IMG/VR virus record: IMGVR_UViG_3300032173_000003
Span: 1-64,000 of that record
Strand: one strand, 5' to 3'
DNA length: 64,000 nucleotides
DNA from: a virus
Shown here: piece after piece, positions 1-64,000 of the stretch
Position numbering within the stretch: the stretch's first letter is position 1
How the letters are laid out: each line of letters starts with the position of its first letter
The notes under the pieces: generated by a model
Told to the model about the DNA's origin: nothing
What the model saw: the letters and a program-made list of their open reading frames with translations, nothing else
The model's database searches: none
Program-made: the position numbers and the translations under genes

Positions 1-213
1 GATTTGTGAGTATAATATCATCTGGATGTCCCATCATTTTTCTTATAAAATTATTTTTTAAGTTGAGTAATGAGTAAATCAACTTTATCTTCAATACGAG
101 TAAGTCGTTCCTCAATAGTATCTATACGATACTCATCAATTGCTTCTTTTTTAACTGAATACGGGTCAATCGTTGCCATAGTTCCTTGTAGTGAATTGAG
201 TAGTTGTTCGTCG

Positions 214-420
214 TTAGTCATTTACCACCTCCATAAACTCATCATAAGACAAATCAACAAAATCTCCATAATACAATTTATTCACAATTTTATTCACCAT
301 TTCTAAATTAAAATATTTTTCTAATTCAGTTCTGGTTTCGCAGGATACTCTTCCGTGTCCGTCGTGAGTTGTTTTTAGTTTCTCAAAGGAACTCATATCA
401 AAAAAATTAGTTTCCGTCAT
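214..420 (-). CDS. hypothetical phage protein
   Basis: Part of a chain of tightly overlapping AT-rich minus-strand ORFs. Confidence 0.6.
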   Translation of the reverse strand: MTETNFFDMSSFEKLKTTHDGHGRVSCETRTELEKYFNLEMVNKIVNKLYYGDFVDLSYDEFMEVVND

Positions 421-607
421 TTTGTGTCTCCTCTGGTTCTATCCATTCTTTATAGTCATCTGCTTTTACCCATTCGGCAACTTTCCAATCACTCCATCCA
501 TTACCAGGACATAAAGCACCAGAAGCATCAACACCAAAAACAAAATGCCGATACTGAAAATCTGGACGGCACATCAGTCCATTATCAACCACTCGGATTT
601 CGATCAT
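407..607 (-). CDS. hypothetical phage protein
   Basis: Overlaps neighbouring ORFs in an operon-like chain. Confidence 0.6.
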   Translation of the reverse strand: MIEIRVVDNGLMCRPDFQYRHFVFGVDASGALCPGNGWSDWKVAEWVKADDYKEWIEPEETQNDGN

Positions 608-773
608 TCTTCATCTCCAAATCTAAAAGGATAAAGTTTTTTCACACCACCAGAAGCATACTTGATTTCATCTTCTAATTGACGAATATAAACGAAAATT
701 GAGTATGGAACCTCAAAGTGCTCTAACTCTTTGGTCTCATTATTGTAGCACGAAATGTAGGATTTACTCATTA

Positions 774-1151
774 TCAAACTCCCAGTAGTTCTCTTTCTCT
801 TTGAGAAAGTTTAGCAAGAACTCTTTGTCGTTCTCCTTCTTTCACTTCTTCTTGAAGTTTTTGAATATCGGCAATAATAAAATCAACTGCCTCATCAATA
901 TTTGAAACTTCTTTACTGAGTTCAAAATCCATCCTCAATAGTCTTGCCACCGTCTTGTGAAGAAAAACTGGTTGAGTAGAACCTTTACTAAACTGAATTT
1001 CATACTGAACTCCACCAGAGGCAAGACCAGAGCAAACATCAGCATAAGCAAATGTCACACCATAAGTTTTATCTTCGTCGTCAATAAAATGGATTTTATA
1101 TCCATATGTTTGAAGTTTGATTAAGGCATCAAAAAATTGTGTTAGGTTCAT
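774..1151 (-). CDS. hypothetical phage protein
   Basis: 125 aa; C-terminal VLAKLSQRERELLGV resembles the tail of 50443..50991 (ALAKLTDEEVNALGL). Confidence 0.7.
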   Translation of the reverse strand: MNLTQFFDALIKLQTYGYKIHFIDDEDKTYGVTFAYADVCSGLASGGVQYEIQFSKGSTQPVFLHKTVARLLRMDFELSKEVSNIDEAVDFIIADIQKLQEEVKEGERQRVLAKLSQRERELLGV

Positions 1152-1363
1152 TTCTGGTTCTTCTCTATAAGTTCATCAAGTTCAACTTTATTCAGGTTAT
1201 CACCAAGTTTCATATACTCATACCTCATTTTACAAATATCAGGTTTTTCTATACATTGAACTGTGGTATAATTTACTGCTTTTTCTGTTTCGTGCATAAA
1301 AATAGCAATTGGAACTCCTACTACAAATACGGTAATAAAAATAGCAGCAATACTACTAATCAT
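1148..1363 (-). CDS. small membrane protein, paralog of 1360..1566
   Basis: N-terminal TM helix; CIEKPDICKMRYEYMKL vs CMEQPKNCKISYEYLKL; ATGA overlaps. Confidence 0.7.
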   Translation of the reverse strand: MISSIAAIFITVFVVGVPIAIFMHETEKAVNYTTVQCIEKPDICKMRYEYMKLGDNLNKVELDELIEKNQK

Positions 1364-1566
1364 TTCTGGTTCTCCTGAAGTTTTAGATATTCATAAGAAA
1401 TCTTACAATTCTTTGGTTGTTCCATACAGAACACAATACCTTGATTTTTTCCATCTACCACACCATCATCAAAACCAACACGAACACCTGTAAGAAATAC
1501 AACAGCAGAGCTTGCGAGAACGGCAATACAAGTTATTCCAGATAAAACAGCATTATCATCGTTCAT
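1360..1566 (-). CDS. small membrane protein, paralog of 1148..1363
   Basis: TM helix plus CxExPxxCKxxYEY motif; both end in NQK. Confidence 0.7.
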   Translation of the reverse strand: MNDDNAVLSGITCIAVLASSAVVFLTGVRVGFDDGVVDGKNQGIVFCMEQPKNCKISYEYLKLQENQK

Positions 1567-1784
1567 TCCAGTTCCTCCAATTCATTAGCAAGTTCATAAA
1601 GCACCCGAGCATCAACTACCATATCCTCTACACCTTCTTCTTCACAACACTGGTAATACTTAAACTCATTCACAATCTCACGAATACCAGCAGCAAGAGA
1701 AAGTTCTTCGTGATTTGGAAACTTATTACTTTCCACCCACTTATCTTCCCAAGCACGATAAATTTTTTTTGCTCGTTCAGTCAT
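1563..1784 (-). CDS. hypothetical phage protein
   Basis: ATGA overlap; ends LYELANELEELE like other small ORFs in this window. Confidence 0.65.
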   Translation of the reverse strand: MTERAKKIYRAWEDKWVESNKFPNHEELSLAAGIREIVNEFKYYQCCEEEGVEDMVVDARVLYELANELEELE

Positions 1785-2013
1785 TTGGTTTCTCCACAGA
1801 TACTTCTACTTCAATTTCACTCATAATCTTTTGAAGTTTATTGAGCATACCGTCTCTTGCTTCTTTTGTAGCAACACCACTCCAACTGCTACCAAATTGT
1901 AAAGAGTGGATTATAGTGTCTGTGAGAATGTAAAGGTCTAACCCGGTAAGTCGCATAAAATTGATTTTGTAATAAAAATATTATACCAGAAACAAACACG
2001 AGGTTCAAGTGCC

Positions 2014-2037
2014 CTTGTGCCAGTTCTTCAAGTGTCC
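2014..2037. repeat. 24-bp dispersed repeat upstream of a promoter (copy 1)
   Basis: CTTGTGCCAGTTCTTCAAGTGTCC, identical at 4552..4575. Confidence 0.8.
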
Positions 2038-2138
2038 TTCGCTCATAATGCCTCCAGTGCTTGAAGGATTTTATCAGTGTCCCGGTGACCCGCACCACAC
2101 TGTTGCAGGGTTCGTAGTTGCTCCAGTGCCGCTGTCAT

Positions 2139-2873
2139 TCAGGTCACCATCCTTGTGTTTTTTGTTGGGTCTTCGTCAAAGGCTTCAGGCCCTGGCAGCC
2201 GCTCGCTCACCGGCACCGGCTGGATGGCGGGTGTGCCCCAGCGGGCAAGGACGGCGCGGGCGAAGTCAATCAGCTCTTCGCCATTAGCCTCAAGTTCTTT
2301 GCTGTCAACGCGGATGTGGACATAGCCAAGCGCATTAGAGGCCGCTTCCAGCAGATCCTCATCCGTTGGCGCCACCGGCACCGGCTGGATGGCGGGTGTG
2401 CCCCAGCGGGCAAGAGCTTCCGCAATAGCGTTTTCAAAGCCAACCTGTGAACCTTCGCCCATGTGGCGATAGAACAGTTCAGTTACGTCATCATCCGTTG
2501 GCGCCACCGGCTCGGGCTGAGCCAGGGCGGCCCCCATGCGGTAGGTCTGATTGAATAGCTCCCGTCCGATTGGGTATTCCTCACCTTGCACCCCACGCAT
2601 GATTAGATCATCGGGGCGCAGAGGTGTAATCCCTTCGCGGGTGCTGCTGTGGGTTTCGCCTGGTCGCTGCTCACGAACATGAACGGTGATCGGGAGCTTT
2701 ACGCAAGGTTGCCATTCGGGACCAATTACCGTTGGCGCCACCGGCTCGGACTGGGCTAGGGCGGCGCGGGCGCGGGCAATCAATGCTGCATATCGGTCAT
2801 CGTCAGTTTCCCATTGCCAGTCGTTAAGGGCTGGGGTCAACTCAGCGCAAAGGGCGCGGTAGTCGGTGCTCAC
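2139..2873 (-). CDS. mosaic modular hypothetical protein
   Basis: TDYRALCAEL, ARAALAQ.EPVAPT and ARWGTPAIQPVPV modules; 42-bp exact repeat 2208..2249 = 2373..2414. Confidence 0.75.
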   Translation of the reverse strand: MSTDYRALCAELTPALNDWQWETDDDRYAALIARARAALAQSEPVAPTVIGPEWQPCVKLPITVHVREQRPGETHSSTREGITPLRPDDLIMRGVQGEEYPIGRELFNQTYRMGAALAQPEPVAPTDDDVTELFYRHMGEGSQVGFENAIAEALARWGTPAIQPVPVAPTDEDLLEAASNALGYVHIRVDSKELEANGEELIDFARAVLARWGTPAIQPVPVSERLPGPEAFDEDPTKNTRMVT

Positions 2874-3154
2874 GCCTCCACCTCCAGCTCGGCGGCAAGT
2901 TCGCGCAAGAACTGATAGCTAAAAGCAATTCCATCACGTAATCCAGTAGCGTAATTTTCACCACCCCACTCTTCCTTGGGTACGCAACCTGCAGCAGCGC
3001 GGAGGACGGCCTTGGCGCGGTCGGCGGCTTGAGAGGAGTCCTTTGCCCATAAAGCCCGGTGATTGTCGTTGGCAGTCCGATTGCTCAGACCGTTTGCAGC
3101 ACGGGTGAGTTCGTAGATCAGTTCAGCGCACAGGGCGCGGTAGTCGGTGGTCAT
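2870..3154 (-). CDS. modular hypothetical protein
   Basis: TDYRALCAEL N-terminus, LAAELE C-terminus. Confidence 0.7.
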   Translation of the reverse strand: MTTDYRALCAELIYELTRAANGLSNRTANDNHRALWAKDSSQAADRAKAVLRAAAGCVPKEEWGGENYATGLRDGIAFSYQFLRELAAELEVEA

Positions 3155-3396
3155 TGCAGAAAGTCCTCACGGATGATTTGGGGCGGTGGGAATTGTGGCT
3201 TGGGGGGATCGTCATCGTCGCGGTCTATGGCAATCAGCCGGTCCATCTTGTCCTGGTGAGGTTGCTGCGCAGCCTCCAACGCCTCGATGCGGGCGCGGAG
3301 TTCAAGCAGGGCCGTGGATTCGGCGCTGCCCAGCGTCTGGCCTTGGCGTTGCAGCAACTTCCACTGCTCAGGCGTGGCGCGGTGCTGGCTAGTCAT
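3151..3396 (-). CDS. modular hypothetical protein
   Basis: QHRATPEQW...RIEALEAAQ...QDKMDRLIAIDRDD, shared with 45818..46549. Confidence 0.7.
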   Translation of the reverse strand: MTSQHRATPEQWKLLQRQGQTLGSAESTALLELRARIEALEAAQQPHQDKMDRLIAIDRDDDDPPKPQFPPPQIIREDFLQ

Positions 3397-4078
3397 CGAG
3401 GGCCTCCACCACGGGCGCTTCGCTAATTAGGCGCAGCAGCAGGTCACGTTGTGACAATCGAGCATCAGCATCAACACCATAAACAGCAGCGGCAGCAGCA
3501 GCAGCAGTAGCATTAGCAGCACGAGCAGCAGCACGAGCAGCATAGGAATTAGCACCATAAGCAACAGCACGAGCGGCAGCAGCGGCAGCAGCGGCAGCAG
3601 CGGCAGCAGCGGCATTAGCACCATAAGCAACAACACGAGCAGCAGCAGCAGCGGCCCATTCTTGGCCGCTAGCAAGCAGGTCCATTCCTGTAATTACAGG
3701 GTCAATGACTGCTTGAATTTTGGCAGGCTGCTTAGGCAATGAACGCAGCTCAGCAGCCAAAAACTGCCAGCCAACGTTAGTTAAATTTTTGCCATCACAA
3801 TTCACTGCACTAGGGAGCGCGGCAAAGAACTTCTTGGCTTCATCAGCAGGCAACGCTTCAAAAATGTTTTCAGCAATACGTTGCACCATTACGGGCAAGC
3901 CGTAGGCGGTTTCGTTAAATGCTGGATTATCCTCGTGGGCAAGGCAACCAATAAAGCAGCCCGACTTACTGACTGCATCCCAGTAAGCACCTTGCACTAT
4001 GGAGTCAGCGGCAACATGAGCAGCCACTTCCTGGCGCAGTTTGTCTGTGTTTTTGGTGAGCATGGGCTTAGTCATCAT
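3389..4078 (-). CDS. hypothetical protein with Ala-rich repeat tail
   Basis: Globular N-terminus (GCFIGCLAH) then AAAARxVAYGAN repeats; start taken at MMTKP. Confidence 0.7.
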   Translation of the reverse strand: MMTKPMLTKNTDKLRQEVAAHVAADSIVQGAYWDAVSKSGCFIGCLAHEDNPAFNETAYGLPVMVQRIAENIFEALPADEAKKFFAALPSAVNCDGKNLTNVGWQFLAAELRSLPKQPAKIQAVIDPVITGMDLLASGQEWAAAAAARVVAYGANAAAAAAAAAAAAAARAVAYGANSYAARAAARAANATAAAAAAAVYGVDADARLSQRDLLLRLISEAPVVEALDD

Positions 4079-4159
4079 CCTTATAGATAAATTTTTGTGC
4101 GATAAATTCACCAACAAAAGTCCCAACAAGACCACCAAGTAGAAACAAGAATAGAGTAG

Positions 4160-4492
4160 TCATTTCAGTGTCTCCAGTTCAATAATAGTGGCAAGCATCA
4201 TAGAACGGGTCTGTTGTCGTTGTTCCCAACGAAGGTTCAGTTCATCCTGACGAAATTGACGACGAAGATGAGCACTGTGGTTATAATGGAGTTTTCCTAC
4301 TTTCCCTTTTGGTGCCCACGCAGGAGTAGGTTCACAATCAAATACTGCTTCCGGTGCTTCAGTTTCTCCGGGAACTACAGAATCTACAAAAACACGAAGA
4401 GCAGCAGCAAGGTCAAACAAGTCCATGTCTTGCGTACCCTCACGATAGAAGGCATCTACAACTGCTTGTGTTTCGGAAGTAAGTTCAGTCAT
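4160..4492 (-). CDS. hypothetical protein (AQAVxDA...AAALR module family)
   Basis: Module shared with 9221, 35313, 39567 and 45368 ORFs; promoter upstream. Confidence 0.7.
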   Translation of the reverse strand: MTELTSETQAVVDAFYREGTQDMDLFDLAAALRVFVDSVVPGETEAPEAVFDCEPTPAWAPKGKVGKLHYNHSAHLRRQFRQDELNLRWEQRQQTRSMMLATIIELETLK

Positions 4493-4551
4493 AAGAGTTC
4501 CTTTGTGTGTATGAGTGTATTATAGGGCATCCACAGGGGGACTGGTGGGGT

Positions 4552-4575
4552 CTTGTGCCAGTTCTTCAAGTGTCC
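4552..4575. repeat. 24-bp dispersed repeat upstream of a promoter (copy 2)
   Basis: Identical to 2014..2037. Confidence 0.8.
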
Positions 4576-4584
4576 AACAGTTCT

Positions 4585-4773
4585 TTAGTTCGGATTGACG
4601 TAACTGGGCAGAGTGATGTAACTACAGGGCCTTATGGTTTCCCCACCTTGATAAATGCCATGAAAGAAAATTTCAGGGGTACCCTCCAGCATTTCAAACT
4701 CTGCACCATGTCGTTGCAGCAATTCGTTGAAGTCCCGCAGAAAATCCTGGTGCAGTTGTTCGGTGTCAGCCAT
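4585..4773 (-). CDS. hypothetical protein
   Basis: ATG ORF in the gene chain. Confidence 0.55.
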   Translation of the reverse strand: MADTEQLHQDFLRDFNELLQRHGAEFEMLEGTPEIFFHGIYQGGETIRPCSYITLPSYVNPN

Positions 4774-4860
4774 CTGGTGTTAGCAAGTTGATCCCTGAGT
4801 TAAGTGTAGCCTTTCCCCCACGGGAAAGAAAGGGCGGGTAACCGTCCCTGTGCCGGTTTA

Positions 4861-5136
4861 TCAATCGTCGGCATTTTCAGTGTAGCTTTCACTACGGTAA
4901 GTAACCAAATTTCTACAGAACCAAGAAAAAACATCAACAGAAACACTATACTTCCAGATATGGAGGTCAAATCCAAACAAGGAAGAGTGCCCGACATTTA
5001 CAAGCAAACCCGAACTTCCGGCATATTCATTAAGGTCAATATTGAACTGAAGTAAGCATAATCGTTTGATTTGTAGAATATTCAGGTAATATTCTTTGCC
5101 GTAATCCTCAACAACCAGATAATCAATTAGTTTCAT
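4861..5136 (-). CDS. hypothetical protein
   Basis: Overlapping gene chain. Confidence 0.6.
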   Translation of the reverse strand: MKLIDYLVVEDYGKEYYLNILQIKRLCLLQFNIDLNEYAGSSGLLVNVGHSSLFGFDLHIWKYSVSVDVFSWFCRNLVTYRSESYTENADD

Positions 5137-5395
5137 TTTCCTTAATTTCTTTGGATAGGTCCATCATACCACTACAGTCAAGAAAATACTTGTAGTCGGC
5201 AAGCATACTAGAATGCCACTGAACGACATCGCAACCTTTATATTGCTCAATAACCGTAAAAGTGGACTTTGGTGCTTCTGATTCCGATTCGTTTGGACCA
5301 AACGCAACGCTAAGGACCGCATAAACCAGAGAAAAGAATGCCACGCCGGTAACCGTTCCAAGTAGTGCAGATCGATAGAAGTCAGCTTTAGTCAC
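5123..5395 (-). CDS. small membrane-anchored protein
   Basis: TM helix then FTVIEQYKGCDVVQW...YFLDC. Confidence 0.65.
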   Translation of the reverse strand: MTKADFYRSALLGTVTGVAFFSLVYAVLSVAFGPNESESEAPKSTFTVIEQYKGCDVVQWHSSMLADYKYFLDCSGMMDLSKEIKENETN

Positions 5396-5688
5396 TTTAG
5401 AATTTCCTCAGCTTTCAATTTACCGTAATTCCCCTCGTTGAGCATTTCCATCACGTACCCTTCAAAGTCAGTGGCACCGGATTCACAAATATAGTGCCCC
5501 TGATCTTCTTGACCCTCAGTATAATTACCCAGGTAATCCCCAAGGATTAGAAAGATTGCCATGGCACGAGCCTTGTCGTGATCCGTAATAACCCCGTGGG
5601 GGTGAGCTACTACCCGTGTAATGCAGTCAAACAACTCTTCACGGGTGTAAGAGAATGCTTTTGCTTCTTCATTCAATTGGTAAGTCAT
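5392..5688 (-). CDS. hypothetical protein
   Basis: 4-bp overlap with the downstream gene. Confidence 0.65.
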   Translation of the reverse strand: MTYQLNEEAKAFSYTREELFDCITRVVAHPHGVITDHDKARAMAIFLILGDYLGNYTEGQEDQGHYICESGATDFEGYVMEMLNEGNYGKLKAEEILK

Positions 5689-5752
5689 TCCGCTCCTCGT
5701 GGCGATGGGATTTTATGTTGCCTAGTGAAAGTTCACCAATCATACTACGCTA

Positions 5753-6250
5753 TTATAGCACATTATCTATAAATCTTTCATATTCTCTAAATGCTTCTCT
5801 CAATCCAGCATCAACTTGCTCTGGTGTTTGTGAAGTTGGTTCATAACCTACGGTAACTCCTTTTGGTCCTGGTCCAGGTACAACAAGTCCTTGAATACCT
5901 TGAGCACATATTGGTCCTTGTGGGGTTAGATAATCTTCCACACTCTCATTTGGATGTTCCTCACACCATTTCACACTCTCACGAATAACATCCCATTTTT
6001 GTTCTTTTTCTTTTGGTTGATACTCTCCGACCTTGTAATCTGTTTGTGCTTCCTCATAACCATTCCGAAAGTTATTCCAAGTACTATCATAGTAGGTTCC
6101 ATAATCATCTACTTCGTCATTTGGGTAACGACCATAAACTCTTTTGTATGCGATTTCACACGGAGTTTTGTGCTTCTCCATTTCTTTGAGAAGTTCCAGT
6201 TTCGCAGTCAAAACTTCAATTTCTTTTTTAGTTTTTTCAATTTCCGTCAT
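5753..6250 (-). CDS. hypothetical phage protein
   Basis: Coiled-coil start MTEIEKT; overlaps the upstream ORF. Confidence 0.65.
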   Translation of the reverse strand: MTEIEKTKKEIEVLTAKLELLKEMEKHKTPCEIAYKRVYGRYPNDEVDDYGTYYDSTWNNFRNGYEEAQTDYKVGEYQPKEKEQKWDVIRESVKWCEEHPNESVEDYLTPQGPICAQGIQGLVVPGPGPKGVTVGYEPTSQTPEQVDAGLREAFREYERFIDNVL

Positions 6251-6470
6251 TTTCTTTCTCACAAGGGTATTCAAACTTTTCACCGATTTGTTCTAATAGA
6301 GTGCGGGCAAAGGTAATCTCACCATAATCAGTACCATCATCAAAGGCATTATCATAATTACCAGCACTTGGAGTGTAATCTTCTTCATACTCATAGCAGT
6401 GCTTCCTTTCTGCGGATTCTTTGATAAGTTTGGTAAGATACGCAAATGAAAATTCTCTTTCGTCAGTCAT
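6237..6470 (-). CDS. hypothetical protein
   Basis: Gene chain; start taken at MTDERE. Confidence 0.6.
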   Translation of the reverse strand: MTDEREFSFAYLTKLIKESAERKHCYEYEEDYTPSAGNYDNAFDDGTDYGEITFARTLLEQIGEKFEYPCEKENDGN

Positions 6471-6648
6471 TTTCAGTCCCTCCATAATAATGTTGTGCGT
6501 TGAGTGTTCTCCACATTACAATCTGTTCAAAACATTCTCCAAGAGAACGGCAAACAAAACTCTCTTCATCAATTCCATCTGGACCGTCCCAGATCGTTGC
6601 CGTGTATCCTTTGGTTGGATGTGGGGTACAAGTGATTTCAATTTTCAT
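6463..6648 (-). CDS. hypothetical protein
   Basis: Gene chain. Confidence 0.6.
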   Translation of the reverse strand: MKIEITCTPHPTKGYTATIWDGPDGIDEESFVCRSLGECFEQIVMWRTLNAQHYYGGTEND

Positions 6649-6852
6649 TTTCTTCTCTTAAATCTCTAATGACAAAAGCAATATCCGCAACATCCACAAC
6701 TGCGTTACCGTAAAGTGCTGGCTGATATGCAAATTCCTTGAGCACAAACCCCAAAATACTCGCAACACAATGGCGGTCGGTGGAATGCCGGTCCAGGTTT
6801 GGATAGTTTTTGTAAAACTCATCCATTATTTTGTTGTCAGGGCTACTCATGT

Positions 6853-7116
6853 CTACAAAACCTCGCACAACCCGAGTACTTGATACTTGGTTATGAATCC
6901 ACGTGTTGTGTACTTAACTTTGTAGGAATCAATCCAGTTTTTAGCCCCGTCTTTGGATTCAAACGGGCCAAAGTTCCTGTAGAACGCATCACCCCTTCCC
7001 CCGCCCTCCTTAAAGGGATTGGCGGTATAGGTTGTTACAACCCACTGGTGAGAGTGTTTCGGGTAGCTGTCGTTCTCTCTGATAAACTGGTAGCAATCTT
7101 CTTTGGTTTTTATCAT
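6853..7116 (-). CDS. hypothetical protein
   Basis: ATG ORF, 87 aa. Confidence 0.55.
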   Translation of the reverse strand: MIKTKEDCYQFIRENDSYPKHSHQWVVTTYTANPFKEGGGRGDAFYRNFGPFESKDGAKNWIDSYKVKYTTRGFITKYQVLGLCEVL

Positions 7117-7166
7117 CGGCTAGGGGGGGGACAGTTCATAAAGTGTAGCAGGCTCAGTCTAGGTTG

Positions 7167-7460
7167 TCAAGACGAAAGAATATAACCAACACCGTGACAA
7201 GTTTCGCAGTCATAAAGATAACATTCACCCCAAGAATACTCTGGGGGCAAGTTATTCTCATCGAAGTCAGCAGCGAATTGATCACTTACATCTTTGAACC
7301 GCTCATTGTTTTGGTCTGGGTCATTTGCTAGGACATAGTGAAGTGTCCAGATCTCGCCGGCAGTTCCACAATCAGGGCACTTGCGAGTTTCGGTTTTACC
7401 CTTGATAATGTTGCGAAGTTTCTCGGGCGTAAGACGAACCTCTTCTTCAGAAATTTCCAT
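7167..7460 (-). CDS. zinc-finger protein (DnaJ-like CxxCxGxG)
   Basis: CPDCGTAG ... CETCHGVG. Confidence 0.65.
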   Translation of the reverse strand: MEISEEEVRLTPEKLRNIIKGKTETRKCPDCGTAGEIWTLHYVLANDPDQNNERFKDVSDQFAADFDENNLPPEYSWGECYLYDCETCHGVGYILSS

Positions 7461-7889
7461 TGGTTTGACTCTGTGTTACAGAACTATGAAACATCGACAT
7501 TAAGCTCTTTTAGGATTTCATTCGCAAGGGCTCGCCTACCTTGAATCCATCCGTCAGCGAACAACTCATCACCCTTAATGAAAACTTTAGTTTCCTGGCC
7601 CTTGGAGACACTTGTCAACAAAGTAACGACCTTGAAAATACCGCTCAGCAAAGGTTTAGCCATCGTCAGACCTTGATAGGGGGGTTTGAGAGGTCAAAGG
7701 AGAGGCCAGCCTTCAAAGCCTCTTGCATTGCGCTGAACTCGTACATAGATTGGCTAAATAGGGTCCACAGGGGGATCTTCTTAGGGTTATCCGGAGAGGA
7801 ATGTGGGCAAGTCACATCCTCATCTGGGTCACCACCATAAATCAAAACAAGCTTGCGGGCTGCAACTTCTACGGCCTTATCAGAAAAGG

Positions 7890-8384
7890 TCATTGTGCGG
7901 TTTCAAGAGGGGGTAAGGGGAGGGGTACAGCACCGGGTTTAGCCTTTGGGACATTAACCCGTTGCATCTTGGGGGGACCGGCCTGGGCATCGGCCGAGAG
8001 CCCGTCACGGATAGGGACAGGGGGCGGTGGAGCCGCCATCGCAGGGGCAACAGGGACGTTATCAAAGGGGGTATCTGCAGGAAAGCCCGAATCTGAAATA
8101 CTGACTAACAGATCATTAAGGCAGTCAGTATAGGGGGGCATTTCTCCCGTACTAATAATTCTCTTACCAAGTTCGCTACGTTGACTGCTTACCCAATTTG
8201 AAACAATTATAGCAATCCTGTCGGACCAAAACTCTGCCGCACCTTCATCGTTGCCCTCATCAATGAAGGCATCGTAGATGGTACCACGAATTGAGTTTGA
8301 CCCTCTGCGTAACCTGTCGAGTTCCCGCATCAAGGTTGAAATCTGCTGCTCAATCTGCGAAATCGCCTGTTCTGTATTTGGCAT
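7890..8384 (-). CDS. hypothetical protein with Pro-rich C-terminus
   Basis: 164 aa; promoter at about 8406-8432. Confidence 0.65.
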   Translation of the reverse strand: MPNTEQAISQIEQQISTLMRELDRLRRGSNSIRGTIYDAFIDEGNDEGAAEFWSDRIAIIVSNWVSSQRSELGKRIISTGEMPPYTDCLNDLLVSISDSGFPADTPFDNVPVAPAMAAPPPPVPIRDGLSADAQAGPPKMQRVNVPKAKPGAVPLPLPPLETAQ

Positions 8385-8468
8385 TGGTTCTAGGGTGATG
8401 CTTCTAGTATAGCAGGCTCAGGCGTCAAGGTAAATCCCTCCGCCCAAACCTGTCCTCAAGTTCGCCAT

Positions 8469-9224
8469 TCATATAATGTTGCAAAAGAGAATTTGTGTCC
8501 AGCGAGACACAAGCATGTCTGCGTACTGTTGGCGAGTAGGGGGATTTGATTGGGGGTCGTCCGGGTTGTACAGTCCCAGGGACCAACCGTCATTGATTTC
8601 AACTAAGCTGTAGCAACCTAGATTGGGCCTCCAACCAATGTCAATTGAATATGCCCCTGGTCCGATATCCCTATGAAACTCATCCATAATTGACTCGACA
8701 AGGCTGAAGTCAGGTTCGGGATTAGTAACTGAAAGGTCATCATAACGAGCCCACCCTTGTATTTTGCTACCGTTTACAAAATCGTGAATGTAAAAGCGAA
8801 ACTCTGACTCAAAGGTGACGGGTTCACAAATCCACACAGGAGTCTCAGGGTCGATAGAGTCGGGTTTCTCATCTTCAAGGATCGATTTGATGTTACCAGT
8901 AAATGTCTTTGTCTCAATAGGCTTGACAAACTCTGAGAAGAGTGCTTCCTTGTATAGCCCTTCTTGAACCTTGCGATACAGGTAAGGGTGGAACTGCTCA
9001 GGGTATGAGAGGTTTATAGGCAAGTTCAGACCCATGTGGTCACAATAAGCACGGGTAAACTCCACGGAACCTACCGGAACGAACTTTAGTTTTGATTCCT
9101 CTGGGTTCAGCTTCGAAATGTCGTCAAACTTGCAAAACTGCGAGGGATAACTTGAGAAGTTACAAGCTATCTTTTCGGCGGACATGACCTCACCAGCCTG
9201 TAGCAAAAAGACAGGGTCTCTCAT
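8469..9224 (-). CDS. ATP-grasp domain protein (DUF4343/R2K-like)
   Basis: PVGSVEF, FVKP..K.FTG, EFRFYI, YSIDIG, LVEIND.WSLGLY motifs. Confidence 0.8.
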   Translation of the reverse strand: MRDPVFLLQAGEVMSAEKIACNFSSYPSQFCKFDDISKLNPEESKLKFVPVGSVEFTRAYCDHMGLNLPINLSYPEQFHPYLYRKVQEGLYKEALFSEFVKPIETKTFTGNIKSILEDEKPDSIDPETPVWICEPVTFESEFRFYIHDFVNGSKIQGWARYDDLSVTNPEPDFSLVESIMDEFHRDIGPGAYSIDIGWRPNLGCYSLVEINDGWSLGLYNPDDPQSNPPTRQQYADMLVSRWTQILFCNII

Positions 9225-9448
9225 TGGAAGAAATCCTCAGCAATGGCAAACAGTTTACAAGAGCAAAGCTTTTCTGCTTCACCCTCAGGACTGCTCATAA
9301 GTAGCGCTGTAGCCAAGGCTTTAACTACCTTGGCCAAAGATTCGGGATTGGCGTAGGGGCCGGAAGATCCGGGCACAGCGTTATAAACATCCACAAGTAC
9401 TTGAGCTGCCGGAGACAACTCCTTGGTCACTTTAGGTTGGTAGGACAT
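9221..9448 (-). CDS. hypothetical protein (LSPAAQ module family)
   Basis: LSPAAQ...LFAIAE module. Confidence 0.6.
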
Positions 9449-10013
9449 TGGGTTTAGGGAATGAAGTGTTAGCCTTCAACATATTGCAAAAGATTTGACC
9501 TTGTTCGATTGCGTCATCTAAGGCAACGTGAGTGTGCTTGTTATTAAGGGGGAACCAAGAGCGGGGATAGGCCCGTTTAGTTGACTTCCTGTAGCCTTTC
9601 TTTAGGAGAGCCATTGCATAGGTTTTGCCGTCAATAGCAGAGAAGCTAAATGGGCTTTCGCCAGCGAAGTAAATCATGTACCAGTACATGAACATGAAGT
9701 CATATCCGGCAGGGAATGCCACAAATACGGGCTTTCCTGGTAGTTGCTTTACCCACTCCACATAGTTCCTCATTGCCTCGGCAGGATCTTGGAGATTGCG
9801 GCGGCAGGCTTCCCAGGCCACAGGCTGTGTGAGCCACCACTCTGCGGTGTTGGGGTCGGGTTTTGCCCCTGGCAAAGTATCCAGGTTGGCAGTGAATGTG
9901 CCCAAAAGTTCGCCCTCAGCAGTAAAAGCAGCTGAGCCAAACGACAACATACTGTTGGGACCGGGGATGGGCCCATCAGATTCGATGTCGGTACTAACGT
10001 AAATTTCTACCAT
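9432..10013 (-). CDS. DEDDh 3'-5' exoribonuclease (Rv2179c-like)
   Basis: [31 protein letters not shown]. Confidence 0.85.
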
Positions 10014-10163
10014 TGTTCGCAGATTCGGATGCTTACGATTTTTGTGTTTGGGAAGAGTTCTAGGGTGGTTTGAATAGCGGAGTTTTTACTTACGGAGACG
10101 GTTCTAACATCGTCGTAGGAAGAGTTGCTGTATTTTATGGTTACTTCGTAAGTGAGTGGTTTG

Positions 10164-10895
10164 TTAATTTTCACAGTATCTTACAGAGGGGTAAGCACTT
10201 TGTACAAGGATGTTGTCACAATTGGTAAGGACCGTGCCGCCAGGTGGAGTGATTAGTTTGAGTAAATACTTGAGTAAGTCATTAAGGTGGGGGGCAGAAT
10301 AGAAGAACCTGGCAGCAGAGCCGGAGTCGCCAGGGTAGATGGGGCCTTGCGGCTGGTAGTTCCCTTGCCCAGGTCGAAACTTGCTTTCAGGTTTCACTTT
10401 GCTCGGTGAACTGCATGACTTGCTATCGGGAAACAACGTCAGCACCTCGTCGCTGCCGTCGTGGATCAGGTTGGCGGGCCAGCGGCCTTCAGCAGGCACA
10501 AACGCCCCGCCACCAGTGCCAGTGCCAAACATTGAACAACCGCCGTCAGTGTTGCGATTGCGAGTTTCGTAGCGGCCAGCCACCCTGCACCCATCCACAT
10601 TCAGCGCCCCTGTGCCGTGCTCCAGCACGTTCGCTGCCACGGTACCCTCCAACGGCTTCCTTGCCACCGTAACCATCAGCATTTCCGGGGTTTGACCACC
10701 GGAGTCAAACACCCAGACTACAGTATCTCTAATCTCCATCCCAGCATCTTCGATACCGATGGTGTTGCTATGGTGTGTTGCAATGGGGCTAAGGGCCAAT
10801 AGGTGAGCCCCAGGTTTAAGCTTTCCGATCACCCTTTCAAAATCACCCTCCATATCACCCGCAGCAAGGTCAAAGAACGCACTATCTGCTTTCAC
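10164..10895 (-). CDS. beta-class N4/N6 DNA methyltransferase-like protein lacking catalytic motifs
   Basis: LKPGAHLL, RKPLEGTVAANVLEHGTGALNVDGCRV, RWPANLIHDGS, SAARFFY, LITPPGGTVL; no DPPY and no FxGxG. Confidence 0.75.
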   Translation of the reverse strand: MKADSAFFDLAAGDMEGDFERVIGKLKPGAHLLALSPIATHHSNTIGIEDAGMEIRDTVVWVFDSGGQTPEMLMVTVARKPLEGTVAANVLEHGTGALNVDGCRVAGRYETRNRNTDGGCSMFGTGTGGGAFVPAEGRWPANLIHDGSDEVLTLFPDSKSCSSPSKVKPESKFRPGQGNYQPQGPIYPGDSGSAARFFYSAPHLNDLLKYLLKLITPPGGTVLTNCDNILVQSAYPSVRYCEN

Positions 10896-12169
10896 GGTTG
10901 TGCCTCACTTTTAGGGAAAAGGGAATTAAGTCGGCAAGAAGCAATGTCAAAGTATTCTTCACCCATGTCAATGCCGATGAAGTTGTAGCCCATATTCAAA
11001 GCGGCAATGCCAGTTGTTCCGCTCCCCGTGAATGGGTCAAGGATAGTGCCTCCTACCGGCGTGGCAAGCTGGCACAATTGCTTCATTAGCTTCAAAGGTT
11101 TGACTGTGGGGTGAGTGTTGGTTATGTCGAGGGGTAGACCTAGGTTACGTTCTTTTTTAGGTGCTTTAGCGCAGTAGTACAGGCGCTTGGGCTCACTATG
11201 GAGCTTAAACTCACCGGGCAATTTGGTGAAAATGGAGATGGGCTCATTACTGGGTTTTAAGGCCGTGCCGATACCTTGGAATCTATTTGCCTGCTCTGGG
11301 TCAATCTTTTGGATAGCTTTTTCTACATTGTGGGACTTCGGAAATCCACTATTACCCGTGACGAAAACTTTACCATTGCGCCTTGCAACGAAAGCCCCTG
11401 TGCTTACTGTTGGGCACCAGAAGAACCCACTATACTCTATCGTGGTAACTGTCGCTTCTGAGATCGTGTAAGAGCCTCCGTCAACATCCTTCAAGACCGG
11501 CACATTGGCAATGGGTGGTAGTTCCTCAGCCACTTTAAACTCCAAACCCCCGCCTTGACTAATCAAGCAACGGTGCCCTTTGCTAACTATCTGATCCGTT
11601 GCCTCAGATTTGATACTATAGGCAACATCGTTATGGACTAAATACGAGTACCACTTCTCTGGTAACTCCCACCTATACTCACCCGTCACAATGTCGTAGA
11701 TGAGAATTTCTCTACCACCTGGGTTATCCCTCCAGTTGAACCAGCCATCTTTGGTTAGAACTTAAGAGTCCTCGCTTAGGCATCCATACGTCCAGAGCAC
11801 AATATCCTGAAGCTCAAATCCAGCCCCAAGAATGTTAGCAACCATACGGTGCTGAGTCCTTGTCCCTGCAAACGACAGCAGATTCCCCCCAGGCTTCAAC
11901 ACCCGCAGACACTCTGCCCAAATATCCACTGTAGGCACACCAGAGTCCCATTTCTGACCCATGAACCCACCCGTTCCGTTCCCTGTGCTTATGCGGGCAC
12001 GGCCATGGGGGCTGTTAAGATTTACGGACTTTACCCCAGTACCTCCCTTCTTATTCTGGGTCAGACCGTAAGGGGGATCCGTAACAACGGAATCAATGGA
12101 GTTGTCAGGAAAGTCCCTGAGAACGTCAAGACAGTTCCCAAGCAATAGCTGATGGTTTGGCATCTTCAC
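10892..12169 (-). pseudogene. beta-class N4/N6 DNA methyltransferase with mini-intein, interrupted by one in-frame TAA
   Basis: TDPPY in the N-part; HPTVKP and DPFTGSGTT in the C-part; one continuous frame with a single TAA at 11762..11764. Confidence 0.8.
11351..11782 (-). mobile_element. mini-intein (144 codons, no endonuclease)
   Basis: WTYG|CLSEDS*VLTKDGW...SKGHR...FWCPTVSTGAFVARRNGKVFVTGN|SGFPK; removal restores WTYG-SGFPKS. Confidence 0.85.
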
Positions 12170-12486
12170 GGAAGAATAAGGTTGCTTTTTGGCTCTTCGT
12201 CCCTGAGACGAATGATTTCTTTGACAGTCAAATCTCCCGTCTCTTCATACCTGCGGAACGACAGGGCGTAGTTATCAAGCTCAGCATTGATTGCCATAAC
12301 ATATAGCCCGATGGCCCTCTGAACGAGAATGCTCTCAGTGGCACCCTCCCGTTCGGCCAGTTTCTGCAAAGCAGCGGCAAATGTTTCAGGAACTTCAAGC
12401 TCTAATACTTGGTTTTGGTTTTGTTCTTCGGTGGACATAATTTCTATTGTGACTGCGATTGCAGCGAGTTGTGAATTCATCAGTAA

Positions 12487-12647
12487 GTGGAACCAAGTTT
12501 TGATAATTTTGTCGGAAACGGGAAGAAAACTTTCTCCCCCTTACCACACTGTCAAAACTTTTGAAAAATTTTTCTGAAGTTGTCAAGCAACCTATGGAAG
12601 TTTTTTCTTAGCGAATTTTGGGCAAAATTATCAAAACTTGGTTCCAC
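12487..12647. repeat. 161-bp element with perfect 25-bp terminal inverted repeats (copy 1)
   Basis: GTGGAACCAAGTTTTGATAATTTTG ... CAAAATTATCAAAACTTGGTTCCAC. Confidence 0.9.
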
Positions 12648-12658
12648 CCGCTAGCCTC

Positions 12659-12686
12659 ATTATAGCAAGCGGGGGCAAGGTGTCAA
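12659..12686 (-). promoter_or_regulatory. sigma70-like early promoter (representative of more than 25 copies)
   Basis: TTGACA-16-TATAAT with extended TGn; similar sites near 8406, 15547, 18587, 21888, 33050, 34064, 37402, 39484, 41867, 54167 and others. Confidence 0.75.
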
Positions 12687-12932
12687 CTTCAGGCAGTAAC
12701 CTGCCCCACCGGCTTCCACCGAGTGATGGCCGGTCCAGTGAATACCGTTACAGGTTCTCGTAGGGCCTTAGCCATTGCAGCAGCTTCCGTAAAAGCTTCT
12801 TCGCGTGTAAAAGGGCCATCAGGAGCCGAAGACTCCGAAACGGCCCAGAATGGAAAAGTGTCAGGGGTCATTGGTGTTGTTGCGTCAACTTACCAATGGT
12901 ATCACACTTTTCTTAGATATGCAAAGGGGAGG

Positions 12933-13628
12933 TCAGTCCCCCGAGGCAAAGAATTGGGACGCATTGGCCCGAACATCTTCAAAGGTGTAGGTCTTGGTGA
13001 TTTCACCATTCTCAAACACTTTTTCCAAGGCGATGGGGTCATTCGACTCATTTTCCAGCGCTGTGTAATAGCCTTGGTCACCCTTAAACAGAGTAACTAA
13101 GCCCTTTTTCGATTCCTTACCGGAGTCAGTAATGGGTTGCTTGAAGACATCTCTCCATTCCCCGTTTACACGGGCAGCAGAGCACTTCATTGCAAACTTC
13201 ATGGTATCCCTATCAACCTGTTGAAGCAATCCGCCCCCTTGCCCGAAAGCAACGTTGTCAGCAGAGAAGCCAGCAGTGGTTATTCTGTAAAGAATCCGTG
13301 CAATCACTTCCTGCGTGATGCCGTCCCCTTGGATGACACGAACGTGGTTAAGGACTTTGAAGCCTTTGGAGTTAGTAGTGGAGCCAAAGTGTCGGTCTAG
13401 GACTTCAAGGCACTTGAGAACGACACTAACGGGGTCACCACTATCCGGGCGAAGAACCACGAACTTCCCCCCACTAGTCTTTTCAATAATTTCCTCCTTA
13501 ATACTTCCCATCAACTCCGCAAAGTTAAAAATGTCGTAAGCATCTCCAACTATAGAGACAAGGGGATGTGTATCCAGGAACTTTAGCATCTGACGAATGT
13601 ACGTCAGTTCATTTTTAGTGTCATTCAT
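12933..13628 (-). CDS. nadV: nicotinamide phosphoribosyltransferase, C-terminal half
   Basis: VSIVGDAYD, LRPDSGDP, VIQGDG, AFGQGGGLLQ, RDTMKFAMKCS, K.P.TDSGK.SKKG; ATG overlaps the upstream stop (ATGAATGA). Confidence 0.85.
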   Translation of the reverse strand: MNDTKNELTYIRQMLKFLDTHPLVSIVGDAYDIFNFAELMGSIKEEIIEKTSGGKFVVLRPDSGDPVSVVLKCLEVLDRHFGSTTNSKGFKVLNHVRVIQGDGITQEVIARILYRITTAGFSADNVAFGQGGGLLQQVDRDTMKFAMKCSAARVNGEWRDVFKQPITDSGKESKKGLVTLFKGDQGYYTALENESNDPIALEKVFENGEITKTYTFEDVRANASQFFASGD

Positions 13629-14418
13629 TTTGATTAATCCAATCAATAAGAGTAAATGAGCAGTCACGGGGGAGGTTTATTGTGGGAATTGAGGCATAAG
13701 AGCAAGCTATGCTATGTTCACTAGCCGGAATGGAGAAACCTGCGATGTTTTCACCATAAAACTTCCTGGCATAAAGCAACGCAGTTACAGTATCTGTGCC
13801 CTTGAAATTAACTAGGTGAGCCAATCCGCCAATACCGGCACTCTCCAAAGACGAAACACCTCTGGCCCCAAAATCATGAAGCTTGAAGTCAATGAGGCCA
13901 GGGTCCCCGGTCTTGTTCAAATAATCAAGAATAATGCTCTTGCTTTCAAAAGAGTTGGTGGCTACTGTAGTCGGATACCACACAGCCCTCAGCAAAGCAG
14001 TCTCCAAGAAACTTGTCAGCCAGTAGCAGGCGGGGTCGGTGTTTTCAATGGTGAGCAAAACATTTTTAACAGGGATGATGCTACCTTCGGGAGCAGACAT
14101 GATTTTCACAGGCAATTTGCCCCCGTGCTCCCTAAGAATGTACTCCCAACCTTCCCTGTAAAAGGGTTCCCCGTGAGCAAGGATCAAAGATTCTGCATAG
14201 TCGATTTCTTCCTTAGTGATGGGACGGGCGAGCTTAGGCAGGAACATTTGGAGTCCGAACCATTCAACCAAAGCCCACTTACCGCCACGACTCTCGATGT
14301 AGGAGCGGATAATTTCTGTCCCCTCGGGATATTGAACCCATTGCGAATACTTGTACGAATCACTATTCAAGATGATCGAATCATCGATAAAGTTGTTGTT
14401 GCTGAATGTGTTAGTCAT
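13621..14418 (-). CDS. nadV: nicotinamide phosphoribosyltransferase, N-terminal half
   Basis: DSYKYSQ, YIESRG, WYPTTVAT, LHDFGARG, GTDT, SIPASEHS. Confidence 0.9.
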   Translation of the reverse strand: MTNTFSNNNFIDDSIILNSDSYKYSQWVQYPEGTEIIRSYIESRGGKWALVEWFGLQMFLPKLARPITKEEIDYAESLILAHGEPFYREGWEYILREHGGKLPVKIMSAPEGSIIPVKNVLLTIENTDPACYWLTSFLETALLRAVWYPTTVATNSFESKSIILDYLNKTGDPGLIDFKLHDFGARGVSSLESAGIGGLAHLVNFKGTDTVTALLYARKFYGENIAGFSIPASEHSIACSYASIPTINLPRDCSFTLIDWINQNE

Positions 14419-14446
14419 TTTTAAATCCTAAAAATGTTAGTAAGGG

Positions 14447-14465
14447 CCCTAAGTCTTTCTCAGGG
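14447..14465 (-). promoter_or_regulatory. leader hairpin with G-AAAGA-C loop upstream of nadV
   Basis: CCCTGAG AAAGA CTTAGGG; matches the hairpin upstream of nadM. Confidence 0.5.
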
Positions 14466-14469
14466 TGTA

Positions 14470-15498
14470 TCAGAGTGTGGTTCCAGTCAAGTTACCGATA
14501 ATTTCCCAGTGGTCTTCAAAGCATTCCTCTGACTTGATTTTGCACAGAGGTACCCATTGGGCCTTTTCAGCATCGGAACCGCCCTTGACTTTGGGTAGTT
14601 CCCCATCGGGCAAGTGAATGTAGAAAGCGTGGGTAATGGTTCTCCCACGGGAGCTGCGATTGATCGCATCATAAACCTTGTTGGCTTTAATGTTCCCTTT
14701 CAGAACCGGGGTGGGAACCTTCAGGCCGGTTTCTTCCCTCAGCTCCCTCAACATGGCGGACTCCACTGAAGGGTCACTGCCAGCGTCCAGGAAGCCCCCA
14801 GGGATGGCCCATAGACCTCGGCCAGGCTCAGCACGGCGCTTCACCATAAGAACGTGGCCGCTCTGAACAACCACGGCGTCCACCGTGACGAACACAGGCG
14901 GATACGCAAGGTGCTCAAACTGCCTCTTATAGGTCTCTACGAACACCCGCTCCCTAATAACTTGTTGGAACTCTTCCGTAAAGGAGAACCCGATCAGCCA
15001 ATCCAACGTGGAAGGTGGAACCACAGACTTCAGGAAGTTGGAATTGAAATCGCTGCGGAAATACAAGTCCCTGATCTTTGTTGCCGAAAGTTCCTCAACT
15101 AGGGCAACTTCTTCCAAGCTCCACTGGGGGAACATATCAAGGTAGAAGGAAGTTTCATCTTTCTTGTGACCGATGATTGCTACTTTAGCATCAGCGTCGG
15201 TAACATTGTTAGCAACAATATCCTGAACTCTTGCCGCCCAAGCATTATCATTGTAGATTGTGTCTTTGGTTGGTACAATGACTAACTCAGCATCAATTTC
15301 ACTTTCCAGTTGCTGAATCAGTTGTTGCCTCTCTATGAAAGAGAAAGGGTTTTTATAAGTTCTTGGTTGGTCAGCAGAACCGACTATCACAATGACCCGG
15401 TCACTGAGTTCTGCCGCCTTTTTCAAAATTTGAACGTGTGCGTTGTGAACTGGCTGAAATCGCCCGATGAACACAACTGCATTGTACTTCTTGGTCAT
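14470..15498 (-). CDS. nadM: bifunctional NMN adenylyltransferase / NUDIX ADP-ribose pyrophosphatase
   Basis: FIGRFQPVHNAH, KNPF, SATKIR; NUDIX box PGGFLD...ESAMLRELREETG. Confidence 0.93.
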   Translation of the reverse strand: MTKKYNAVVFIGRFQPVHNAHVQILKKAAELSDRVIVIVGSADQPRTYKNPFSFIERQQLIQQLESEIDAELVIVPTKDTIYNDNAWAARVQDIVANNVTDADAKVAIIGHKKDETSFYLDMFPQWSLEEVALVEELSATKIRDLYFRSDFNSNFLKSVVPPSTLDWLIGFSFTEEFQQVIRERVFVETYKRQFEHLAYPPVFVTVDAVVVQSGHVLMVKRRAEPGRGLWAIPGGFLDAGSDPSVESAMLRELREETGLKVPTPVLKGNIKANKVYDAINRSSRGRTITHAFYIHLPDGELPKVKGGSDAEKAQWVPLCKIKSEECFEDHWEIIGNLTGTTL

Positions 15499-15523
15499 TG
15501 TAAACTCCTTACAATTAGTGAAT

Positions 15524-15540
15524 AAGACGTCTGTCGTCTC
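15524..15540 (-). promoter_or_regulatory. leader hairpin with G-ACAGA-C loop upstream of nadM
   Basis: GAGACG ACAGA CGTCTT directly after a TATACT -10 box. Confidence 0.5.
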
Positions 15541-15584
15541 GTTGTTAGTATAGCACGGAAGACTCCGGGGTAAATGCCCAGGGC

Positions 15585-16007
15585 CTAGCCGTTTTCCTGG
15601 GACCTACGTTCCCTCTGCATCTTTTCTACTCTTTTCAAAATAAGATACCCAAGTAAATCCCACTCAGGGTCTTCATCTTCGTTGTCTTTACGGTTAGCAA
15701 TGCGATTGAGTTTATCATCGATTCTAACGTTTAGTTGTTCAGCAGTATCTGCTCGGCTAAAGATACGTGCAGGGTGCAAAGCTGCATCCCCGTACTTAAA
15801 GTTTTTCTCCAGCAAAAGCTCTTTAACCTCGTCACAAACTGCGGCAATATCGAGTTGCGATTGGTGCTGACTTGTTGAACTATTTCCCATACTTCTTAAG
15901 AGATTTTTCTGTAATTGTGCGGTAATAAGATTGATACCTTGCAAATCTTCCCACTGATGGAGTGACGCCCAAACTCCAGCAACACTCACAGTACGATAAA
16001 AACTCAT
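15585..16007 (-). CDS. DUF1599-like nucleotide-modification-associated protein
   Basis: LLEKNFKYGD, RIDDKLNRI, DLLGYLIL; true start possibly 15890. Confidence 0.7.
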   Translation of the reverse strand: MSFYRTVSVAGVWASLHQWEDLQGINLITAQLQKNLLRSMGNSSTSQHQSQLDIAAVCDEVKELLLEKNFKYGDAALHPARIFSRADTAEQLNVRIDDKLNRIANRKDNEDEDPEWDLLGYLILKRVEKMQRERRSQENG

Positions 16008-16037
16008 ACCAAGGTGTCGTAGGGTCGAGAGCAGGCA

Positions 16038-16235
16038 TTAAAGCTTTCCTCCTACTGACCCTTCGTAATTGGAGTCAGACTGTGTGAAGCCTTCTTGTAG
16101 ACCCTTCAGGTAGAATCGGGTGGCTTCAATGCACCCTTCTTCAGTGAACGAGATGACTAATTTTTCACCTTTATCGTTGACCGAGTGCCATGTGCCCCAC
16201 CTGGACTTTTCTGTTTTGAAGCAATCGTCAATCAT
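16038..16235 (-). CDS. cyanophage hypothetical protein
   Basis: C-terminal YEGSVGGKL motif recalled from cyanophage small ORFs. Confidence 0.65.
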   Translation of the reverse strand: MIDDCFKTEKSRWGTWHSVNDKGEKLVISFTEEGCIEATRFYLKGLQEGFTQSDSNYEGSVGGKL

Positions 16236-16394
16236 CGGTTTCTACCATATTTGTAATGGGGCGGCAGTCTCCTTTCCCTGCCAAAGACTTGACAAACAGT
16301 TCGGTGAATCTTGCCTGGTGTTCTGGTGCCACGGACTGAGGGTACCCGTCAATAGCACCCTTCAGTGCTACCAGTTCTTCCCACTCTGTTGCGT

Positions 16395-16604
16395 TCATCG
16401 GAGGCACTCCACTATTTTGCCCACACAGAGAGCTTTCTCCATGGCATAGTACATCCCTACGGGCGGGAGGACGATAGAAGCAAATTTAGGAAACCCTATC
16501 GGAGCAACCACCATCCCCGCAAACCACCATAGCAGAACAGCCATTGAGAACAGATGTGAGACACCGGTATCAATCCGTATAGTTTTGTTTTCTTGGGGTT
16601 CCAT
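16395..16604 (-). CDS. small membrane protein
   Basis: Two hydrophobic segments. Confidence 0.55.
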   Translation of the reverse strand: MEPQENKTIRIDTGVSHLFSMAVLLWWFAGMVVAPIGFPKFASIVLPPVGMYYAMEKALCVGKIVECLR

Positions 16605-16686
16605 GGAGATGGGGAGCTTTCGTAGCTATTTTAGGGGGGACGGGCAAAAAGTAAACCCCTCCAGTTGCTTGGAGAGGTTCATAGAG

Positions 16687-17055
16687 TCAGAACTTAAGGT
16701 AAAGACCGGTTGTGGTTTCAAACAAGGGGCGCAGTTGATCGGCATAGATGCCTGCGAACTCTTGCACCTTGGGGCAAGTGAGTTTCTTAGGGGAGAACTT
16801 AAAGAATTCCACACTGTAGAGGTCAGAACCTTTGCAATAGGTGACTCGGCACTTGTTGGCTTTGCGAAAGCCCTTAAAGTCAAAGGTGATGGCTTCGTCG
16901 TCGCAAACAACGGCTTTGGTACCTAGCATCATGCGGAGGGCGCCGATGCCGCCAATTTGGTCAATGATGGTTTCAGCGCAAGCGGTGATGGCCATGTTCT
17001 GCGGGGAGCGATTGACTGACTTACATATTATAGCAGATTTGAAGGGGGTGCGCAA
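16687..17055 (-). CDS. hypothetical early phage protein
   Basis: IIDQIGG...DLYSVEF...LFETTTGLY; true start probably MAITAC, just after the promoter at about 17027. Confidence 0.7.
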   Translation of the reverse strand: MRTPFKSAIICKSVNRSPQNMAITACAETIIDQIGGIGALRMMLGTKAVVCDDEAITFDFKGFRKANKCRVTYCKGSDLYSVEFFKFSPKKLTCPKVQEFAGIYADQLRPLFETTTGLYLKF

Positions 17056-18611
17056 CCCTCGGTCTCAGCGCTTCCGGTAGCGGAACTTGACGCTGGTGAC
17101 AGGCCCGCAAGTCTCGCTCCGATGCGCCATTGCCTTAACCCAGGATTCTACAATGTCGGGGCTAATGACGGGTAGAGGTTCCCCTGCAGGAACCAAGGTG
17201 GGCCGGGGATTGCTGCACTTGACCTTGGCACCGTTTGCAAAGGTAACCTCTACGAACCGGGTGTAGGGCAGGTAGTTGGTAGTGTTGGTCATTTGCTCAG
17301 GGATAGCAACAGGGTTATTGTAGCACGATTGGACAGGAACTGCCAGTTCCGAATCAGACCACCTGGCTGTAGGCCCCGGTCTCATAACGAATGACAGTAT
17401 AGAACCGCTTGCCACGGGGGCGCTTCAGGGTCAGAGCTGCCCGACCAGGGAACACGGGGATCTCCTTTGCTGCGAGCACAAGGTAGGTAACGTTGTCCAG
17501 AGTCAGAGTGGCGTCGGTCATGTGCTCGTGGTGGTTGACTTATATAGTATAACAGGTTTAGGCGGGTGATGCAACTCCCGGCAGTTAGAACAAAGGGAGC
17601 TGGATAAACCGGGGGTCAGGATTAGGAATGATACCGTGTCCCAGAGCCCCTTCCCGTTCCATGTCAGTTACCGCATCTTCCACGGCAGCAATGTTCCCAA
17701 TGCCGACCTTACCAAACAGGAAGTTTACGAATTGCTGGTCAGTCAGGGCGCCGATTTCTTTGGGGTCCATGGTTCAAGGGGAGTAACAACAAACTAATTA
17801 TACTACGTTGGCCAAAATCAATCAGAGGTGACCAAGACGCTCACCGTCCTCAAAGACGTTGATTCGGGCGGTTTTACCGAAGATGGTCACTTTGTAGATC
17901 CAACCGTCTTCATCCATAGAGGTCAGTTCCGCTGCTAGCTTTACAGCTTCTTCAATGGTGAACTTGGTGGGGGGCTGAAGGTCGAGGCGAATCATGGTTT
18001 CAGTGCCGACTATCTTAATATTGTACCACACTCACGGGTAACAGCAAGGCTGGTAGGTGAAACGGGTGGAGGCTCGGCTGCAACCTGTGATGGCTAGAAC
18101 TTCGTCAGCCAACTGCTCGGGAACCGGATAAAAACCTCCAGTGCAGGCAGTGTTCCAGCTATACCAGCCACGGATTTTACCTGTGGTGCGAAACATCGTC
18201 TCCCGTGCCCTGTGTGAGGAGCACTTGATCAGGATGGTGGAAGGGGGCAGACTCACGGGTTTTTCCGGTGTTCGTCCCCCTCGGTTTAATCAGTTGGACT
18301 TAAGCAGGCGACCGGGGAGAGCCCCTTTGGCGAAGCGCTTACCGTCAACATAGAAGAGCCTGTAGAGACGTCCGGGGCGAACTGCCGGGGTAACGGTGCA
18401 GTCAACGGTGGCACCATTGATGCGAACCGTGTAGGTTGTCTTCTGGTTGGTCCCCAGAGCAGTCTCAACGGTTTCGTTCTCAATGGTATCGAGGCGTGTA
18501 GCCAGAGTTTCGGGCTTGCGAATGGTCAGAGGGGGGAGAGCCATTGTCTTTGTTGTGGTGGGCAGCCTTGCCGCCCTTGTCCCTATATTGTAACCCCTTG
18601 TTCCCAGACTG

Positions 18612-19448
18612 TCAACCTCCTTCCCCTGGGCCGAAAACTGCGATAATTTCCTGAGCTTTTTTGCGACTTTCAGCATTTGCTGAAATAGTCCTTGATACTG
18701 AAATAGAAGTTATCTCAGCTCCCTCGTAGAGTTCCCTTGTAATTTCGCAATCGCTGTTAGTGATAACTACCTTTATGCCCCTGCTTGACAGGTCGTGAGC
18801 TAGCGTGACCAACTCTGTCTGCTGAGCAAAAGAGAACCCGTCAGCGGAATAGCTGGTGAAGTTTGAAGTTGCTGAGGCAGGTACGTAAGGGGGGTCAAAA
18901 AATACTACGTCACCTTCTTCAAGAGTTTCATAGAGTGACCCATCTTCAAAAGATAAAGCCGTAAATGATACAGATTCCTTGCTCTCGAAGAAACTACCAA
19001 ACTCCCTCATTTCCTTCTCCGGAAAATGTGGAGACAGGTACTTACCAAACGGTACATTGAAGCCACCGCTTTTATTGTACCGAGTCAAGCCATTAAAGCA
19101 ATGCCGATTCAAGTAAATAAACAAGCCGGCCCTCTCAACCCCGTAGTCTAACGAATTGAATAAAGCTCTCAGCTCGATAAATTTTTCTTTCCTGTTGTTA
19201 TCAGGAGTAAACCATTCTTGGCATGTACACAAAAATTCCTCAGAGTTTTCACCCGTGAGGATACTGTATACTGCGGTAAGGTCGTTGTTAATATCATTCA
19301 GCACATACTCGCAAGCAGAAAGATTGAGGGCAGCCGCCAGGCTACCCCCAAAAGGCTCACAGTATCGTTTTGGACTACCAACGATGGGGAGTAAGTGAGG
19401 CAGGACCCTGTATTTGTTTCCTGCCCACTTTAAAAAGGGTTTAGGCAT
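18612..19448 (-). CDS. dam: Dam-family (D12 class) DNA adenine methyltransferase
   Basis: KPFLKWAGNK, EPFGGS, YLNRHCFNGL.RYN, FNVPFG, DPPY. Confidence 0.92.
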   Translation of the reverse strand: MPKPFLKWAGNKYRVLPHLLPIVGSPKRYCEPFGGSLAAALNLSACEYVLNDINNDLTAVYSILTGENSEEFLCTCQEWFTPDNNRKEKFIELRALFNSLDYGVERAGLFIYLNRHCFNGLTRYNKSGGFNVPFGKYLSPHFPEKEMREFGSFFESKESVSFTALSFEDGSLYETLEEGDVVFFDPPYVPASATSNFTSYSADGFSFAQQTELVTLAHDLSSRGIKVVITNSDCEITRELYEGAEITSISVSRTISANAESRKKAQEIIAVFGPGEGG

Positions 19449-19929
19449 CAACTTTGTTGTAATATCGGTCTGCAAAGTCTGCAAACTCGATGATTTCTAC
19501 ATCGGGATAACGTTCTTGATTCCGTGCATAGCAGCGGGAAAATTTGTTCTTGGAGAGGAAAGCCTTGCCCCAAGTCATGTTATCGTTGGGGTCGTCAATG
19601 ACGATAATGGCACGTTTCCACCCATACGTGTCACAGGCGTCTTGGAGACACTGGACTTCAGTCAGGAGCTTGTCGTCTACTGAACCAGAAACCGTTTGAG
19701 AGCGGATACTAATAAGTTCCTCCCGTTCAGGGATAACTCCATCGACTCGGAAAGCTCTCCCAGTGATTTTTTCACCGATAATCACTTCCGGAAAATAAGA
19801 GTAGGTGCTAAGATGATTCATCCCGGCAGCAATTGACTTTTCCAGTCGTTGGCGGGGTTTGTACTTCCCGGCGAGAAAGGTAAGTCCATTGCCAATTTCA
19901 AACTCTTGAAGACTAGACTTGCGGGCCAT
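19441..19929 (-). CDS. PD-(D/E)XK-like nuclease
   Basis: FRVDGVI...ISIRSQTVSGSVDDKL; overlaps the dam start. Confidence 0.55.
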   Translation of the reverse strand: MARKSSLQEFEIGNGLTFLAGKYKPRQRLEKSIAAGMNHLSTYSYFPEVIIGEKITGRAFRVDGVIPEREELISIRSQTVSGSVDDKLLTEVQCLQDACDTYGWKRAIIVIDDPNDNMTWGKAFLSKNKFSRCYARNQERYPDVEIIEFADFADRYYNKVDA

Positions 19930-21069
19930 TGGTTTTGTGTAATGTAGTGTTAAAATAGTTTACTGACTTTGCGGTCAGCTGACCTTATTGTAGCGGCTTC
20001 AGAGGTATAGTAAAGGTGGAGTCAGGCAGCCTTTTGGCTGCAAACGTGAATGGTCGCAGTCTCCAGCAAGGTACCATCGGGCAGCTCACACAGTAGAGAG
20101 CTGGTGAAGCCCCGCGCCTTGCGTCCTTTGACCGTCACGATACCTTCTAGCTGGTAGCCGCTCTCATAGCAGCCTGAGAGGGTCCTGGGACCATACAGAG
20201 TATAGGTCTCAACCCAACCTAGGCTGTTAAACTTGGCACTGACAGCAGGGGCCATGTATCGGATCGGAACATTCCACATTCCTACTGTCTCAAGCTCCCC
20301 ACGCTGGTCCTCAAGGTTGGGGGATATGTATTGCTGCCATTGCTCCACTGTGAGCTTCAGTGCGCCCCCAGTCATCGTCAGGGTTAGCGGAGGGAGCCGC
20401 TTGGAGAGGGAGCTGGTGCGAGGCTTGTTAAGGGTTGCGATCACGGTGGTTGCCAGGGTGCAGGAATTTAAAGATTGTAGCATACTGAGGGTGGGCTCAA
20501 CCCAACCCCAAGTCAGAAGCCGGGGTAAATAACCATCTCAACCTTGAGGGGAGACTTCCGGTTTTTGTGCCTACGGAAAGCATAGTTGTCGTCCGTGTAC
20601 ATTTGCTCGATGCGGGAGTTATCCTCAATGATGGCCTCAGAGCTGATACGTTCACGGGCAGCAAATTTGCGGTCCCTGGAAATCTGAGCACGGTAGATGG
20701 TGGAAGAAGAGCGAGCCACAGGGATCTCCAGACGAGGTAAAGGTGGCGGTTGCCCGCCACTTAAAGTATTGTAGGGCATAGAAGGCCCCGGTGTCAACCT
20801 ATGATCTTAGCCAGGTAGGTAGCTTGAGTCTTGCTGCGAGCGGCAGCCTTGCGGGTGTGCTTTGCCTTGGCAACCACCGTGGGTGGAACTACCAGGACTT
20901 CATTGGCCCAGGCAAGCAGTTGCTTACGGTCCATTGCCGGGGTAGGGTAGCTAAGGATTTGGTAGAAGTTTCCTTTAACCCTTTCAACAGGGTTGCGACG
21001 ACCGATTACGGTCTGAACTTGGGCGATGGTGGTGAGTTTCATTGTTTTCGGGGGGGAGTAAAGTTCGTA

Positions 21070-21402
21070 TCAACGAACCATGGAAGGATTCCGTTCGGCT
21101 GCAGTCAGTGCAGGGTGGAAACGGTCGCTTTCATAGTCGCTTTCATCTTCCTCGGGCAAGTAGACCGTCAAGGTGTAGCTGCCTCCTTTATTATCGAAGG
21201 CAACCAGAGTTTCTTCCAGGTCAGAGAAGTGGCAGAAGTCGTCATCAAATTCACCCTCAAGGTGAAAGTAGAGAGTCTCTTTGCTATTGCAGGAGTCGCC
21301 AAGGCGAACGTCACAGAGAGGGTGGTCGGTAACGGTGACACCTTGAAGGGCTTCCTTAAGAGTCTCAGGCTGCCAATTGTCGGAGGAGTCGTAGAAAGCC
21401 AT
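21070..21402 (-). CDS. acidic hypothetical protein
   Basis: Own promoter at about 21431; ends ALTAAERNPS. Confidence 0.6.
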   Translation of the reverse strand: MAFYDSSDNWQPETLKEALQGVTVTDHPLCDVRLGDSCNSKETLYFHLEGEFDDDFCHFSDLEETLVAFDNKGGSYTLTVYLPEEDESDYESDRFHPALTAAERNPSMVR

Positions 21403-21475
21403 GGGAGAGGCGTTTGGCGGTTACTTAAGTATTGTAAGGGGTGGGGGGCTGCTGTCAACCCCCCCTGCCGCTGGC

Positions 21476-21841
21476 TCAGAACTTGAGCGTAGGCACAAAG
21501 TTATCAAAGACAAGGTCAGCGATATTTTCCACCTCCTTTGCAAACGAGATGGTGTTAGGGATTGCCACGGTTTGCGCCCAGGGAGTAGCCACAGTAGTCA
21601 ACCAGTGGTTGACTGCGGTGAAGGCAGCTTTTAACTTTTCGGCAACAAAATCAACGACCTTTGCGGTCTGTTCCTTGCCACCGTTCAACCACCAGACTTG
21701 AGCACGTTCAAACAGAACTTGAGCGATGGCAGCAGCAAACAGAGCTACGGTAACGATTTGGTTGGCAATCTTGCGGTATTCAATTTTCTGGAGCATGGCG
21801 ACGAGGGCGTCAGCCGGGGGGAAAGACTTGGTGAGTTCCAT
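21476..21841 (-). CDS. cyanophage hypothetical protein
   Basis: MELTKSFPPADAL start; own promoter at 21888. Confidence 0.65.
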   Translation of the reverse strand: MELTKSFPPADALVAMLQKIEYRKIANQIVTVALFAAAIAQVLFERAQVWWLNGGKEQTAKVVDFVAEKLKAAFTAVNHWLTTVATPWAQTVAIPNTISFAKEVENIADLVFDNFVPTLKF

Positions 21842-21964
21842 TTTAGGTTGGGGGAAGGGGAATTGAAAGGCGTCCCTGCCACTCCTTAATTATGCCACAC
21901 TTGGTCGTTGGTGTCAAGGGCAGTGTGCCAGTGGCGAGACTGGCACCTTAACCCCGAGATTAAA

Positions 21965-22336
21965 TCACCCTTTGCGCCCCATCCTGCCCTGGTAATCATT
22001 CATAACGAACCAGACATCGAGAGCAGCATTATGGTAGTCATTGTCTTCAATGGCGTTCTTGAAGTTGTCATAGTCAATGTTTTGAATCTCGTTAAGCATT
22101 GCGTTAGCTACAACATCACGGTTTACCCAGGCCCGGAAAGCATAGTCACTTCCGGCGGCACTGAATACCTTGGCATCTTCAAAGACATTCTCAATGTCTC
22201 CTGCACGGCGAGCACGGACTAGAAGCCTGTCGCCATTGACATCTCCCCGATCAGAAACGATTGATAGGAAAGCGTTCTTAGTAAAAATCCACATTTGGTT
22301 AAGGGAAAAGTCAGTTTCGTAACTATTGTAGCACAT
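21965..22336 (-). CDS. conserved hypothetical phage protein
   Basis: MWIFT..AFLSIV, LLVRARR.GDIE, DY.FRA, IDYDNFK; start probably at MWIFT. Confidence 0.7.
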   Translation of the reverse strand: MCYNSYETDFSLNQMWIFTKNAFLSIVSDRGDVNGDRLLVRARRAGDIENVFEDAKVFSAAGSDYAFRAWVNRDVVANAMLNEIQNIDYDNFKNAIEDNDYHNAALDVWFVMNDYQGRMGRKG

Positions 22337-22426
22337 TGGGGGTCGGTCGTCAACCCTTAGAAAGTTTCAACAAAGTAGTAAGGAGCATGACCCCCACCGT
22401 TAAACCTGCAATGTAAATACTCACGG

Positions 22427-22786
22427 TCAGTCTCGTTTCAAGCGGTCATTGCCCTCATTGTGGAAGAAATCGACTAATTCATCCAGATCTTGAATACCTA
22501 CCAAGTGGTTGGATGGGTCAGGGTCCCCTAGATCCAAATCTTGGAGGAAGCTATCCAAGCTATCTTTTTTCGGAACACCTTGGAAAGCAGTACGCAAAGC
22601 ATTACGAATAATCTTTCCTGCGTGAGCATTGTGCTTAGCCCACTTATCTGCCCACACCCTCTCGGTAAAGGATACAGGTTCACCGCTCTCCAGTCGTCTG
22701 GCAATTTCCTCAAGCCGTAGCCTTACTTCGGTAGAAATCATAGCTGTCAATAGCAAACTGGTTTGAATCTGATAGGATTTACCCAC
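22427..22786 (-). CDS. cyanophage hypothetical protein
   Basis: MISTEVRLRLEEIA...LDLGDPDPSNH. Confidence 0.65.
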   Translation of the reverse strand: MGKSYQIQTSLLLTAMISTEVRLRLEEIARRLESGEPVSFTERVWADKWAKHNAHAGKIIRNALRTAFQGVPKKDSLDSFLQDLDLGDPDPSNHLVGIQDLDELVDFFHNEGNDRLKRD

Positions 22787-22795
22787 GCTTTTCAG

Positions 22796-22956
22796 GTGGA
22801 ACCAAGTTTTGATAATTATGGTAGGAAGTCAAGACAGAATTTTTCCATCAGCTCACTTGCTACACTGCGGACGAAAATTTTTATCTGTGCGGGAATCTCT
22901 GGGGGAAACTTTTTGTAGCGTCGTTTTCGGGCAAAATTATCAAAACTTGGTTCCAC
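22796..22956. repeat. 161-bp element with terminal inverted repeats (copy 2)
   Basis: GTGGAACCAAGTTTTGATAATTATG ... CAAAATTATCAAAACTTGGTTCCAC; same length as copy 1. Confidence 0.9.
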
Positions 22957-22965
22957 TGCCCATAG

Positions 22966-22995
22966 AAAAAACCCCCGGAGGTTAATCCAGGGGTT
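22966..22995 (-). terminator. rho-independent terminator
   Basis: AACCCCTGGA TTAACC TCCGGGG TTTTT on the minus strand. Confidence 0.65.
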
Positions 22996-23011
22996 CAATG
23001 ACCGGCAGCAG

Positions 23012-23479
23012 TCAGTTCTTGACCATCTGCTTTTTGTTAGGGTTGTGGATGGTAGCCACATAGACCCGACCTTTCTGGGCACGAGCGGAGACGGCTTTGT
23101 TGCGGTAAAAGGCAAAGGTTTTCTTTGTGGTAGAGGGCGCTTTGGCCACCACCGCTGCGAACTCGGCAGCTTTGACCTTAGCTTTGACCAGTTCGGTAAC
23201 TCGCTTCAACTCCAGGGCAGCAGCAGCCACTTCGGGGAACTGGGAGAAGTCAAAGACTTCCTGCTCCTTGACCTGAACGTAACCGTAGAGGGTCTCCACC
23301 TTCTTGAGGTTCTGAGTTTCCATCTGGGCACCGATCTGGTCCCGCAGAGTTTCCTTCTGGGTGGTTAGGGTAGCGATCCGCTCTTCCAGGGAGCTGAGAC
23401 GACGGACCTGGGTATCGAAGTTCATTGGGGTGTCGTGTTGACTGAACCTATTGTAAACCATGGTTCCTGCCGGTGTCAA
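23012..23479 (-). CDS. hypothetical coiled-coil basic protein
   Basis: Start probably MNFDTQ, after the promoter at about 23449. Confidence 0.65.
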   Translation of the reverse strand: MTPAGTMVYNRFSQHDTPMNFDTQVRRLSSLEERIATLTTQKETLRDQIGAQMETQNLKKVETLYGYVQVKEQEVFDFSQFPEVAAAALELKRVTELVKAKVKAAEFAAVVAKAPSTTKKTFAFYRNKAVSARAQKGRVYVATIHNPNKKQMVKN

Positions 23480-23511
23480 TACCCTTGTCCCTGTGTCTTG
23501 ATTTCCTGTCT

Positions 23512-23916
23512 CTACTGCTTTACTCGGATACAGGAAACACCTGTCTCTTTTTCCACAGCCTTGCAGTTTTCCTCCTTATCGTCATACATTACGATGTTGT
23601 CTCCGTAGTTTTTTCTAAGGATGTTAATCTGTTCGACTTTGACTTCAGGGTCAGGGCGCGAGTCTCCGTGGCCACGCATTAGAACGTGCTTGGGTTTGAG
23701 GCCCATCTTCTTCAACCAAGTTTCCGTAAGCTTCCTTGACTTTTCGTCACGAGCCGTAGTTATTACGACGGTACCTTCTGAGGGGCGTTGAAAGAACAGG
23801 GCCAGATTAAGAATCTTGTCGTTAGGCTCCAAGTCTAAAATGTCCACTCCGGGTTGATTGATTTTGGTCAACGTTTTGTCAACGTCAAAAGCATAGACGG
23901 TAGGACTTTTCGCCAT
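23512..23916 (-). CDS. HAD-family polynucleotide 3'-phosphatase (PseT C-terminal-like)
   Basis: FDVDKTL, ITTAR, LMR..GD.RPD.EVK, YDDK. Confidence 0.8.
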   Translation of the reverse strand: MAKSPTVYAFDVDKTLTKINQPGVDILDLEPNDKILNLALFFQRPSEGTVVITTARDEKSRKLTETWLKKMGLKPKHVLMRGHGDSRPDPEVKVEQINILRKNYGDNIVMYDDKEENCKAVEKETGVSCIRVKQ

Positions 23917-24585
23917 GGTGACCGGGGGTATGAGGATGTAAGTAAGTTTACCCGTATACTCAAACTAGCTTAGCCTGAAGCTTGTCCAACTGTTGGAGCA
24001 AGTCATTCATCTTTTTTGCTTCTGCAACAGCGTGGTCAAGTTGATTGCGGGTCACATATGTAGTAACAATTTGACTTTGAGTGGAGCGATAGGTGCCAGC
24101 AAAGGACTCTACGCACTGGGATAAAATTAGCCAATCGTTGTTGGATAGGTTAACAGAACGAAAAATTTCTTCGGCCTCATCAGATTGAGGCACATTGACT
24201 ACGATGGAACTCATGTTGAAGCGTCAGATAGGTACTGTTTATGAAGCTGATTCAGAAAAAGGAACCCTTTATACTTGGCAAACACTTCTACAGGGTGCCA
24301 GTTATTAAAGTACCTAGATGACAAATACCACCTACCATCCTGAGACTTATAAACCTTGCCGCAGATTTTCCGGGTTTTTAGATCTTTGTATAAGACAAAG
24401 GAAGGAAGGTTAGTTTCAATGTACAGTGGGGACAAGTAAACAGCAGGTTCGTTCATAGTTCTTTATAAGAAAGTTTCAAACCGAGAAAAATAAACCCCAG
24501 AGCAAAATCTACTGAGGGGTTATAGGAATGGTCAAGTAACCAAGACCCAATACCAAAAATAAAGAAGAAGGTGGGAATCCACATA

Positions 24586-25293
24586 TCAACGGTAAAGGGG
24601 ATTAGCTGGCTTGACAATTTGATGGTAAGTGTCTTGGGTGGCATTATAAGTGGTCAGGATGCCGGTGTAAAAGGCACCAGTATCAATACCTACTCGTTGA
24701 TTGCCCACATCGGGCAAATTTTCTTGGATCGAGTGACCGTGAACAACTTTTTTAATGGTGTTGGTCCACTTATCAAGTTTGGGACCCAGTGTAAGGAAAG
24801 GTTCACGAATCCATACCAGTTTGTCTAGACCCGTATCATTCAGGGTAACCTGCGGGTCAACCCCCGGTACAACGCCAGCGTGGACGAACATAGTGTCGCC
24901 AACCGTAATCATTGCGGGCAGGCTATGTAGCCAACCTAGGTGGTTCCGGCTCATGTCAAGGATTTTTTCAATATTACCACCGTTGCCAATCCAGTCGGTC
25001 ATTGAATACCTGTCGGTCTCTAGCATAGCATCAATGAACAATTGTTCATGGTTGCCCCTAACCATGCTAAAGCTTTCCAGTCCCCAAGCCTCAGGGTCAT
25101 CTAGAAGGGTTTTGATACGGTCAAGGACGTCCATATCTTCCCCACCCCTGTCGATTACGTCGCCCAGCAGAATAACTCTGGCACCCGACCCTTTGACCCA
25201 CTCAAGAAATCCGTCAAGGATATCGTAACGTGCGTGGATATCGCCAACAGCAATAACATCGCCGGGATTTATTTTTTCTGTAAAGTTAATCAT
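24586..25293 (-). CDS. calcineurin-like metallophosphoesterase (Ser/Thr phosphatase-like)
   Basis: GDIH, GDVIDRG, RGNHE, HAG, VHGH, IDTG. Confidence 0.88.
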   Translation of the reverse strand: MINFTEKINPGDVIAVGDIHARYDILDGFLEWVKGSGARVILLGDVIDRGGEDMDVLDRIKTLLDDPEAWGLESFSMVRGNHEQLFIDAMLETDRYSMTDWIGNGGNIEKILDMSRNHLGWLHSLPAMITVGDTMFVHAGVVPGVDPQVTLNDTGLDKLVWIREPFLTLGPKLDKWTNTIKKVVHGHSIQENLPDVGNQRVGIDTGAFYTGILTTYNATQDTYHQIVKPANPLYR

Positions 25294-25317
25294 TTAGTCC
25301 ACCTCCTGGGTCAGACT

Positions 25318-25773
25318 TCAGTTATGTATGTATTGTACCACGGAAAAACCTTCCTTGTCAACCCCCCTCAAGGATGCCAGTAAGCTCTGGAACATCTTGT
25401 TGATAACATGCTCTGGGACTTGACGGGAACGGGCAGCGTTGCGGGATAGGCAGTCTGCTAGCGGGGTGTTGACTATCACAGCTTCCACCTCGGAATACCC
25501 GTAGCTTTGAAGCAAGGTCAGGGCGTCTCTCCGGTAGCTAGCGCGATAGTGAGTACCGTCCATGATAATGGTGCGGCCTACGTTCTCTTCCAAGGTTTCA
25601 ACGATTTTGTCATGGATCTCCACCCAGTTGCCCTGAATGTTGGCATCACCGTAGAGTTGCTCACGGATGGTATCGCCGCAGATTACTACAGCACCTGGGT
25701 GCTCGGCTTTCAGTTTTTCAGAATGGGTTGATTTGCCGGAGCCTGGCGCCCCAACCATTACAAATGCTTTCAT
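25318..25773 (-). CDS. P-loop polynucleotide kinase-like (AAA_33)
   Basis: MVGAPGSGKST, DTIR, IMDGT, RNAARSRQVP. Confidence 0.85.
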   Translation of the reverse strand: MKAFVMVGAPGSGKSTHSEKLKAEHPGAVVICGDTIREQLYGDANIQGNWVEIHDKIVETLEENVGRTIIMDGTHYRASYRRDALTLLQSYGYSEVEAVIVNTPLADCLSRNAARSRQVPEHVINKMFQSLLASLRGVDKEGFSVVQYIHN

Positions 25774-26362
25774 TGTTCTTGTTTCAATAAAGACCGGGCC
25801 ACGGGGCCTCAACTATACTAGCATCCTTGGTCAAGTACTTCACAGTTTCCGGGTAAACTTGGCAGACTACCCAGAAGATGCAAAATCTGTTAGATGCCCT
25901 TGTCACATCCTTCACAAGCCAGCCGCTTTGCTTAGCAAAAGAGATGGCATCTTTTTTAAGGGCAAAAGTTGCCAAACCTTGCTCACGCAAGCTGGTTCCG
26001 GCTTTGCCCCTATGGTCGAGATCGCGCATATTGAGAAAGGGATGGTGCAGGGTAGCCCCTGCTCTCATCCCCATTGTAGCACGGTTAGGCCGTCAGTATC
26101 CAGCGTTCAGAAAGAACTGATACTTGTCTAACCAATTGACTAACGGGTTAGAGTCTTGTATGACATCATCACTTTGATTGACAAAGTTTTTGACAACCCA
26201 AATAATTTCTCTGAACTCTTGGTTACTCCAACACGGTTCCTTAAGTGGCACTTCTAAGTTAGGAGTTTTTTGCAAGAGAAGGTAAAGTTCTCTCTGTAGT
26301 GCCAAAAGCCTACCAGAGTTCATGGTCCCTAAACTAAAGGTTGAAAGGTTTTACCCCCCCCC

Positions 26363-26635
26363 TTAGGCATCGACCGGCAGCGGGCCACCCGCAGCAACCG
26401 CACCTTCAACACCTTCAACACCCTCAGGGTCAAGGTCAAGGTCGGTAATGTACAAGTCAAGCAAGTCACGGTAGCCAGCATCTACTACGGACTTGGCGAG
26501 GTCTTCAACGCTAAGTTCGTTAACGGCTGCGGTTACGGCTTCACCGTAGACCCTAACCAATTCACGAATAGGTGCGTTTGAGATTACTCTAGATACAAGA
26601 ACATCAGTCAGTTCTTCTCTTTTTTCGATTTTCAT
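26363..26635 (-). CDS. hypothetical protein
   Basis: ATG ORF, acidic tail. Confidence 0.6.
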   Translation of the reverse strand: MKIEKREELTDVLVSRVISNAPIRELVRVYGEAVTAAVNELSVEDLAKSVVDAGYRDLLDLYITDLDLDPEGVEGVEGAVAAGGPLPVDA

Positions 26636-26731
26636 AGTTTTTTGTCAATGAGTGATAACGGCCCCTAGAGATTACTATAGGTTAGGGTACCGTAACGGAA
26701 AAGGGGGGGATTTGAACCCCCGGAGGCACCT

Positions 26732-27559
26732 TTAGTACCTCGGCGGTTTTCGAAACCGCTGCTTTAAGCCTCTCAGCCACCTTTCCAAGTGTCTAATAAT
26801 TGGGAGTGAAATCAACAGGCCCGATGACGACAGTTGTTCAACGGGCTCACTAGTTCCAAACGTAGGGGTAATTCGTCCTTTCCAGTTGAGGCCGAGTCCT
26901 GGTTGGCTTTCCAGGTGAATGACAACAATTTCCGGTAGCAGTTCTCTTCTCTCTCTGGACCATTTTTTACAATGGAGTACGTCTGTACGGTCGGCAAACC
27001 CGTGTTTATCCGGGTAACGAAATACACCTGAACTTTTTGGGTTCCATAGTTGGAAATACCCAATAGGCTCATATCCGCCTAGTGGAGTCTTATACTCTGC
27101 AATACGTACTCCAACGGGGAATTTAGTCAGATGAATAAATATCCAAGAATCTTGAATTGGGGTGGGGCAGTTTACAAACTTTTGCCACTCCTCAAAACTA
27201 GGGCACATTAGGCGGTCTGCCCCATATATTTTCTTACCACGTAAAGGTAAGGACTCTAGAATAGACCTTGTTTGCGGGGGGAGGTAAATGTCAGCATCTA
27301 GATGAATCACCCAACCATCTAAACTAAGGTTTTTCAGCCCCTTATTAATGCCTTTACCTTTGTTGAAGACGTCGCCACCCTCGTAAAAGGCGTCTGTCTG
27401 AACACACTCCACATTGTAGTATTCGCACAATGCCTTTGTACGTCTATCTTCAAGGTCTGTAACAACTACCAGTCTGTCAAACTGATTTCGTGTACTTGGC
27501 AAAGTATGGGCCAAAAAGTCTGAATAATTGACGCATACTATAACAGCTTCTAGCTTCAT
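26732..27559 (-). CDS. GT-A fold glycosyltransferase (family 2-like)
   Basis: VIVCVNYSDFL, FNKGKGIN, HLDADI (DxD). Confidence 0.75.
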   Translation of the reverse strand: MKLEAVIVCVNYSDFLAHTLPSTRNQFDRLVVVTDLEDRRTKALCEYYNVECVQTDAFYEGGDVFNKGKGINKGLKNLSLDGWVIHLDADIYLPPQTRSILESLPLRGKKIYGADRLMCPSFEEWQKFVNCPTPIQDSWIFIHLTKFPVGVRIAEYKTPLGGYEPIGYFQLWNPKSSGVFRYPDKHGFADRTDVLHCKKWSRERRELLPEIVVIHLESQPGLGLNWKGRITPTFGTSEPVEQLSSSGLLISLPIIRHLERWLRGLKQRFRKPPRY

Positions 27560-27944
27560 TAGTTAATGTGCCTTTGAATTTTTTCTTCCTTTGTGGTACT
27601 CTAGTTTAATCCAGCTTAGTAAAGCCTGTGTATTTGCGACTTTTGCCGAATCTACCTCACAGTTTTTACCCTTCAATACACCGAGGTAATGATCTAGAGC
27701 TTCAATAGCAAGTTCGTGGTCTTGTAGAGAAATGAGAGACATCAGGGTGCATTCCATAGTGGGCGTGGAGCTAGCTTAGCCTTTTCAATTTTTACCCCCT
27801 CTACCTCCCTTTGTGCCGTCGCCAATTTCCTGGGACTCATCTGAGCTTCCCACTCTTTAGCCAAATCGCTCATGTCAATGTTGGATAGGTTTTTCATTTT
27901 GGACAGGGGATTAAGGTTTTGGCCAAAGGGTAAACCCGTGGCAA

Positions 27945-28017
27945 TGCTCCTTGCGAGGATCGAACTTGCCTTAGGCGAATTAGGAGTTCGCTGCATTCGC
28001 CAGATTGCTAAAGGAGC
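27945..28017 (-). tRNA. tRNA with CCT anticodon (nominally Arg)
   Basis: Acceptor GCTCCTT/AAGGAGC; anticodon arm GCGAA CT-CCT-AA TTCGC; T-loop TTCGATC. Confidence 0.85.
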
Positions 28018-28050
28018 TTTGACCCTATTATAGCATCTCTCCGGGGAAGG

Positions 28051-29436
28051 TCAACCCTCTTTCCAACCTCCCGGAACATTGACCCTTCTTTTTTGAGAGA
28101 CTTCATTTTTGAGCCTAACTGCCCATACTGACCCTTCCTTTGAGATGGGGTTTTCTACGTCACAAAAAGATACAGGCCATACATCGAAGCGGTCTTTTAG
28201 CCGTTTAATCAGCTGGTAGAACTCAGTGTCTGCTTCCGAGTTTGGTCCTAGCCTTGGCACTTGGATTTCCAAAGACCCAAAGAATCTGCCCATGCCTACA
28301 TCGTAAGTTTCCAGAATCTTGCCATATGCTTTTCCACTTACAATATCATCTTCGGTCAGCTCCAAGAGACCTTCAATCATCTCTTTTGTGGGGGCTTTCC
28401 TGACATTTTCATCCTTGGACGAGCGGCTAAATATAGAGTTATCAACAATGCGGTAGAATCTATTTAGATTGGCCAGCAAAGACTGCTTGTGCTCCCGAAC
28501 CTTCCTTTGAACCTTCCTAATGGTGTTACCTTTAAGCGGATTATAACCAACGATTTTGCAGAAGTACAGGTCTTCATAACTTTGGCCCTTCCTTAGGGTT
28601 TGAATCTCATTTGTTGCACAAGCGAGTAAGACTTGAAGTTCCCGTGAGCTGATTCCGTTAAACCCGCTAGGAAGGTTAGTAAGAACATAATCGGCAGCGG
28701 CTATCCAACCGAAATACGCACGAGAGTAGTCACCCACCACTATCACATTGTCTGTATATGCCGTGTCATTGGGGTACTTTTCTAACCATTCTAGTCCAGG
28801 TAAGTACCGGGGGGCATGTTGATTGCTAGAGTAGGAAACTTTAAACTCAGGGATTAACTTAGCTACTTCTTCTTCAGTTTTTCTCTCTACAAGGGTAGGA
28901 TCTAAGGGTTCTGAATGTCCGAGCAGATAGTACAAGTCCGGGGTAATAACATCCAGTGTCTCAGTCAGGAGCTTTAGGTCTTTCTTTCTCGATTCATACT
29001 CCTTCTGTTTAGTATTGTTTGATAGTGCCTCTAGCAGTTCTTCCCATTGCCCCTGAGTAATGGAGTCAACAAAATGCCAAAACTCTGACACCTTCCCCCA
29101 GTTTTCACCGAGGATTTTTTCAGGTTCGTTAAGTACGATGGCCGGACTCTGACTCGAAAGGTCATTAAACCTTCGCAGAAGAATGGAGTGAATCACACTT
29201 ATTCCTAGGGTCTTGGCTGTAACTTCGTCAAGATTTAAGCCTGAGTTGCCGTACGTTAACCCTTTCCAAAAAGCTTGAAAGTCCATCACCCCCATACCCT
29301 TGGAAATCATAATCGCTTCACTCTGGGCACAGGGGCTGAGACCGTTTTCCTCTCTCACCAGTTCGTATCCTTTGCCGGGCATACCCTCAAGCTGAGACCA
29401 TTTTTTCGTGAGTTCTTTAATTAGTGAAGTGTTCAT
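28051..29436 (-). CDS. hypothetical protein (461 aa)
   Basis: Long open frame; no motif recognised. Confidence 0.8.
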   Translation of the reverse strand: MNTSLIKELTKKWSQLEGMPGKGYELVREENGLSPCAQSEAIMISKGMGVMDFQAFWKGLTYGNSGLNLDEVTAKTLGISVIHSILLRRFNDLSSQSPAIVLNEPEKILGENWGKVSEFWHFVDSITQGQWEELLEALSNNTKQKEYESRKKDLKLLTETLDVITPDLYYLLGHSEPLDPTLVERKTEEEVAKLIPEFKVSYSSNQHAPRYLPGLEWLEKYPNDTAYTDNVIVVGDYSRAYFGWIAAADYVLTNLPSGFNGISSRELQVLLACATNEIQTLRKGQSYEDLYFCKIVGYNPLKGNTIRKVQRKVREHKQSLLANLNRFYRIVDNSIFSRSSKDENVRKAPTKEMIEGLLELTEDDIVSGKAYGKILETYDVGMGRFFGSLEIQVPRLGPNSEADTEFYQLIKRLKDRFDVWPVSFCDVENPISKEGSVWAVRLKNEVSQKRRVNVPGGWKEG

Positions 29437-29464
29437 TTTGTGAGTTTACTTGTTGTCGGTTAAA

Positions 29465-29554
29465 TAGGCGTGTAGGGAGTCGAACCCTAACTAGCCGGTA
29501 ATCTGCCGGAGTGGTCTTCATAAGGGACCCTGTGCTACCGTACACCACACGCCC
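29465..29554 (-). tRNA. tRNA with TAT anticodon (nominally Ile) and long variable arm
   Basis: GGGCGTG/CACGCCT acceptor; loop CT-TAT-GA; V-arm CCGG CAGATTA CCGG; TAGGG TTCGACT CCCTA. Confidence 0.8.
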
Positions 29555-29804
29555 AAGAAAAAGAGTCAGTAGACTCTTTAGCACAAGTAGTTTACCCTGG
29601 GGGAGTCAAGCTGCGGCAGATGCCACAGGTTGGTACTCGTTGAGAGCTTGATTTACTTCTACTGAGGTTTCCGCCTTATAGAGATTAAGCAGGAGGTAGG
29701 ACGCTGCGGGGTCCTTTTCAGGGAGTTTAGCAAGCAGAGTAGCAATAGACTTTGCCATTTTGTTTGAGGTGTTTGTCGTTGGGATTTGGCTGCTTAGCAA
29801 CCAA

Positions 29805-29878
29805 CGACCCCTGATGGATTCGAACCATCGACCGACCGCTTAGAAGGCGGTTGCTCTAGTCCACTGAGCTAAGGGGCC
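29805..29878 (-). tRNA. tRNA-Arg(TCT)
   Basis: Canonical cloverleaf; ACCGC CT-TCT-AA GCGGT. Confidence 0.95.
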
Positions 29879-29912
29879 TTGTTTGAGGGGTGTGCGCCCC
29901 TCCCTCCCTATT

Positions 29913-30197
29913 TTAGGAAGCACTGACCAGTCTGTAAACGTTTCCCAGCTTAGCCCGCATTGTGGGCTCCAGGATGGCATAGTTGGGGTCCTTTAGGGCC
30001 TTGTCTACCGAAGGTTGGTCCTTCCAAAAGATCAGGATGGTAATTTGACCAGCAGGGTACCTGACATACTGTTTATTGATGTAGCCCGGTTGTCTTTGCA
30101 ACCACGATGTCCAAACCTCTTCATCAGCGGATATAAAGGTTTCAACCAACTCAGGGGCAACTTGGAAATGCAATCTTTCAATCTTCATTGGGCTCAC
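29913..30197 (-). CDS. cyanobacterial TIGR03792/ABM-like protein
   Basis: IERL.FQV.P...FI.ADEEVWT.WL..QPG. Confidence 0.65.
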   Translation of the reverse strand: MSPMKIERLHFQVAPELVETFISADEEVWTSWLQRQPGYINKQYVRYPAGQITILIFWKDQPSVDKALKDPNYAILEPTMRAKLGNVYRLVSAS

Positions 30198-30462
30198 CAG
30201 TCCACTCTTCCCACTTGTCGATTGGGCAACGCATGTTTGCGAAAGATGCCTTTATCCCAAGTATGCATAAACATATGTCACACTGGTCTGTATTTTCCAT
30301 GTAATGGTTACATTCATGGCAAATGTCTAACCTGTTTTTTCGTATTGACCTTGGGGCCAGTTTAGGGTTTTCTAGCACTCTCTTTGCGCTATCTCGGAGG
30401 GAGTCGCCAAAGGAACGTCTACAACAGTCTTCAGCCATTCTCCTTTCTCCGTTTTTGAACAA
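30178..30462 (-). CDS. Cys-rich DUF6171-like protein
   Basis: RLDICHEC...CDICLC...RCPIDKW. Confidence 0.65.
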   Translation of the reverse strand: MFKNGERRMAEDCCRRSFGDSLRDSAKRVLENPKLAPRSIRKNRLDICHECNHYMENTDQCDICLCILGIKASFANMRCPIDKWEEWTGEPNED

Positions 30463-31147
30463 GTTTCATCCTCTCACTTTGAGCTTTTTTGTCTTCTTCA
30501 GACCATTTTTTATATGGTCCCCTCTTCTTACCCGTTCGGGAAGCAGACATTTTAGCCTTAGATTCCACAGAAGCTTTCTTACCCGTAAGGGATTTCCTAA
30601 GTTTGTCTTTAGTTTCTTCTGTCAGGGTAACTCCCTTTCGGGAGCCGGGTTTACCTTTCTTGGCCTCCGAAACTTTTTTAGCCACTTTTGGATCTTTCAT
30701 CGGGTTGTTGTTTTTCATTCGCTCTGAGTGAGCTTTTTTCATCTCAGGGGTCATCGGGGCCTGATTTTTGCCCTGATAGTCTGGGTTATTCGGGCCTCTA
30801 AACTTTTCTTTAGACTCCTCTGACCAAAACCGTCCAGGAACTCCCGGTTTGCCTCTACGTTGAGCGGCAACTTTTTCCGCAGTCTCTGGATTTTTCATAG
30901 GGTTTTCTTCAGTTTTAAATCTTCTTGAGTGTTCCGCCCTGACTGCTGCCCTTAGTTCGGAGCTAAGGTATCTCCAACCCTCGTGCCTATAGTCAAACTG
31001 TCTATCAAGTCCCTGTACGTACCTGTTAGCGTGGAGTTCAGCGTGAGTAATGAAGTCAATTTCCTCTAGGTTCCAGTCGTCGTCAGTGCCCCCTAAGTGC
31101 CGGGGTACTACGTGGTGATTGTGGTTTTTCATTATTTTGGCCAACAA
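30431..31147 (-). CDS. HNH homing endonuclease with NUMOD3-like repeats
   Basis: HHVVPRHLGGTDD..NL...HAELH; repeated NPMK and SEETK.K.S motifs. Confidence 0.85.
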   Translation of the reverse strand: MLAKIMKNHNHHVVPRHLGGTDDDWNLEEIDFITHAELHANRYVQGLDRQFDYRHEGWRYLSSELRAAVRAEHSRRFKTEENPMKNPETAEKVAAQRRGKPGVPGRFWSEESKEKFRGPNNPDYQGKNQAPMTPEMKKAHSERMKNNNPMKDPKVAKKVSEAKKGKPGSRKGVTLTEETKDKLRKSLTGKKASVESKAKMSASRTGKKRGPYKKWSEEDKKAQSERMKLVQKRRKENG

Positions 31148-31166
31148 GGTTATCTTTACCCTTACC

Positions 31167-31862
31167 TCAATCCCAATACTTGTGCAGCGTCTCTACGTGC
31201 CTCAAGATGATAGAACTGTCCGTGAACCTATACGTATCTTTAAGACTTTGCGTATCTTTAAAGTGGGAAAGTTCTGAAAGTACCGCCCTAGTAACAGCAC
31301 AATCCGAAATGTAGTCCCTATACCAAAATGTGTCAAACTTCTCCAGGTAAATAAGGAAAGGGTCGGCATAGGTCCAGGTAAACTTGGGCTTTGCGTTTTG
31401 TTTACCGTGTAACGAATGGATGTAACCCACTGGGGTATAATCGTTATCTTCATCGTGACCCAAGTCAAACTCCGAGTACTCACTGCTCTGGTGACTTTCG
31501 AGCCAACCCCAATTCAAGCTACGCCAAAAGTCCCCCCTGTAAGAGCGTGACCACACATCCTCTTCAGAACTGGTGAGGGTGCGGCCCCAGAATTTTGTGA
31601 TTTGGGGGATGATACGCAGAGCTTCACGGGGACTTGCTTTACGAAAGAAGCTTTCTAAAAGGTCAATGCGATGCTTCTCGGGATCGGCAATACTGATAAC
31701 CCTTTGATAGTCTTCGGAAGCCGCCTGGAAGTGAACTTTAATGTATTCCTCTTCCTCCTTTTCAACTTTGAAAGTTATATTGACCCTTAGGAAAGGTATT
31801 GAGCCTGCTCCGTCAGAAGGGCGTTCATCCACCCTAAAGCTGGTGATTTGGATAAAACTCAT
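31167..31862 (-). CDS. hypothetical protein
   Basis: 231-aa ORF. Confidence 0.7.
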   Translation of the reverse strand: MSFIQITSFRVDERPSDGAGSIPFLRVNITFKVEKEEEEYIKVHFQAASEDYQRVISIADPEKHRIDLLESFFRKASPREALRIIPQITKFWGRTLTSSEEDVWSRSYRGDFWRSLNWGWLESHQSSEYSEFDLGHDEDNDYTPVGYIHSLHGKQNAKPKFTWTYADPFLIYLEKFDTFWYRDYISDCAVTRAVLSELSHFKDTQSLKDTYRFTDSSIILRHVETLHKYWD

Positions 31863-32166
31863 GACATACCCAGAGCAGCTCTAAAGAAACTGGTAATCTC
31901 AAGTTTGGAACCATGGTTGACATTGTACTTATTGCATACTTCAATTAGTTTTTTCTCATAGTCAAGGTGGGGGTGCGAAAGACCAATAACCCTGAGCCTA
32001 TCGACAAAGGACTCTTTGACAACATCTGTCAATGCTGCAAGGTCTTCTTCATCAATGTTAACGGTTTTTGTGCATATGGCCGGGTGGTATTCGTATGTGA
32101 TTTCCATTGAGTGTCTCTGTGAGGGTAAAGTGGGGCAAAGTCAAACTCTACCCCACCGGTAAGCGA

Positions 32167-33000
32167 TCAGACGGCAGCCATCTCAGTCAAGACGCTCATT
32201 GCACGGCGGTTGATGGACGCCCCAGCACCGAAGTTGCTGTAGTTGAACCGACCAGCAACAGTCTTGCGGCTACGGTTAGAGCCGAAGTCGGTGATTCCGT
32301 TGAAGGCATCGTAGAAAGTCCTACCTTCATTACCGCCGCCCGTACCAGAGACAAACAGCTCGGTGAAGGTCTCAACGTTGCGCATCTTGGCGATATCTTT
32401 TTGGTAGACAGCTTCCAGAGCAGTTTGGAACTGGTCGATGCTGCAAGGAGCAGAAGCCAAGGTCTCAACTTTGGTTGCATAGATACGCATCGAGTCGTTG
32501 ACATAGCTGACAACGGCATCAGAAGCCAGGACACGGTTGTTAACACCCTCCATGTGGCGATAGCGCTCACTCAGGTCACTGTAGGCCATTGCAAAAGTAT
32601 TCCCGCAAATGACACGAGTGGCTGAGTTACCGATTGCCACACTGGCGTTACCCGTGTGCCCATTCAGCAAGGTGATGTAGGCTTTGTAGTCCTCACCAAG
32701 AACTTGGAACTCCTGGTTGATGCGAGCTTGGATAAACACCTTGGCCCCGTGGTTAAGGAACCCGATGTTCTCAATGTTGAGCACACCTTCGGAAACCATT
32801 GGATCGACCAGCTTGCGGAGGTCGGCATTCTGAACCGTTTCATATGCAGAGGAAACAACGCCGAGGGCACGACCGGTATCGGCACGAACCACAGCGGCTT
32901 TCTCGTCCCACTGAACCGGCTGACCATCGTTGCCAGCGAAGAACAGAGGGCGCTTCTCAACGGCCCAATCCAGGTTATCGGTCAGAGCGAAAGTAGTCAT
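32167..33000 (-). CDS. DUF932 (TIGR03299 phage/plasmid-like) protein
   Basis: LDW.VEKRPL, LGVVS..YETVQN, LLNGHTG, RVICGNT. Confidence 0.85.
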   Translation of the reverse strand: MTTFALTDNLDWAVEKRPLFFAGNDGQPVQWDEKAAVVRADTGRALGVVSSAYETVQNADLRKLVDPMVSEGVLNIENIGFLNHGAKVFIQARINQEFQVLGEDYKAYITLLNGHTGNASVAIGNSATRVICGNTFAMAYSDLSERYRHMEGVNNRVLASDAVVSYVNDSMRIYATKVETLASAPCSIDQFQTALEAVYQKDIAKMRNVETFTELFVSGTGGGNEGRTFYDAFNGITDFGSNRSRKTVAGRFNYSNFGAGASINRRAMSVLTEMAAV

Positions 33001-33095
33001 TTTGGTTTAGGGGTGGTGGTTTAGGGGGCGGGTCGCCTCCAGTGATTTAATTATAGCAGCCTAGGGGGCAAAAGTAAACCCCCTAGTTTAAGGGC

Positions 33096-33296
33096 TCACT
33101 GGCGTTCCCATCGCTGGCTGCAGCGTTGGTTGCAACGCAGCTCAGACACAGGGTAATCAAAGCCTTGCTTAAAGGCATTCTCCTGCACCTCCTGAGCGCT
33201 GTCGCCCGTGATAGTGCGCTGGGTTGAGGCTTGGGCGGGATAGCTCGTTATGATTGCTGCCAGGGCAACCATTGCTAGTGCTAGAGTTTTAGTCAT
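33096..33296 (-). CDS. small secreted protein
   Basis: Signal-peptide-like N-terminus ending AQA. Confidence 0.55.
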   Translation of the reverse strand: MTKTLALAMVALAAIITSYPAQASTQRTITGDSAQEVQENAFKQGFDYPVSELRCNQRCSQRWERQ

Positions 33297-33300
33297 TGTG

Positions 33301-34047
33301 TCAGGGAACTAGGGAGAACAATTTCAGGGATTTGCATTCCACATCATAGAGACAAAGGTTCATCTCGGATACGGGGACGGGGTCACGGGAGCTACCACCC
33401 ATTTGCCCGTCAAGTACCAGGCTATAGTCACTGATATGAATTGCATGGTAGTGCCCAGCTACTCGAACCCAAGTGCGGTTAGGCTCTTTGTTCCACCAGT
33501 AAACACGCTCGTTAGGTCCCCCAGGAGTCGAATACGAAGGTCCGAACATCATTAGGTCCCGCTCTTTGCGACTAGCTTCCTTCACCAGGTAATGACCGTC
33601 GTACGCAGGTATTTCCATTTGGGAGGGGAAGCAGGCGTGAGAGCAGCGGTATTCCACCCCAGCGGAGTCACGGAAGACGATTCCGTATGGGAACGATAGA
33701 AGCCACGGCAAGAGTTCTCCCTTGGTGTCGATACCACCCTTTTCAAAGTCAGAGAGAGTCTGCCTAAGGTCTTGGAAGATGCGCACGTTGTTACCTTTCA
33801 GGTACCGCTCTAGCTTATCTTGGTGATTGCTTCGAAGAACAACCATACCGGGGAGAGACTCTTGAGCCTCCCGAACTGCTTTGTAAACAGCTACTGAGTC
33901 ACTCGTATCGCACCGAGAATCAAACAGATCTCCAAGCAAGATGGGCGTCAGCTTGTTGTTATAGCAGTGGTCCAGTGCTTCCAGCAAAGGTCCGGGTTGG
34001 GAATGAACATCCCCGATCAAGGCGTAGTTGTGTTGGGGCATTTTCAT
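33301..34047 (-). CDS. metallophosphoesterase (Pnkp phosphatase-like)
   Basis: IGDVHS, LGDLFD, SNHQ.KL.RY, GHYH; promoter at 34064. Confidence 0.8.
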   Translation of the reverse strand: MKMPQHNYALIGDVHSQPGPLLEALDHCYNNKLTPILLGDLFDSRCDTSDSVAVYKAVREAQESLPGMVVLRSNHQDKLERYLKGNNVRIFQDLRQTLSDFEKGGIDTKGELLPWLLSFPYGIVFRDSAGVEYRCSHACFPSQMEIPAYDGHYLVKEASRKERDLMMFGPSYSTPGGPNERVYWWNKEPNRTWVRVAGHYHAIHISDYSLVLDGQMGGSSRDPVPVSEMNLCLYDVECKSLKLFSLVP

Positions 34048-34087
34048 TAAATGGCTATACTGTATTATAGCACGGAAGCCCCGGCTG

Positions 34088-34591
34088 TCAAGCCCCCGTG
34101 TATTCAACCAATGTGACAACAGCCCAGGGCTTGACATCCTTTGCGAACTGCTCCAGTTTGGCCACAATCAGTGCCTCATCGCCTCCGGCAAGTCCGCACC
34201 CAATCTTGGGGAAGCCGATCCGCATCGGTGAGAGGAACTCGTTGGCTAGCCGACCCGTGTACCCGCACAGACGGTTAAGCAAAGTGTCAAAGGCTTCGTA
34301 TTCAAAAACGTCTTTGTTTCGGCTATAGGTATGTTGGGTGTAGGCATTGATAATGAAGAAGAAACCTCTGCCATTACCGCTAACAAGAGCATCGCTCCAA
34401 TTGCCAAGTTTGTCCTTAGAGCCATAAACCGTGGCCTTATCAGCAGCAACTGCTGCGGGAAACTTCTTAGCAATCTGACCTGCAATGCCTGATTTCATTG
34501 CGTGAAAGCAGTTACAACCGTGAACAATCACATCGAACTGACCACCTTCTGCCAAAGCCAGTAAGTCACCCTCAATAACTTGCAAAGTCAT
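34088..34591 (-). CDS. macrodomain ADP-ribose hydrolase
   Basis: GDLL, VHGCNCF, GIAGQI, NAYTQ, FPKIGCGLAGG. Confidence 0.9.
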   Translation of the reverse strand: MTLQVIEGDLLALAEGGQFDVIVHGCNCFHAMKSGIAGQIAKKFPAAVAADKATVYGSKDKLGNWSDALVSGNGRGFFFIINAYTQHTYSRNKDVFEYEAFDTLLNRLCGYTGRLANEFLSPMRIGFPKIGCGLAGGDEALIVAKLEQFAKDVKPWAVVTLVEYTGA

Positions 34592-34860
34592 TTCCTCTCC
34601 GCAACTTGAAAGTTAAGCTCAGCGTAGTGGTCAGTCAGATAGGACTTGATTTCTTTGAGTTTTGCAAGTTGGGCATCCCTATCTGCCTTCGCATTGTTGA
34701 AGGCGTCCGGACCTTGGACGTAGTAATCACGTGCGTGGAACTCAATGTCGTGGAACTTGTCAATGGCTTCTTCCAGGGCGCGGTAAGCGTTACGGTAGCC
34801 ATCAAGCAGGGTACCACCCCCTGAGCCGTTAATGTGGACGGTAGGTAAAGTGCGAGTCAT
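34588..34860 (-). CDS. hypothetical phage protein
   Basis: PTVHINGS...HARDYYVQ. Confidence 0.65.
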   Translation of the reverse strand: MTRTLPTVHINGSGGGTLLDGYRNAYRALEEAIDKFHDIEFHARDYYVQGPDAFNNAKADRDAQLAKLKEIKSYLTDHYAELNFQVAERK

Positions 34861-34869
34861 TTAGTCCTC

Positions 34870-35313
34870 TTAGTTAATAGTGTTGGTGCCGTCTAGCTCG
34901 GCGGTGATGGCGCGGGGTTGTCGTTGTACAAAGTGTGCAAGATCGTTACCCGGCCAAAATCTTTTTCTGTTGTTTGATGCTACTTCCCCTTCTTCGTTGA
35001 AAGTATCTAGCCAGTGGCTATTGCGCCAATCATTGTGGAAACCCTTGTACCCTCCACGATTCTCCCGGTAGTACATAGTGATCTTTGAAGCATACCATTC
35101 GTCGTATTCGCCAACCTCACGGGCAGACATAGTGAACTTACACTCGGGAATGTTATTTGTTTTCACTCCCCAAACTCCGGTGTGTGCTTCAGGGTTATTG
35201 TGCCATACGTCTCTGGCACTTAGCCATTCTCCTGAAATAGCGCACCAACTTTCAACGGGATGAAGACCACCTAAAGCTACTCGATAGTGAATGCAGGATG
35301 AACAAGGTGACAT
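34870..35313 (-). CDS. hypothetical Cys-containing protein
   Basis: CSSCIHY start. Confidence 0.6.
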   Translation of the reverse strand: MSPCSSCIHYRVALGGLHPVESWCAISGEWLSARDVWHNNPEAHTGVWGVKTNNIPECKFTMSAREVGEYDEWYASKITMYYRENRGGYKGFHNDWRNSHWLDTFNEEGEVASNNRKRFWPGNDLAHFVQRQPRAITAELDGTNTIN

Positions 35314-35558
35314 TAGTTAGAACCCTCCAGCTCGGCGGCGATGGCTAGCAAGTAGCCGCGAGTCGTATTCTGCGCTAACCACTGGCCATATTCAAACTCG
35401 ATGTTTGGGTCGGGGCGATCCGAAATCGGCACCACCAGATCAGCAGCAGCCCGCAGGGCGGCGGCAGCAATCCAAGGTGCATAGCACTCGGCATTAACTT
35501 CAAACAAGGCAGCATCCAGCACGGCCTGAGCGGCGGGGGATAGCGGTTGGTCAGTCAT
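35313..35558 (-). CDS. modular hypothetical protein (LSPAAQAVLDA family)
   Basis: LSPAAQAVLDA...AAALRAAAD...LLAIAAELE. Confidence 0.7.
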   Translation of the reverse strand: MTDQPLSPAAQAVLDAALFEVNAECYAPWIAAAALRAAADLVVPISDRPDPNIEFEYGQWLAQNTTRGYLLAIAAELEGSN

Positions 35559-36033
35559 TTGGCAGGGCCTCGGCGGCGATGGCAGGCATCGGCAGCGCCC
35601 AGTGGGGGAGCCAGTGGGTGTGAATGGTCTGATTGATCCTGGTCAGCTTCCAGTGATCCAGTACAGGATTAAACGCCCACACTGCTTCAAAAGGATTGCA
35701 ATCAGAAAACTCAGGCCACCGCTCGCTCACCGGCTCGGGCTGGGCCAGGGCGGCGCGGGCTTTTTCAAGCACGTCTTCGATATTCAGGTCTAGATATGCG
35801 CTGCCACCCCTATCTTCGTCCAGCAGGTGCGGGGCCTCACCCCAGACCATTGTGTGAAGTTCCTGCAGCTGCTGGATCAGCTCAGCGCACAGGGCTTTGT
35901 AATCGGGGTCAGGCATTGAAACTTTCTTCACTTGTGGGACCAGCGGCGTGGTGCTTGAATAAGGTATTCGGTAGGGTCTTCTCCACTTCGCCAAGCATTG
36001 CGTATTGCTTTGGGAAAGAATGTTTGCCCACAA
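35551..36033 (-). CDS. modular hypothetical protein (DYKALCAEL family)
   Basis: Start probably MPDPDY; ARAALAQPEPVSER and THWLPHWALP modules. Confidence 0.65.
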   Translation of the reverse strand: MWANILSQSNTQCLAKWRRPYRIPYSSTTPLVPQVKKVSMPDPDYKALCAELIQQLQELHTMVWGEAPHLLDEDRGGSAYLDLNIEDVLEKARAALAQPEPVSERWPEFSDCNPFEAVWAFNPVLDHWKLTRINQTIHTHWLPHWALPMPAIAAEALPND

Positions 36034-36715
36034 TTACTATAGCCGGCGCAAGATGCACCACTTTGATATGCAGATCCCGCCATGGGTTTGTATAAACCAG
36101 CGGCTTGGACCCACTCGCTAAAGGTAAGTCCTTCGCAGTTGATGTCGTGATAGGCCATGTTTATTGCGTTTTTAGGGTTGGGTTAATAAAAGATACTGAT
36201 TCAGACCAGTATTCATTTGTAAGAGCCTTTTTGTTCAATTCCTCAACTCTGTCTTCCGCTTCTTTCAAGGTCTGATAAATCTCAAATGGACGGGCGGAAA
36301 ATCTGGCAAGTGGGCTTTTACGCTCTGTCATGACAACGTACATTTTTGAAGTCATTTCAGCTGGCCTCCTCCTGCAAATAGCCGAACAGCTCCTGTAACA
36401 GGGCGTTACCCGCAAGGTCCAGAGGGGCGGGGGCGGCCTTCATGTTGAACTCTTTGAGCAACCAGCGAGCAGCGGCTCTCCCAGATTCGGAGTAGGGCTC
36501 GGCAGTGGCCAGTTGCTGGAAGAAGGATACCCTGGCAGAACGGTCGCCAATGAAGAACTGACCGATAGTGTGGAAACCGACCAGACCTACGGTTCCGAAG
36601 AAAGCGCCAGGGGCAGCAGCGTATATGGTGCTCACGGGGTCACTTGGTTGACTACCCCCATATCATACCACAAAACCCAGACGGGTGCAACCTGCCTGGG
36701 CTTGTGGATTTGGAA

Positions 36716-36834
36716 TGGGACCGGCAGGATTCGAACCATGCAACCACTCCTTTAAACGAGGTATTTTTTAATTGCTGATGTATCTTGTACAAGATAACTT
36801 TTATTTAGTGCTCTACCAGTTGAGCTACGGTCCC
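36716..36834 (-). ncRNA. tRNA-like RNA with anticodon arm replaced by a hairpin+CAGCAA insert (unit 1)
   Basis: GGGACCG/CGGTCCC acceptor, GCTC/GAGC D-arm, TTCGAAT T-loop; insert TATCTT-GTAC-AAGATA then CAGCAA. Confidence 0.85.
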
Positions 36835-36864
36835 AAGTTTCCGGGTGTCTACCCCGGTTTTAAC

Positions 36865-36918
36865 TAGATAGTTGTTTTTCCTTTGGGTTAGCGAGAAGGT
36901 GTTTAGCTGAACTATCTA
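36865..36918 (-). ncRNA. stem+CAGCTA hairpin RNA (unit 2)
   Basis: TAGATAGTT CAGCTA ... AACTATCTA. Confidence 0.7.
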
Positions 36919-36938
36919 CGTTTTTCAAAGAAAAACAA

Positions 36939-37061
36939 TCGAAGAGGCAAGATTCGAACTTGCGTATAGCGGTTCCCTTAGTGTATTTAATTGCTGAATC
37001 ATCTCTATCGAGATAATTTTTTTTTTACATGACCGCTGCCTGACCACTCGGCTACTCTTCG
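36939..37061 (-). ncRNA. tRNA-like RNA with a 58-nt anticodon loop containing hairpin+CAGCAA (unit 3)
   Basis: CGAAGAG/CTCTTCG; GCGGT/ACCGC; AATTATCTC-GATA-GAGATGATT CAGCAA; GCAAG TTCGAAT CTTGC. Confidence 0.88.
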
Positions 37062-37067
37062 TTATTC

Positions 37068-37152
37068 AAGGTGAGTTTTGCTGGATTTGAACCAGCTAAC
37101 TTGGGGTGTTAAACCCCGCGTATTAACCTATTTTTAATAGCTGCCTCACCTT
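37068..37152 (-). ncRNA. stem+CAGCTA RNA enclosing anticodon-like and T-arm hairpins (unit 4)
   Basis: AAGGTGAG G CAGCTA ... GGGG TTTAACA CCCC ... GCTGG TTCAAAT CCAGC ... CTCACCTT. Confidence 0.75.
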
Positions 37153-37179
37153 CTGAGGTTGTTTCCGTTAAACGGAAAA

Positions 37180-37298
37180 TCGGGGAAGAAGGAATCGAAC
37201 CTCCGTCACGTCCTGTCTGATGGAATTTTAGTAATTGCTGTCTGTACCTTAAACAAGATAACTGTTAATTACGTGTGCTACCACTGCACCATTCCCCA
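37180..37298 (-). ncRNA. tRNA-like RNA with hairpin+CAGCAA insert (unit 5)
   Basis: TGGGGAA/TTCCCCG; GTGC/GCAC D-arm; TATCTTG-TT-TAAGGTA then CAGCAA; GGAGG TTCGATT CCTTC. Confidence 0.85.
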
Positions 37299-37344
37299 TT
37301 GTTGCCCCGGTAAACTACCGGGGGAAATTGACTTTAGTGAAACA

Positions 37345-37395
37345 AGATGGTTGGGTTTCTGTTGAAAAGAAAGGTTTTTGATTGCTGAACCATCT
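37345..37395 (-). ncRNA. stem+CAGCAA hairpin RNA (unit 6, first in transcript)
   Basis: AGATGGTT CAGCAA ... AACCATCT, immediately downstream of the promoter. Confidence 0.75.
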
Positions 37396-37401
37396 GGGTG
37401 T

Positions 37402-37430
37402 ATTATAGCAGTGTTGCTTGGGCGGTAAAC
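37402..37430 (-). promoter_or_regulatory. promoter of the ncRNA array
   Basis: GTTTAC-17-TATAAT with extended TGC. Confidence 0.75.
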
Positions 37431-37433
37431 GGC

Positions 37434-37619
37434 CTACTTCTCGTGAGTGGCAAGCTGTAAAATCAACCAGAGGGCCGTAATCCCCAGCAAAAAGACAGGC
37501 ACAAGTGTGGGGGCCATCACGGTAAGCCAGGGCCAGGAGACCTGACCCGTTACTTTCAAAGTTATGAAAACGGTCTGCAGAACAGTGTTTAGAGCGCCCA
37601 GCAGTTTGAATTGGGTCAT
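37434..37619 (-). CDS. small membrane protein
   Basis: FITLKVTGQVSWPWLTVMAP; paralog of 49909..50163. Confidence 0.7.
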   Translation of the reverse strand: MTQFKLLGALNTVLQTVFITLKVTGQVSWPWLTVMAPTLVPVFLLGITALWLILQLATHEK

Positions 37620-37921
37620 GAATCTTTACCGACGCTAGGATTGAAGGACTAAAACTAGGTACAGGGCAGGTGCCATACCAAACCGGGCAATATCCCGTTT
37701 TTCTAAACGTTATTTACCCCAAAGAAGCTGGAATAAGTTCCTCTTTCTTTTTCGTTTAGGGACATCTGTCCAGAAGTTCCTCACCGTAACTGTTTCACCG
37801 TTACCTAGGTCTATGTTTGACGTAGGTTTGGAACGGTCCCGATTAAAGAACCCTTGCTGAAAAGCCTCAGAAATTGCAGGGTTTGCTAAGATGGCCCTGA
37901 GCTGGGGGGAAATGATGCCCT

Positions 37922-39388
37922 TCACGATAACCCGAACGCTGTACCAACTGGGGCGTAACGCTCGGCATAGACCGCATTCTTCATAACCTCGATGGGAGTA
38001 ATCACCTTGCCGGTAAGAACCGATGTGAGGATTGAAGGGCTGCAGCCAGAAACAAGGCAAGTGCCCGTATCGTGCATCTTCATGGGGACGTTGCCCCCGG
38101 CGTTAACATTCCAGAACACAAGCTCAGGCAAAGAATATCCAGCTTGGGCGTACTTGATTCGGATTGCTTCAAAGTTTGTAACTGAAGCCCCTGTGCAACA
38201 CCGGTCAAACTCCATGTCTGAAACAATGATGAGCTTGCGGGGCATGTCTCCTTCGGGGACATTGTTTCTAACCGCAGTATTCAACACCAGGTTAAATACC
38301 GCTTGAAGGTCCGTACTCATCCCCCAAGCTGCATTGGAAAGGTTCCTGATGCGTTGGGCAATTGTTTGACCAGTTACAGTTTGCAGTTCGGGAGTTGAAG
38401 AGAAAGTCAAGAACTTGTCTTTCCAGATCCCAGTGTTGCGCTCCGAGATATACATCGCCATAGAGATGGAAACTGCCATAGGAGTTCCATACATGGAGCC
38501 AGAGACGTCAGCAACAACAAGTCCGTTAAACTCTTGACCCTCCATGTAGTTAGGCAGAGCCTCCCACATTAGGTTCAGGGTTTGGTCACTGGATTCACCT
38601 TTGTTCAGGTACTTGTCTACGATTTCGTAAGGATAGATGGTGCCAGCATTAATCTTAGCCTCACCCTTTTCAACAGCATTGAGGTACGTTTGGTAACGTT
38701 CCCCATCACGTTTTGCGAAAGCCTTGCGATACATAAAGCCAGCCCGAGAAGGCAACTTGCTGTAATCAATATTTTCCCATTCACGGGAGCACATTGCTTG
38801 TTCGACAATTCGGATTTGCGTACGAAGGGCGGTGAGAGCCTTGCGGTATTGGCGCTCAGACCAACCCATTGCTTCGGCAATCTTGCGGCCGATGCGCTTT
38901 GATTCTTTACTGGAAGCATTAACCGAAGGCAGCCACTTTGCAAGTAGGGAAACAGAGTTTCCTACTTCCGTATTCAAGTCAGTGGTAAGCTGAGTCTTGA
39001 TGGCGTTCAAGGCAACATCCCAGACCAGGGTTCCCTCAAGTACCACCAAGTCGTCCCAACGTCCGAACTCAGGAATCAGACCGACAAGTTTAGCGCCGAT
39101 TGTAGCGTCACTGCGCACAAGTTCCTTAAACAGTTCACGGAAGATTTTGCGCTCACCTTGGCCTCCACGAATGTCGCGAGCCCAAAATAGAATCCTGGCT
39201 GCAGTTTCTGCGTCTTCGGCGTAAGCCAGGTTGAATAGGCGAACGGCTTCAGGCACATTGTCACGGCAGGCCGCAATCTTACCAAAAAGGTCAAGATTCT
39301 TGGAACCTGTGGACTTATAGGCTTTTGCGCCGTTTGCAGTCGTGGTGGTATTGAAGTTGTTCTCTAGAGCGTTTAGAAATGTCGTCAT
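37922..39388 (-). CDS. Ro60/TROVE-like helical domain + vWA protein (DUF2828-type)
   Basis: FWARDIRGGQGER, FGRWDDL, LLAKWLPS; vWA MIDAS DVSGSM, SDMEFD, VFWNV, VSGCSP. Confidence 0.85.
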   Translation of the reverse strand: MTTFLNALENNFNTTTTANGAKAYKSTGSKNLDLFGKIAACRDNVPEAVRLFNLAYAEDAETAARILFWARDIRGGQGERKIFRELFKELVRSDATIGAKLVGLIPEFGRWDDLVVLEGTLVWDVALNAIKTQLTTDLNTEVGNSVSLLAKWLPSVNASSKESKRIGRKIAEAMGWSERQYRKALTALRTQIRIVEQAMCSREWENIDYSKLPSRAGFMYRKAFAKRDGERYQTYLNAVEKGEAKINAGTIYPYEIVDKYLNKGESSDQTLNLMWEALPNYMEGQEFNGLVVADVSGSMYGTPMAVSISMAMYISERNTGIWKDKFLTFSSTPELQTVTGQTIAQRIRNLSNAAWGMSTDLQAVFNLVLNTAVRNNVPEGDMPRKLIIVSDMEFDRCCTGASVTNFEAIRIKYAQAGYSLPELVFWNVNAGGNVPMKMHDTGTCLVSGCSPSILTSVLTGKVITPIEVMKNAVYAERYAPVGTAFGLS

Positions 39389-39400
39389 TTTTCTTTGTGC

Positions 39401-39450
39401 AAGTTGATTGTTTTGTGTGTTTAAGATACAAGTTATGGCTGTATCAACTT
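39401..39450 (-). promoter_or_regulatory. stem+CAGCCA motif copy in the 5' leader of the TROVE-like gene
   Basis: AAGTTGAT A CAGCCA ... ATCAACTT, ending 12 nt before the ATG. Confidence 0.7.
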
Positions 39451-39566
39451 TGATCCCGATGGCTGAACCACCGTTCTGTGCCTAGTATAGCAAGGGGGGC
39501 TAAGGGGGTAAACTCCGTTCCCGCTTCCTGGGTCTATTGTAGCACGGTGGAGGGAGGGTAAATGCC

Positions 39567-39812
39567 TCAGCTTTCCAACTCGTTTGCGATGGCAAGAAGT
39601 TCGTGTCGTATTAGTTGAGCTTTATGGTTCATCCCCCATATCATAGTTTCCCTATGATTTTCAAGATTTTCCTGAGGTTTGATTTCCATAAAAGGTAACA
39701 GCTCATTTACAGCAGTTCGCAGGGCGGTGGCCACTGCCGCTTCCAATTCGTCACAGTTTTCGTAGGCATCCCTAATTGCCTGTGCGACAGGAGACAGTGA
39801 TTGGTCAGTCAT
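39567..39812 (-). CDS. modular hypothetical protein (LSPVAQA family)
   Basis: LSPVAQAIRDA...ATALR...LLAIANELE. Confidence 0.65.
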   Translation of the reverse strand: MTDQSLSPVAQAIRDAYENCDELEAAVATALRTAVNELLPFMEIKPQENLENHRETMIWGMNHKAQLIRHELLAIANELES

Positions 39813-39907
39813 TTGGCAGGGCCTCCAGGGCGCGGCGGATTAGCTTTTCTTGATTCGTTGGTCCAAGCATGTGATCTTCGATTTCGGAAGGGATGATGTC
39901 CATTGTG

Positions 39908-40390
39908 TCAGAGTTTGAAAGGAGAGACGATAATACGAGGTTCAACATAAACAGGGCGGGTTTTGCCATTACCACTGGGGTCTGAACACATCACCCAAGA
40001 CCCTTCTGCACTACTCGGAGAGAACAAACCATCGGGGTCTGCTTGAGGGAGAGTTGCACCAGCAGTGCCTACATACTTCTCAGGATTGGTGTATTGTGTG
40101 GCAGCAGGAATAGCATAACCGACAGAGTTACACAGAAACACAGGACGACCAGTAGTTTCAGGAACAGTGTAAGTATAAGTTACCAAACCGTCTTGGTCAC
40201 GCATCTCAATAATCTGCTTCATCAACTTACGTGTGCGGAAGTTTTTGATAGCAGGCATACCAGTTTGTGCCGTGCCCTCTTGAAGCATACGTTCTTGTTG
40301 TACTCGTTGCGTATCATCAGAACTTTCTGCACATCCAGTCAAGGTCACACCGAGAAAGGCAATGGAAGCAATAGCAAGAAAGGGTTTCAT
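39908..40390 (-). CDS. lipoprotein
   Basis: Lipobox LTGC; TQYTNP, LPQADPDGLFSP, YVEP. Confidence 0.75.
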   Translation of the reverse strand: MKPFLAIASIAFLGVTLTGCAESSDDTQRVQQERMLQEGTAQTGMPAIKNFRTRKLMKQIIEMRDQDGLVTYTYTVPETTGRPVFLCNSVGYAIPAATQYTNPEKYVGTAGATLPQADPDGLFSPSSAEGSWVMCSDPSGNGKTRPVYVEPRIIVSPFKL

Positions 40391-40392
40391 AA

Positions 40393-40710
40393 TCAGTTAG
40401 GGAGGTTGGAAATAAAAGACTGAAGACCAGAAGGCATAGCATCAGCAGGAACTTCAATAGCACGATGCCTAATCACATCAGCAAGTGCTTTTTTGTGTTC
40501 GGGAGATGCTTTAATGTACTCAAATTGCATATTTTGCAACTCTTGCACAGCACCAGTTCGGAAAGACTTTGATTGCTCAAAAGTATTCCTCCGAACATTC
40601 TCGTACTTGGGGGCAAAGAATGAGGTGAATAAAAGGTCATGGTAGGTGATGCCCCAGGTCAGGGCACCGACGCCTACCACACCACCAACAATAGCAAGAA
40701 AGGGTTTCAT
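40393..40710 (-). CDS. membrane-anchored partner of the lipoprotein
   Basis: N-terminal TM; ENVRRNTFEQSKSF; same MKPFLAI start as its neighbour. Confidence 0.7.
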   Translation of the reverse strand: MKPFLAIVGGVVGVGALTWGITYHDLLFTSFFAPKYENVRRNTFEQSKSFRTGAVQELQNMQFEYIKASPEHKKALADVIRHRAIEVPADAMPSGLQSFISNLPN

Positions 40711-41178
40711 AAGTTTCAGTTGTGAGTATTCATGGAAAAATTTTCAGGGCCAGGGTGCTGGTTTTCCAAGTACCAGGGAGACGGTTACCCCGCTTCCCGA
40801 CAATAACGGGCAAATCACCAACCATTTCAACCACTGTGTCAATGTCGAACACCTCCAAAGTAGCCATATTGTGACTACCAAACCAACGAGTTCTACCCGT
40901 AGCTCTGGCAATCAGGCGGCTCCCCCTGGCATCTTCCAGGGCAAACTCCCCCTCTTCAAGACACAGGTCCTGGGGAGCTACAGGCAGAACATCCCACCAA
41001 CCCCACCAACCACGTTTCCGGCCATTGGGGGCTGCGTCACAGTGACTAGCACTGAAACCGTTGCGAGTGATGGGACTGAAGGTTGCGGTGGCGAACATGG
41101 AAGACTCCGTGTTGGTTGCTGTGTATATTGTAGCACGACGGGGGAGAAAGTTCAAACCCCCCCCCCAACCCGTGACCA

Positions 41179-41835
41179 TCAGGCAGCCAGGATAGCATCC
41201 AGCAGATTAGCCGATTGGAAGTCCCGGAAATCTTCTTCCAGCTCGGCCCTGGCACCCTCACCAGCCATCTTAGCCAGACAGATGGGGCCGATGCCACCGA
41301 AGACGCTCACAGGGTCAACCAGGCCCCGACCGCAGCAGCTACAGGTTCCGGTCTTGCGGCCATATGCCACAGCAGCGTTCTTGGGGTCGTTGGCAACCTG
41401 GGCCAAAGTTTCAGCTACGCTGGTGCTACCGTCAAAGGTACCAGTGCGGCTAATTTTACCAACATAGGCCCCGTTCTGGTATACGTAGGCGGCACCGGCA
41501 TTGTATCCCTTGGTGACTGCCTTGACGGTAGCACCTTCGAAGCGGAGGATAACCTGGCGCTTGGCTTTCTCCTGCATCTTGGCAGTCAGAGTAACCAATC
41601 CCAGGAAAGGTCCCACCGTCTCAGGAGCTTTGCGAGCATTCAGGGTATCCTGGGCAGTCTTCAGAGCCCACATCTGTTGCTTGTGGCTAGGGCTGCCAGC
41701 GTAGAAGCCAGCCAGGATCCAGTCAATGAAGCTGCTAGCGGGCAGAGTAGCCACGATCTCTTGGGCTTGCTCGATGCTCAAGTCAGTGGTGAAGGTGATG
41801 AGTTTGCCAGCAGCAGTGACGACTTGGTAGTTCAT
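41179..41835 (-). CDS. DUF6011-like Zn-ribbon protein
   Basis: YGRKTGTCSCCGRGL.DP.S...GIGPIC. Confidence 0.75.
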   Translation of the reverse strand: MNYQVVTAAGKLITFTTDLSIEQAQEIVATLPASSFIDWILAGFYAGSPSHKQQMWALKTAQDTLNARKAPETVGPFLGLVTLTAKMQEKAKRQVILRFEGATVKAVTKGYNAGAAYVYQNGAYVGKISRTGTFDGSTSVAETLAQVANDPKNAAVAYGRKTGTCSCCGRGLVDPVSVFGGIGPICLAKMAGEGARAELEEDFRDFQSANLLDAILAA

Positions 41836-42866
41836 GAGGGGGAAGGGGTGATTGCCTTACCCCTTTATTGTAAACCATGGAAGGAGCAGTGTCAACCCCC
41901 TTGCCCTTAGTGGAGGATCGTGGCTGCGGTTTGACTTTTGAAAACTTTCATGGCTTCCGCCTTGATCTGGGCGCAAGTGAAAAAGCGTCCACCCATTCTG
42001 TAGTTGCGGTAAGGAAGCATCGTCGGTTTCATCCCGGCTTCGGTGAGAACTGCCAGGGCTTGGCCGATGTTGAGTGACTGAGTGGCCATGGTGCCGTGAT
42101 TGGTTGCGCTACCCTCAAATTGTAGCAGCTTAATCTGTTAGGTGCAAGTCTGCGCAGCCGGTTCAGCTGTGATCTCACTTGAGGAGGCTTCCAACGGGGG
42201 TCAAGACTCTGGGTACGGCTCTCCAAAAATCATCTGATAGAAAAGCTTTGCTGCCTCACTGCTCCTGGCAAACTCGTCATCTTCCTCATTTAAGAGGTCG
42301 GAGTTAGGCTCTGTGGCGAGGTCGTCAGTGTCGTGTGCAAGTTGGTTTGACATTGAGAGGGGAGCTAATCCTTTATCTTAGCACAATGCTATAGCAAGGT
42401 CAAGGTGTGGATACCCACCCCCCACGAATGTCAGGCACATAGAGAAACTCTTCTCCATTGTCGTATGCCTGAGTTATGCTATAAGCCTCGGCCATCACAA
42501 TTTCCAGAAGTTCTTGGTTCCCGTTCTCAAAGTGGAAATGTGTTTGATTGGCTAAATCAGTTAGTTTTACCAGAAGGATTTCCTCCAGAGTGTCGGGGTT
42601 CATTAGTCTCATCTACGATGTTTAAGGCAGCTATTGACTTCGCCATTTCAGTATGGCACGGGCGAACCTGATGGCTTCGTCATACAGAGAAAAATAGCGA
42701 CTAGATTTATCCCACAGCCTGCATATTTCATCCTCTGTCAGTTCTTGCGGCTCGGGCTCAACATGTAGGGCATCATTCATTTCGTGAATGACGGTCCAAT
42801 AGTCTTCACCATTGCCCCACTTATCAACGAGTTTGGCGCACAGGGATTTCCAGTAGTTGGGGTCAG

Positions 42867-43163
42867 TCATGGTAGCACCCTTGAATAGTGTCCGTGGGCT
42901 TTCAGAAGGTAGCGAATGCGGGGGAGAGCTTGGGCGGCACGTTCTTCACACCATTGCAAGTCATCTCCTTCCTCACGCTCAGCGTCCCCAATGTCAGCTA
43001 AGGCAGCTTCAGCATAGGCCAATGCGGAAAGTAAACCGTCACGGTCGTTTAAAGCATGGGAATAACTCCCGGCACTAAACTTGTCGTGATAGATAAGTTT
43101 TTCGCGTTCAGTGTCTGTTAAATTTTTGAAAACTACTGTGTGAAACTGGTTGGAGTCAATCAT
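42867..43163 (-). CDS. hypothetical protein
   Basis: Gene chain with overlaps. Confidence 0.6.
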   Translation of the reverse strand: MIDSNQFHTVVFKNLTDTEREKLIYHDKFSAGSYSHALNDRDGLLSALAYAEAALADIGDAEREEGDDLQWCEERAAQALPRIRYLLKAHGHYSRVLP

Positions 43164-43464
43164 TTGATCTCATTGATTTGATGAAGGGCCTAATGAAAGC
43201 CCAAGCCGTTTTAGCTATGTCCACAAGGAGAGGCTCTTGGGCGTCTACCCCAGGTTTGGGGAGACGGGGCTCATACCCAACAGCATCGGGACCGCATAGT
43301 TTTTTGTTTTCTCTAGCGGTCAGGCACCAATATTCGTCTTTGGTTGATGTTCCGTGCAAATAGTTATCGACGGTGAAAGTGTACTTCTTGCAGGTGGGGG
43401 TGAAATCATCGCTGTCATCGCAATGCTCGCAACTGTAGCAGGATTTTAAGGGGGTGTCAGTCAT
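43156..43464 (-). CDS. Cys-rich hypothetical protein
   Basis: CYSCEHC...C...CGPDA; 5' end duplicated at 45179..45208. Confidence 0.65.
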   Translation of the reverse strand: MTDTPLKSCYSCEHCDDSDDFTPTCKKYTFTVDNYLHGTSTKDEYWCLTARENKKLCGPDAVGYEPRLPKPGVDAQEPLLVDIAKTAWAFIRPFIKSMRSND

Positions 43465-43923
43465 GGTCGGTGTTTATCAATCATAGATTTCAGTCTCGTT
43501 TTCAAGTTTGTTCAAGACGGTTCGGCGGGTCGGGATGCCAAGGGCCATTCTCAGGGTGTCCACCTCGTGAATGAGCAACCTCACCATGTCTAATGGAGCA
43601 ACTTCACACTCAGGGTAAACCTTGCTGACTTCTGAGGCGATGCGGAGGTATTCGGCCCTGTAGTAGTCTATTTCGTTTGGGATTGTCATTGCTCAACAGC
43701 AGTGTAAGGTGTAAACCCCAGCTCAAAAAGGTCCCCCTCCCTGTTGACGTATAGAAGTTTAGGCTCCTCACCGTCCGGATACCACCAAGCAAACCGGTTT
43801 CTCACAATTTTAAGTCTTTCTGACGGGGAGGTTTTCCCCCTTAACAGCGTGTAAATAAGGCCGTCAGGGTACTGAGTACAGGGGGGTAGCAGGTTCACGC
43901 CTTTTGCGCCATCGAACCCGGCT

Positions 43924-44211
43924 TCAGTTGGTGTCATCATTGTTATTTGTGTAAGGTCCAGGGATAATCCACTGTAGGTTTAAACTTTTGCATTGGGCGC
44001 AGAATTCATCGACCCCTTCAGCCCAAACATACCCGATTCCACGGGCATTTACGTAAATTGAGTCAGTGCCGGTCTCACATCGTGTGCTACAAACATCTCG
44101 GCACCCTTCATAGTCTACAATGCAAACCACGGATTGGTTTTTTGCCAGCTCATACAAGGTTGCATAGTCTGAAGATAAATTGTAACCAGAAATGTCTCTT
44201 ACTGAGGTCAT
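43924..44211 (-). CDS. hypothetical phage protein
   Basis: VVCIVDY..CRDVC...ARGIGY. Confidence 0.6.
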   Translation of the reverse strand: MTSVRDISGYNLSSDYATLYELAKNQSVVCIVDYEGCRDVCSTRCETGTDSIYVNARGIGYVWAEGVDEFCAQCKSLNLQWIIPGPYTNNNDDTN

Positions 44212-44319
44212 ATGTGTTAGTTAAGTGTTGTGAGGGTTGCAAGAATTACCGTTGACAGCCAGTCCAAGACTCGAATTGTACTGTCATCCATGGTTGGTTT
44301 CCGGGTTCACATGGTAGTA

Positions 44320-45159
44320 TCATACAGCATAGTCCCCCCTGTTGTCAAGGGGTTCCTGTAGGAGTCTCATTCTGTTTGACGTATCAATCCCCCTTGCTTT
44401 TTGGTAACTTGAAAGACTACCAGCATTTGTAGTAAAACCAGTTACCGTGCATTGCCATCTCTGAGACAGGGCAATGGCTAAATTTTCTCTTGCCTTTTCT
44501 CTTTGCTCCGGGGTCTTACTTGCCGCCCTCTTCTTTGCAATTTCACTTCTTTGCTCCGGGGTCTTACTTGCCGCCCTCTTCTTTGCAATTTCACTTCTTT
44601 GCTCCGGGGTCTTACTTGCCGCCCTCTTCTTTGCAACTTCACTTCTTTGCTCCGGGGTCTTATTTGCCGCCCTCTTCTTTGCAACTTCACTTCTTTGCTC
44701 AGGAGTCATACTTGCCTGCGCCTTCCTTACCCTCTTACTTCTTTGCTCAGGAGTCATACTTGCCGCCGCTTTCCTTCCCCTCTTACTTCTTTGCTCAGGA
44801 GTCATACTTGCCGCCGCTTTCCTTGCCACCTCACTTCTTTGCTCCGGTGTTGAATTCTTCAAGTATTCCGTATTACAAAATCTCTCATTAGCATTGTGTT
44901 TATTGGCAAATTTCGGATTCAATCCAACGTCATAGAAACGGTGAAGAATCCTCTCATCCTTATTCGCCTCTTCTCTGGTCTCATAAGTCCCTAGTATAAT
45001 CTTACTAGTTGGTAGAAATGACTTATCGCTAAATGAACCAAAATACTTCACATCTTCTTCCGGCTTACAGTTACAGCTTCTCACCCCGATGTAACCCCTA
45101 CCAAACTCTTCATACGAGTAGTAAGTATAATGGTATTTTTTGTGAAGGTCGGTTCTCAT
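44320..45159 (-). CDS. GIY-YIG-like homing endonuclease with tandem 16-aa repeats
   Basis: YTYYSYEEFGRGYIG.RS...YFGSF; about seven TPEQRSE.AKKRAASK units. Confidence 0.8.
   Translation of the reverse strand: MRTDLHKKYHYTYYSYEEFGRGYIGVRSCNCKPEEDVKYFGSFSDKSFLPTSKIILGTYETREEANKDERILHRFYDVGLNPKFANKHNANERFCNTEYLKNSTPEQRSEVARKAAASMTPEQRSKRGRKAAASMTPEQRSKRVRKAQASMTPEQRSEVAKKRAANKTPEQRSEVAKKRAASKTPEQRSEIAKKRAASKTPEQRSEIAKKRAASKTPEQREKARENLAIALSQRWQCTVTGFTTNAGSLSSYQKARGIDTSNRMRLLQEPLDNRGDYAV
44497..44850. repeat. 48-bp coding tandem repeat (about 7 units)
   Basis: Repeated TTCTTTGCTCCGGGGTCTTACTTGCCGCCCTCTTCTTTGCAA-type units. Confidence 0.9.
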
Positions 45160-45367
45160 GATTTTGCTTCTGCGGGTACTCGCAACTGTAGCAGGATTTT
45201 AGGGGGGTTTCAATTGTTCCAGTGCCGGATTACGCCAGCAACGATAAAGATGTTGGTAGTCAGGTAGCTGAGCAGGATGACTAAGCGGACCATAGCGATG
45301 CGGTCAGCAATGCTAGGGTCGGGGTGCGCCTTCTCGCCTAAGGCTTTGGCGAGGATACGCCAGCGGC

Positions 45368-45628
45368 TCACTGCGCAGCCTCCAGCTCGGCGGCGATGGC
45401 GAGGAAGCCCTCGGCAACATCCATTGCTCCTTGTTTCCATCCTTTGCCCCAATCAGTTGACGGAATGCCTGTTACGACTGTTCGCCTAGCCTGATCAGCA
45501 GCAGCTCGCAGGGCGGCGGCGATGCCTTGGCGAGTTGTTCCGGCTTGGTCAAATGCGGAGTCGGCAGCATCCAGCACCGCCTGGGCGGCGGGGGAGAGTT
45601 GCGTATCGGGTGCGGTTGTTTTGCTCAT
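45368..45628 (-). CDS. modular hypothetical protein (LSPAAQAVLDA family)
   Basis: LSPAAQAVLDAAD...IAAALRAAADQ...LAIAAELE. Confidence 0.7.
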   Translation of the reverse strand: MSKTTAPDTQLSPAAQAVLDAADSAFDQAGTTRQGIAAALRAAADQARRTVVTGIPSTDWGKGWKQGAMDVAEGFLAIAAELEAAQ

Positions 45629-45817
45629 GAATCGCGCAGTTCGGCAGCATTCATCATCTCAGGACAATGCCGTTCCATTATGCCATAAAGTTCCTCCATA
45701 AGGTCTCCGTAGCAATTAAGATCTTCAACCGGATTCAGGGCAGAGGCAATTTGTTCAAGAATTTCGTTTGGGGTGAGTTTCATGGGGAGTTGCATATCGG
45801 GGGTGATTGGGGGTTGG

Positions 45818-46549
45818 TCAGTCATTGGTGGCCTCGGGGGTGGGTAGGGCGTTGGTTGGGGCCGGCACAGGCACTATTTCAACTATTCCCGGTATCCAGT
45901 ACCGCCCCTGTTCATCCCACCATCCCTCACGCCCCGGCAGGCGCTCGCTTACCGCCACTGGCTGCGGCGTGGGGTTGTTGATTTCATGCAATCGCCTGAC
46001 CACCTCAGCTAGTTCTGCTGGGGGTTGCGGCGTGGGGCGGCCCCAGCGGGCAACGACGGCTTTTAACCCGCGCAGGTGAATTTCGTCAGCAGTGCCACCT
46101 TCTGATAGACACGCCTTGTAAAATGCCTCTAGCAGTTCCTGGTCTCGGCCAGTGTGCTCAGCGTCGATGTAACTCGGGGGCAGCTCCGGCTGGGCTAGGG
46201 CGGCGCGGGCGCGGTTAATCACAGCGGAGAGGTTTGCGGTCCACCGGCTAACCGACATGCCTTCATCGGCATCATGTGCGTCAATAATCTCAGCGCACAG
46301 GGCGCGGAAGGTGTCAGTCGCTACCGGCGAGTTACCAGGATCGTCTCGGTCTATGGCAATCAACCGATCCATCTTGTCCTGGGGAGGCTGCGCAGCCTCC
46401 AGCGCCTCGATGCGGTCGCGGAGTTCAAGGATGCAGGCGGCGGGATCGATGCTGTCGGCGTACAGCTCAATGAATTCCCACTGTTCGGGCGTGGCGCGGT
46501 GTTGATTAGTCATTGGGTAGGGCCTCCAGAGTTTCACGAAGATCATCAA
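45818..46549 (-). CDS. mosaic modular hypothetical protein
   Basis: Fuses QHRATPEQW, FRALCAE, ARAALAQPE, ARWG.P and VSERLPG modules; start probably MTNQH. Confidence 0.7.
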   Translation of the reverse strand: MMIFVKLWRPYPMTNQHRATPEQWEFIELYADSIDPAACILELRDRIEALEAAQPPQDKMDRLIAIDRDDPGNSPVATDTFRALCAEIIDAHDADEGMSVSRWTANLSAVINRARAALAQPELPPSYIDAEHTGRDQELLEAFYKACLSEGGTADEIHLRGLKAVVARWGRPTPQPPAELAEVVRRLHEINNPTPQPVAVSERLPGREGWWDEQGRYWIPGIVEIVPVPAPTNALPTPEATND

Positions 46550-46727
46550 TAGCGTTTTGAGTACTTTGATACTTGTCTGCTACGTCCCTGATGTGCTCAA
46601 GTTTTTGTAACAGTTGTTCCTTCAAGCTCGGCGGCTCAGGGCGGCGGCGAGTGCCTGGCGCTCATCGTCGTCAACCACGAACCATTCCGACATGGCATCC
46701 AGCACCGCCTGAGCAGTAAGGGAAAGG

Positions 46728-47105
46728 TTAGACATACTGGTTTACCGCTCGATTGTAAAAGTCATTGAGTGCTTTGAGTACACTGGGCTCCAGCACAACT
46801 ACAGGTTCGTTACGATGGTCGTTTACAGTTAGAGAAACGGAATACCCGTCAAACTGGGCATACACGCCGTGTCCTAGGTGTTCAGTCCAAGGGTCATTCA
46901 TTTTAGGTTGAGGGATTAGTTTTACGGTTTGCTCCACCCATCCCCGATTAGTTGAGGGAGCTGTTAGCCTGAGTACGTGAGTAAACCAGTCCTTATACGA
47001 GCCGGTATAGAGGGAAATGCCAAGAATAGTGGATAGACCGTCAGCCTCGCCACTACACCACGTAGGGTACTTGTCCCCCACTTTGAGGGCATCGGTAATA
47101 ACCAT
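46728..47105 (-). CDS. hypothetical protein
   Basis: 125-aa ORF. Confidence 0.6.
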   Translation of the reverse strand: MVITDALKVGDKYPTWCSGEADGLSTILGISLYTGSYKDWFTHVLRLTAPSTNRGWVEQTVKLIPQPKMNDPWTEHLGHGVYAQFDGYSVSLTVNDHRNEPVVVLEPSVLKALNDFYNRAVNQYV

Positions 47106-47536
47106 GATTTTGTTTAGTAGCTATGTTGGGGGGGGGTAAGTAAAATTACTTAACAACAACCCTGCTCAGGAAGTTGGAGCGGCTTGCTTTGGCCTGGCGG
47201 ACAGCCTGGGGCTTTGCCTTGCCTTTGTGCTTACGTCCCTTTTGACGGGGACCCAGTTTGCAACGGATTGAATCGTTTTCCATCGGTGAACCGTGCCTTG
47301 TTCCCCCTATTGTAGCAGCTTATGACCACGGGGTCAACGGTTTGCCCAGCCTCACCCGAACCCGTGCTCATCCCAGAAAAGGTTAGCTTCATATAGGCCG
47401 CCGTACCAAATGGCCGTAAATAACCAGAATAGGCATATAGTTGCAAGCAGGAAAGGATAAATAAGCAGTCGCCTCAGGATGACAAACCACGGCAACAAAC
47501 CTGTGCGTCTGTTTTCGGGCCAGCGCAGAATCTTGA

Positions 47537-48571
47537 TTAGTTTTTGTTCTTTAATAGCCATTCGTTACTAATTACTTTGAATGAGAATGAGGAATCGTAG
47601 GATTTGAATACCAGACCTTCGCGCTTGACTTCAGGATTTAAAGAAGGGCCAGTGGCATAGCTGAGCAATGCTTCGACATTATCAAAGCGGCTAGCCACAT
47701 AAGTGCGCAAATCCCAGATTGGAGTGTGCTCAAGGTTGGCCCCAAGGGCAATCAGAATGTCCTCAAGGAAGGCAAGACGTTGACCGGGCTTCATGTAGGT
47801 CCCGGCATCAATGTCAAAGATGTCAAACAGGTACAGGCGTTGGCCTTGAATTTTTTCCTGATTACCCTGGATTCCTTCGCCAATGAGTTCACCTTGGATA
47901 GCCACATTGTGGCCAGTCCTTTTGTTGTAAGCAAGCAGTGCCTCAACGATGTTTTGATCTCGGGCAGCTTTCCAGAAACTGTTCCCTTCTGTCTCTATCA
48001 AATCAAGGTTACGGCTGCATACACCGACCTCTCCATCCTTGACGTAGATTGTGCAAGAGGAGCCGTCGAGTTTGATAGTGACCTCAAAGGACTCATCTTT
48101 GTGCTTCTCAAAAATGTCCGAAACAACGTTCTGGCAACGTTCCTGGTCAGTTTTTGGAATGAAGCTGGGGAAGTTGCCCCTAGCTGTACCTGCAAGGCAG
48201 GCAGGGACAGGTGCTTCCCATTTTTGAATGCCCAGGGTTTCTGTAACATCGGTTCCAGGGTCACGGAAGAAGCTAAGCTCTACCGGCAGCAAAAGCCCCT
48301 GCGACAAAGTACCCCTGAGTCGGATAGTTCTCAAACGTTCACCTTTCACCCCATTATATTCACGGGGCTCTTTGCCTTTACTGAGGAATGGGGCAAGTTC
48401 GTGGGGGATCCATGAATCCACCTCACAATAAATCACAAGGTCGTTTACTTGATACTTATTGATAGTATCAACAACCCACCAACCATCTACCCGATAAGCA
48501 CAAATCTTATCTGCTTCTGGAATCGGTTTAATTTCTTCAATTTCTCGGATTGTTGCCAGTTTTCGTGTCAT
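47537..48571 (-). CDS. RNA ligase, DRB0094 family
   Basis: RKLATI, YCEVDSW, LSQGLL, FPSFIPKTDQERCQN, KLDGSS, QGELIG, REGLVFK, FKVISN. Confidence 0.9.
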   Translation of the reverse strand: MTRKLATIREIEEIKPIPEADKICAYRVDGWWVVDTINKYQVNDLVIYCEVDSWIPHELAPFLSKGKEPREYNGVKGERLRTIRLRGTLSQGLLLPVELSFFRDPGTDVTETLGIQKWEAPVPACLAGTARGNFPSFIPKTDQERCQNVVSDIFEKHKDESFEVTIKLDGSSCTIYVKDGEVGVCSRNLDLIETEGNSFWKAARDQNIVEALLAYNKRTGHNVAIQGELIGEGIQGNQEKIQGQRLYLFDIFDIDAGTYMKPGQRLAFLEDILIALGANLEHTPIWDLRTYVASRFDNVEALLSYATGPSLNPEVKREGLVFKSYDSSFSFKVISNEWLLKNKN

Positions 48572-48960
48572 TTCTTAAGTAATTAATTGCGGATTCTAAT
48601 AATTGAGGAGAGTCTTTGAATAATCCAAGTCCTTTATTGCATCCATTACACAATAACCCCCGGATTTGTCCTGTATTATGGTCATGGTCCACGGCGACAA
48701 CCTCTAAAGATTGACCTTTTCTTCTTTCTGGAAGTTTTTAATTATTCTCACATATGGAGCATTTTCCTTTAAAAACGATCTAATAACCCCAAAACTCATT
48801 TAGAGAAATTCCATACTTTTTGTTCAAAGTATGATTTCTTTGCATTTCGTAGTAGGTATCAATTTTTTTTTCTTTTTTCTCTACTGTGGGTAATACACAT
48901 CTCACCATTAGTCAGAGTATTACACCCATCTATTATACACTTTTTCTTTTTTCTTGGCAT
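48537..48960 (-). pseudogene. decayed endonuclease-VII-type homing endonuclease
   Basis: Hand translation: KYGIS...KGKCSIC...VDHDHNTGQIRGLLCNGCNKGLGLFKD; one A-run frameshift plus in-frame TAG and TAA. Confidence 0.85.
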
Positions 48961-48961
48961 T

Positions 48962-49066
48962 TTATTCACTTCCTACAATAGCGCACTCGATGGCGTCAGC
49001 GTCGGGGATGGGCTTAATGTACGTGATTTCACGGATGGAAGCAAGTTTGCGGATTGTATCAGTCAT
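48962..49066 (-). pseudogene. orphan 5' fragment of the RNA ligase gene
   Basis: MTDTIRKLASIREITYIKPIPDADAIECAIV vs MTRKLATIREIEEIKPIPEADKICAYRV. Confidence 0.8.
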
Positions 49067-49321
49067 TTGCTCAGTTGGTTGTGTTCTTTTGTTCGTTGGC
49101 CCACTCTACAAACTCCTCTACTTTTTCAGCAGAGGGGTATACTCTGTGTCCAAAGTCCTCTTCGACCTTTTCGTGATAAAAGTCCTTAAGCTCTACGTCA
49201 GTCAAGTCTTCGATGTCGTCTGCATCGATGTTAAAGTATTTGGGGCGGGCAGGTCCAGCGTACCCGTCATCAATCAGGTACTGGGCTCTAAAGGTTTCAC
49301 TCACTGTTTTATGGTTGGTAA

Positions 49322-49912
49322 TTAGGAGGTGTATGTGCATTCATTGTCGCTCTCAATGAAAGTGCTAGGGCCGGAGCCAACACAATCAATCAAGTACCTG
49401 CTTTCCAGTTCCTCGGCCAAACTAAAACCAACACCTTGCCAATGCCATCTACAGTCAGGGTCTGAGTGGGACAGGTAGTCGCTGTATGAACTCCACTGAT
49501 GACCCGAACCTTTAGCTTCCCTCCTGTATACCCCAGAATCGTACTTAAAGTAATCCTGACGGAGACCCTCCATATGGAAGCGCTCCATGCGTTTAGAGTC
49601 AGGAATCTCTTCCAGCAGCTCCATGAGTCTACCCGGATTGTCCTTCAAGTACTCACAGATTTTCTCCAAATTTTCGTCCCGGTTAGTGCTCATTGTTAGT
49701 TGAGATTTGGTTTGTGGTTTTTGAAGTTGGCTATTCTGTTCAAGGTATGACCAAAGGAAATCACCGGGGTCAACTCTTGTGCCGCCCCAAGGACTGATAT
49801 AAACTCTGTGCCCAGCTTCACAGTGAATTGTGCTTTCACCTGTCTTAAAGTAGTGGATAGTATCTTCTAGCCACCGCTTGAACCAGCGTTTTACCGTACT
49901 GGTTGGTTTCAC
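49322..49912 (-). CDS. hypothetical protein
   Basis: 196-aa ORF. Confidence 0.6.
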   Translation of the reverse strand: MKPTSTVKRWFKRWLEDTIHYFKTGESTIHCEAGHRVYISPWGGTRVDPGDFLWSYLEQNSQLQKPQTKSQLTMSTNRDENLEKICEYLKDNPGRLMELLEEIPDSKRMERFHMEGLRQDYFKYDSGVYRREAKGSGHQWSSYSDYLSHSDPDCRWHWQGVGFSLAEELESRYLIDCVGSGPSTFIESDNECTYTS

Positions 49913-50163
49913 TTAAAGAAACCTGTTGCCAAAGCAATCGCTAACATTATTGCGGCAATCGCTATAAAAATCAGAAAGCTGATCCAAATTGGAGACAAGA
50001 CCCAGATCCAGGGCCATGCAATATAACCCGTTAACTTAAGACCAACAAATAGTACGGTCAGCAAACCAGTGAAGCCAATGCCAGAAGAAGAAGAAGAAGA
50101 GCTGCCCATTGTTGAATACCGTGTTGCCCTAGTATAGCTCCTGAGGCGGGATCGTAAATTCAC
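49909..50163 (-). CDS. small membrane protein
   Basis: GIGFTGLLTVLFVGLKLTGYIAWPW.WVLSP; start probably MGSSSS. Confidence 0.7.
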   Translation of the reverse strand: MNLRSRLRSYTRATRYSTMGSSSSSSSGIGFTGLLTVLFVGLKLTGYIAWPWIWVLSPIWISFLIFIAIAAIMLAIALATGFFK

Positions 50164-50465
50164 CAGTCCCAGTCCCTTTCAATTAACTGCGTCACACCTT
50201 GACTTGCCAGCCACATCATGAACTTTGACTTGAAGCATTCGCCGCACATGTCAACCTCCACTTCCTGTCCGTAGCCGCCTTCGGGGTAGGAGTGCCCGTA
50301 TTTATGCTTCACAGTAACTTCATCCACTTCGAAGCTTCCCTCAACAATACCCTTCCCGCAAAGGTCACAAACTACCTTTTCTTCAACCTCTCTTGTGTAT
50401 TCAACTTTAACCGTCTTGTAGTGTTTCATTTTGCCAGTCCAATCATCGTTCAAGTCCCAGAGCAT
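50160..50465 (-). CDS. Zn-ribbon hypothetical protein
   Basis: CDLCG...DMCGECF. Confidence 0.65.
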   Translation of the reverse strand: MLWDLNDDWTGKMKHYKTVKVEYTREVEEKVVCDLCGKGIVEGSFEVDEVTVKHKYGHSYPEGGYGQEVEVDMCGECFKSKFMMWLASQGVTQLIERDWDW

Positions 50466-50991
50466 TAACCTCTTCGTCAGTGAGTTTAGCTAGCGCACTT
50501 TGGCGAAGCACTCCTTTACGATCTTCCCCTATTTTCCGACCGGTTTCTTTCCACCAATCGTAGATATTGCTGGTCTCGTCCAAGAGTTCAATCAAAAGCC
50601 CCTCGTATTCAATCAAAGTCATTGCCTCCTCTAGATACTTGAAAAGAATTTCCGGAAGGTCTTTGTCTGAGACTTCCAACCCGTACTTTCGGAGGTTGTC
50701 GGTAGCTTGGTTTTTTTGGCTGGGGCGAGGTTCAAGAGTCTCGTTGCCAATAAGGTCCATGTAAGTCATGGGTCTTTTGTTTAAGGGTTCGTACTGACTC
50801 AGAAATTTTGACAAGGGGAGAATAATGTGGTTTCCCATGAAAAGGTACCGGACATTTAGTTCTGGTTCCTTCTCACCAGTCAACAGACGGTTGGTAAGAA
50901 CTCGGGGAGGGTACAGAAGAATTTGAACTTCATGCTTGGGGTGAAGCTGGTTTACCCAGTAAGAACCTGGTTGAGGGAGTGTATCAGTCAT
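50443..50991 (-). CDS. hypothetical protein
   Basis: Ends ALAKLTDEEVNALGL. Confidence 0.6.
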   Translation of the reverse strand: MTDTLPQPGSYWVNQLHPKHEVQILLYPPRVLTNRLLTGEKEPELNVRYLFMGNHIILPLSKFLSQYEPLNKRPMTYMDLIGNETLEPRPSQKNQATDNLRKYGLEVSDKDLPEILFKYLEEAMTLIEYEGLLIELLDETSNIYDWWKETGRKIGEDRKGVLRQSALAKLTDEEVNALGLER

Positions 50992-50993
50992 TG

Positions 50994-51335
50994 TTAAAGA
51001 ATCTCACTGACAGCCTCATCCGCAAGGTTACGGCAGTTGCTGCGTCGGTACAAGTATAGCACAGCCCAGTGGGGATGCCCGTAAGCACCACCCGTATAGC
51101 TGTTGTCACCCGTTTGGTAATTCCAGCTTACTCCGGTTTCATCGATGGTTGCCCCAACAGTGACCTGAATACCCGGCACCGTATCATCCTCATCAATGCG
51201 ATACTCATTGCTGATCTCGGGTTTGAGACCCTTGAGCAGGGACTCCACCTCATTGCGAAAGGTGGAGATTTGGCGTGGTTTCAGTGTCATTTGAGATCCT
51301 TCCATTGTTGAATAACTTGGGGTTGAACGAACCAT
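50994..51335 (-). CDS. hypothetical phage protein
   Basis: WNYQTGDNSYTGGAYGHPHWAV. Confidence 0.65.
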   Translation of the reverse strand: MVRSTPSYSTMEGSQMTLKPRQISTFRNEVESLLKGLKPEISNEYRIDEDDTVPGIQVTVGATIDETGVSWNYQTGDNSYTGGAYGHPHWAVLYLYRRSNCRNLADEAVSEIL

Positions 51336-51859
51336 TCTTTAGGGTTATTATCGGATCCTACCGCAAAGTCAATCTCCATAGTTTGATTTGACTTAACGAT
51401 ACGGGGAACTCCGTATTGCACTTCACCTCCCGGAGTAGGAACATAATTCTTATGTACCCAAGCCCAAAACTCAGCGAGGTCAATTTCGATAGTGCCTTCA
51501 GCAGTATATGCCATTGTGTTACTCAGTTACCGTTCAGAAAATCAGCCATCGCCTCCTCATACTCCTCGTAGGTGGCAAAGCGGTCCCTAAGCAGTGCGGG
51601 AACCTCACGGGCAGCCTTAGCAGGAGCCTGAGGCAGATCACGGGCTTTTTCCCGGTAGTAAGCGTGGTAGACGGAGCGGTCGCTTTCCATGGTTGGTGGT
51701 TGTTGGCTGGTATAGGTTAATTGTAGCACTCTGCCACGGAGTTGGCAAGGGCGGCTCAGCGACCGCCTTGCTTGCATCAGTATAGACCTTCTGGCATCCT
51801 GAGTCAACCCTTAGCGCTTTAGCCCGGTTCTTCGCCCCATAGAATGGTGTAGAAGGTCC

Positions 51860-52123
51860 TTATTTTGTCCTTCGGACCAAGTTCAGCGAAGTTGAAGTCT
51901 CTTTCTCGCCTGTAGCTATTCCACTCACTTCCAGAAGCTTGGGAGGCAACCATTGCTCATAGGCATCGCACACCCTGTCCCGTTCTTCTGGGGAAGGGCC
52001 AACCATTTTGAAGGGATTGCCTAAAGGGGTACTGCGGTGAACTGCCGCTCTGATTGTTCCCTCCGGTGGTTTCATCGGTCGGTTCCCAATGTGGTACTTA
52101 TTGACGACTTTTATCTCAGTCAT
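51860..52123 (-). CDS. DUF4326-like protein, apparently truncated
   Basis: VVNK...R.TPLGNPF...RD.VCDAY; no C-terminal Cys/His motif seen. Confidence 0.5.
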   Translation of the reverse strand: MTEIKVVNKYHIGNRPMKPPEGTIRAAVHRSTPLGNPFKMVGPSPEERDRVCDAYEQWLPPKLLEVSGIATGEKETSTSLNLVRRTK

Positions 52124-52340
52124 TTTTCGACCATGAGGACAGACTGTCTAAGGACGTAGGGACTGAGAACGAGGATATTTCCCTTATCATCTTCAATTGA
52201 GAGGGAACCCTGATCATTATGGCAGTTATCACCAACTCCCTCCATCTGAAGAATTAACTCTTCATACCGAGTTTCATTGAAAGGTTCGTGAGCGGTTTGA
52301 ACGATTCCGAAATCTTTTGTAATGATTCTGATTCTCATTT

Positions 52341-53435
52341 TTAGATACCTAAAAGGTTGTCAAGTTGGGTGGGCCTAAGGGAACCTAACCACTGGCTAAA
52401 GTTGCCGTATTTGCCAGCACGGAGAGCGAAACAAGCCCCAGAAAGTTCTTTGGACTCAGCTAGGACAACTTGGGCAAAGTCCTTCTGGTTAAGGTCTTTG
52501 TGGGCCGCAACAGTGGCATTTACCCAATGTCCCATCGTTTCGATAGAAGCAATGTAGGAATCGAATTGCTCCTTGTACTCGGGGAAATGAAGCAGAAACT
52601 CTTCTAGGTCGTCATTGAGAAACAACTCAGAGAAGTCCGGCTCACCGTTACCACGCACCCTGTGCAACTGGCAATAAACATCAGATTTTGCCTTAGCCCG
52701 CCCTGAGCCATCAAAGAGGACAAACCCCTCATGGTCTGCTCCACGATTGTTAATCACGGACATCAAACCTTCCATGCTGCCAAAGTCATATGACTTTGCA
52801 ACTTCGTAACCATGTTGCAGACCAAAGTCTTCCAGGTCCAGTTCTTCAAAGTCCTGGGTACGGTCCCTAACAGCAAGCAGCGGTAGCTGCGGCTCAGCGT
52901 AATCCACTACAATGCGGTTGTCACGGTGGCACAGTTCAAAAATGTAGCAAAGGTCTGGATCCAGAACTTCTCGGGAATAACCAACTCCGTCGAAGACGGA
53001 CCAGAACAACTCAGCAAATGAGCGCCCAGTCGCACCAACCTCTGCAGCAGCCGCAACTGTACCGGAGGTTGAAACAATCCATTCACCCCCATAGTTGAAC
53101 ATTTTTATTAGCGAGCCATCATACTTTTCATAGACCTTGGTACTAGACCAGTCTAGTCCATGACAGTGGCCTTCGCCAACGTTGAAGAACCGGTCGAAAG
53201 CATACGCCGCTAGCTTGTAACAGCCTGTGCTGTCACGCTCCACTACCGCACCACGGCAAGCGCAAACTAGCGGATTTGATTTATCCGCCAGTATAGAGCC
53301 GTATTTCAGGTTGAAGAGATTCGGGTAGCGCTCATCTCGGCCGACACGAATGTCGTACTCAGCCAGTTCTTCCAGGGCATTAGAGCCCCGCTCATTCAGC
53401 CAGCCAATGAGGTAGTGGCGAAGATTCAGTTCCAT
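52341..53435 (-). CDS. T4 Rnl1-like RNA ligase
   Basis: CRG, FDRFFN, YEKYDGSLI, FELC, EGFV, KAKS. Confidence 0.88.
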   Translation of the reverse strand: MELNLRHYLIGWLNERGSNALEELAEYDIRVGRDERYPNLFNLKYGSILADKSNPLVCACRGAVVERDSTGCYKLAAYAFDRFFNVGEGHCHGLDWSSTKVYEKYDGSLIKMFNYGGEWIVSTSGTVAAAAEVGATGRSFAELFWSVFDGVGYSREVLDPDLCYIFELCHRDNRIVVDYAEPQLPLLAVRDRTQDFEELDLEDFGLQHGYEVAKSYDFGSMEGLMSVINNRGADHEGFVLFDGSGRAKAKSDVYCQLHRVRGNGEPDFSELFLNDDLEEFLLHFPEYKEQFDSYIASIETMGHWVNATVAAHKDLNQKDFAQVVLAESKELSGACFALRAGKYGNFSQWLGSLRPTQLDNLLGI

Positions 53436-53465
53436 TGTTTTCAGTGGGTGGTTTACTTTAGTGAA

Positions 53466-53951
53466 TTAATCGTAACAGTACTGCATCCATTCCGGGACCT
53501 TGTTAAGGGTGCGGGAAGAGAATCGGATGTTTGGAGACGTTGGCCTCTTCATCAAAGGGACGCCCCATTCTTCAGGGGTTCGGTTGTCTTTGGTGTTGTT
53601 ACAATCAACGCAAGCGCACACAAGGTTTTGCCACTCATCTTTACCACCCCTTGACTTAGGGATTATGTGGTCAATAGTTAGCACATTCTTGGAGCCCCCG
53701 GATGTGCCGCAGTATTGACACATGAAGTTATCGCGATGTTTGATTCGCTTGGGCGTGGGCTTACCTGCCATAATCCGGCCGAGGGGTAACCTAACGTAGT
53801 TAATCAAGCGGATAACCCTTTGGGAAACGACCCTCGCCTTGTTCTTCAAGACCAAAATAACTGCTCGGCGCCAGGAAGTTTCGTTGATTGGCTCATACGA
53901 ACTATTAAGAACCAAGATAGTTTTTCTGTATGTCAGTTGGAGCGCATCCAT
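53466..53951 (-). CDS. HNH endonuclease (McrA-like)
   Basis: LVLN.SYEPI, RD..MCQYCG, TIDHIIPKSRGG, WQNLVCAC..CN. Confidence 0.9.
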   Translation of the reverse strand: MDALQLTYRKTILVLNSSYEPINETSWRRAVILVLKNKARVVSQRVIRLINYVRLPLGRIMAGKPTPKRIKHRDNFMCQYCGTSGGSKNVLTIDHIIPKSRGGKDEWQNLVCACVDCNNTKDNRTPEEWGVPLMKRPTSPNIRFSSRTLNKVPEWMQYCYD

Positions 53952-54267
53952 CGGCCTTCTCTCTTTACTTATAGTGAATAATACCTGTGTCAGTTCCGAG
54001 CAACTTTTTTATACAAAAAAGCAAGCAACCCGATAGATAGAGTTCCCAGCATTGCAATGAACAGGGTGTCCACGACAACATTGGGGAAAACTACCGGGTC
54101 GCCTGCGGTATTGGCTGGAAGTCCAGGTTGGTGGCTAGTCATGGGGGTTCCTTGCGGTTCCCACTTATTATAGCACGTTTTACCTGTAAGTCAACCTGCC
54201 CTATTGTAGGTTGTTTGCCATAAGGTGAACTTGGTGGGGAGTCGTTGTCAACTCCCCAACACTAACA

Positions 54268-55233
54268 TCAGTTTCCGATACGCTTCACAGCAATCCTCGA
54301 TTTATTGAGAATGCTACCGGCAAGGGGAACATAACCCAAGTCATCAGCAATCATTTGTGCCTTTGCGCTCAGAGCATAATTAAGTGCCTGTTGAATATCA
54401 CTTGCTTTCCTAGCACCATTTCCGGTCTTATAGGCAAGAACCCAAGTCAGAGTAGAAATAGGATAAGCACCAGAAGCAGAAGGGTTGGGATTTTCTCCAG
54501 CAAGGTTACTATCAAGTGTAATACTATTCAGAGCAATAGCACCAGATTTAGCATTAGGAAGAACAAACTGTCCTGCTTTGTTTTGAATTGCTGCTGCTTG
54601 GAGTTTGTTTGCTTTTACGAACCCAGTATTCACATAACCAATAGAACCAGGAGTAGTCTTAACAGTACCAGAAACACCTTCGTTACCTTTGCCACCAATG
54701 CCAACAGGCCATTTTACTGACTTACCAACTCCAGGTTTCCAACCACCAAAAGCATCCAGAGAATTAGTGAATGCAAAAGTAGTTCCAGAACCATCAGAAC
54801 GATGAACAACGGTCATAGGACCTGCAGCACATCCAAGTGCTTTCCAATCCTTGATGCGACCGGAGAATACATCCACAGTTTGCTTCTGAGTGAGTTTCAG
54901 AGTGCATCCTGGTTTGTTATAAGCAATCGCAATCGTTCCACCTACCATCGGGATTTGAACGACACCACGCTTTACTTTACTTGCCTCTTTTGACGAAATA
55001 GGTTCATCAGTTGCACCGAAATCAACAGTTCCTGCGACATGCTGACGGACACCAGCACCAGAGCCAACGGACTGGTAATTCACACGGTTTCCAGACGATT
55101 GTGCATAATCTTGGAACCAACGCTGATAGATTGGTGCCGGGAAGGTTGCACCAGCACCGTTCAGAGCAGGTCCAGCAAGTGTTGCTACAGGAGCAGCAAC
55201 CATACCTGCAACAATAAGATTTTTAAGTTTCAT
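54268..55233 (-). CDS. pstS: phosphate ABC transporter substrate-binding protein
   Basis: GAGATFP, YQSVGSGAG, DFGATD, HRSDGSGTT, GKGNEGV, YPISTLTW. Confidence 0.95.
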   Translation of the reverse strand: MKLKNLIVAGMVAAPVATLAGPALNGAGATFPAPIYQRWFQDYAQSSGNRVNYQSVGSGAGVRQHVAGTVDFGATDEPISSKEASKVKRGVVQIPMVGGTIAIAYNKPGCTLKLTQKQTVDVFSGRIKDWKALGCAAGPMTVVHRSDGSGTTFAFTNSLDAFGGWKPGVGKSVKWPVGIGGKGNEGVSGTVKTTPGSIGYVNTGFVKANKLQAAAIQNKAGQFVLPNAKSGAIALNSITLDSNLAGENPNPSASGAYPISTLTWVLAYKTGNGARKASDIQQALNYALSAKAQMIADDLGYVPLAGSILNKSRIAVKRIGN

Positions 55234-55265
55234 AAAAAGTGAATAACTACAGAGTAATTGTAATG

Positions 55266-55301
55266 TAAGAAAGAACTAAAGTCCACTAAGATTTGGTTAA
55301 G
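55266..55301 (-). promoter_or_regulatory. Pho-box-like direct repeats upstream of pstS
   Basis: CTTAACC / CTTAGTG / TTTAGTT / CTTACAT at 11-, 10- and 11-bp spacing. Confidence 0.55.
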
Positions 55302-55303
55302 AC

Positions 55304-55332
55304 AAAAAAAAAGCACCCAAAGAATGGGTGCT
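55304..55332 (-). terminator. rho-independent terminator after the porin gene
   Basis: GCACCCA TTCTT TGGGTGC followed by nine T. Confidence 0.8.
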
Positions 55333-55356
55333 TCTACTCATATTATGAGTTGTTTA

Positions 55357-56835
55357 TCAGAAGGTGAACTTGGTTTGGATTACACCACCCCACTTGTTGG
55401 AATCTTGATAACGCTGATTGTTGTCAACGTAGAAGAGAGCGGGGGTGATGCTGATGTTATCGGTGACTTGGAACTTGTAGAAGAACTCAAGCATCGTAGC
55501 ATCACTTACACCAGCGGTTTCGGCAGAAGGTGCTTGTCCAACGGCAATACCAGCGGCATTACCAGCAACAAAAGCATCTTGCCACTGAAGACCAACAAAC
55601 CACGAATCAGAGTCCGTAGCATCGGTAGCGCCAACAGTACCACTGACAAAGTTATAACCATAACCAGCCGAGATAGAAGGAATGAATCCACTCTCGGAAG
55701 GTTGCCAGTAAGCGTTCAGAGCAACGGCATTGGATTCTTGACCATTAACCAGAGCACCATTGGCACCAAGGATACCGTTGTAAGAACGAGGACGGGTGCC
55801 CTCAGAACCGTAACGATAGCCTACACCAACACCCCAGTTAGGGGCCTTATAGCCAACCTGAGCAAGGAAGTTCAGAGCACCATCAGAATCAAAGACACCG
55901 GTTTCACTGTCGTCACCGTTTTGGGCAACATAGATTAGACCAGCAACGATTCCGTTTTTACCGACATACTGAGCACCGACACCAGCACCAGTTGCCTTGT
56001 TATAGACACCAGGAGCACCAGCAACGGCAAAGAAGTCAAGGATTTCCGACTTATATGCGGAAGGAACCCATGCCATCTCAGTGTTACGAACCAAAGGACC
56101 AGCAGTCAGAGTTACACCCTTAGAGACTGGGAACTGATAGTAAAGACGATCAATCTCTACAGAGCTATCGGTAGATTCTGCCTTATCAAGTTTGAACAAA
56201 GAAGAACTGGAACCGAATGGATCGCTGCTGAAATTACCAGAGCGGAGACGGGTACGAAGCAAATCCTTGCCTGTGAATGAAGTATCAAAGTTCAGACGGA
56301 GATCATAGTTAAATGCGGTGTTGCCAACGTTTCCACCATCATTTGTTTCTAGACCAGGAACTCCACCAAGGACGAAGGTTGCTTCACCTTTGAGTTTGGT
56401 TGTGGTTGAGAATTGAGTTGCCTCAAGTTGCCCAACCTTTGCATCAAGACCATCTACACGGGCAGTAAGAACAGTAAGTTCCGTCTTGAATTCTTTCAGC
56501 AGACGCTGAAGTTCATCTGTAGTTTCAGTCACACGGTCCAAGCAAGCATTTAGAAGTGCTGCTGCTTCGTAACGGGTCATTGCCTGACCACCGACGAAGG
56601 TGCCATTAGGATATCCAGCAACACAACCATAACGTTGTACCAGATTTTCCAGCGCCTGATATGCCCAATCCGTAGGACGGACATCAGAGAATTGAGTAAT
56701 ACTCGTGACCTGATCCAAGGGACCTTGGGAGTATTGGTTAACTGCGTTGAGGTTGAGTTCTGAGGCAGAAGCTCCGATGGGGGCTGCTACGCTCAGTGCC
56801 GCAACACTGAAGCCAATAAAAGAGTTGAGTTTCAT
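55357..56835 (-). CDS. som: cyanobacterial Som/OprB-type porin with SLH domain
   Basis: FSDVRPTDWAYQAL..LV.RYGCVAGYP (SLH), QFSTTTKLKGEA, C-terminal TKFTF. Confidence 0.9.
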   Translation of the reverse strand: MKLNSFIGFSVAALSVAAPIGASASELNLNAVNQYSQGPLDQVTSITQFSDVRPTDWAYQALENLVQRYGCVAGYPNGTFVGGQAMTRYEAAALLNACLDRVTETTDELQRLLKEFKTELTVLTARVDGLDAKVGQLEATQFSTTTKLKGEATFVLGGVPGLETNDGGNVGNTAFNYDLRLNFDTSFTGKDLLRTRLRSGNFSSDPFGSSSSLFKLDKAESTDSSVEIDRLYYQFPVSKGVTLTAGPLVRNTEMAWVPSAYKSEILDFFAVAGAPGVYNKATGAGVGAQYVGKNGIVAGLIYVAQNGDDSETGVFDSDGALNFLAQVGYKAPNWGVGVGYRYGSEGTRPRSYNGILGANGALVNGQESNAVALNAYWQPSESGFIPSISAGYGYNFVSGTVGATDATDSDSWFVGLQWQDAFVAGNAAGIAVGQAPSAETAGVSDATMLEFFYKFQVTDNISITPALFYVDNNQRYQDSNKWGGVIQTKFTF

Positions 56836-56884
56836 GCTCTATAGTAAGTTTTCTGTACAGTCCCCTAATAGAGTTTTAGGGGGA

Positions 56885-56956
56885 AGCGGATGATCGGATT
56901 CGAACCGACGACGTTTAGCTTGGGAAGCTAACATTCTACCACTGAATTACACCCGC
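56885..56956 (-). tRNA. tRNA-Gly(CCC)
   Basis: GCGGGTG/CATCCGC, U73; TTAGC TT-CCC-AA GCTAA. Confidence 0.95.
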
Positions 56957-57219
56957 ATTGTTTGATTTAGGTTCTTGACCCGGATTCCAACGTCTTGGGT
57001 TTCTTCCTCACTCATGGAATACCACAGGGTGTCAAGCTGGTCAAGTAAAGCATCTTCGTTGAAGGAATCTCCGAGTCTTCGAAACTCCAAACACTGGCCT
57101 AGTCTTGGCCAGTATTGATAAACTTTGTTTGTATCATACATTGGAATCACCCTTGAAGATGTTCAACCAGGTTAGTGTAAGCAGGAACATAATAACGCAA
57201 TCAAGTATGAGAAGTTTCG

Positions 57220-57582
57220 TCACAGGCGATAGATACAAACATTTGCAAGATCGCTAACGGTAAGACCGAGGCGACTAGCTGCACCGTGAGCGAGGTCAAT
57301 GATTCGGCCACCGTAGTAAGGGCCCCTATCGGTAATTTTTACTGAGGCGACCCTACCATTATCTCGGTTTACGACTTTAACCCAGGAACCTAGGGGCAGG
57401 TACGGGTGGGCAGCAGTCATTGTCCATTTGCGTAGTACCTCGCCGTTAGCGGTCAGGTTCCCGTAAAGACCGGGACCATACCAACTTGCTTGACCACAAA
57501 CTTTTGCATGAGCTGGGTTGGTCCCCAAGACCAAAGTTCCAGCAATGCAGATTGGGGCAATAACGTTTTTAAAGAATTTCAT
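57220..57582 (-). CDS. rlpA: RlpA-like lytic transglycosylase (double-psi beta barrel)
   Basis: Signal peptide; ASWYG, TANGE, TAAH..LP, ITDRGPY, RIIDL. Confidence 0.9.
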   Translation of the reverse strand: MKFFKNVIAPICIAGTLVLGTNPAHAKVCGQASWYGPGLYGNLTANGEVLRKWTMTAAHPYLPLGSWVKVVNRDNGRVASVKITDRGPYYGGRIIDLAHGAASRLGLTVSDLANVCIYRL

Positions 57583-57698
57583 GTAATGAGTAAAGAATCA
57601 ACAATCACGGCTCTGCTTGGCTACCCAAGTTGGCCTCATTATAGGTGACCTGGTTGGGGTAGTAAAGGGCGGTTGCCCGCCCCCGTTGAAGTTGTTAG

Positions 57699-58409
57699 TT
57701 AAGCCCTTGGGGCGACTGGCTTTTTCAGGTTTTCGCAATTTTCAGAATTACTGAAATTTGATGAAACTTGAAATTCAGTGTCGGTTTTAGGGCACACTCT
57801 CACAACCTCCACTGGCTGTGACACCATCCTACGAGCATAGCTATGGGCGTAGGAAGTCCTAGCTCCCTTTACCCCCCAGCCAAGCCAGCTATAGGAATAG
57901 TTCATGTAGCGATCAATGGATTTACCCGGTGTTTTCAGTAAGCCTTCGATCCGCTTCCACTGAGGCTCTGTAACAATGTAGCTTAGTTGAGCTTCAAGAG
58001 TGGAAGGGTCCTTTTTAATCGACCTAGCATGATACCCCAGGCCGTTATAGCGGTCAGAGGAAGTGAACTGAATTAGACCGTATCCGCCACGACGGCAACC
58101 GGAATAACTTGTCCGAGCGCCACCTTCGCAGATGTTAGGTACGAAAGTTGACTCTTGTTTAATATTGCCCATAACTGTGGCAATAGCATTTTTGTCTTTG
58201 ATTCCCCTCTCTTGAAGGAAAGCCAAAGTACGATTCTCGTTTTCATTACAACCTTTGCAAATGAAGCGTGAGTCTTTAGTTGGTTCTGGAACAATCTCTA
58301 GGATCGCGACTTGCTCAGGTTTGTTGCTACCGGAAGCAAGAGGTTGGGTCGAAGCGGTTGCAGCAGCCCCAAGTAGGGAAACAGCCACAAGTGTAGTAAG
58401 GCTAAGCAT
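57699..58409 (-). CDS. phage tail-lysozyme-like muramidase with signal peptide
   Basis: ATVMGNIKQES.F.P, GGYGLIQFT, LEAQL. Confidence 0.8.
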   Translation of the reverse strand: MLSLTTLVAVSLLGAAATASTQPLASGSNKPEQVAILEIVPEPTKDSRFICKGCNENENRTLAFLQERGIKDKNAIATVMGNIKQESTFVPNICEGGARTSYSGCRRGGYGLIQFTSSDRYNGLGYHARSIKKDPSTLEAQLSYIVTEPQWKRIEGLLKTPGKSIDRYMNYSYSWLGWGVKGARTSYAHSYARRMVSQPVEVVRVCPKTDTEFQVSSNFSNSENCENLKKPVAPRA

Positions 58410-58862
58410 TTAGTTAAGTAGAAATCGACATCCGTATAGAGAGCGGTCACTCACCTGTTTCAAGGTGCATTTCTCCACGGCACATTTATTTAAGAGCACA
58501 ATATTAGGCTCCGAGAATCCTTCTGCTTAGCAGAAGCCCCCTCATAAAGGGTGTCTTACCTTCGGAAAGGTGGACCGAACTCGCCCTTATTATAGCACGT
58601 TAGAGTCGGTTGTAAATCCAGAATCAATGGGGATGCCTTTACCAAACTATCAACTACCCTTATCACTTAAGGTTGTCATCGATGTTGTTAAGCCAAAGCC
58701 AGTCCTCTGGCTTTTTAGCCATGACTGCCTGGCTCTCAAAAAGCTGGCCAATCATGTCCCTTTCTTCTCCTTTGGCCAGGTGGTAGAGTTTGCGGGCCGC
58801 CAAGCACCGCTTCCTGCTAAACTCATTGGTTCTAAGGATTTCTGAAGCCTTGTCGAATAGTT

Positions 58863-60170
58863 TCATTTCATGCCCTCGTTAGTTCCGGCATTAGGTAATG
58901 CTTTGTCCACTGTCTCTTTTACCCAGTTGTACAAAGGTTCATCGTGGTCTCTTAAGGCTTTAGGGTTGAATGTGTAGGCCACATATGCCTCAGCAAAGGT
59001 TTCAAGTTTAGACTCATGGGCATAGCGGGTTATCCCTGGTGCTAAACCTCTTGTCACGGACGGGCTGTTTTTCGGAGGATCTGACACACCACCCCTGAAC
59101 TGGATTTGATGACCTACCTCGTGTACGTAGTTCATCAGTATCCTGTCATTTCCCCTCTCCCCTCTTTTCCCGGAGAAGGTAAAGGTATCTTTATCTAGAG
59201 TGGCAATGTCAGTAGATTCATTCGCTTTACCCCGCATATCGATCACGCTGGCCACTCTAGATTGAAGTCTGGCTGAGTCTATCTTCTGAGATCTTGAGTA
59301 AGGAGTATCCCTATCCACTTTATTGTCGGCCATAAGAATTAATCGGCCCCCAGGGTTTGTACTCGCTCCAGACCCCGGACTTACAGCCACTACGTCTGCA
59401 AAAACTCTAAGCATGGAAGATATCTTAGTGGCTGCATTCAGCCTTTTCCTCTCCAGGGATTCTAAAGAATACTCTTGGTCTTCTGTCTTCCACCCCCTCT
59501 TCTGCCTCATTTTTATGTTTTTTATGAGCTTTAGTTGTTCGAGCTTATACTCTCTGTTATGCTCTTTCCAGGACCTAATTCCACCTTTCACCTCCTCCAT
59601 TGCCTTTGAGAAACTATTTGACCAGGATGTATATATTCCGAGAGTTTTGCCCCAAGTTACAAAGTCTATGGACTTGTCCAACATCTCCAGGTACCTACTT
59701 GACTGAACCCACCTAGGAATCCCCCCACCTTTAAAAGGTGCGTCATTACTGTTTGTACTCACGAATAAAACTTGTTTGTCATCTACAACAAACTTCCTCA
59801 ACTTGTCGATGTTTTCTCTGGCCTCCCCAGTTAGGCCCTCAGCCGCTTGGTTCACCATGTTAGCTAAATCCTTACCTGTAAAACTCCTGCCGGGGACCTG
59901 AAAAGAATTTTCCTCTAAATGTTTAGAGAAGTTAGTAGATAGCTTATCACCTTTGATACTCTTTCTAGAAGACACCATGATAGATGTTTTCTTTAAGGCA
60001 GATGACACGGGGTCAGCCAGCTCTACAGCACATATTTCATGTCTGGCAATGCAGGTAGCTCCGCACGACTTCCCTATCTTACACTTTTTCTTTACCCCTC
60101 GCAAAGAAGATAATCTTTTGGCCTGGGCTCGCTTAGCCTTCTTAATCCTTCGTCTTAGGTCACCATTCAT
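58863..60170 (-). CDS. putative zincin metallopeptidase with N-terminal Cys motif
   Basis: CKIGKSCGATCI...C; HEVGH ... ETFAEAY. Confidence 0.65.
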   Translation of the reverse strand: MNGDLRRRIKKAKRAQAKRLSSLRGVKKKCKIGKSCGATCIARHEICAVELADPVSSALKKTSIMVSSRKSIKGDKLSTNFSKHLEENSFQVPGRSFTGKDLANMVNQAAEGLTGEARENIDKLRKFVVDDKQVLFVSTNSNDAPFKGGGIPRWVQSSRYLEMLDKSIDFVTWGKTLGIYTSWSNSFSKAMEEVKGGIRSWKEHNREYKLEQLKLIKNIKMRQKRGWKTEDQEYSLESLERKRLNAATKISSMLRVFADVVAVSPGSGASTNPGGRLILMADNKVDRDTPYSRSQKIDSARLQSRVASVIDMRGKANESTDIATLDKDTFTFSGKRGERGNDRILMNYVHEVGHQIQFRGGVSDPPKNSPSVTRGLAPGITRYAHESKLETFAEAYVAYTFNPKALRDHDEPLYNWVKETVDKALPNAGTNEGMK

Positions 60171-60430
60171 TGTGCATCGCCCACGGGGGCACAGGATGTA
60201 GTAAAGATTATTACCCCCATCAAAAGGTAGGTTCGTGTTTCCAGCATAGGGCTGGATGATCTTTGCAATATTTCCTGAATGCGTCTTTTACGGCCTGCCA
60301 CTCTTCCTTATTTGCAGGTCTACCTAAAGCAGCAGCAGCCTGAGGTATATTCCACTTTGCTGTGAATAGTTTCCCCATAACTTCTCCGTAACTGCTATCT
60401 GGCATGGTGCCGATGTAACCAAAACCAGTC

Positions 60431-60802
60431 TTACCCAAAAAGACTTACGAGGCGGCGGATGAATGTGAACAAACCCCAAGCAGGCTCGCACTTCCACAGG
60501 GGCAAGTGGGAGAGTAGAAAGCGCTTCCCCTCCGGAACCACACAAGCGAGGGCACTAGGGTTATAGCCGTAGTAGTCAGGGTCGTGGAACTCTTCTGCGT
60601 GGACTCCGTGAGCCTTGAGCATACTGTACAGGTGCAGAAGTTCGGCCCTGTCCTCCACAGTAATCCAAACGAAGTTGACATTCGGGTCTAGTGGCCCTTC
60701 GTTAGTATTAAACCAGTGGCAGTATTTGACTTGGGCGTGTGCCCCCTGAATAGCTTGTTGGTGTACAGGGAGGTCCCTGCGAGAGATTGCGTAGAAGTAC
60801 AT
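60431..60802 (-). CDS. peptidyl-tRNA hydrolase, PTH2-like
   Basis: YAISRRDL...QAIQGAHA, F.DPD, SALA, LSHLPL. Confidence 0.7.
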   Translation of the reverse strand: MYFYAISRRDLPVHQQAIQGAHAQVKYCHWFNTNEGPLDPNVNFVWITVEDRAELLHLYSMLKAHGVHAEEFHDPDYYGYNPSALACVVPEGKRFLLSHLPLWKCEPAWGLFTFIRRLVSLFG

Positions 60803-60824
60803 TTTTTGTATAGGCTAGGTGGGA

Positions 60825-61175
60825 TTAAATACGGTTCAATCTTGTGGCAACCTCTGAAGCATCATTTGCAGCATCATCGACCTTTTGCCTTAACTCGATT
60901 ATAATGTTTGCAATGTTGTTATAAATTGCCCTTTCACTGCGGCTCAGGCCATCCCAACACCCCTCACATTCACCACCCTCTGTGACTTCTGACCCGTTGA
61001 AAATTTCCCTGAGGACTTGGTGGGTGTTCCAATTTTTTAAGTGGTCATAGTAGTCTTCTGGTTTTTTGAAATCAAGCCAAGACAAGCACTCGTAGTCAAG
61101 GGGTCCAAACTCTGAAGAAAGTTTCTTAAGTTTTGTCTTGCCAGAAGGTTTTAGTAGTTTAGGGTCGATTTCCAC
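60825..61175 (-). CDS. hypothetical protein
   Basis: 116-aa ORF. Confidence 0.55.
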   Translation of the reverse strand: MEIDPKLLKPSGKTKLKKLSSEFGPLDYECLSWLDFKKPEDYYDHLKNWNTHQVLREIFNGSEVTEGGECEGCWDGLSRSERAIYNNIANIIIELRQKVDDAANDASEVATRLNRI

Positions 61176-61201
61176 GGTTTACCATTGAGTCATAGACAGT
61201 T

Positions 61202-61223
61202 AAAGCAAAGGGGCCGAAGCCCC
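61202..61223 (-). terminator. terminator after the tmRNA coding piece
   Basis: GGGGC TTCG GCCCC TTTGCTTT. Confidence 0.75.
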
Positions 61224-61570
61224 CGTGCAATGAGTCAGAGTGCGGTTGCTCAAACGGCAACGGCAATCCTCTCGAATTTGACGATTTTGTTAGCGTCTAT
61301 TTTGTGCTTATGCAAGCGGCTTTCAGTGATTGGCTTGCTGTCGGTCGATTCCAGAGCGGACCCGTGGTGGAGAGGTGGGATTCTAACCCACATTAGACCT
61401 TTCCCCATGAGTAATAGTGAGGGAGAGCGGTCTAAGTTCTCTCAATGGATCCGAGGCGATTCGAACGCCTGTGTCGCTCAGTAGTTACAATCACCTACAC
61501 CCAGTTTATAGCCATATGGTAGGGCTTTACTTCACGGTTTGTAAGCTAACCAGGTACGATAGATTGGCCC
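61224..61570 (-). ncRNA. ssrA: circularly permuted (two-piece) tmRNA
   Basis: Acceptor piece ends AGGCG TTCGAAT CGCCT CGGATCC A (61446). Coding piece starts GGGTCCG..GAATCGAC (61363) with G3-U70 Ala identity. Tag ANKIVKFERIAVAV* at 61250..61294. Outer boundaries approximate. Confidence 0.9.
61365..61444 (-). ncRNA. D-armless tRNA-like RNA with encoded CCA inside the tmRNA intervening segment
   Basis: GAGAG/CTCTC acceptor-like stem, TTAGACC/GGTCTAA long arm, GTGGG TTAGAAT CCCAC T-arm, ends ACCA. Confidence 0.7.
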
Positions 61571-61835
61571 ATCATGCTGACGTCATCCAACCCATGGGAT
61601 GACCTTGTGAGTTGACCGTCTGGTACACTCGGTGACCTTTCCAGAGCAGTGCAGTTTTGTACTCGTCAGAGAAACGGCGCGGGTCTAGGATGTGGTTTTC
61701 GGCTCGTCGGACAGCACAGGCTGCCAGGTTGATTTTGCTGAAATCAGTCATTGGGTGATTGCCTATCAAAGGTGAGTCAGGGGGACCGGATGGCATCCCC
61801 CGTGCCCCACCATCATAGCACGTTGGGACCCGAAG

Positions 61836-62783
61836 TCAAACAAACTGGCCCGAATCAACCCACTCGGCCTTGACCATGGACCACCAGTCTGAGGTCAGAC
61901 CGGCAGTGACATACTGGTAAGGCAGCCAGCCGTAGCCTCCCTGGCCCCAAGAGGTGCCCCAGGAGTTCCGGATGAGTAAAGCACCCGTAGTTTGAGTTCC
62001 GCCCGTGTTCGTGTTGATGATTTTTTTGTTGTCATCGTACCCAACTACCAACATAGCGTGACCACCATCGAGGTAGTCGTTGCGGGTGGGGAACGGGAAG
62101 CACCCGCCATTGGTCTCTGCCTGAGCATAGGAGCTGTACACAGTGAAGCCAAACATTGCGGGCAGCCCTTTGAAGACATTGGTTTTAATCGCTGTCAGGA
62201 GAGCTGAGTTTGAAACTCCGGGTGTATCCAAGCGGTAGTAGGACAATGCTTGAAAATTCTGAGCAAATGAGTACAGAAACGCTGAGGGCTCATCATCAAA
62301 CTTTGAGGTGTCGTAAGGATAGAAGTTTTCAGGTGGTACTCCGAACAGCGTCAAAGCTCCCATCACATTACGCAGGTAGGCACCGGTATCTCCGGTAGTT
62401 TGCATAATGTTTCGGGTTACTTTGTACAGAAACAAGCGAGAACCATCAATGTGCTTGCCGAAGGACTTGCGCTCAAAGTATTCAAGCATACCTATGGCAG
62501 CGTGAGCTGTGCAGGAGCCAATGTCCCCTTGGTCCTCAATAGGGGAGCAAGAGGCTTTGAGGTCTACGGAAACAGGTAAAGCAAGTTTTGGAGTGGCGCC
62601 TGTAGTTGTCACAGCTCCCACCTTAAGCAGCATTGACCTGACCGAGGGCTGACCGGCTGCGGATAACCGGGAAGGCACAGTATCTGTCCCCGCCGTAACG
62701 TCCCTAAAATCTGGCAGATCTCGCATCCACCCAAAGGTCCTTTTTTCCATTTTTATTGTGAGGTTATTCGATTTTACCCGCAA
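61836..62783 (-). CDS. papain-like cysteine peptidase (C1)
   Basis: DQG.IGSCTAHA, SRLFLY, GGHAM, RNSWG; start probably MEKRTFGW. Confidence 0.92.
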   Translation of the reverse strand: MRVKSNNLTIKMEKRTFGWMRDLPDFRDVTAGTDTVPSRLSAAGQPSVRSMLLKVGAVTTTGATPKLALPVSVDLKASCSPIEDQGDIGSCTAHAAIGMLEYFERKSFGKHIDGSRLFLYKVTRNIMQTTGDTGAYLRNVMGALTLFGVPPENFYPYDTSKFDDEPSAFLYSFAQNFQALSYYRLDTPGVSNSALLTAIKTNVFKGLPAMFGFTVYSSYAQAETNGGCFPFPTRNDYLDGGHAMLVVGYDDNKKIINTNTGGTQTTGALLIRNSWGTSWGQGGYGWLPYQYVTAGLTSDWWSMVKAEWVDSGQFV

Positions 62784-62784
62784 A

Positions 62785-63324
62785 TCAGATGGCTTCGGTC
62801 AAAATGCGGCGACCATTGAATTTAGCGCGAGCGCCCTTGTTCTTGGTATCGATGGCCTTGACTTGAGCGATTGCATAGCCGCCATTTGTCTTGTGGAGCA
62901 GTAAATCACCTTTGGCAATCTTGCCAGGTTCACCAATGTAATGAAGTTCCTTTCCAGCCAGCTCAACGCTGAAGGTATAGGGCAAAACTTCCTCAAGATC
63001 CTTAGGGTCTTTGATGACGATTTCACCAGTTCCCTTAACTTCGACAATAAACTTGTTCTCGCTGTTGGTACCAATGTGGTTACCAAACACTGCTTTGCCG
63101 TCTTCGTCAGTGAATATATAAAGAGTTTTAGAATCCATGGATGTGTTCTCCGTTCCTTCGTAGTGAATTATAGATCGGGCTTGAGCCCATTTGTCGTTGT
63201 GTACATACTTCCCCCTATAAAGATCATAGTAAGTGGGACTACTAGGAATGTAAGTTAGGCGGAAAGGGTTCTTACCGCTGGGTGAAATTACGATATCACC
63301 GATTTCAAAGTGCTGTTGCTGCAT
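62785..63324 (-). CDS. hypothetical protein
   Basis: 179 aa; promoter at about 63344. Confidence 0.7.
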   Translation of the reverse strand: MQQQHFEIGDIVISPSGKNPFRLTYIPSSPTYYDLYRGKYVHNDKWAQARSIIHYEGTENTSMDSKTLYIFTDEDGKAVFGNHIGTNSENKFIVEVKGTGEIVIKDPKDLEEVLPYTFSVELAGKELHYIGEPGKIAKGDLLLHKTNGGYAIAQVKAIDTKNKGARAKFNGRRILTEAI

Positions 63325-63385
63325 TGTTTGTACCTCCTTGAGTAGTATAGCTTCTGCTTACGGCAAGTAAATGCTTAGCCAAGGT

Positions 63386-64000
63386 TCAAGCTCTCACGAG
63401 AGTGAGGTGACGCTTGGCACGGGTCACTTGGACGTAGCACAGGTTGTCTTCCTGGGTCATCTCCCAGGGCTTGCGAGCCCAGCGGCTGGGGCTGTAGGAC
63501 TCCATCCCGAGGGCAAATACCCGGTTCCATTCCCTGCCCTTAGCACGGTGGATTGTGGACAGGGTGAGAATGTCTTGCTTAGAGCCACTGTCACCGAACA
63601 GGGATTCAATATGCGCAATAAGGTCGGTTATCGGGGCCTTGTAGTCACATTGATCCATCAGAACTCGGATGGTTTCTGCTTGGTCTTCAATGGAATCGCA
63701 CCGGTCATTGTGACCTTTGGCCCGAGCTTTGGCGATTTCATGGTCACTCCACTCGGTAAGTTTTTCATCAAGTTCGGATATCTTGGTGAGTTTCCACTTA
63801 TTGATTAGTTTGATTAGGCCCTTGCCGATAGACCTTCCTTCGACCTTGCAAGCAACGCCGTTCTGGATCAGTTTGAAGGCCAGGTCAACTAAGGGTTTGG
63901 TTTTGCGGCACAAGATGGCATCCTCCGAGGTGAACTCAGAGTTTTTGATGAGGGTTTCGATATCGGAAGAATCGACGATGCCGTCAGGGGCAGTTTCAGC
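63386..64000 (-). CDS. UvrD/SF1 helicase, C-terminal part (5' truncated by the window edge)
   Basis: LSTIHRAKGREW, E.NL.YV.VTRAK. Confidence 0.88.
   Translation of the reverse strand, partial: AETAPDGIVDSSDIETLIKNSEFTSEDAILCRKTKPLVDLAFKLIQNGVACKVEGRSIGKGLIKLINKWKLTKISELDEKLTEWSDHEIAKARAKGHNDRCDSIEDQAETIRVLMDQCDYKAPITDLIAHIESLFGDSGSKQDILTLSTIHRAKGREWNRVFALGMESYSPSRWARKPWEMTQEDNLCYVQVTRAKRHLTLVRA

What the first reader, a model, noticed from the sequence alone, without database searches (positions are those of the whole stretch)
61364..61445. CCA-ending tRNA mimic nested in the intervening segment of a permuted phage tmRNA
Seen: the 82-nt spacer between the acceptor piece and the coding piece folds as an acceptor-like stem (GAGAG/CTCTC), one long arm (TTAGACC..GGTCTAA), a T-arm (GTGGG-TTAGAAT-CCCAC) and an encoded ACCA ending 1 nt before the coding piece. 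The tmRNA itself and the four real tRNAs here lack encoded CCA. Established: two-piece tmRNAs occur in picocyanobacteria and their intervening segment is normally excised and discarded. Inference: maturation releases a third stable RNA (decoy or aminoacylatable mimic), or the mimic guides processing of both tmRNA ends.
Basis: partly seen in the sequence, partly recalled or inferred. Interest (0 to 1): 0.82.

Follow-up and report, generated by a model that had tools for sequence, protein, structure and literature searches.

The report
tRNA-shaped passenger in phage tmRNA spacer
The stretch that is cut out when this lake phage's two-piece ribosome-rescue RNA matures folds like a tRNA without an anticodon, most likely a worn-down tRNA gene sitting in a spacer that related phages fill with real tRNA genes, and its CCA ending is not shared by its relatives.

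Summary
A permuted (two-piece) tmRNA lies on the minus strand. Its 82-nt spacer (61445..61364) folds as a closing stem, a long arm and a T-arm, better than all 200 shuffles, and reads ...ACCA one base before the coding piece.

- The insert is homologous to 85-86-nt inserts in a second clade of related phage tmRNAs. Six other relatives have 6-29-nt spacers.
- No tRNA finder accepts it.
- The CCA occurs only in the window's lineage. The CA just before the coding piece is common to spacers with and without the insert.
- In close relatives the insert changes about as fast as the flanking leader and roughly 20 times faster than the mature tmRNA. Two variants have lost the fold.
- Other phage tmRNAs hold intact tRNA genes at the same spot: tRNA-Tyr in one, tRNA-Trp plus tRNA-Met in another, whose tRNA-Met ends ACCA one base before the coding piece.

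Best reading: a degenerate tRNA passenger, cut out by RNase P and RNase Z as a by-product. A stable functional RNA is not excluded. No expression data bear on it.

Earlier notes of this scan report nested tRNAs, and one T-arm passenger RNA, in phage tmRNA spacers on other DNA.

The parts
61210..61522 (-). Whole permuted (two-piece, cyanobacterial-type) tmRNA gene: span of the RF01851 match
   Evidence: RF01851 54.5 bits (cut-off 70). RF04321 55.8 bits (cut-off 47) at 61495..61250.
61446..61500 (-). Acceptor piece. P2 5' strand; T-arm AGGCG-UUCGAAU-CGCCU at 61470-61454; acceptor 3' strand CGGAUCC at 61453-61447; discriminator A at 61446. No CCA is encoded; the next bases are UU.
   Evidence: 0 differences in the X12 variant.
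61364..61445 (-). Intervening segment: the 82-nt tRNA-shaped insert (the finding)
   Evidence: -27.3 kcal/mol, z -3.2, 0/200 shuffles; fold kept in the precursor; covariance model R1 scores 74.7 bits here and finds no other copy in the 87-kb record.
61439..61443 (-). 5' strand GAGAG of the closing (acceptor-like) stem. Preceded by UU at 61445-61444, followed by the invariant AAC at 61438-61436.
   Evidence: GAG is kept in all 4 aligned variants.
61393..61435 (-). Long arm. Outer helix UUAGACC (61435-61429) / GGUCUAA (61399-61393); inner pyrimidine/purine helix; 14-nt loop.
   Evidence: Outer helix: 4 of 6 pairs changed on both sides between the window and the L005 clade. The loop holds 4 of the 10 X12 changes.
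61375..61391 (-). T-arm GUGGG-UUAGAAU-CCCAC (T-loop U54 U55 A56 R57 A58)
   Evidence: Stem identical in the window, X12 and L005. C.A mismatch in L028 and L032. The same T-arm occurs in many true phage tRNAs.
61370..61374 (-). 3' strand CUCUC of the closing stem
61364..61369 (-). Single-stranded tail CACCAC. CCA at 61367-61365, 1 nt before the coding piece.
   Evidence: Not conserved: UCAA in L005, GCAA in L028 and L032.
61205..61363 (-). Coding piece. Acceptor 5' strand GGGUCCG at 61363-61357; tag reading frame 61294..61250 (ANKIVKFERIAVAV*); terminator hairpin 61224-61209.
   Evidence: One difference in the X12 variant.

Best explanation
The insert is a tRNA-derived passenger in the spacer of a phage two-piece tmRNA gene. 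It is most likely a worn-down tRNA gene that once nested there, as intact tRNA genes still do in related phages.

Proposed mechanism (inferred):
1. The locus is transcribed as one precursor ending at the terminator at 61224-61209.
2. The tmRNA acceptor stem (61453-61447 with 61363-61357) closes around the spacer.
3. RNase P cuts 5' of G61363. RNase Z, or another 3' activity, cuts after A61446, and CCA is then added. The same would apply to all 32 CCA-less tRNAs of this phage.
4. The 82-nt spacer falls out as a by-product.

Its compact fold brings its two ends together, so the long spacer does not hinder the tmRNA acceptor stem. It no longer decodes and is probably not charged. Its CCA is either a relic of a tRNA 3' end or a chance C in front of the common CA-N leader of the coding piece.

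Shown: the anatomy, the homology, the distribution, the rates of change, and nested tRNAs in other phages. Inferred: the enzymes, the release and the fate of the RNA.
For: 1. Intact tRNAs sit in the same place in other phage permuted tmRNAs.
- L109 (same region in L110, L112, L124) holds tRNA-Tyr(gta). L115 holds tRNA-Trp(cca) and tRNA-Met(cat) (ARAGORN).
- Rfam agrees: tmRNA_permuted scores 87.1 and 86.8 bits, with the two L115 tRNAs inside the match.
- The isolate S-CAM1 has the same tmRNA as L109 without the 83-nt tRNA, so this is an insertion polymorphism.
- L115's tRNA-Met ends ACCA 1 nt before G1, the same junction as in the window.

2. The window's T-arm and 3' end read like a CCA-encoding phage tRNA with one base missing from the acceptor strand. 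The best local match is 27 of 28 aligned columns, to a tRNA-Met. That locus had been selected by the T-arm pattern.

3. It is not a working tRNA.
- ARAGORN is negative at default and at 80% thresholds.
- RF00005 gives no hit even at E<=10 on the insert alone.
- The long-arm loop is 14-17 nt and varies.

4. Constraint on the sequence is weak.
- X12 against the window: 10 changes in 82 nt of insert, 0 in the 55-nt acceptor piece, 1 in the 159-nt coding piece, and 7 in the 60 nt upstream.
- By my reading of the alignment, L015 against L032 shows about 11 changes in the insert and none in the rest of the tmRNA.
- L028 and L032 do not fold better than shuffles (70 and 35 of 200 shuffles fold as well) and lose the junction.

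5. The insert is dispensable. Six of 13 aligned relatives have 6-29-nt spacers. One of them co-occurs with the window's type in run X7.

6. The fold is nevertheless kept across the deep split.
- The window, X12 and L005 give the same three-way junction independently.
- 89% of 91 cells are paired, against 44-55% when the partners are slid.
Against: - Between the window and L005 the insert is 67% identical. That equals the functional acceptor piece (70%) and exceeds the 5' tRNA-like part of the coding piece (49%). The T-stem is unchanged and the outer long-arm helix has compensatory changes. This is more order than a dead relic should keep.
- All 10 X12 changes leave the fold intact (-26.4 against -27.3 kcal/mol). 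Seven fall in unpaired bases. This hints at selection on the structure.
- No progenitor tRNA could be named. Similarity to tRNAs stops at the T-arm and 3' end.
- All covariation rests on a single contrast between two clades and on four aligned variants (five distinct variants were seen in all).
- The locus is mosaic. The 3' ~100 nt of the tmRNA are nearly identical between the window and L005, while the adjacent protein is 40% identical. Rates are therefore hard to calibrate.
Confidence: 0.5

Rival explanations
1. The excised spacer is a stable, functional tRNA-like small RNA made one-to-one with the phage tmRNA. It could be a decoy or binding partner for a protein that recognises the T-arm/acceptor minihelix, such as RNase P, RNase Z, the CCA-adding enzyme or a host defence nuclease. 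The encoded CCA would give it a ready-made tRNA 3' end.
For: - The independent fold is kept in the window, X12 and L005.
- The T-loop positions U54, U55, R57 and A58 are the same in all five variants, and the linker AAC is invariant in the four aligned sequences.
- The X12 changes preserve the structure.
- Between the clades the insert is as conserved as the acceptor piece.
- In the window the processing sites of the tmRNA itself would release an RNA with paired ends and a short 3' overhang.
- Unchecked first-reader notes report other remodelled tRNA-like RNAs and a Ro60-like gene in the same phage record.
Against: - CCA is absent in the other clade and is not fixed relative to the stem in X12.
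- L028 and L032 have lost the fold.
- The primary sequence drifts as fast as the flanking leader.
- No free-standing copy was found in the 87-kb record or in 17 related loci. The best hit elsewhere lies inside a 775-aa reading frame and is taken as chance.
- In one studied case, Hodgkinia, very few reads map to the 129-nt spacer (PMC6581868, passage read).
Confidence: 0.2
2. The tRNA-shaped spacer acts in cis as a processing guide. RNase P and RNase Z recognise it as a tRNA and so make or speed the cuts that free the acceptor piece's 3' end and the coding piece's 5' leader. MALAT1/mascRNA and tRNA punctuation work this way (recalled, no call).
For: - The tRNA-like minihelix abuts both tmRNA ends with 1-2 nt and 4-6 nt of single strand.
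- A gap of discriminator, 4 nt, then G1 recurs with real nested or adjacent tRNAs: L109 CUCU, L119 and L120 CUAU, L115 CCAC.
- Both insert-bearing clades depart from the GGUUUCGAC motif of the tmRNA's tRNA-like domain that all insert-less relatives keep. This could mean weaker direct recognition of that domain.
Against: - Six related tmRNAs mature with 6-29-nt unstructured spacers, and others with 4-5 nt. No guide is needed in principle.
- The closing stem has 5 bp in the window and 3 bp in L005, shorter than the 7 bp that the enzymes measure.
- The fold has decayed in L028 and L032 while their tmRNA is otherwise identical to that of L015.
Confidence: 0.2
3. There is no real feature. The fold is a chance property of an unconstrained spacer.
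For: Only two clades and five variants are known. The sequence drifts fast. Two variants do not fold better than shuffles.
Against: - 0 of 200 shuffles reach the window's energy, and 6 of 200 reach L005's.
- The same three-way junction is predicted independently in sequences that are 67% identical.
- Helices are kept through changes on both sides.
- The T-loop motif is canonical.
Confidence: 0.05

Closest known systems
Permuted tmRNA with an intact tRNA-Ala gene in its intervening sequence (GCA-2688965__sp002688965.2; tmRNA database paper, PMC11915505, passages read, where it is called 'a unique feature')
   Same: A tRNA-shaped unit lies between the acceptor piece and the coding piece of a two-piece tmRNA gene. 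It is co-transcribed and would be freed by the same tRNA-processing cuts.
   Different: That case is a high-scoring tRNA in a MAG. Here the unit fails every tRNA test: no D-arm, no anticodon loop, a 5-bp closing stem. It sits in phage genomes and is shared by two phage clades.
Intact tRNA genes nested in cyanophage two-piece tmRNAs, found here (L109 group: tRNA-Tyr; L115: tRNA-Trp and tRNA-Met)
   Same: Same slot, same kind of tmRNA (cyanobacterial type, related tags), and the same 1-4-nt gaps to the tmRNA ends. L115 shares the ACCA-C-G1 junction.
   Different: Those are ordinary tRNAs by ARAGORN and Rfam. The window's element is not.
Two-piece tmRNA of picocyanobacteria and of cyanophages such as S-CBWM1 and S-CAM1 (Rfam RF01851, RF04321)
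   Same: The host gene is one of these: G3:U acceptor stem, T-arm, ANxIV... tag, no encoded CCA.
   Different: Their spacers are 5-29 nt. This one is 82 nt and structured, and that drops the RF01851 score below its cut-off.
mascRNA / MALAT1-type tRNA-like processing modules, and mitochondrial tRNA punctuation (recalled, no call)
   Same: A tRNA-like fold inside a longer transcript whose recognition by RNase P and RNase Z defines the ends of the neighbouring RNA.
   Different: Eukaryotic or organellar systems. Cleavage is not shown here, and the neighbouring tmRNA is itself a substrate of the same enzymes.

Membership tests
tRNA (decoding) | Recognised as a cloverleaf by tRNA finders (ARAGORN; Rfam RF00005 at 29 bits or more) | tested here: not met
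   ARAGORN finds nothing at the insert and nothing at the 80% threshold in 6 of 6 sequences. Calls appear only at 50% or in relaxed mitochondrial mode, and they disagree with each other. RF00005 gives no hit at E<=10 on the insert alone.
tRNA (decoding) | Anticodon arm with a 7-nt loop, and a D-arm | tested here: not met
   One long arm with a 14-17-nt loop. Only AAC lies between the closing stem and the arm. 4 of the 10 X12 changes fall in the loop.
tRNA (decoding) | T-arm: 5-bp stem, 7-nt loop with U54, U55, R57, A58, closing G53-C61 | tested here: met
   GUGGG-UUAGAAU-CCCAC. The loop reads UUARA in all five variants. Position 56 is A rather than C, as in many phage tRNAs with this arm.
tRNA (decoding) | 7-bp acceptor stem, discriminator, CCA at 74-76 | tested here: not met
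   The window has 5 bp, or 6-7 positions with a U.C mismatch. L005 has 3 bp. CCA is found only in the window's lineage and at a variable distance from the stem.
Permuted (two-piece) tmRNA (the gene that holds the insert) | Rfam RF04321 at or above 47 bits; acceptor stem with G3:U70 formed between the two pieces; T-arm; tag reading frame after a resume codon | tested here: met
   55.8 bits. 7/7 pairs with G3:U. Tag ANKIVKFERIAVAV*. The narrower RF01851 model reaches only 54.5 of 70 bits because of the insert.
tRNA gene nested in a permuted-tmRNA intervening sequence | Lies wholly between the acceptor piece's discriminator and the coding piece's first base | tested here: met
   61445..61364
tRNA gene nested in a permuted-tmRNA intervening sequence | The nested unit is an intact tRNA | tested here: not met
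   See the tRNA rows. By contrast L109 and L115 meet it.
Other described tRNA-like or phage RNAs (YrlA RF02553, manA RF01745, Tymo tRNA-like RF00233) | Score at or above the family's gathering threshold | tested here: not met
   YrlA 12.1 of 69 bits and manA 10.0 of 55.2 bits on the window's insert. Tymo_tRNA-like 9.2 of 40 bits on L005's insert. All are at chance level.
tRNA-like processing module (mascRNA type) | Cleavage by RNase P at its 5' side and RNase Z at its 3' side | not testable with these tools
   No raw RNA reads were available. Only assembled contigs were laid.

The most novel reading that the evidence does not exclude
The spacer is not waste. Each round of phage tmRNA maturation would release a stable, anticodon-less, T-arm-bearing tRNA-like RNA. 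In the window's lineage it would carry a ready CCA end and act in trans during infection, for instance by occupying a host tRNA-processing or tRNA-targeting defence protein. The tmRNA gene would then be a three-product operon of stable RNAs.
Probability: 0.15. Interest if true: 0.7.

Novelty: new variant of a known kind. Interest (0 to 1): 0.38.

Why it matters
The spacer of two-piece tmRNA genes is treated as throw-away sequence. One nested tRNA has been published, and it was called unique.

This case, with the intact tRNAs found here in other phage tmRNAs, suggests that the spacer is a recurrent landing place for tRNA genes in aquatic phages. It also suggests that such passengers can persist as tRNA-shaped RNAs after they stop decoding.

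Three practical consequences follow:
- Annotation: the insert pushes the specific Rfam model below its threshold, and ARAGORN did not call this tmRNA.
- tRNA gene mobility in phages.
- The question of what minimal tRNA shape the processing enzymes still recognise.

If the excised RNA proved stable and active, it would be a new class of phage small RNA.

Tried and rejected
- Exact-pattern scans for the insert's T-arm gave 2, 6 and 70 loci. Only L005, L011 and L015 were tmRNA inserts. The rest were ordinary tRNAs, coding sequence or unclassified. L044 was flagged by my crude downstream regex, but by eye its flank did not look like a tmRNA start.
- The 18-nt tmRNA word gave 15 loci. Six hold a tmRNA by Rfam, eight are one unrelated phage coding region, and one is other.
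- The tag pattern found nothing in genome contigs.
- A blastn of the window's tmRNA against the phage collection found only a 45-nt match to S-CBWM1.
- The manA, YrlA and standard-tmRNA 3'-end resemblances on the insert were not repeated on L005's insert. I rejected them as chance.
- Model R1 found many 14-29-bit hits in 95 further loci. Most of those loci had been preselected for the T-arm. The best hit (L064) lies inside a 775-aa frame with no tRNA nearby, so I found no free-standing homologue.
- I looked for a progenitor tRNA among 436 distinct predicted tRNAs. Similarity is confined to the T-arm and 3' end.
- A CAU in the window's long-arm loop is not kept in X12 or L005, so I rejected a tRNA-Met reading.
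- No sigma-70-like promoter was found in 61100-61800. An internal promoter for the coding piece is therefore not indicated.
- The RNA run X19 gave one 944-nt contig of an L005-type relative that runs on past the coding piece. It could be precursor RNA or carried-over DNA, so it is no evidence of expression or processing.
- The fourth sequence folded (L008:430-475) had arbitrary coordinates and bears on nothing.
- The papers PMC516066 and PMC16621 are not held. What I say about RNase P, RNase Z and CCA addition in two-piece tmRNA maturation rests on PMC11915505 and PMC9004378 (passages read) and on recall.
Supplementary Table S2 of PMC11915505 and Table S1 of PMC9004378 may list phage tmRNAs with cargo.
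- That a non-tRNA, tRNA-shaped spacer is not in print rests on searches only.
Full report
WHAT IS THERE

The window is the first 64 kb of an 87-kb IMG/VR virus record that CheckV rates 31% complete. Its nearest named relative for this locus is Synechococcus phage S-CBWM1. The neighbouring genes are phage-like: a tail-lysozyme domain, a papain-type peptidase and several PHROG families.

Rfam places a permuted tmRNA on the minus strand. RF04321 matches 61495..61250 at 55.8 bits, cut-off 47. RF01851 matches 61522..61210 at 54.5 bits, below its cut-off of 70, with 79 inserted bases where the model expects 9.

Read from the sequence:
- The acceptor piece ends with the T-arm AGGCG-UUCGAAU-CGCCU, the 3' strand CGGAUCC and discriminator A61446, followed by UU. 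No CCA is encoded.
- The coding piece begins GGGUCCG at 61363. That gives a 7-bp acceptor stem with G3:U.
- The tag reads ANKIVKFERIAVAV*, and a terminator hairpin lies at 61224-61209.

- a closing stem GAGAG/CUCUC;
- a long arm UUAGACC/GGUCUAA with an inner helix and a 14-nt loop;
- a T-arm GUGGG-UUAGAAU-CCCAC;
- a tail CACCAC.

The energy is -27.3 kcal/mol against a shuffle mean of -18.5, z -3.2, and 0 of 200 shuffles fold as well. In a fold of the 296-nt precursor the same junction appears, closed by the tmRNA acceptor stem.

None of the 32 ARAGORN tRNAs of the record encodes CCA. 30 of 32 trailers start with T and 24 with TT, as does the trailer of the acceptor piece.

RELATIVES

Pattern scans of viral and metagenome contigs with conserved tmRNA words gave a family of phage tmRNAs with tags ANxIVKFER(I/T)AVAV or close to it.

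The alignment has 13 distinct rows:
- Six carry a homologous insert: the window, L005, L015, L028, L032 and the partial L029. L005 and L015 have the same insert.
- Six have plain spacers of 6-29 nt: S-CBWM1 (L001/L013), L008, L014, L023, L024 and L031.
- One (L026) is too short to tell.

Laying contigs of public runs added two things. One is a fifth variant, in a 21-kb lake contig of run X12 about 95% identical to the window. The other is an insert-less relative in run X7.

The 116-aa gene just downstream of the tmRNA is syntenic in all of these loci. It is 40-41% identical to the L005 clade and 50-52% identical to the insert-less L014 and L031. The insert's distribution therefore does not follow the flanking gene. 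Either it was lost several times or it moved by recombination.

The locus is visibly mosaic between the window and L005:
- acceptor piece: 70% identical;
- insert: 67%;
- 5' tRNA-like part of the coding piece: 49%;
- the last ~100 nt: nearly identical.

IS THE FOLD SELECTED?

For:
- The window, X12 and L005 fold independently into the same three-way junction, at -27.3, -26.4 and -26.8 kcal/mol.
- On the four-sequence alignment, 89% of 91 cells pair, against 44-55% when the partners are slid. Six of 24 pairs change on both sides.
- The T-loop keeps U54, U55, R57 and A58 in all five variants, and the AAC linker is invariant in the four aligned sequences.
- All ten X12 changes leave the fold intact. 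Seven lie in unpaired bases. Two turn a bulged inner helix into a continuous UCUCC/GGAGA helix.

Against:
- All double changes come from one contrast, the window against the L005 clade, and the structure was derived from these same sequences.
- The X12 contig has 10 changes in the 82-nt insert, none in the 55-nt acceptor piece, one in the 159-nt coding piece, and 7 in the 60 nt upstream. The insert therefore drifts like the flank, about 20 times faster than the mature tmRNA.
- By my reading of the alignment, L032 differs from L015 at about 11 places in the insert and nowhere else in the tmRNA. L028 and L032 have C.A mismatches in the T-stem and the long arm.
- L028 and L032 do not fold better than shuffles (70 and 35 of 200 shuffles fold as well) and lose the junction.

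THE CCA

The other clade ends ..CUCUAGUCAA or ..AUCAGGCAA, with no CCA.

CA at positions -3/-2 before the first G of the coding piece is present in 11 of 13 aligned rows, insert-less ones included: CAC, CAA or CAU. The base at -4 is C only in the window's lineage.

In X12 the tail is CUCUC-CCAC, against CUCUC-CACCAC in the window. The CCA keeps its distance to G1 and not to the stem. That is not how a tRNA 3' end behaves.

The window's T-arm and 3' end also match a CCA-encoding phage tRNA-Met at 27 of 28 aligned columns (a locus preselected by the T-arm pattern). A relic of a real tRNA 3' end is therefore as plausible as chance.

IT IS NOT A tRNA, AND NO KNOWN FAMILY CLAIMS IT

- ARAGORN is negative at default and at 80% thresholds for all variants. 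It gives only mutually inconsistent calls when relaxed further.
- Rfam on the insert alone, at E<=10, shows no tRNA hit. It shows only chance-level resemblances: manA 10 bits, YrlA 12 bits, and the 3' end of standard tmRNA 4 bits. These are not repeated on L005's insert.
- A covariance model of the insert finds it only in the tmRNA spacers of the window and the L005 clade. The next best hit in the 87-kb record and 17 related loci has E = 0.13 and is the T-arm of a tRNA-Ser.
- Hits in 95 further loci are explained by preselection for the T-arm. The best lies inside a long reading frame.

THE DECISIVE CONTEXT

I scanned viral contigs for a T-arm 11-15 nt upstream of a tmRNA coding-piece start. 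The scan returned 26 loci.
- In L109, L110, L112 and L124, ARAGORN calls a permuted tmRNA with an intact tRNA-Tyr(gta) inside it.
- In L115, a 216-kb contig with tag ANQVVAFKRTAVAV, ARAGORN calls a permuted tmRNA that holds tRNA-Trp(cca) and tRNA-Met(cat).
- Rfam agrees: RF04321 scores 87.1 and 86.8 bits, and the two L115 tRNAs lie inside the match.
- The isolated cyanophage S-CAM1 has the L109 tmRNA at about 95% identity, with a 5-nt spacer in place of the 83-nt tRNA. This is a clean insertion polymorphism.
- That tRNA-Tyr is 85-92% identical to free tRNA-Tyr genes of other cyanophages.
- The gap of discriminator, 4 nt, then G1 recurs: CUCU, CUAU and CCAC.

The spacer of cyanophage two-piece tmRNAs is therefore a repeated landing place for tRNA genes.

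LITERATURE

- The tmRNA database paper reports one permuted tmRNA, from a nominally archaeal MAG, with an intact tRNA-Ala in its intervening sequence. It calls this unique among 11,946 permuted sequences, and it lists 79 phage tmRNAs (PMC11915505, passages).
- Two-piece tmRNAs in aquatic phages are known: 53 among 18,146 phage genomes (PMC9004378, passages).
- In Hodgkinia very few reads map to the 129-nt spacer (PMC6581868, passage).
- I found no paper on a non-tRNA, tRNA-shaped spacer.
- Earlier notes of this scan, read after my own, report nested tRNAs, small protein genes and one T-arm passenger RNA in phage tmRNA spacers on other DNA. The scan has therefore seen this phenomenon before.

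READING

Most likely (0.5), the insert is a tRNA-derived passenger that has stopped decoding. It would be excised as a by-product when RNase P and a 3' activity mature the tmRNA. Its compact, ends-together fold is tolerated and partly maintained because it does not disturb the tmRNA acceptor stem.

A stable trans-acting tRNA-like RNA (0.2) and a cis-acting processing guide (0.2) remain open. Pure chance is unlikely (0.05).

The enzymes, the release and the fate of the RNA are inferred. No raw RNA reads were available.

VERDICT

This is a real and correctly described structure and a modest new variant of a known kind: cargo in the tmRNA spacer. Its headline feature, the CCA end, is not conserved. 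Interest 0.38.

Noticed in passing
L109:1690-2050 (-) against L125 (S-CAM1, NC_020837.1 108355-109248): An intact tRNA-Tyr(gta) sits in the spacer of a marine cyanophage two-piece tmRNA. The isolate S-CAM1 has the same tmRNA (~95% identical) with a 5-nt spacer. This is a clean 83-nt insertion polymorphism.
   Followed up: yes
L115:2984-3306 (-): A permuted tmRNA (tag ANQVVAFKRTAVAV) on a 216-kb viral contig holds two tRNA genes in its spacer, Trp(cca) and Met(cat). The tRNA-Met ends ACCA 1 nt before the coding piece.
   Followed up: partly
window 36716-36834 and 37180-37298 (-): Two 119-nt matches to the Rfam tRNA model (44.6 and 41.1 bits) that ARAGORN does not call. First-reader notes link them to a Ro60-like gene and Y-RNA-like tRNA mimics.
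   Followed up: no
window 61205-61320 (-) against L005: The last ~100 nt of the tmRNA (tag and terminator) are nearly identical between the window and the L005 clade. The adjacent 116-aa gene is only 40% identical, and the tRNA-like domain is 49-70% identical. This looks like recent recombination inside the tmRNA gene.
   Followed up: partly
window 61340-61356 (-) and L005 clade: Both insert-bearing clades depart from the GGUUUCGAC motif of the tmRNA's tRNA-like domain (window GGAAUCGAC, L005 GGUCUCGCU). All six insert-less relatives keep it.
   Followed up: no
G000:C1 26697-79213 (whole 87-kb record): All 32 predicted tRNAs lack an encoded CCA. 30 have a trailer starting with T (24 with TT). 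One call at 78900-78970 has a two-base 'anticodon'.
   Followed up: partly
window 60431-60802 (-): The 123-aa frame that another first-reader note calls PTH2-like has no Pfam or PHROG match (E<=0.01 and 0.001). It is conserved downstream of the tmRNA in L014, L031, L024, L005 and L027 (47-59% identity).
   Followed up: partly
window 61205-61522 (-) and relatives: These phage tmRNAs are minimal. A short stretch and a terminator follow the tag stop codon, and the pseudoknot region of the RF01851 model is largely missing from the window's alignment. ARAGORN did not call the window's tmRNA at all.
   Followed up: no
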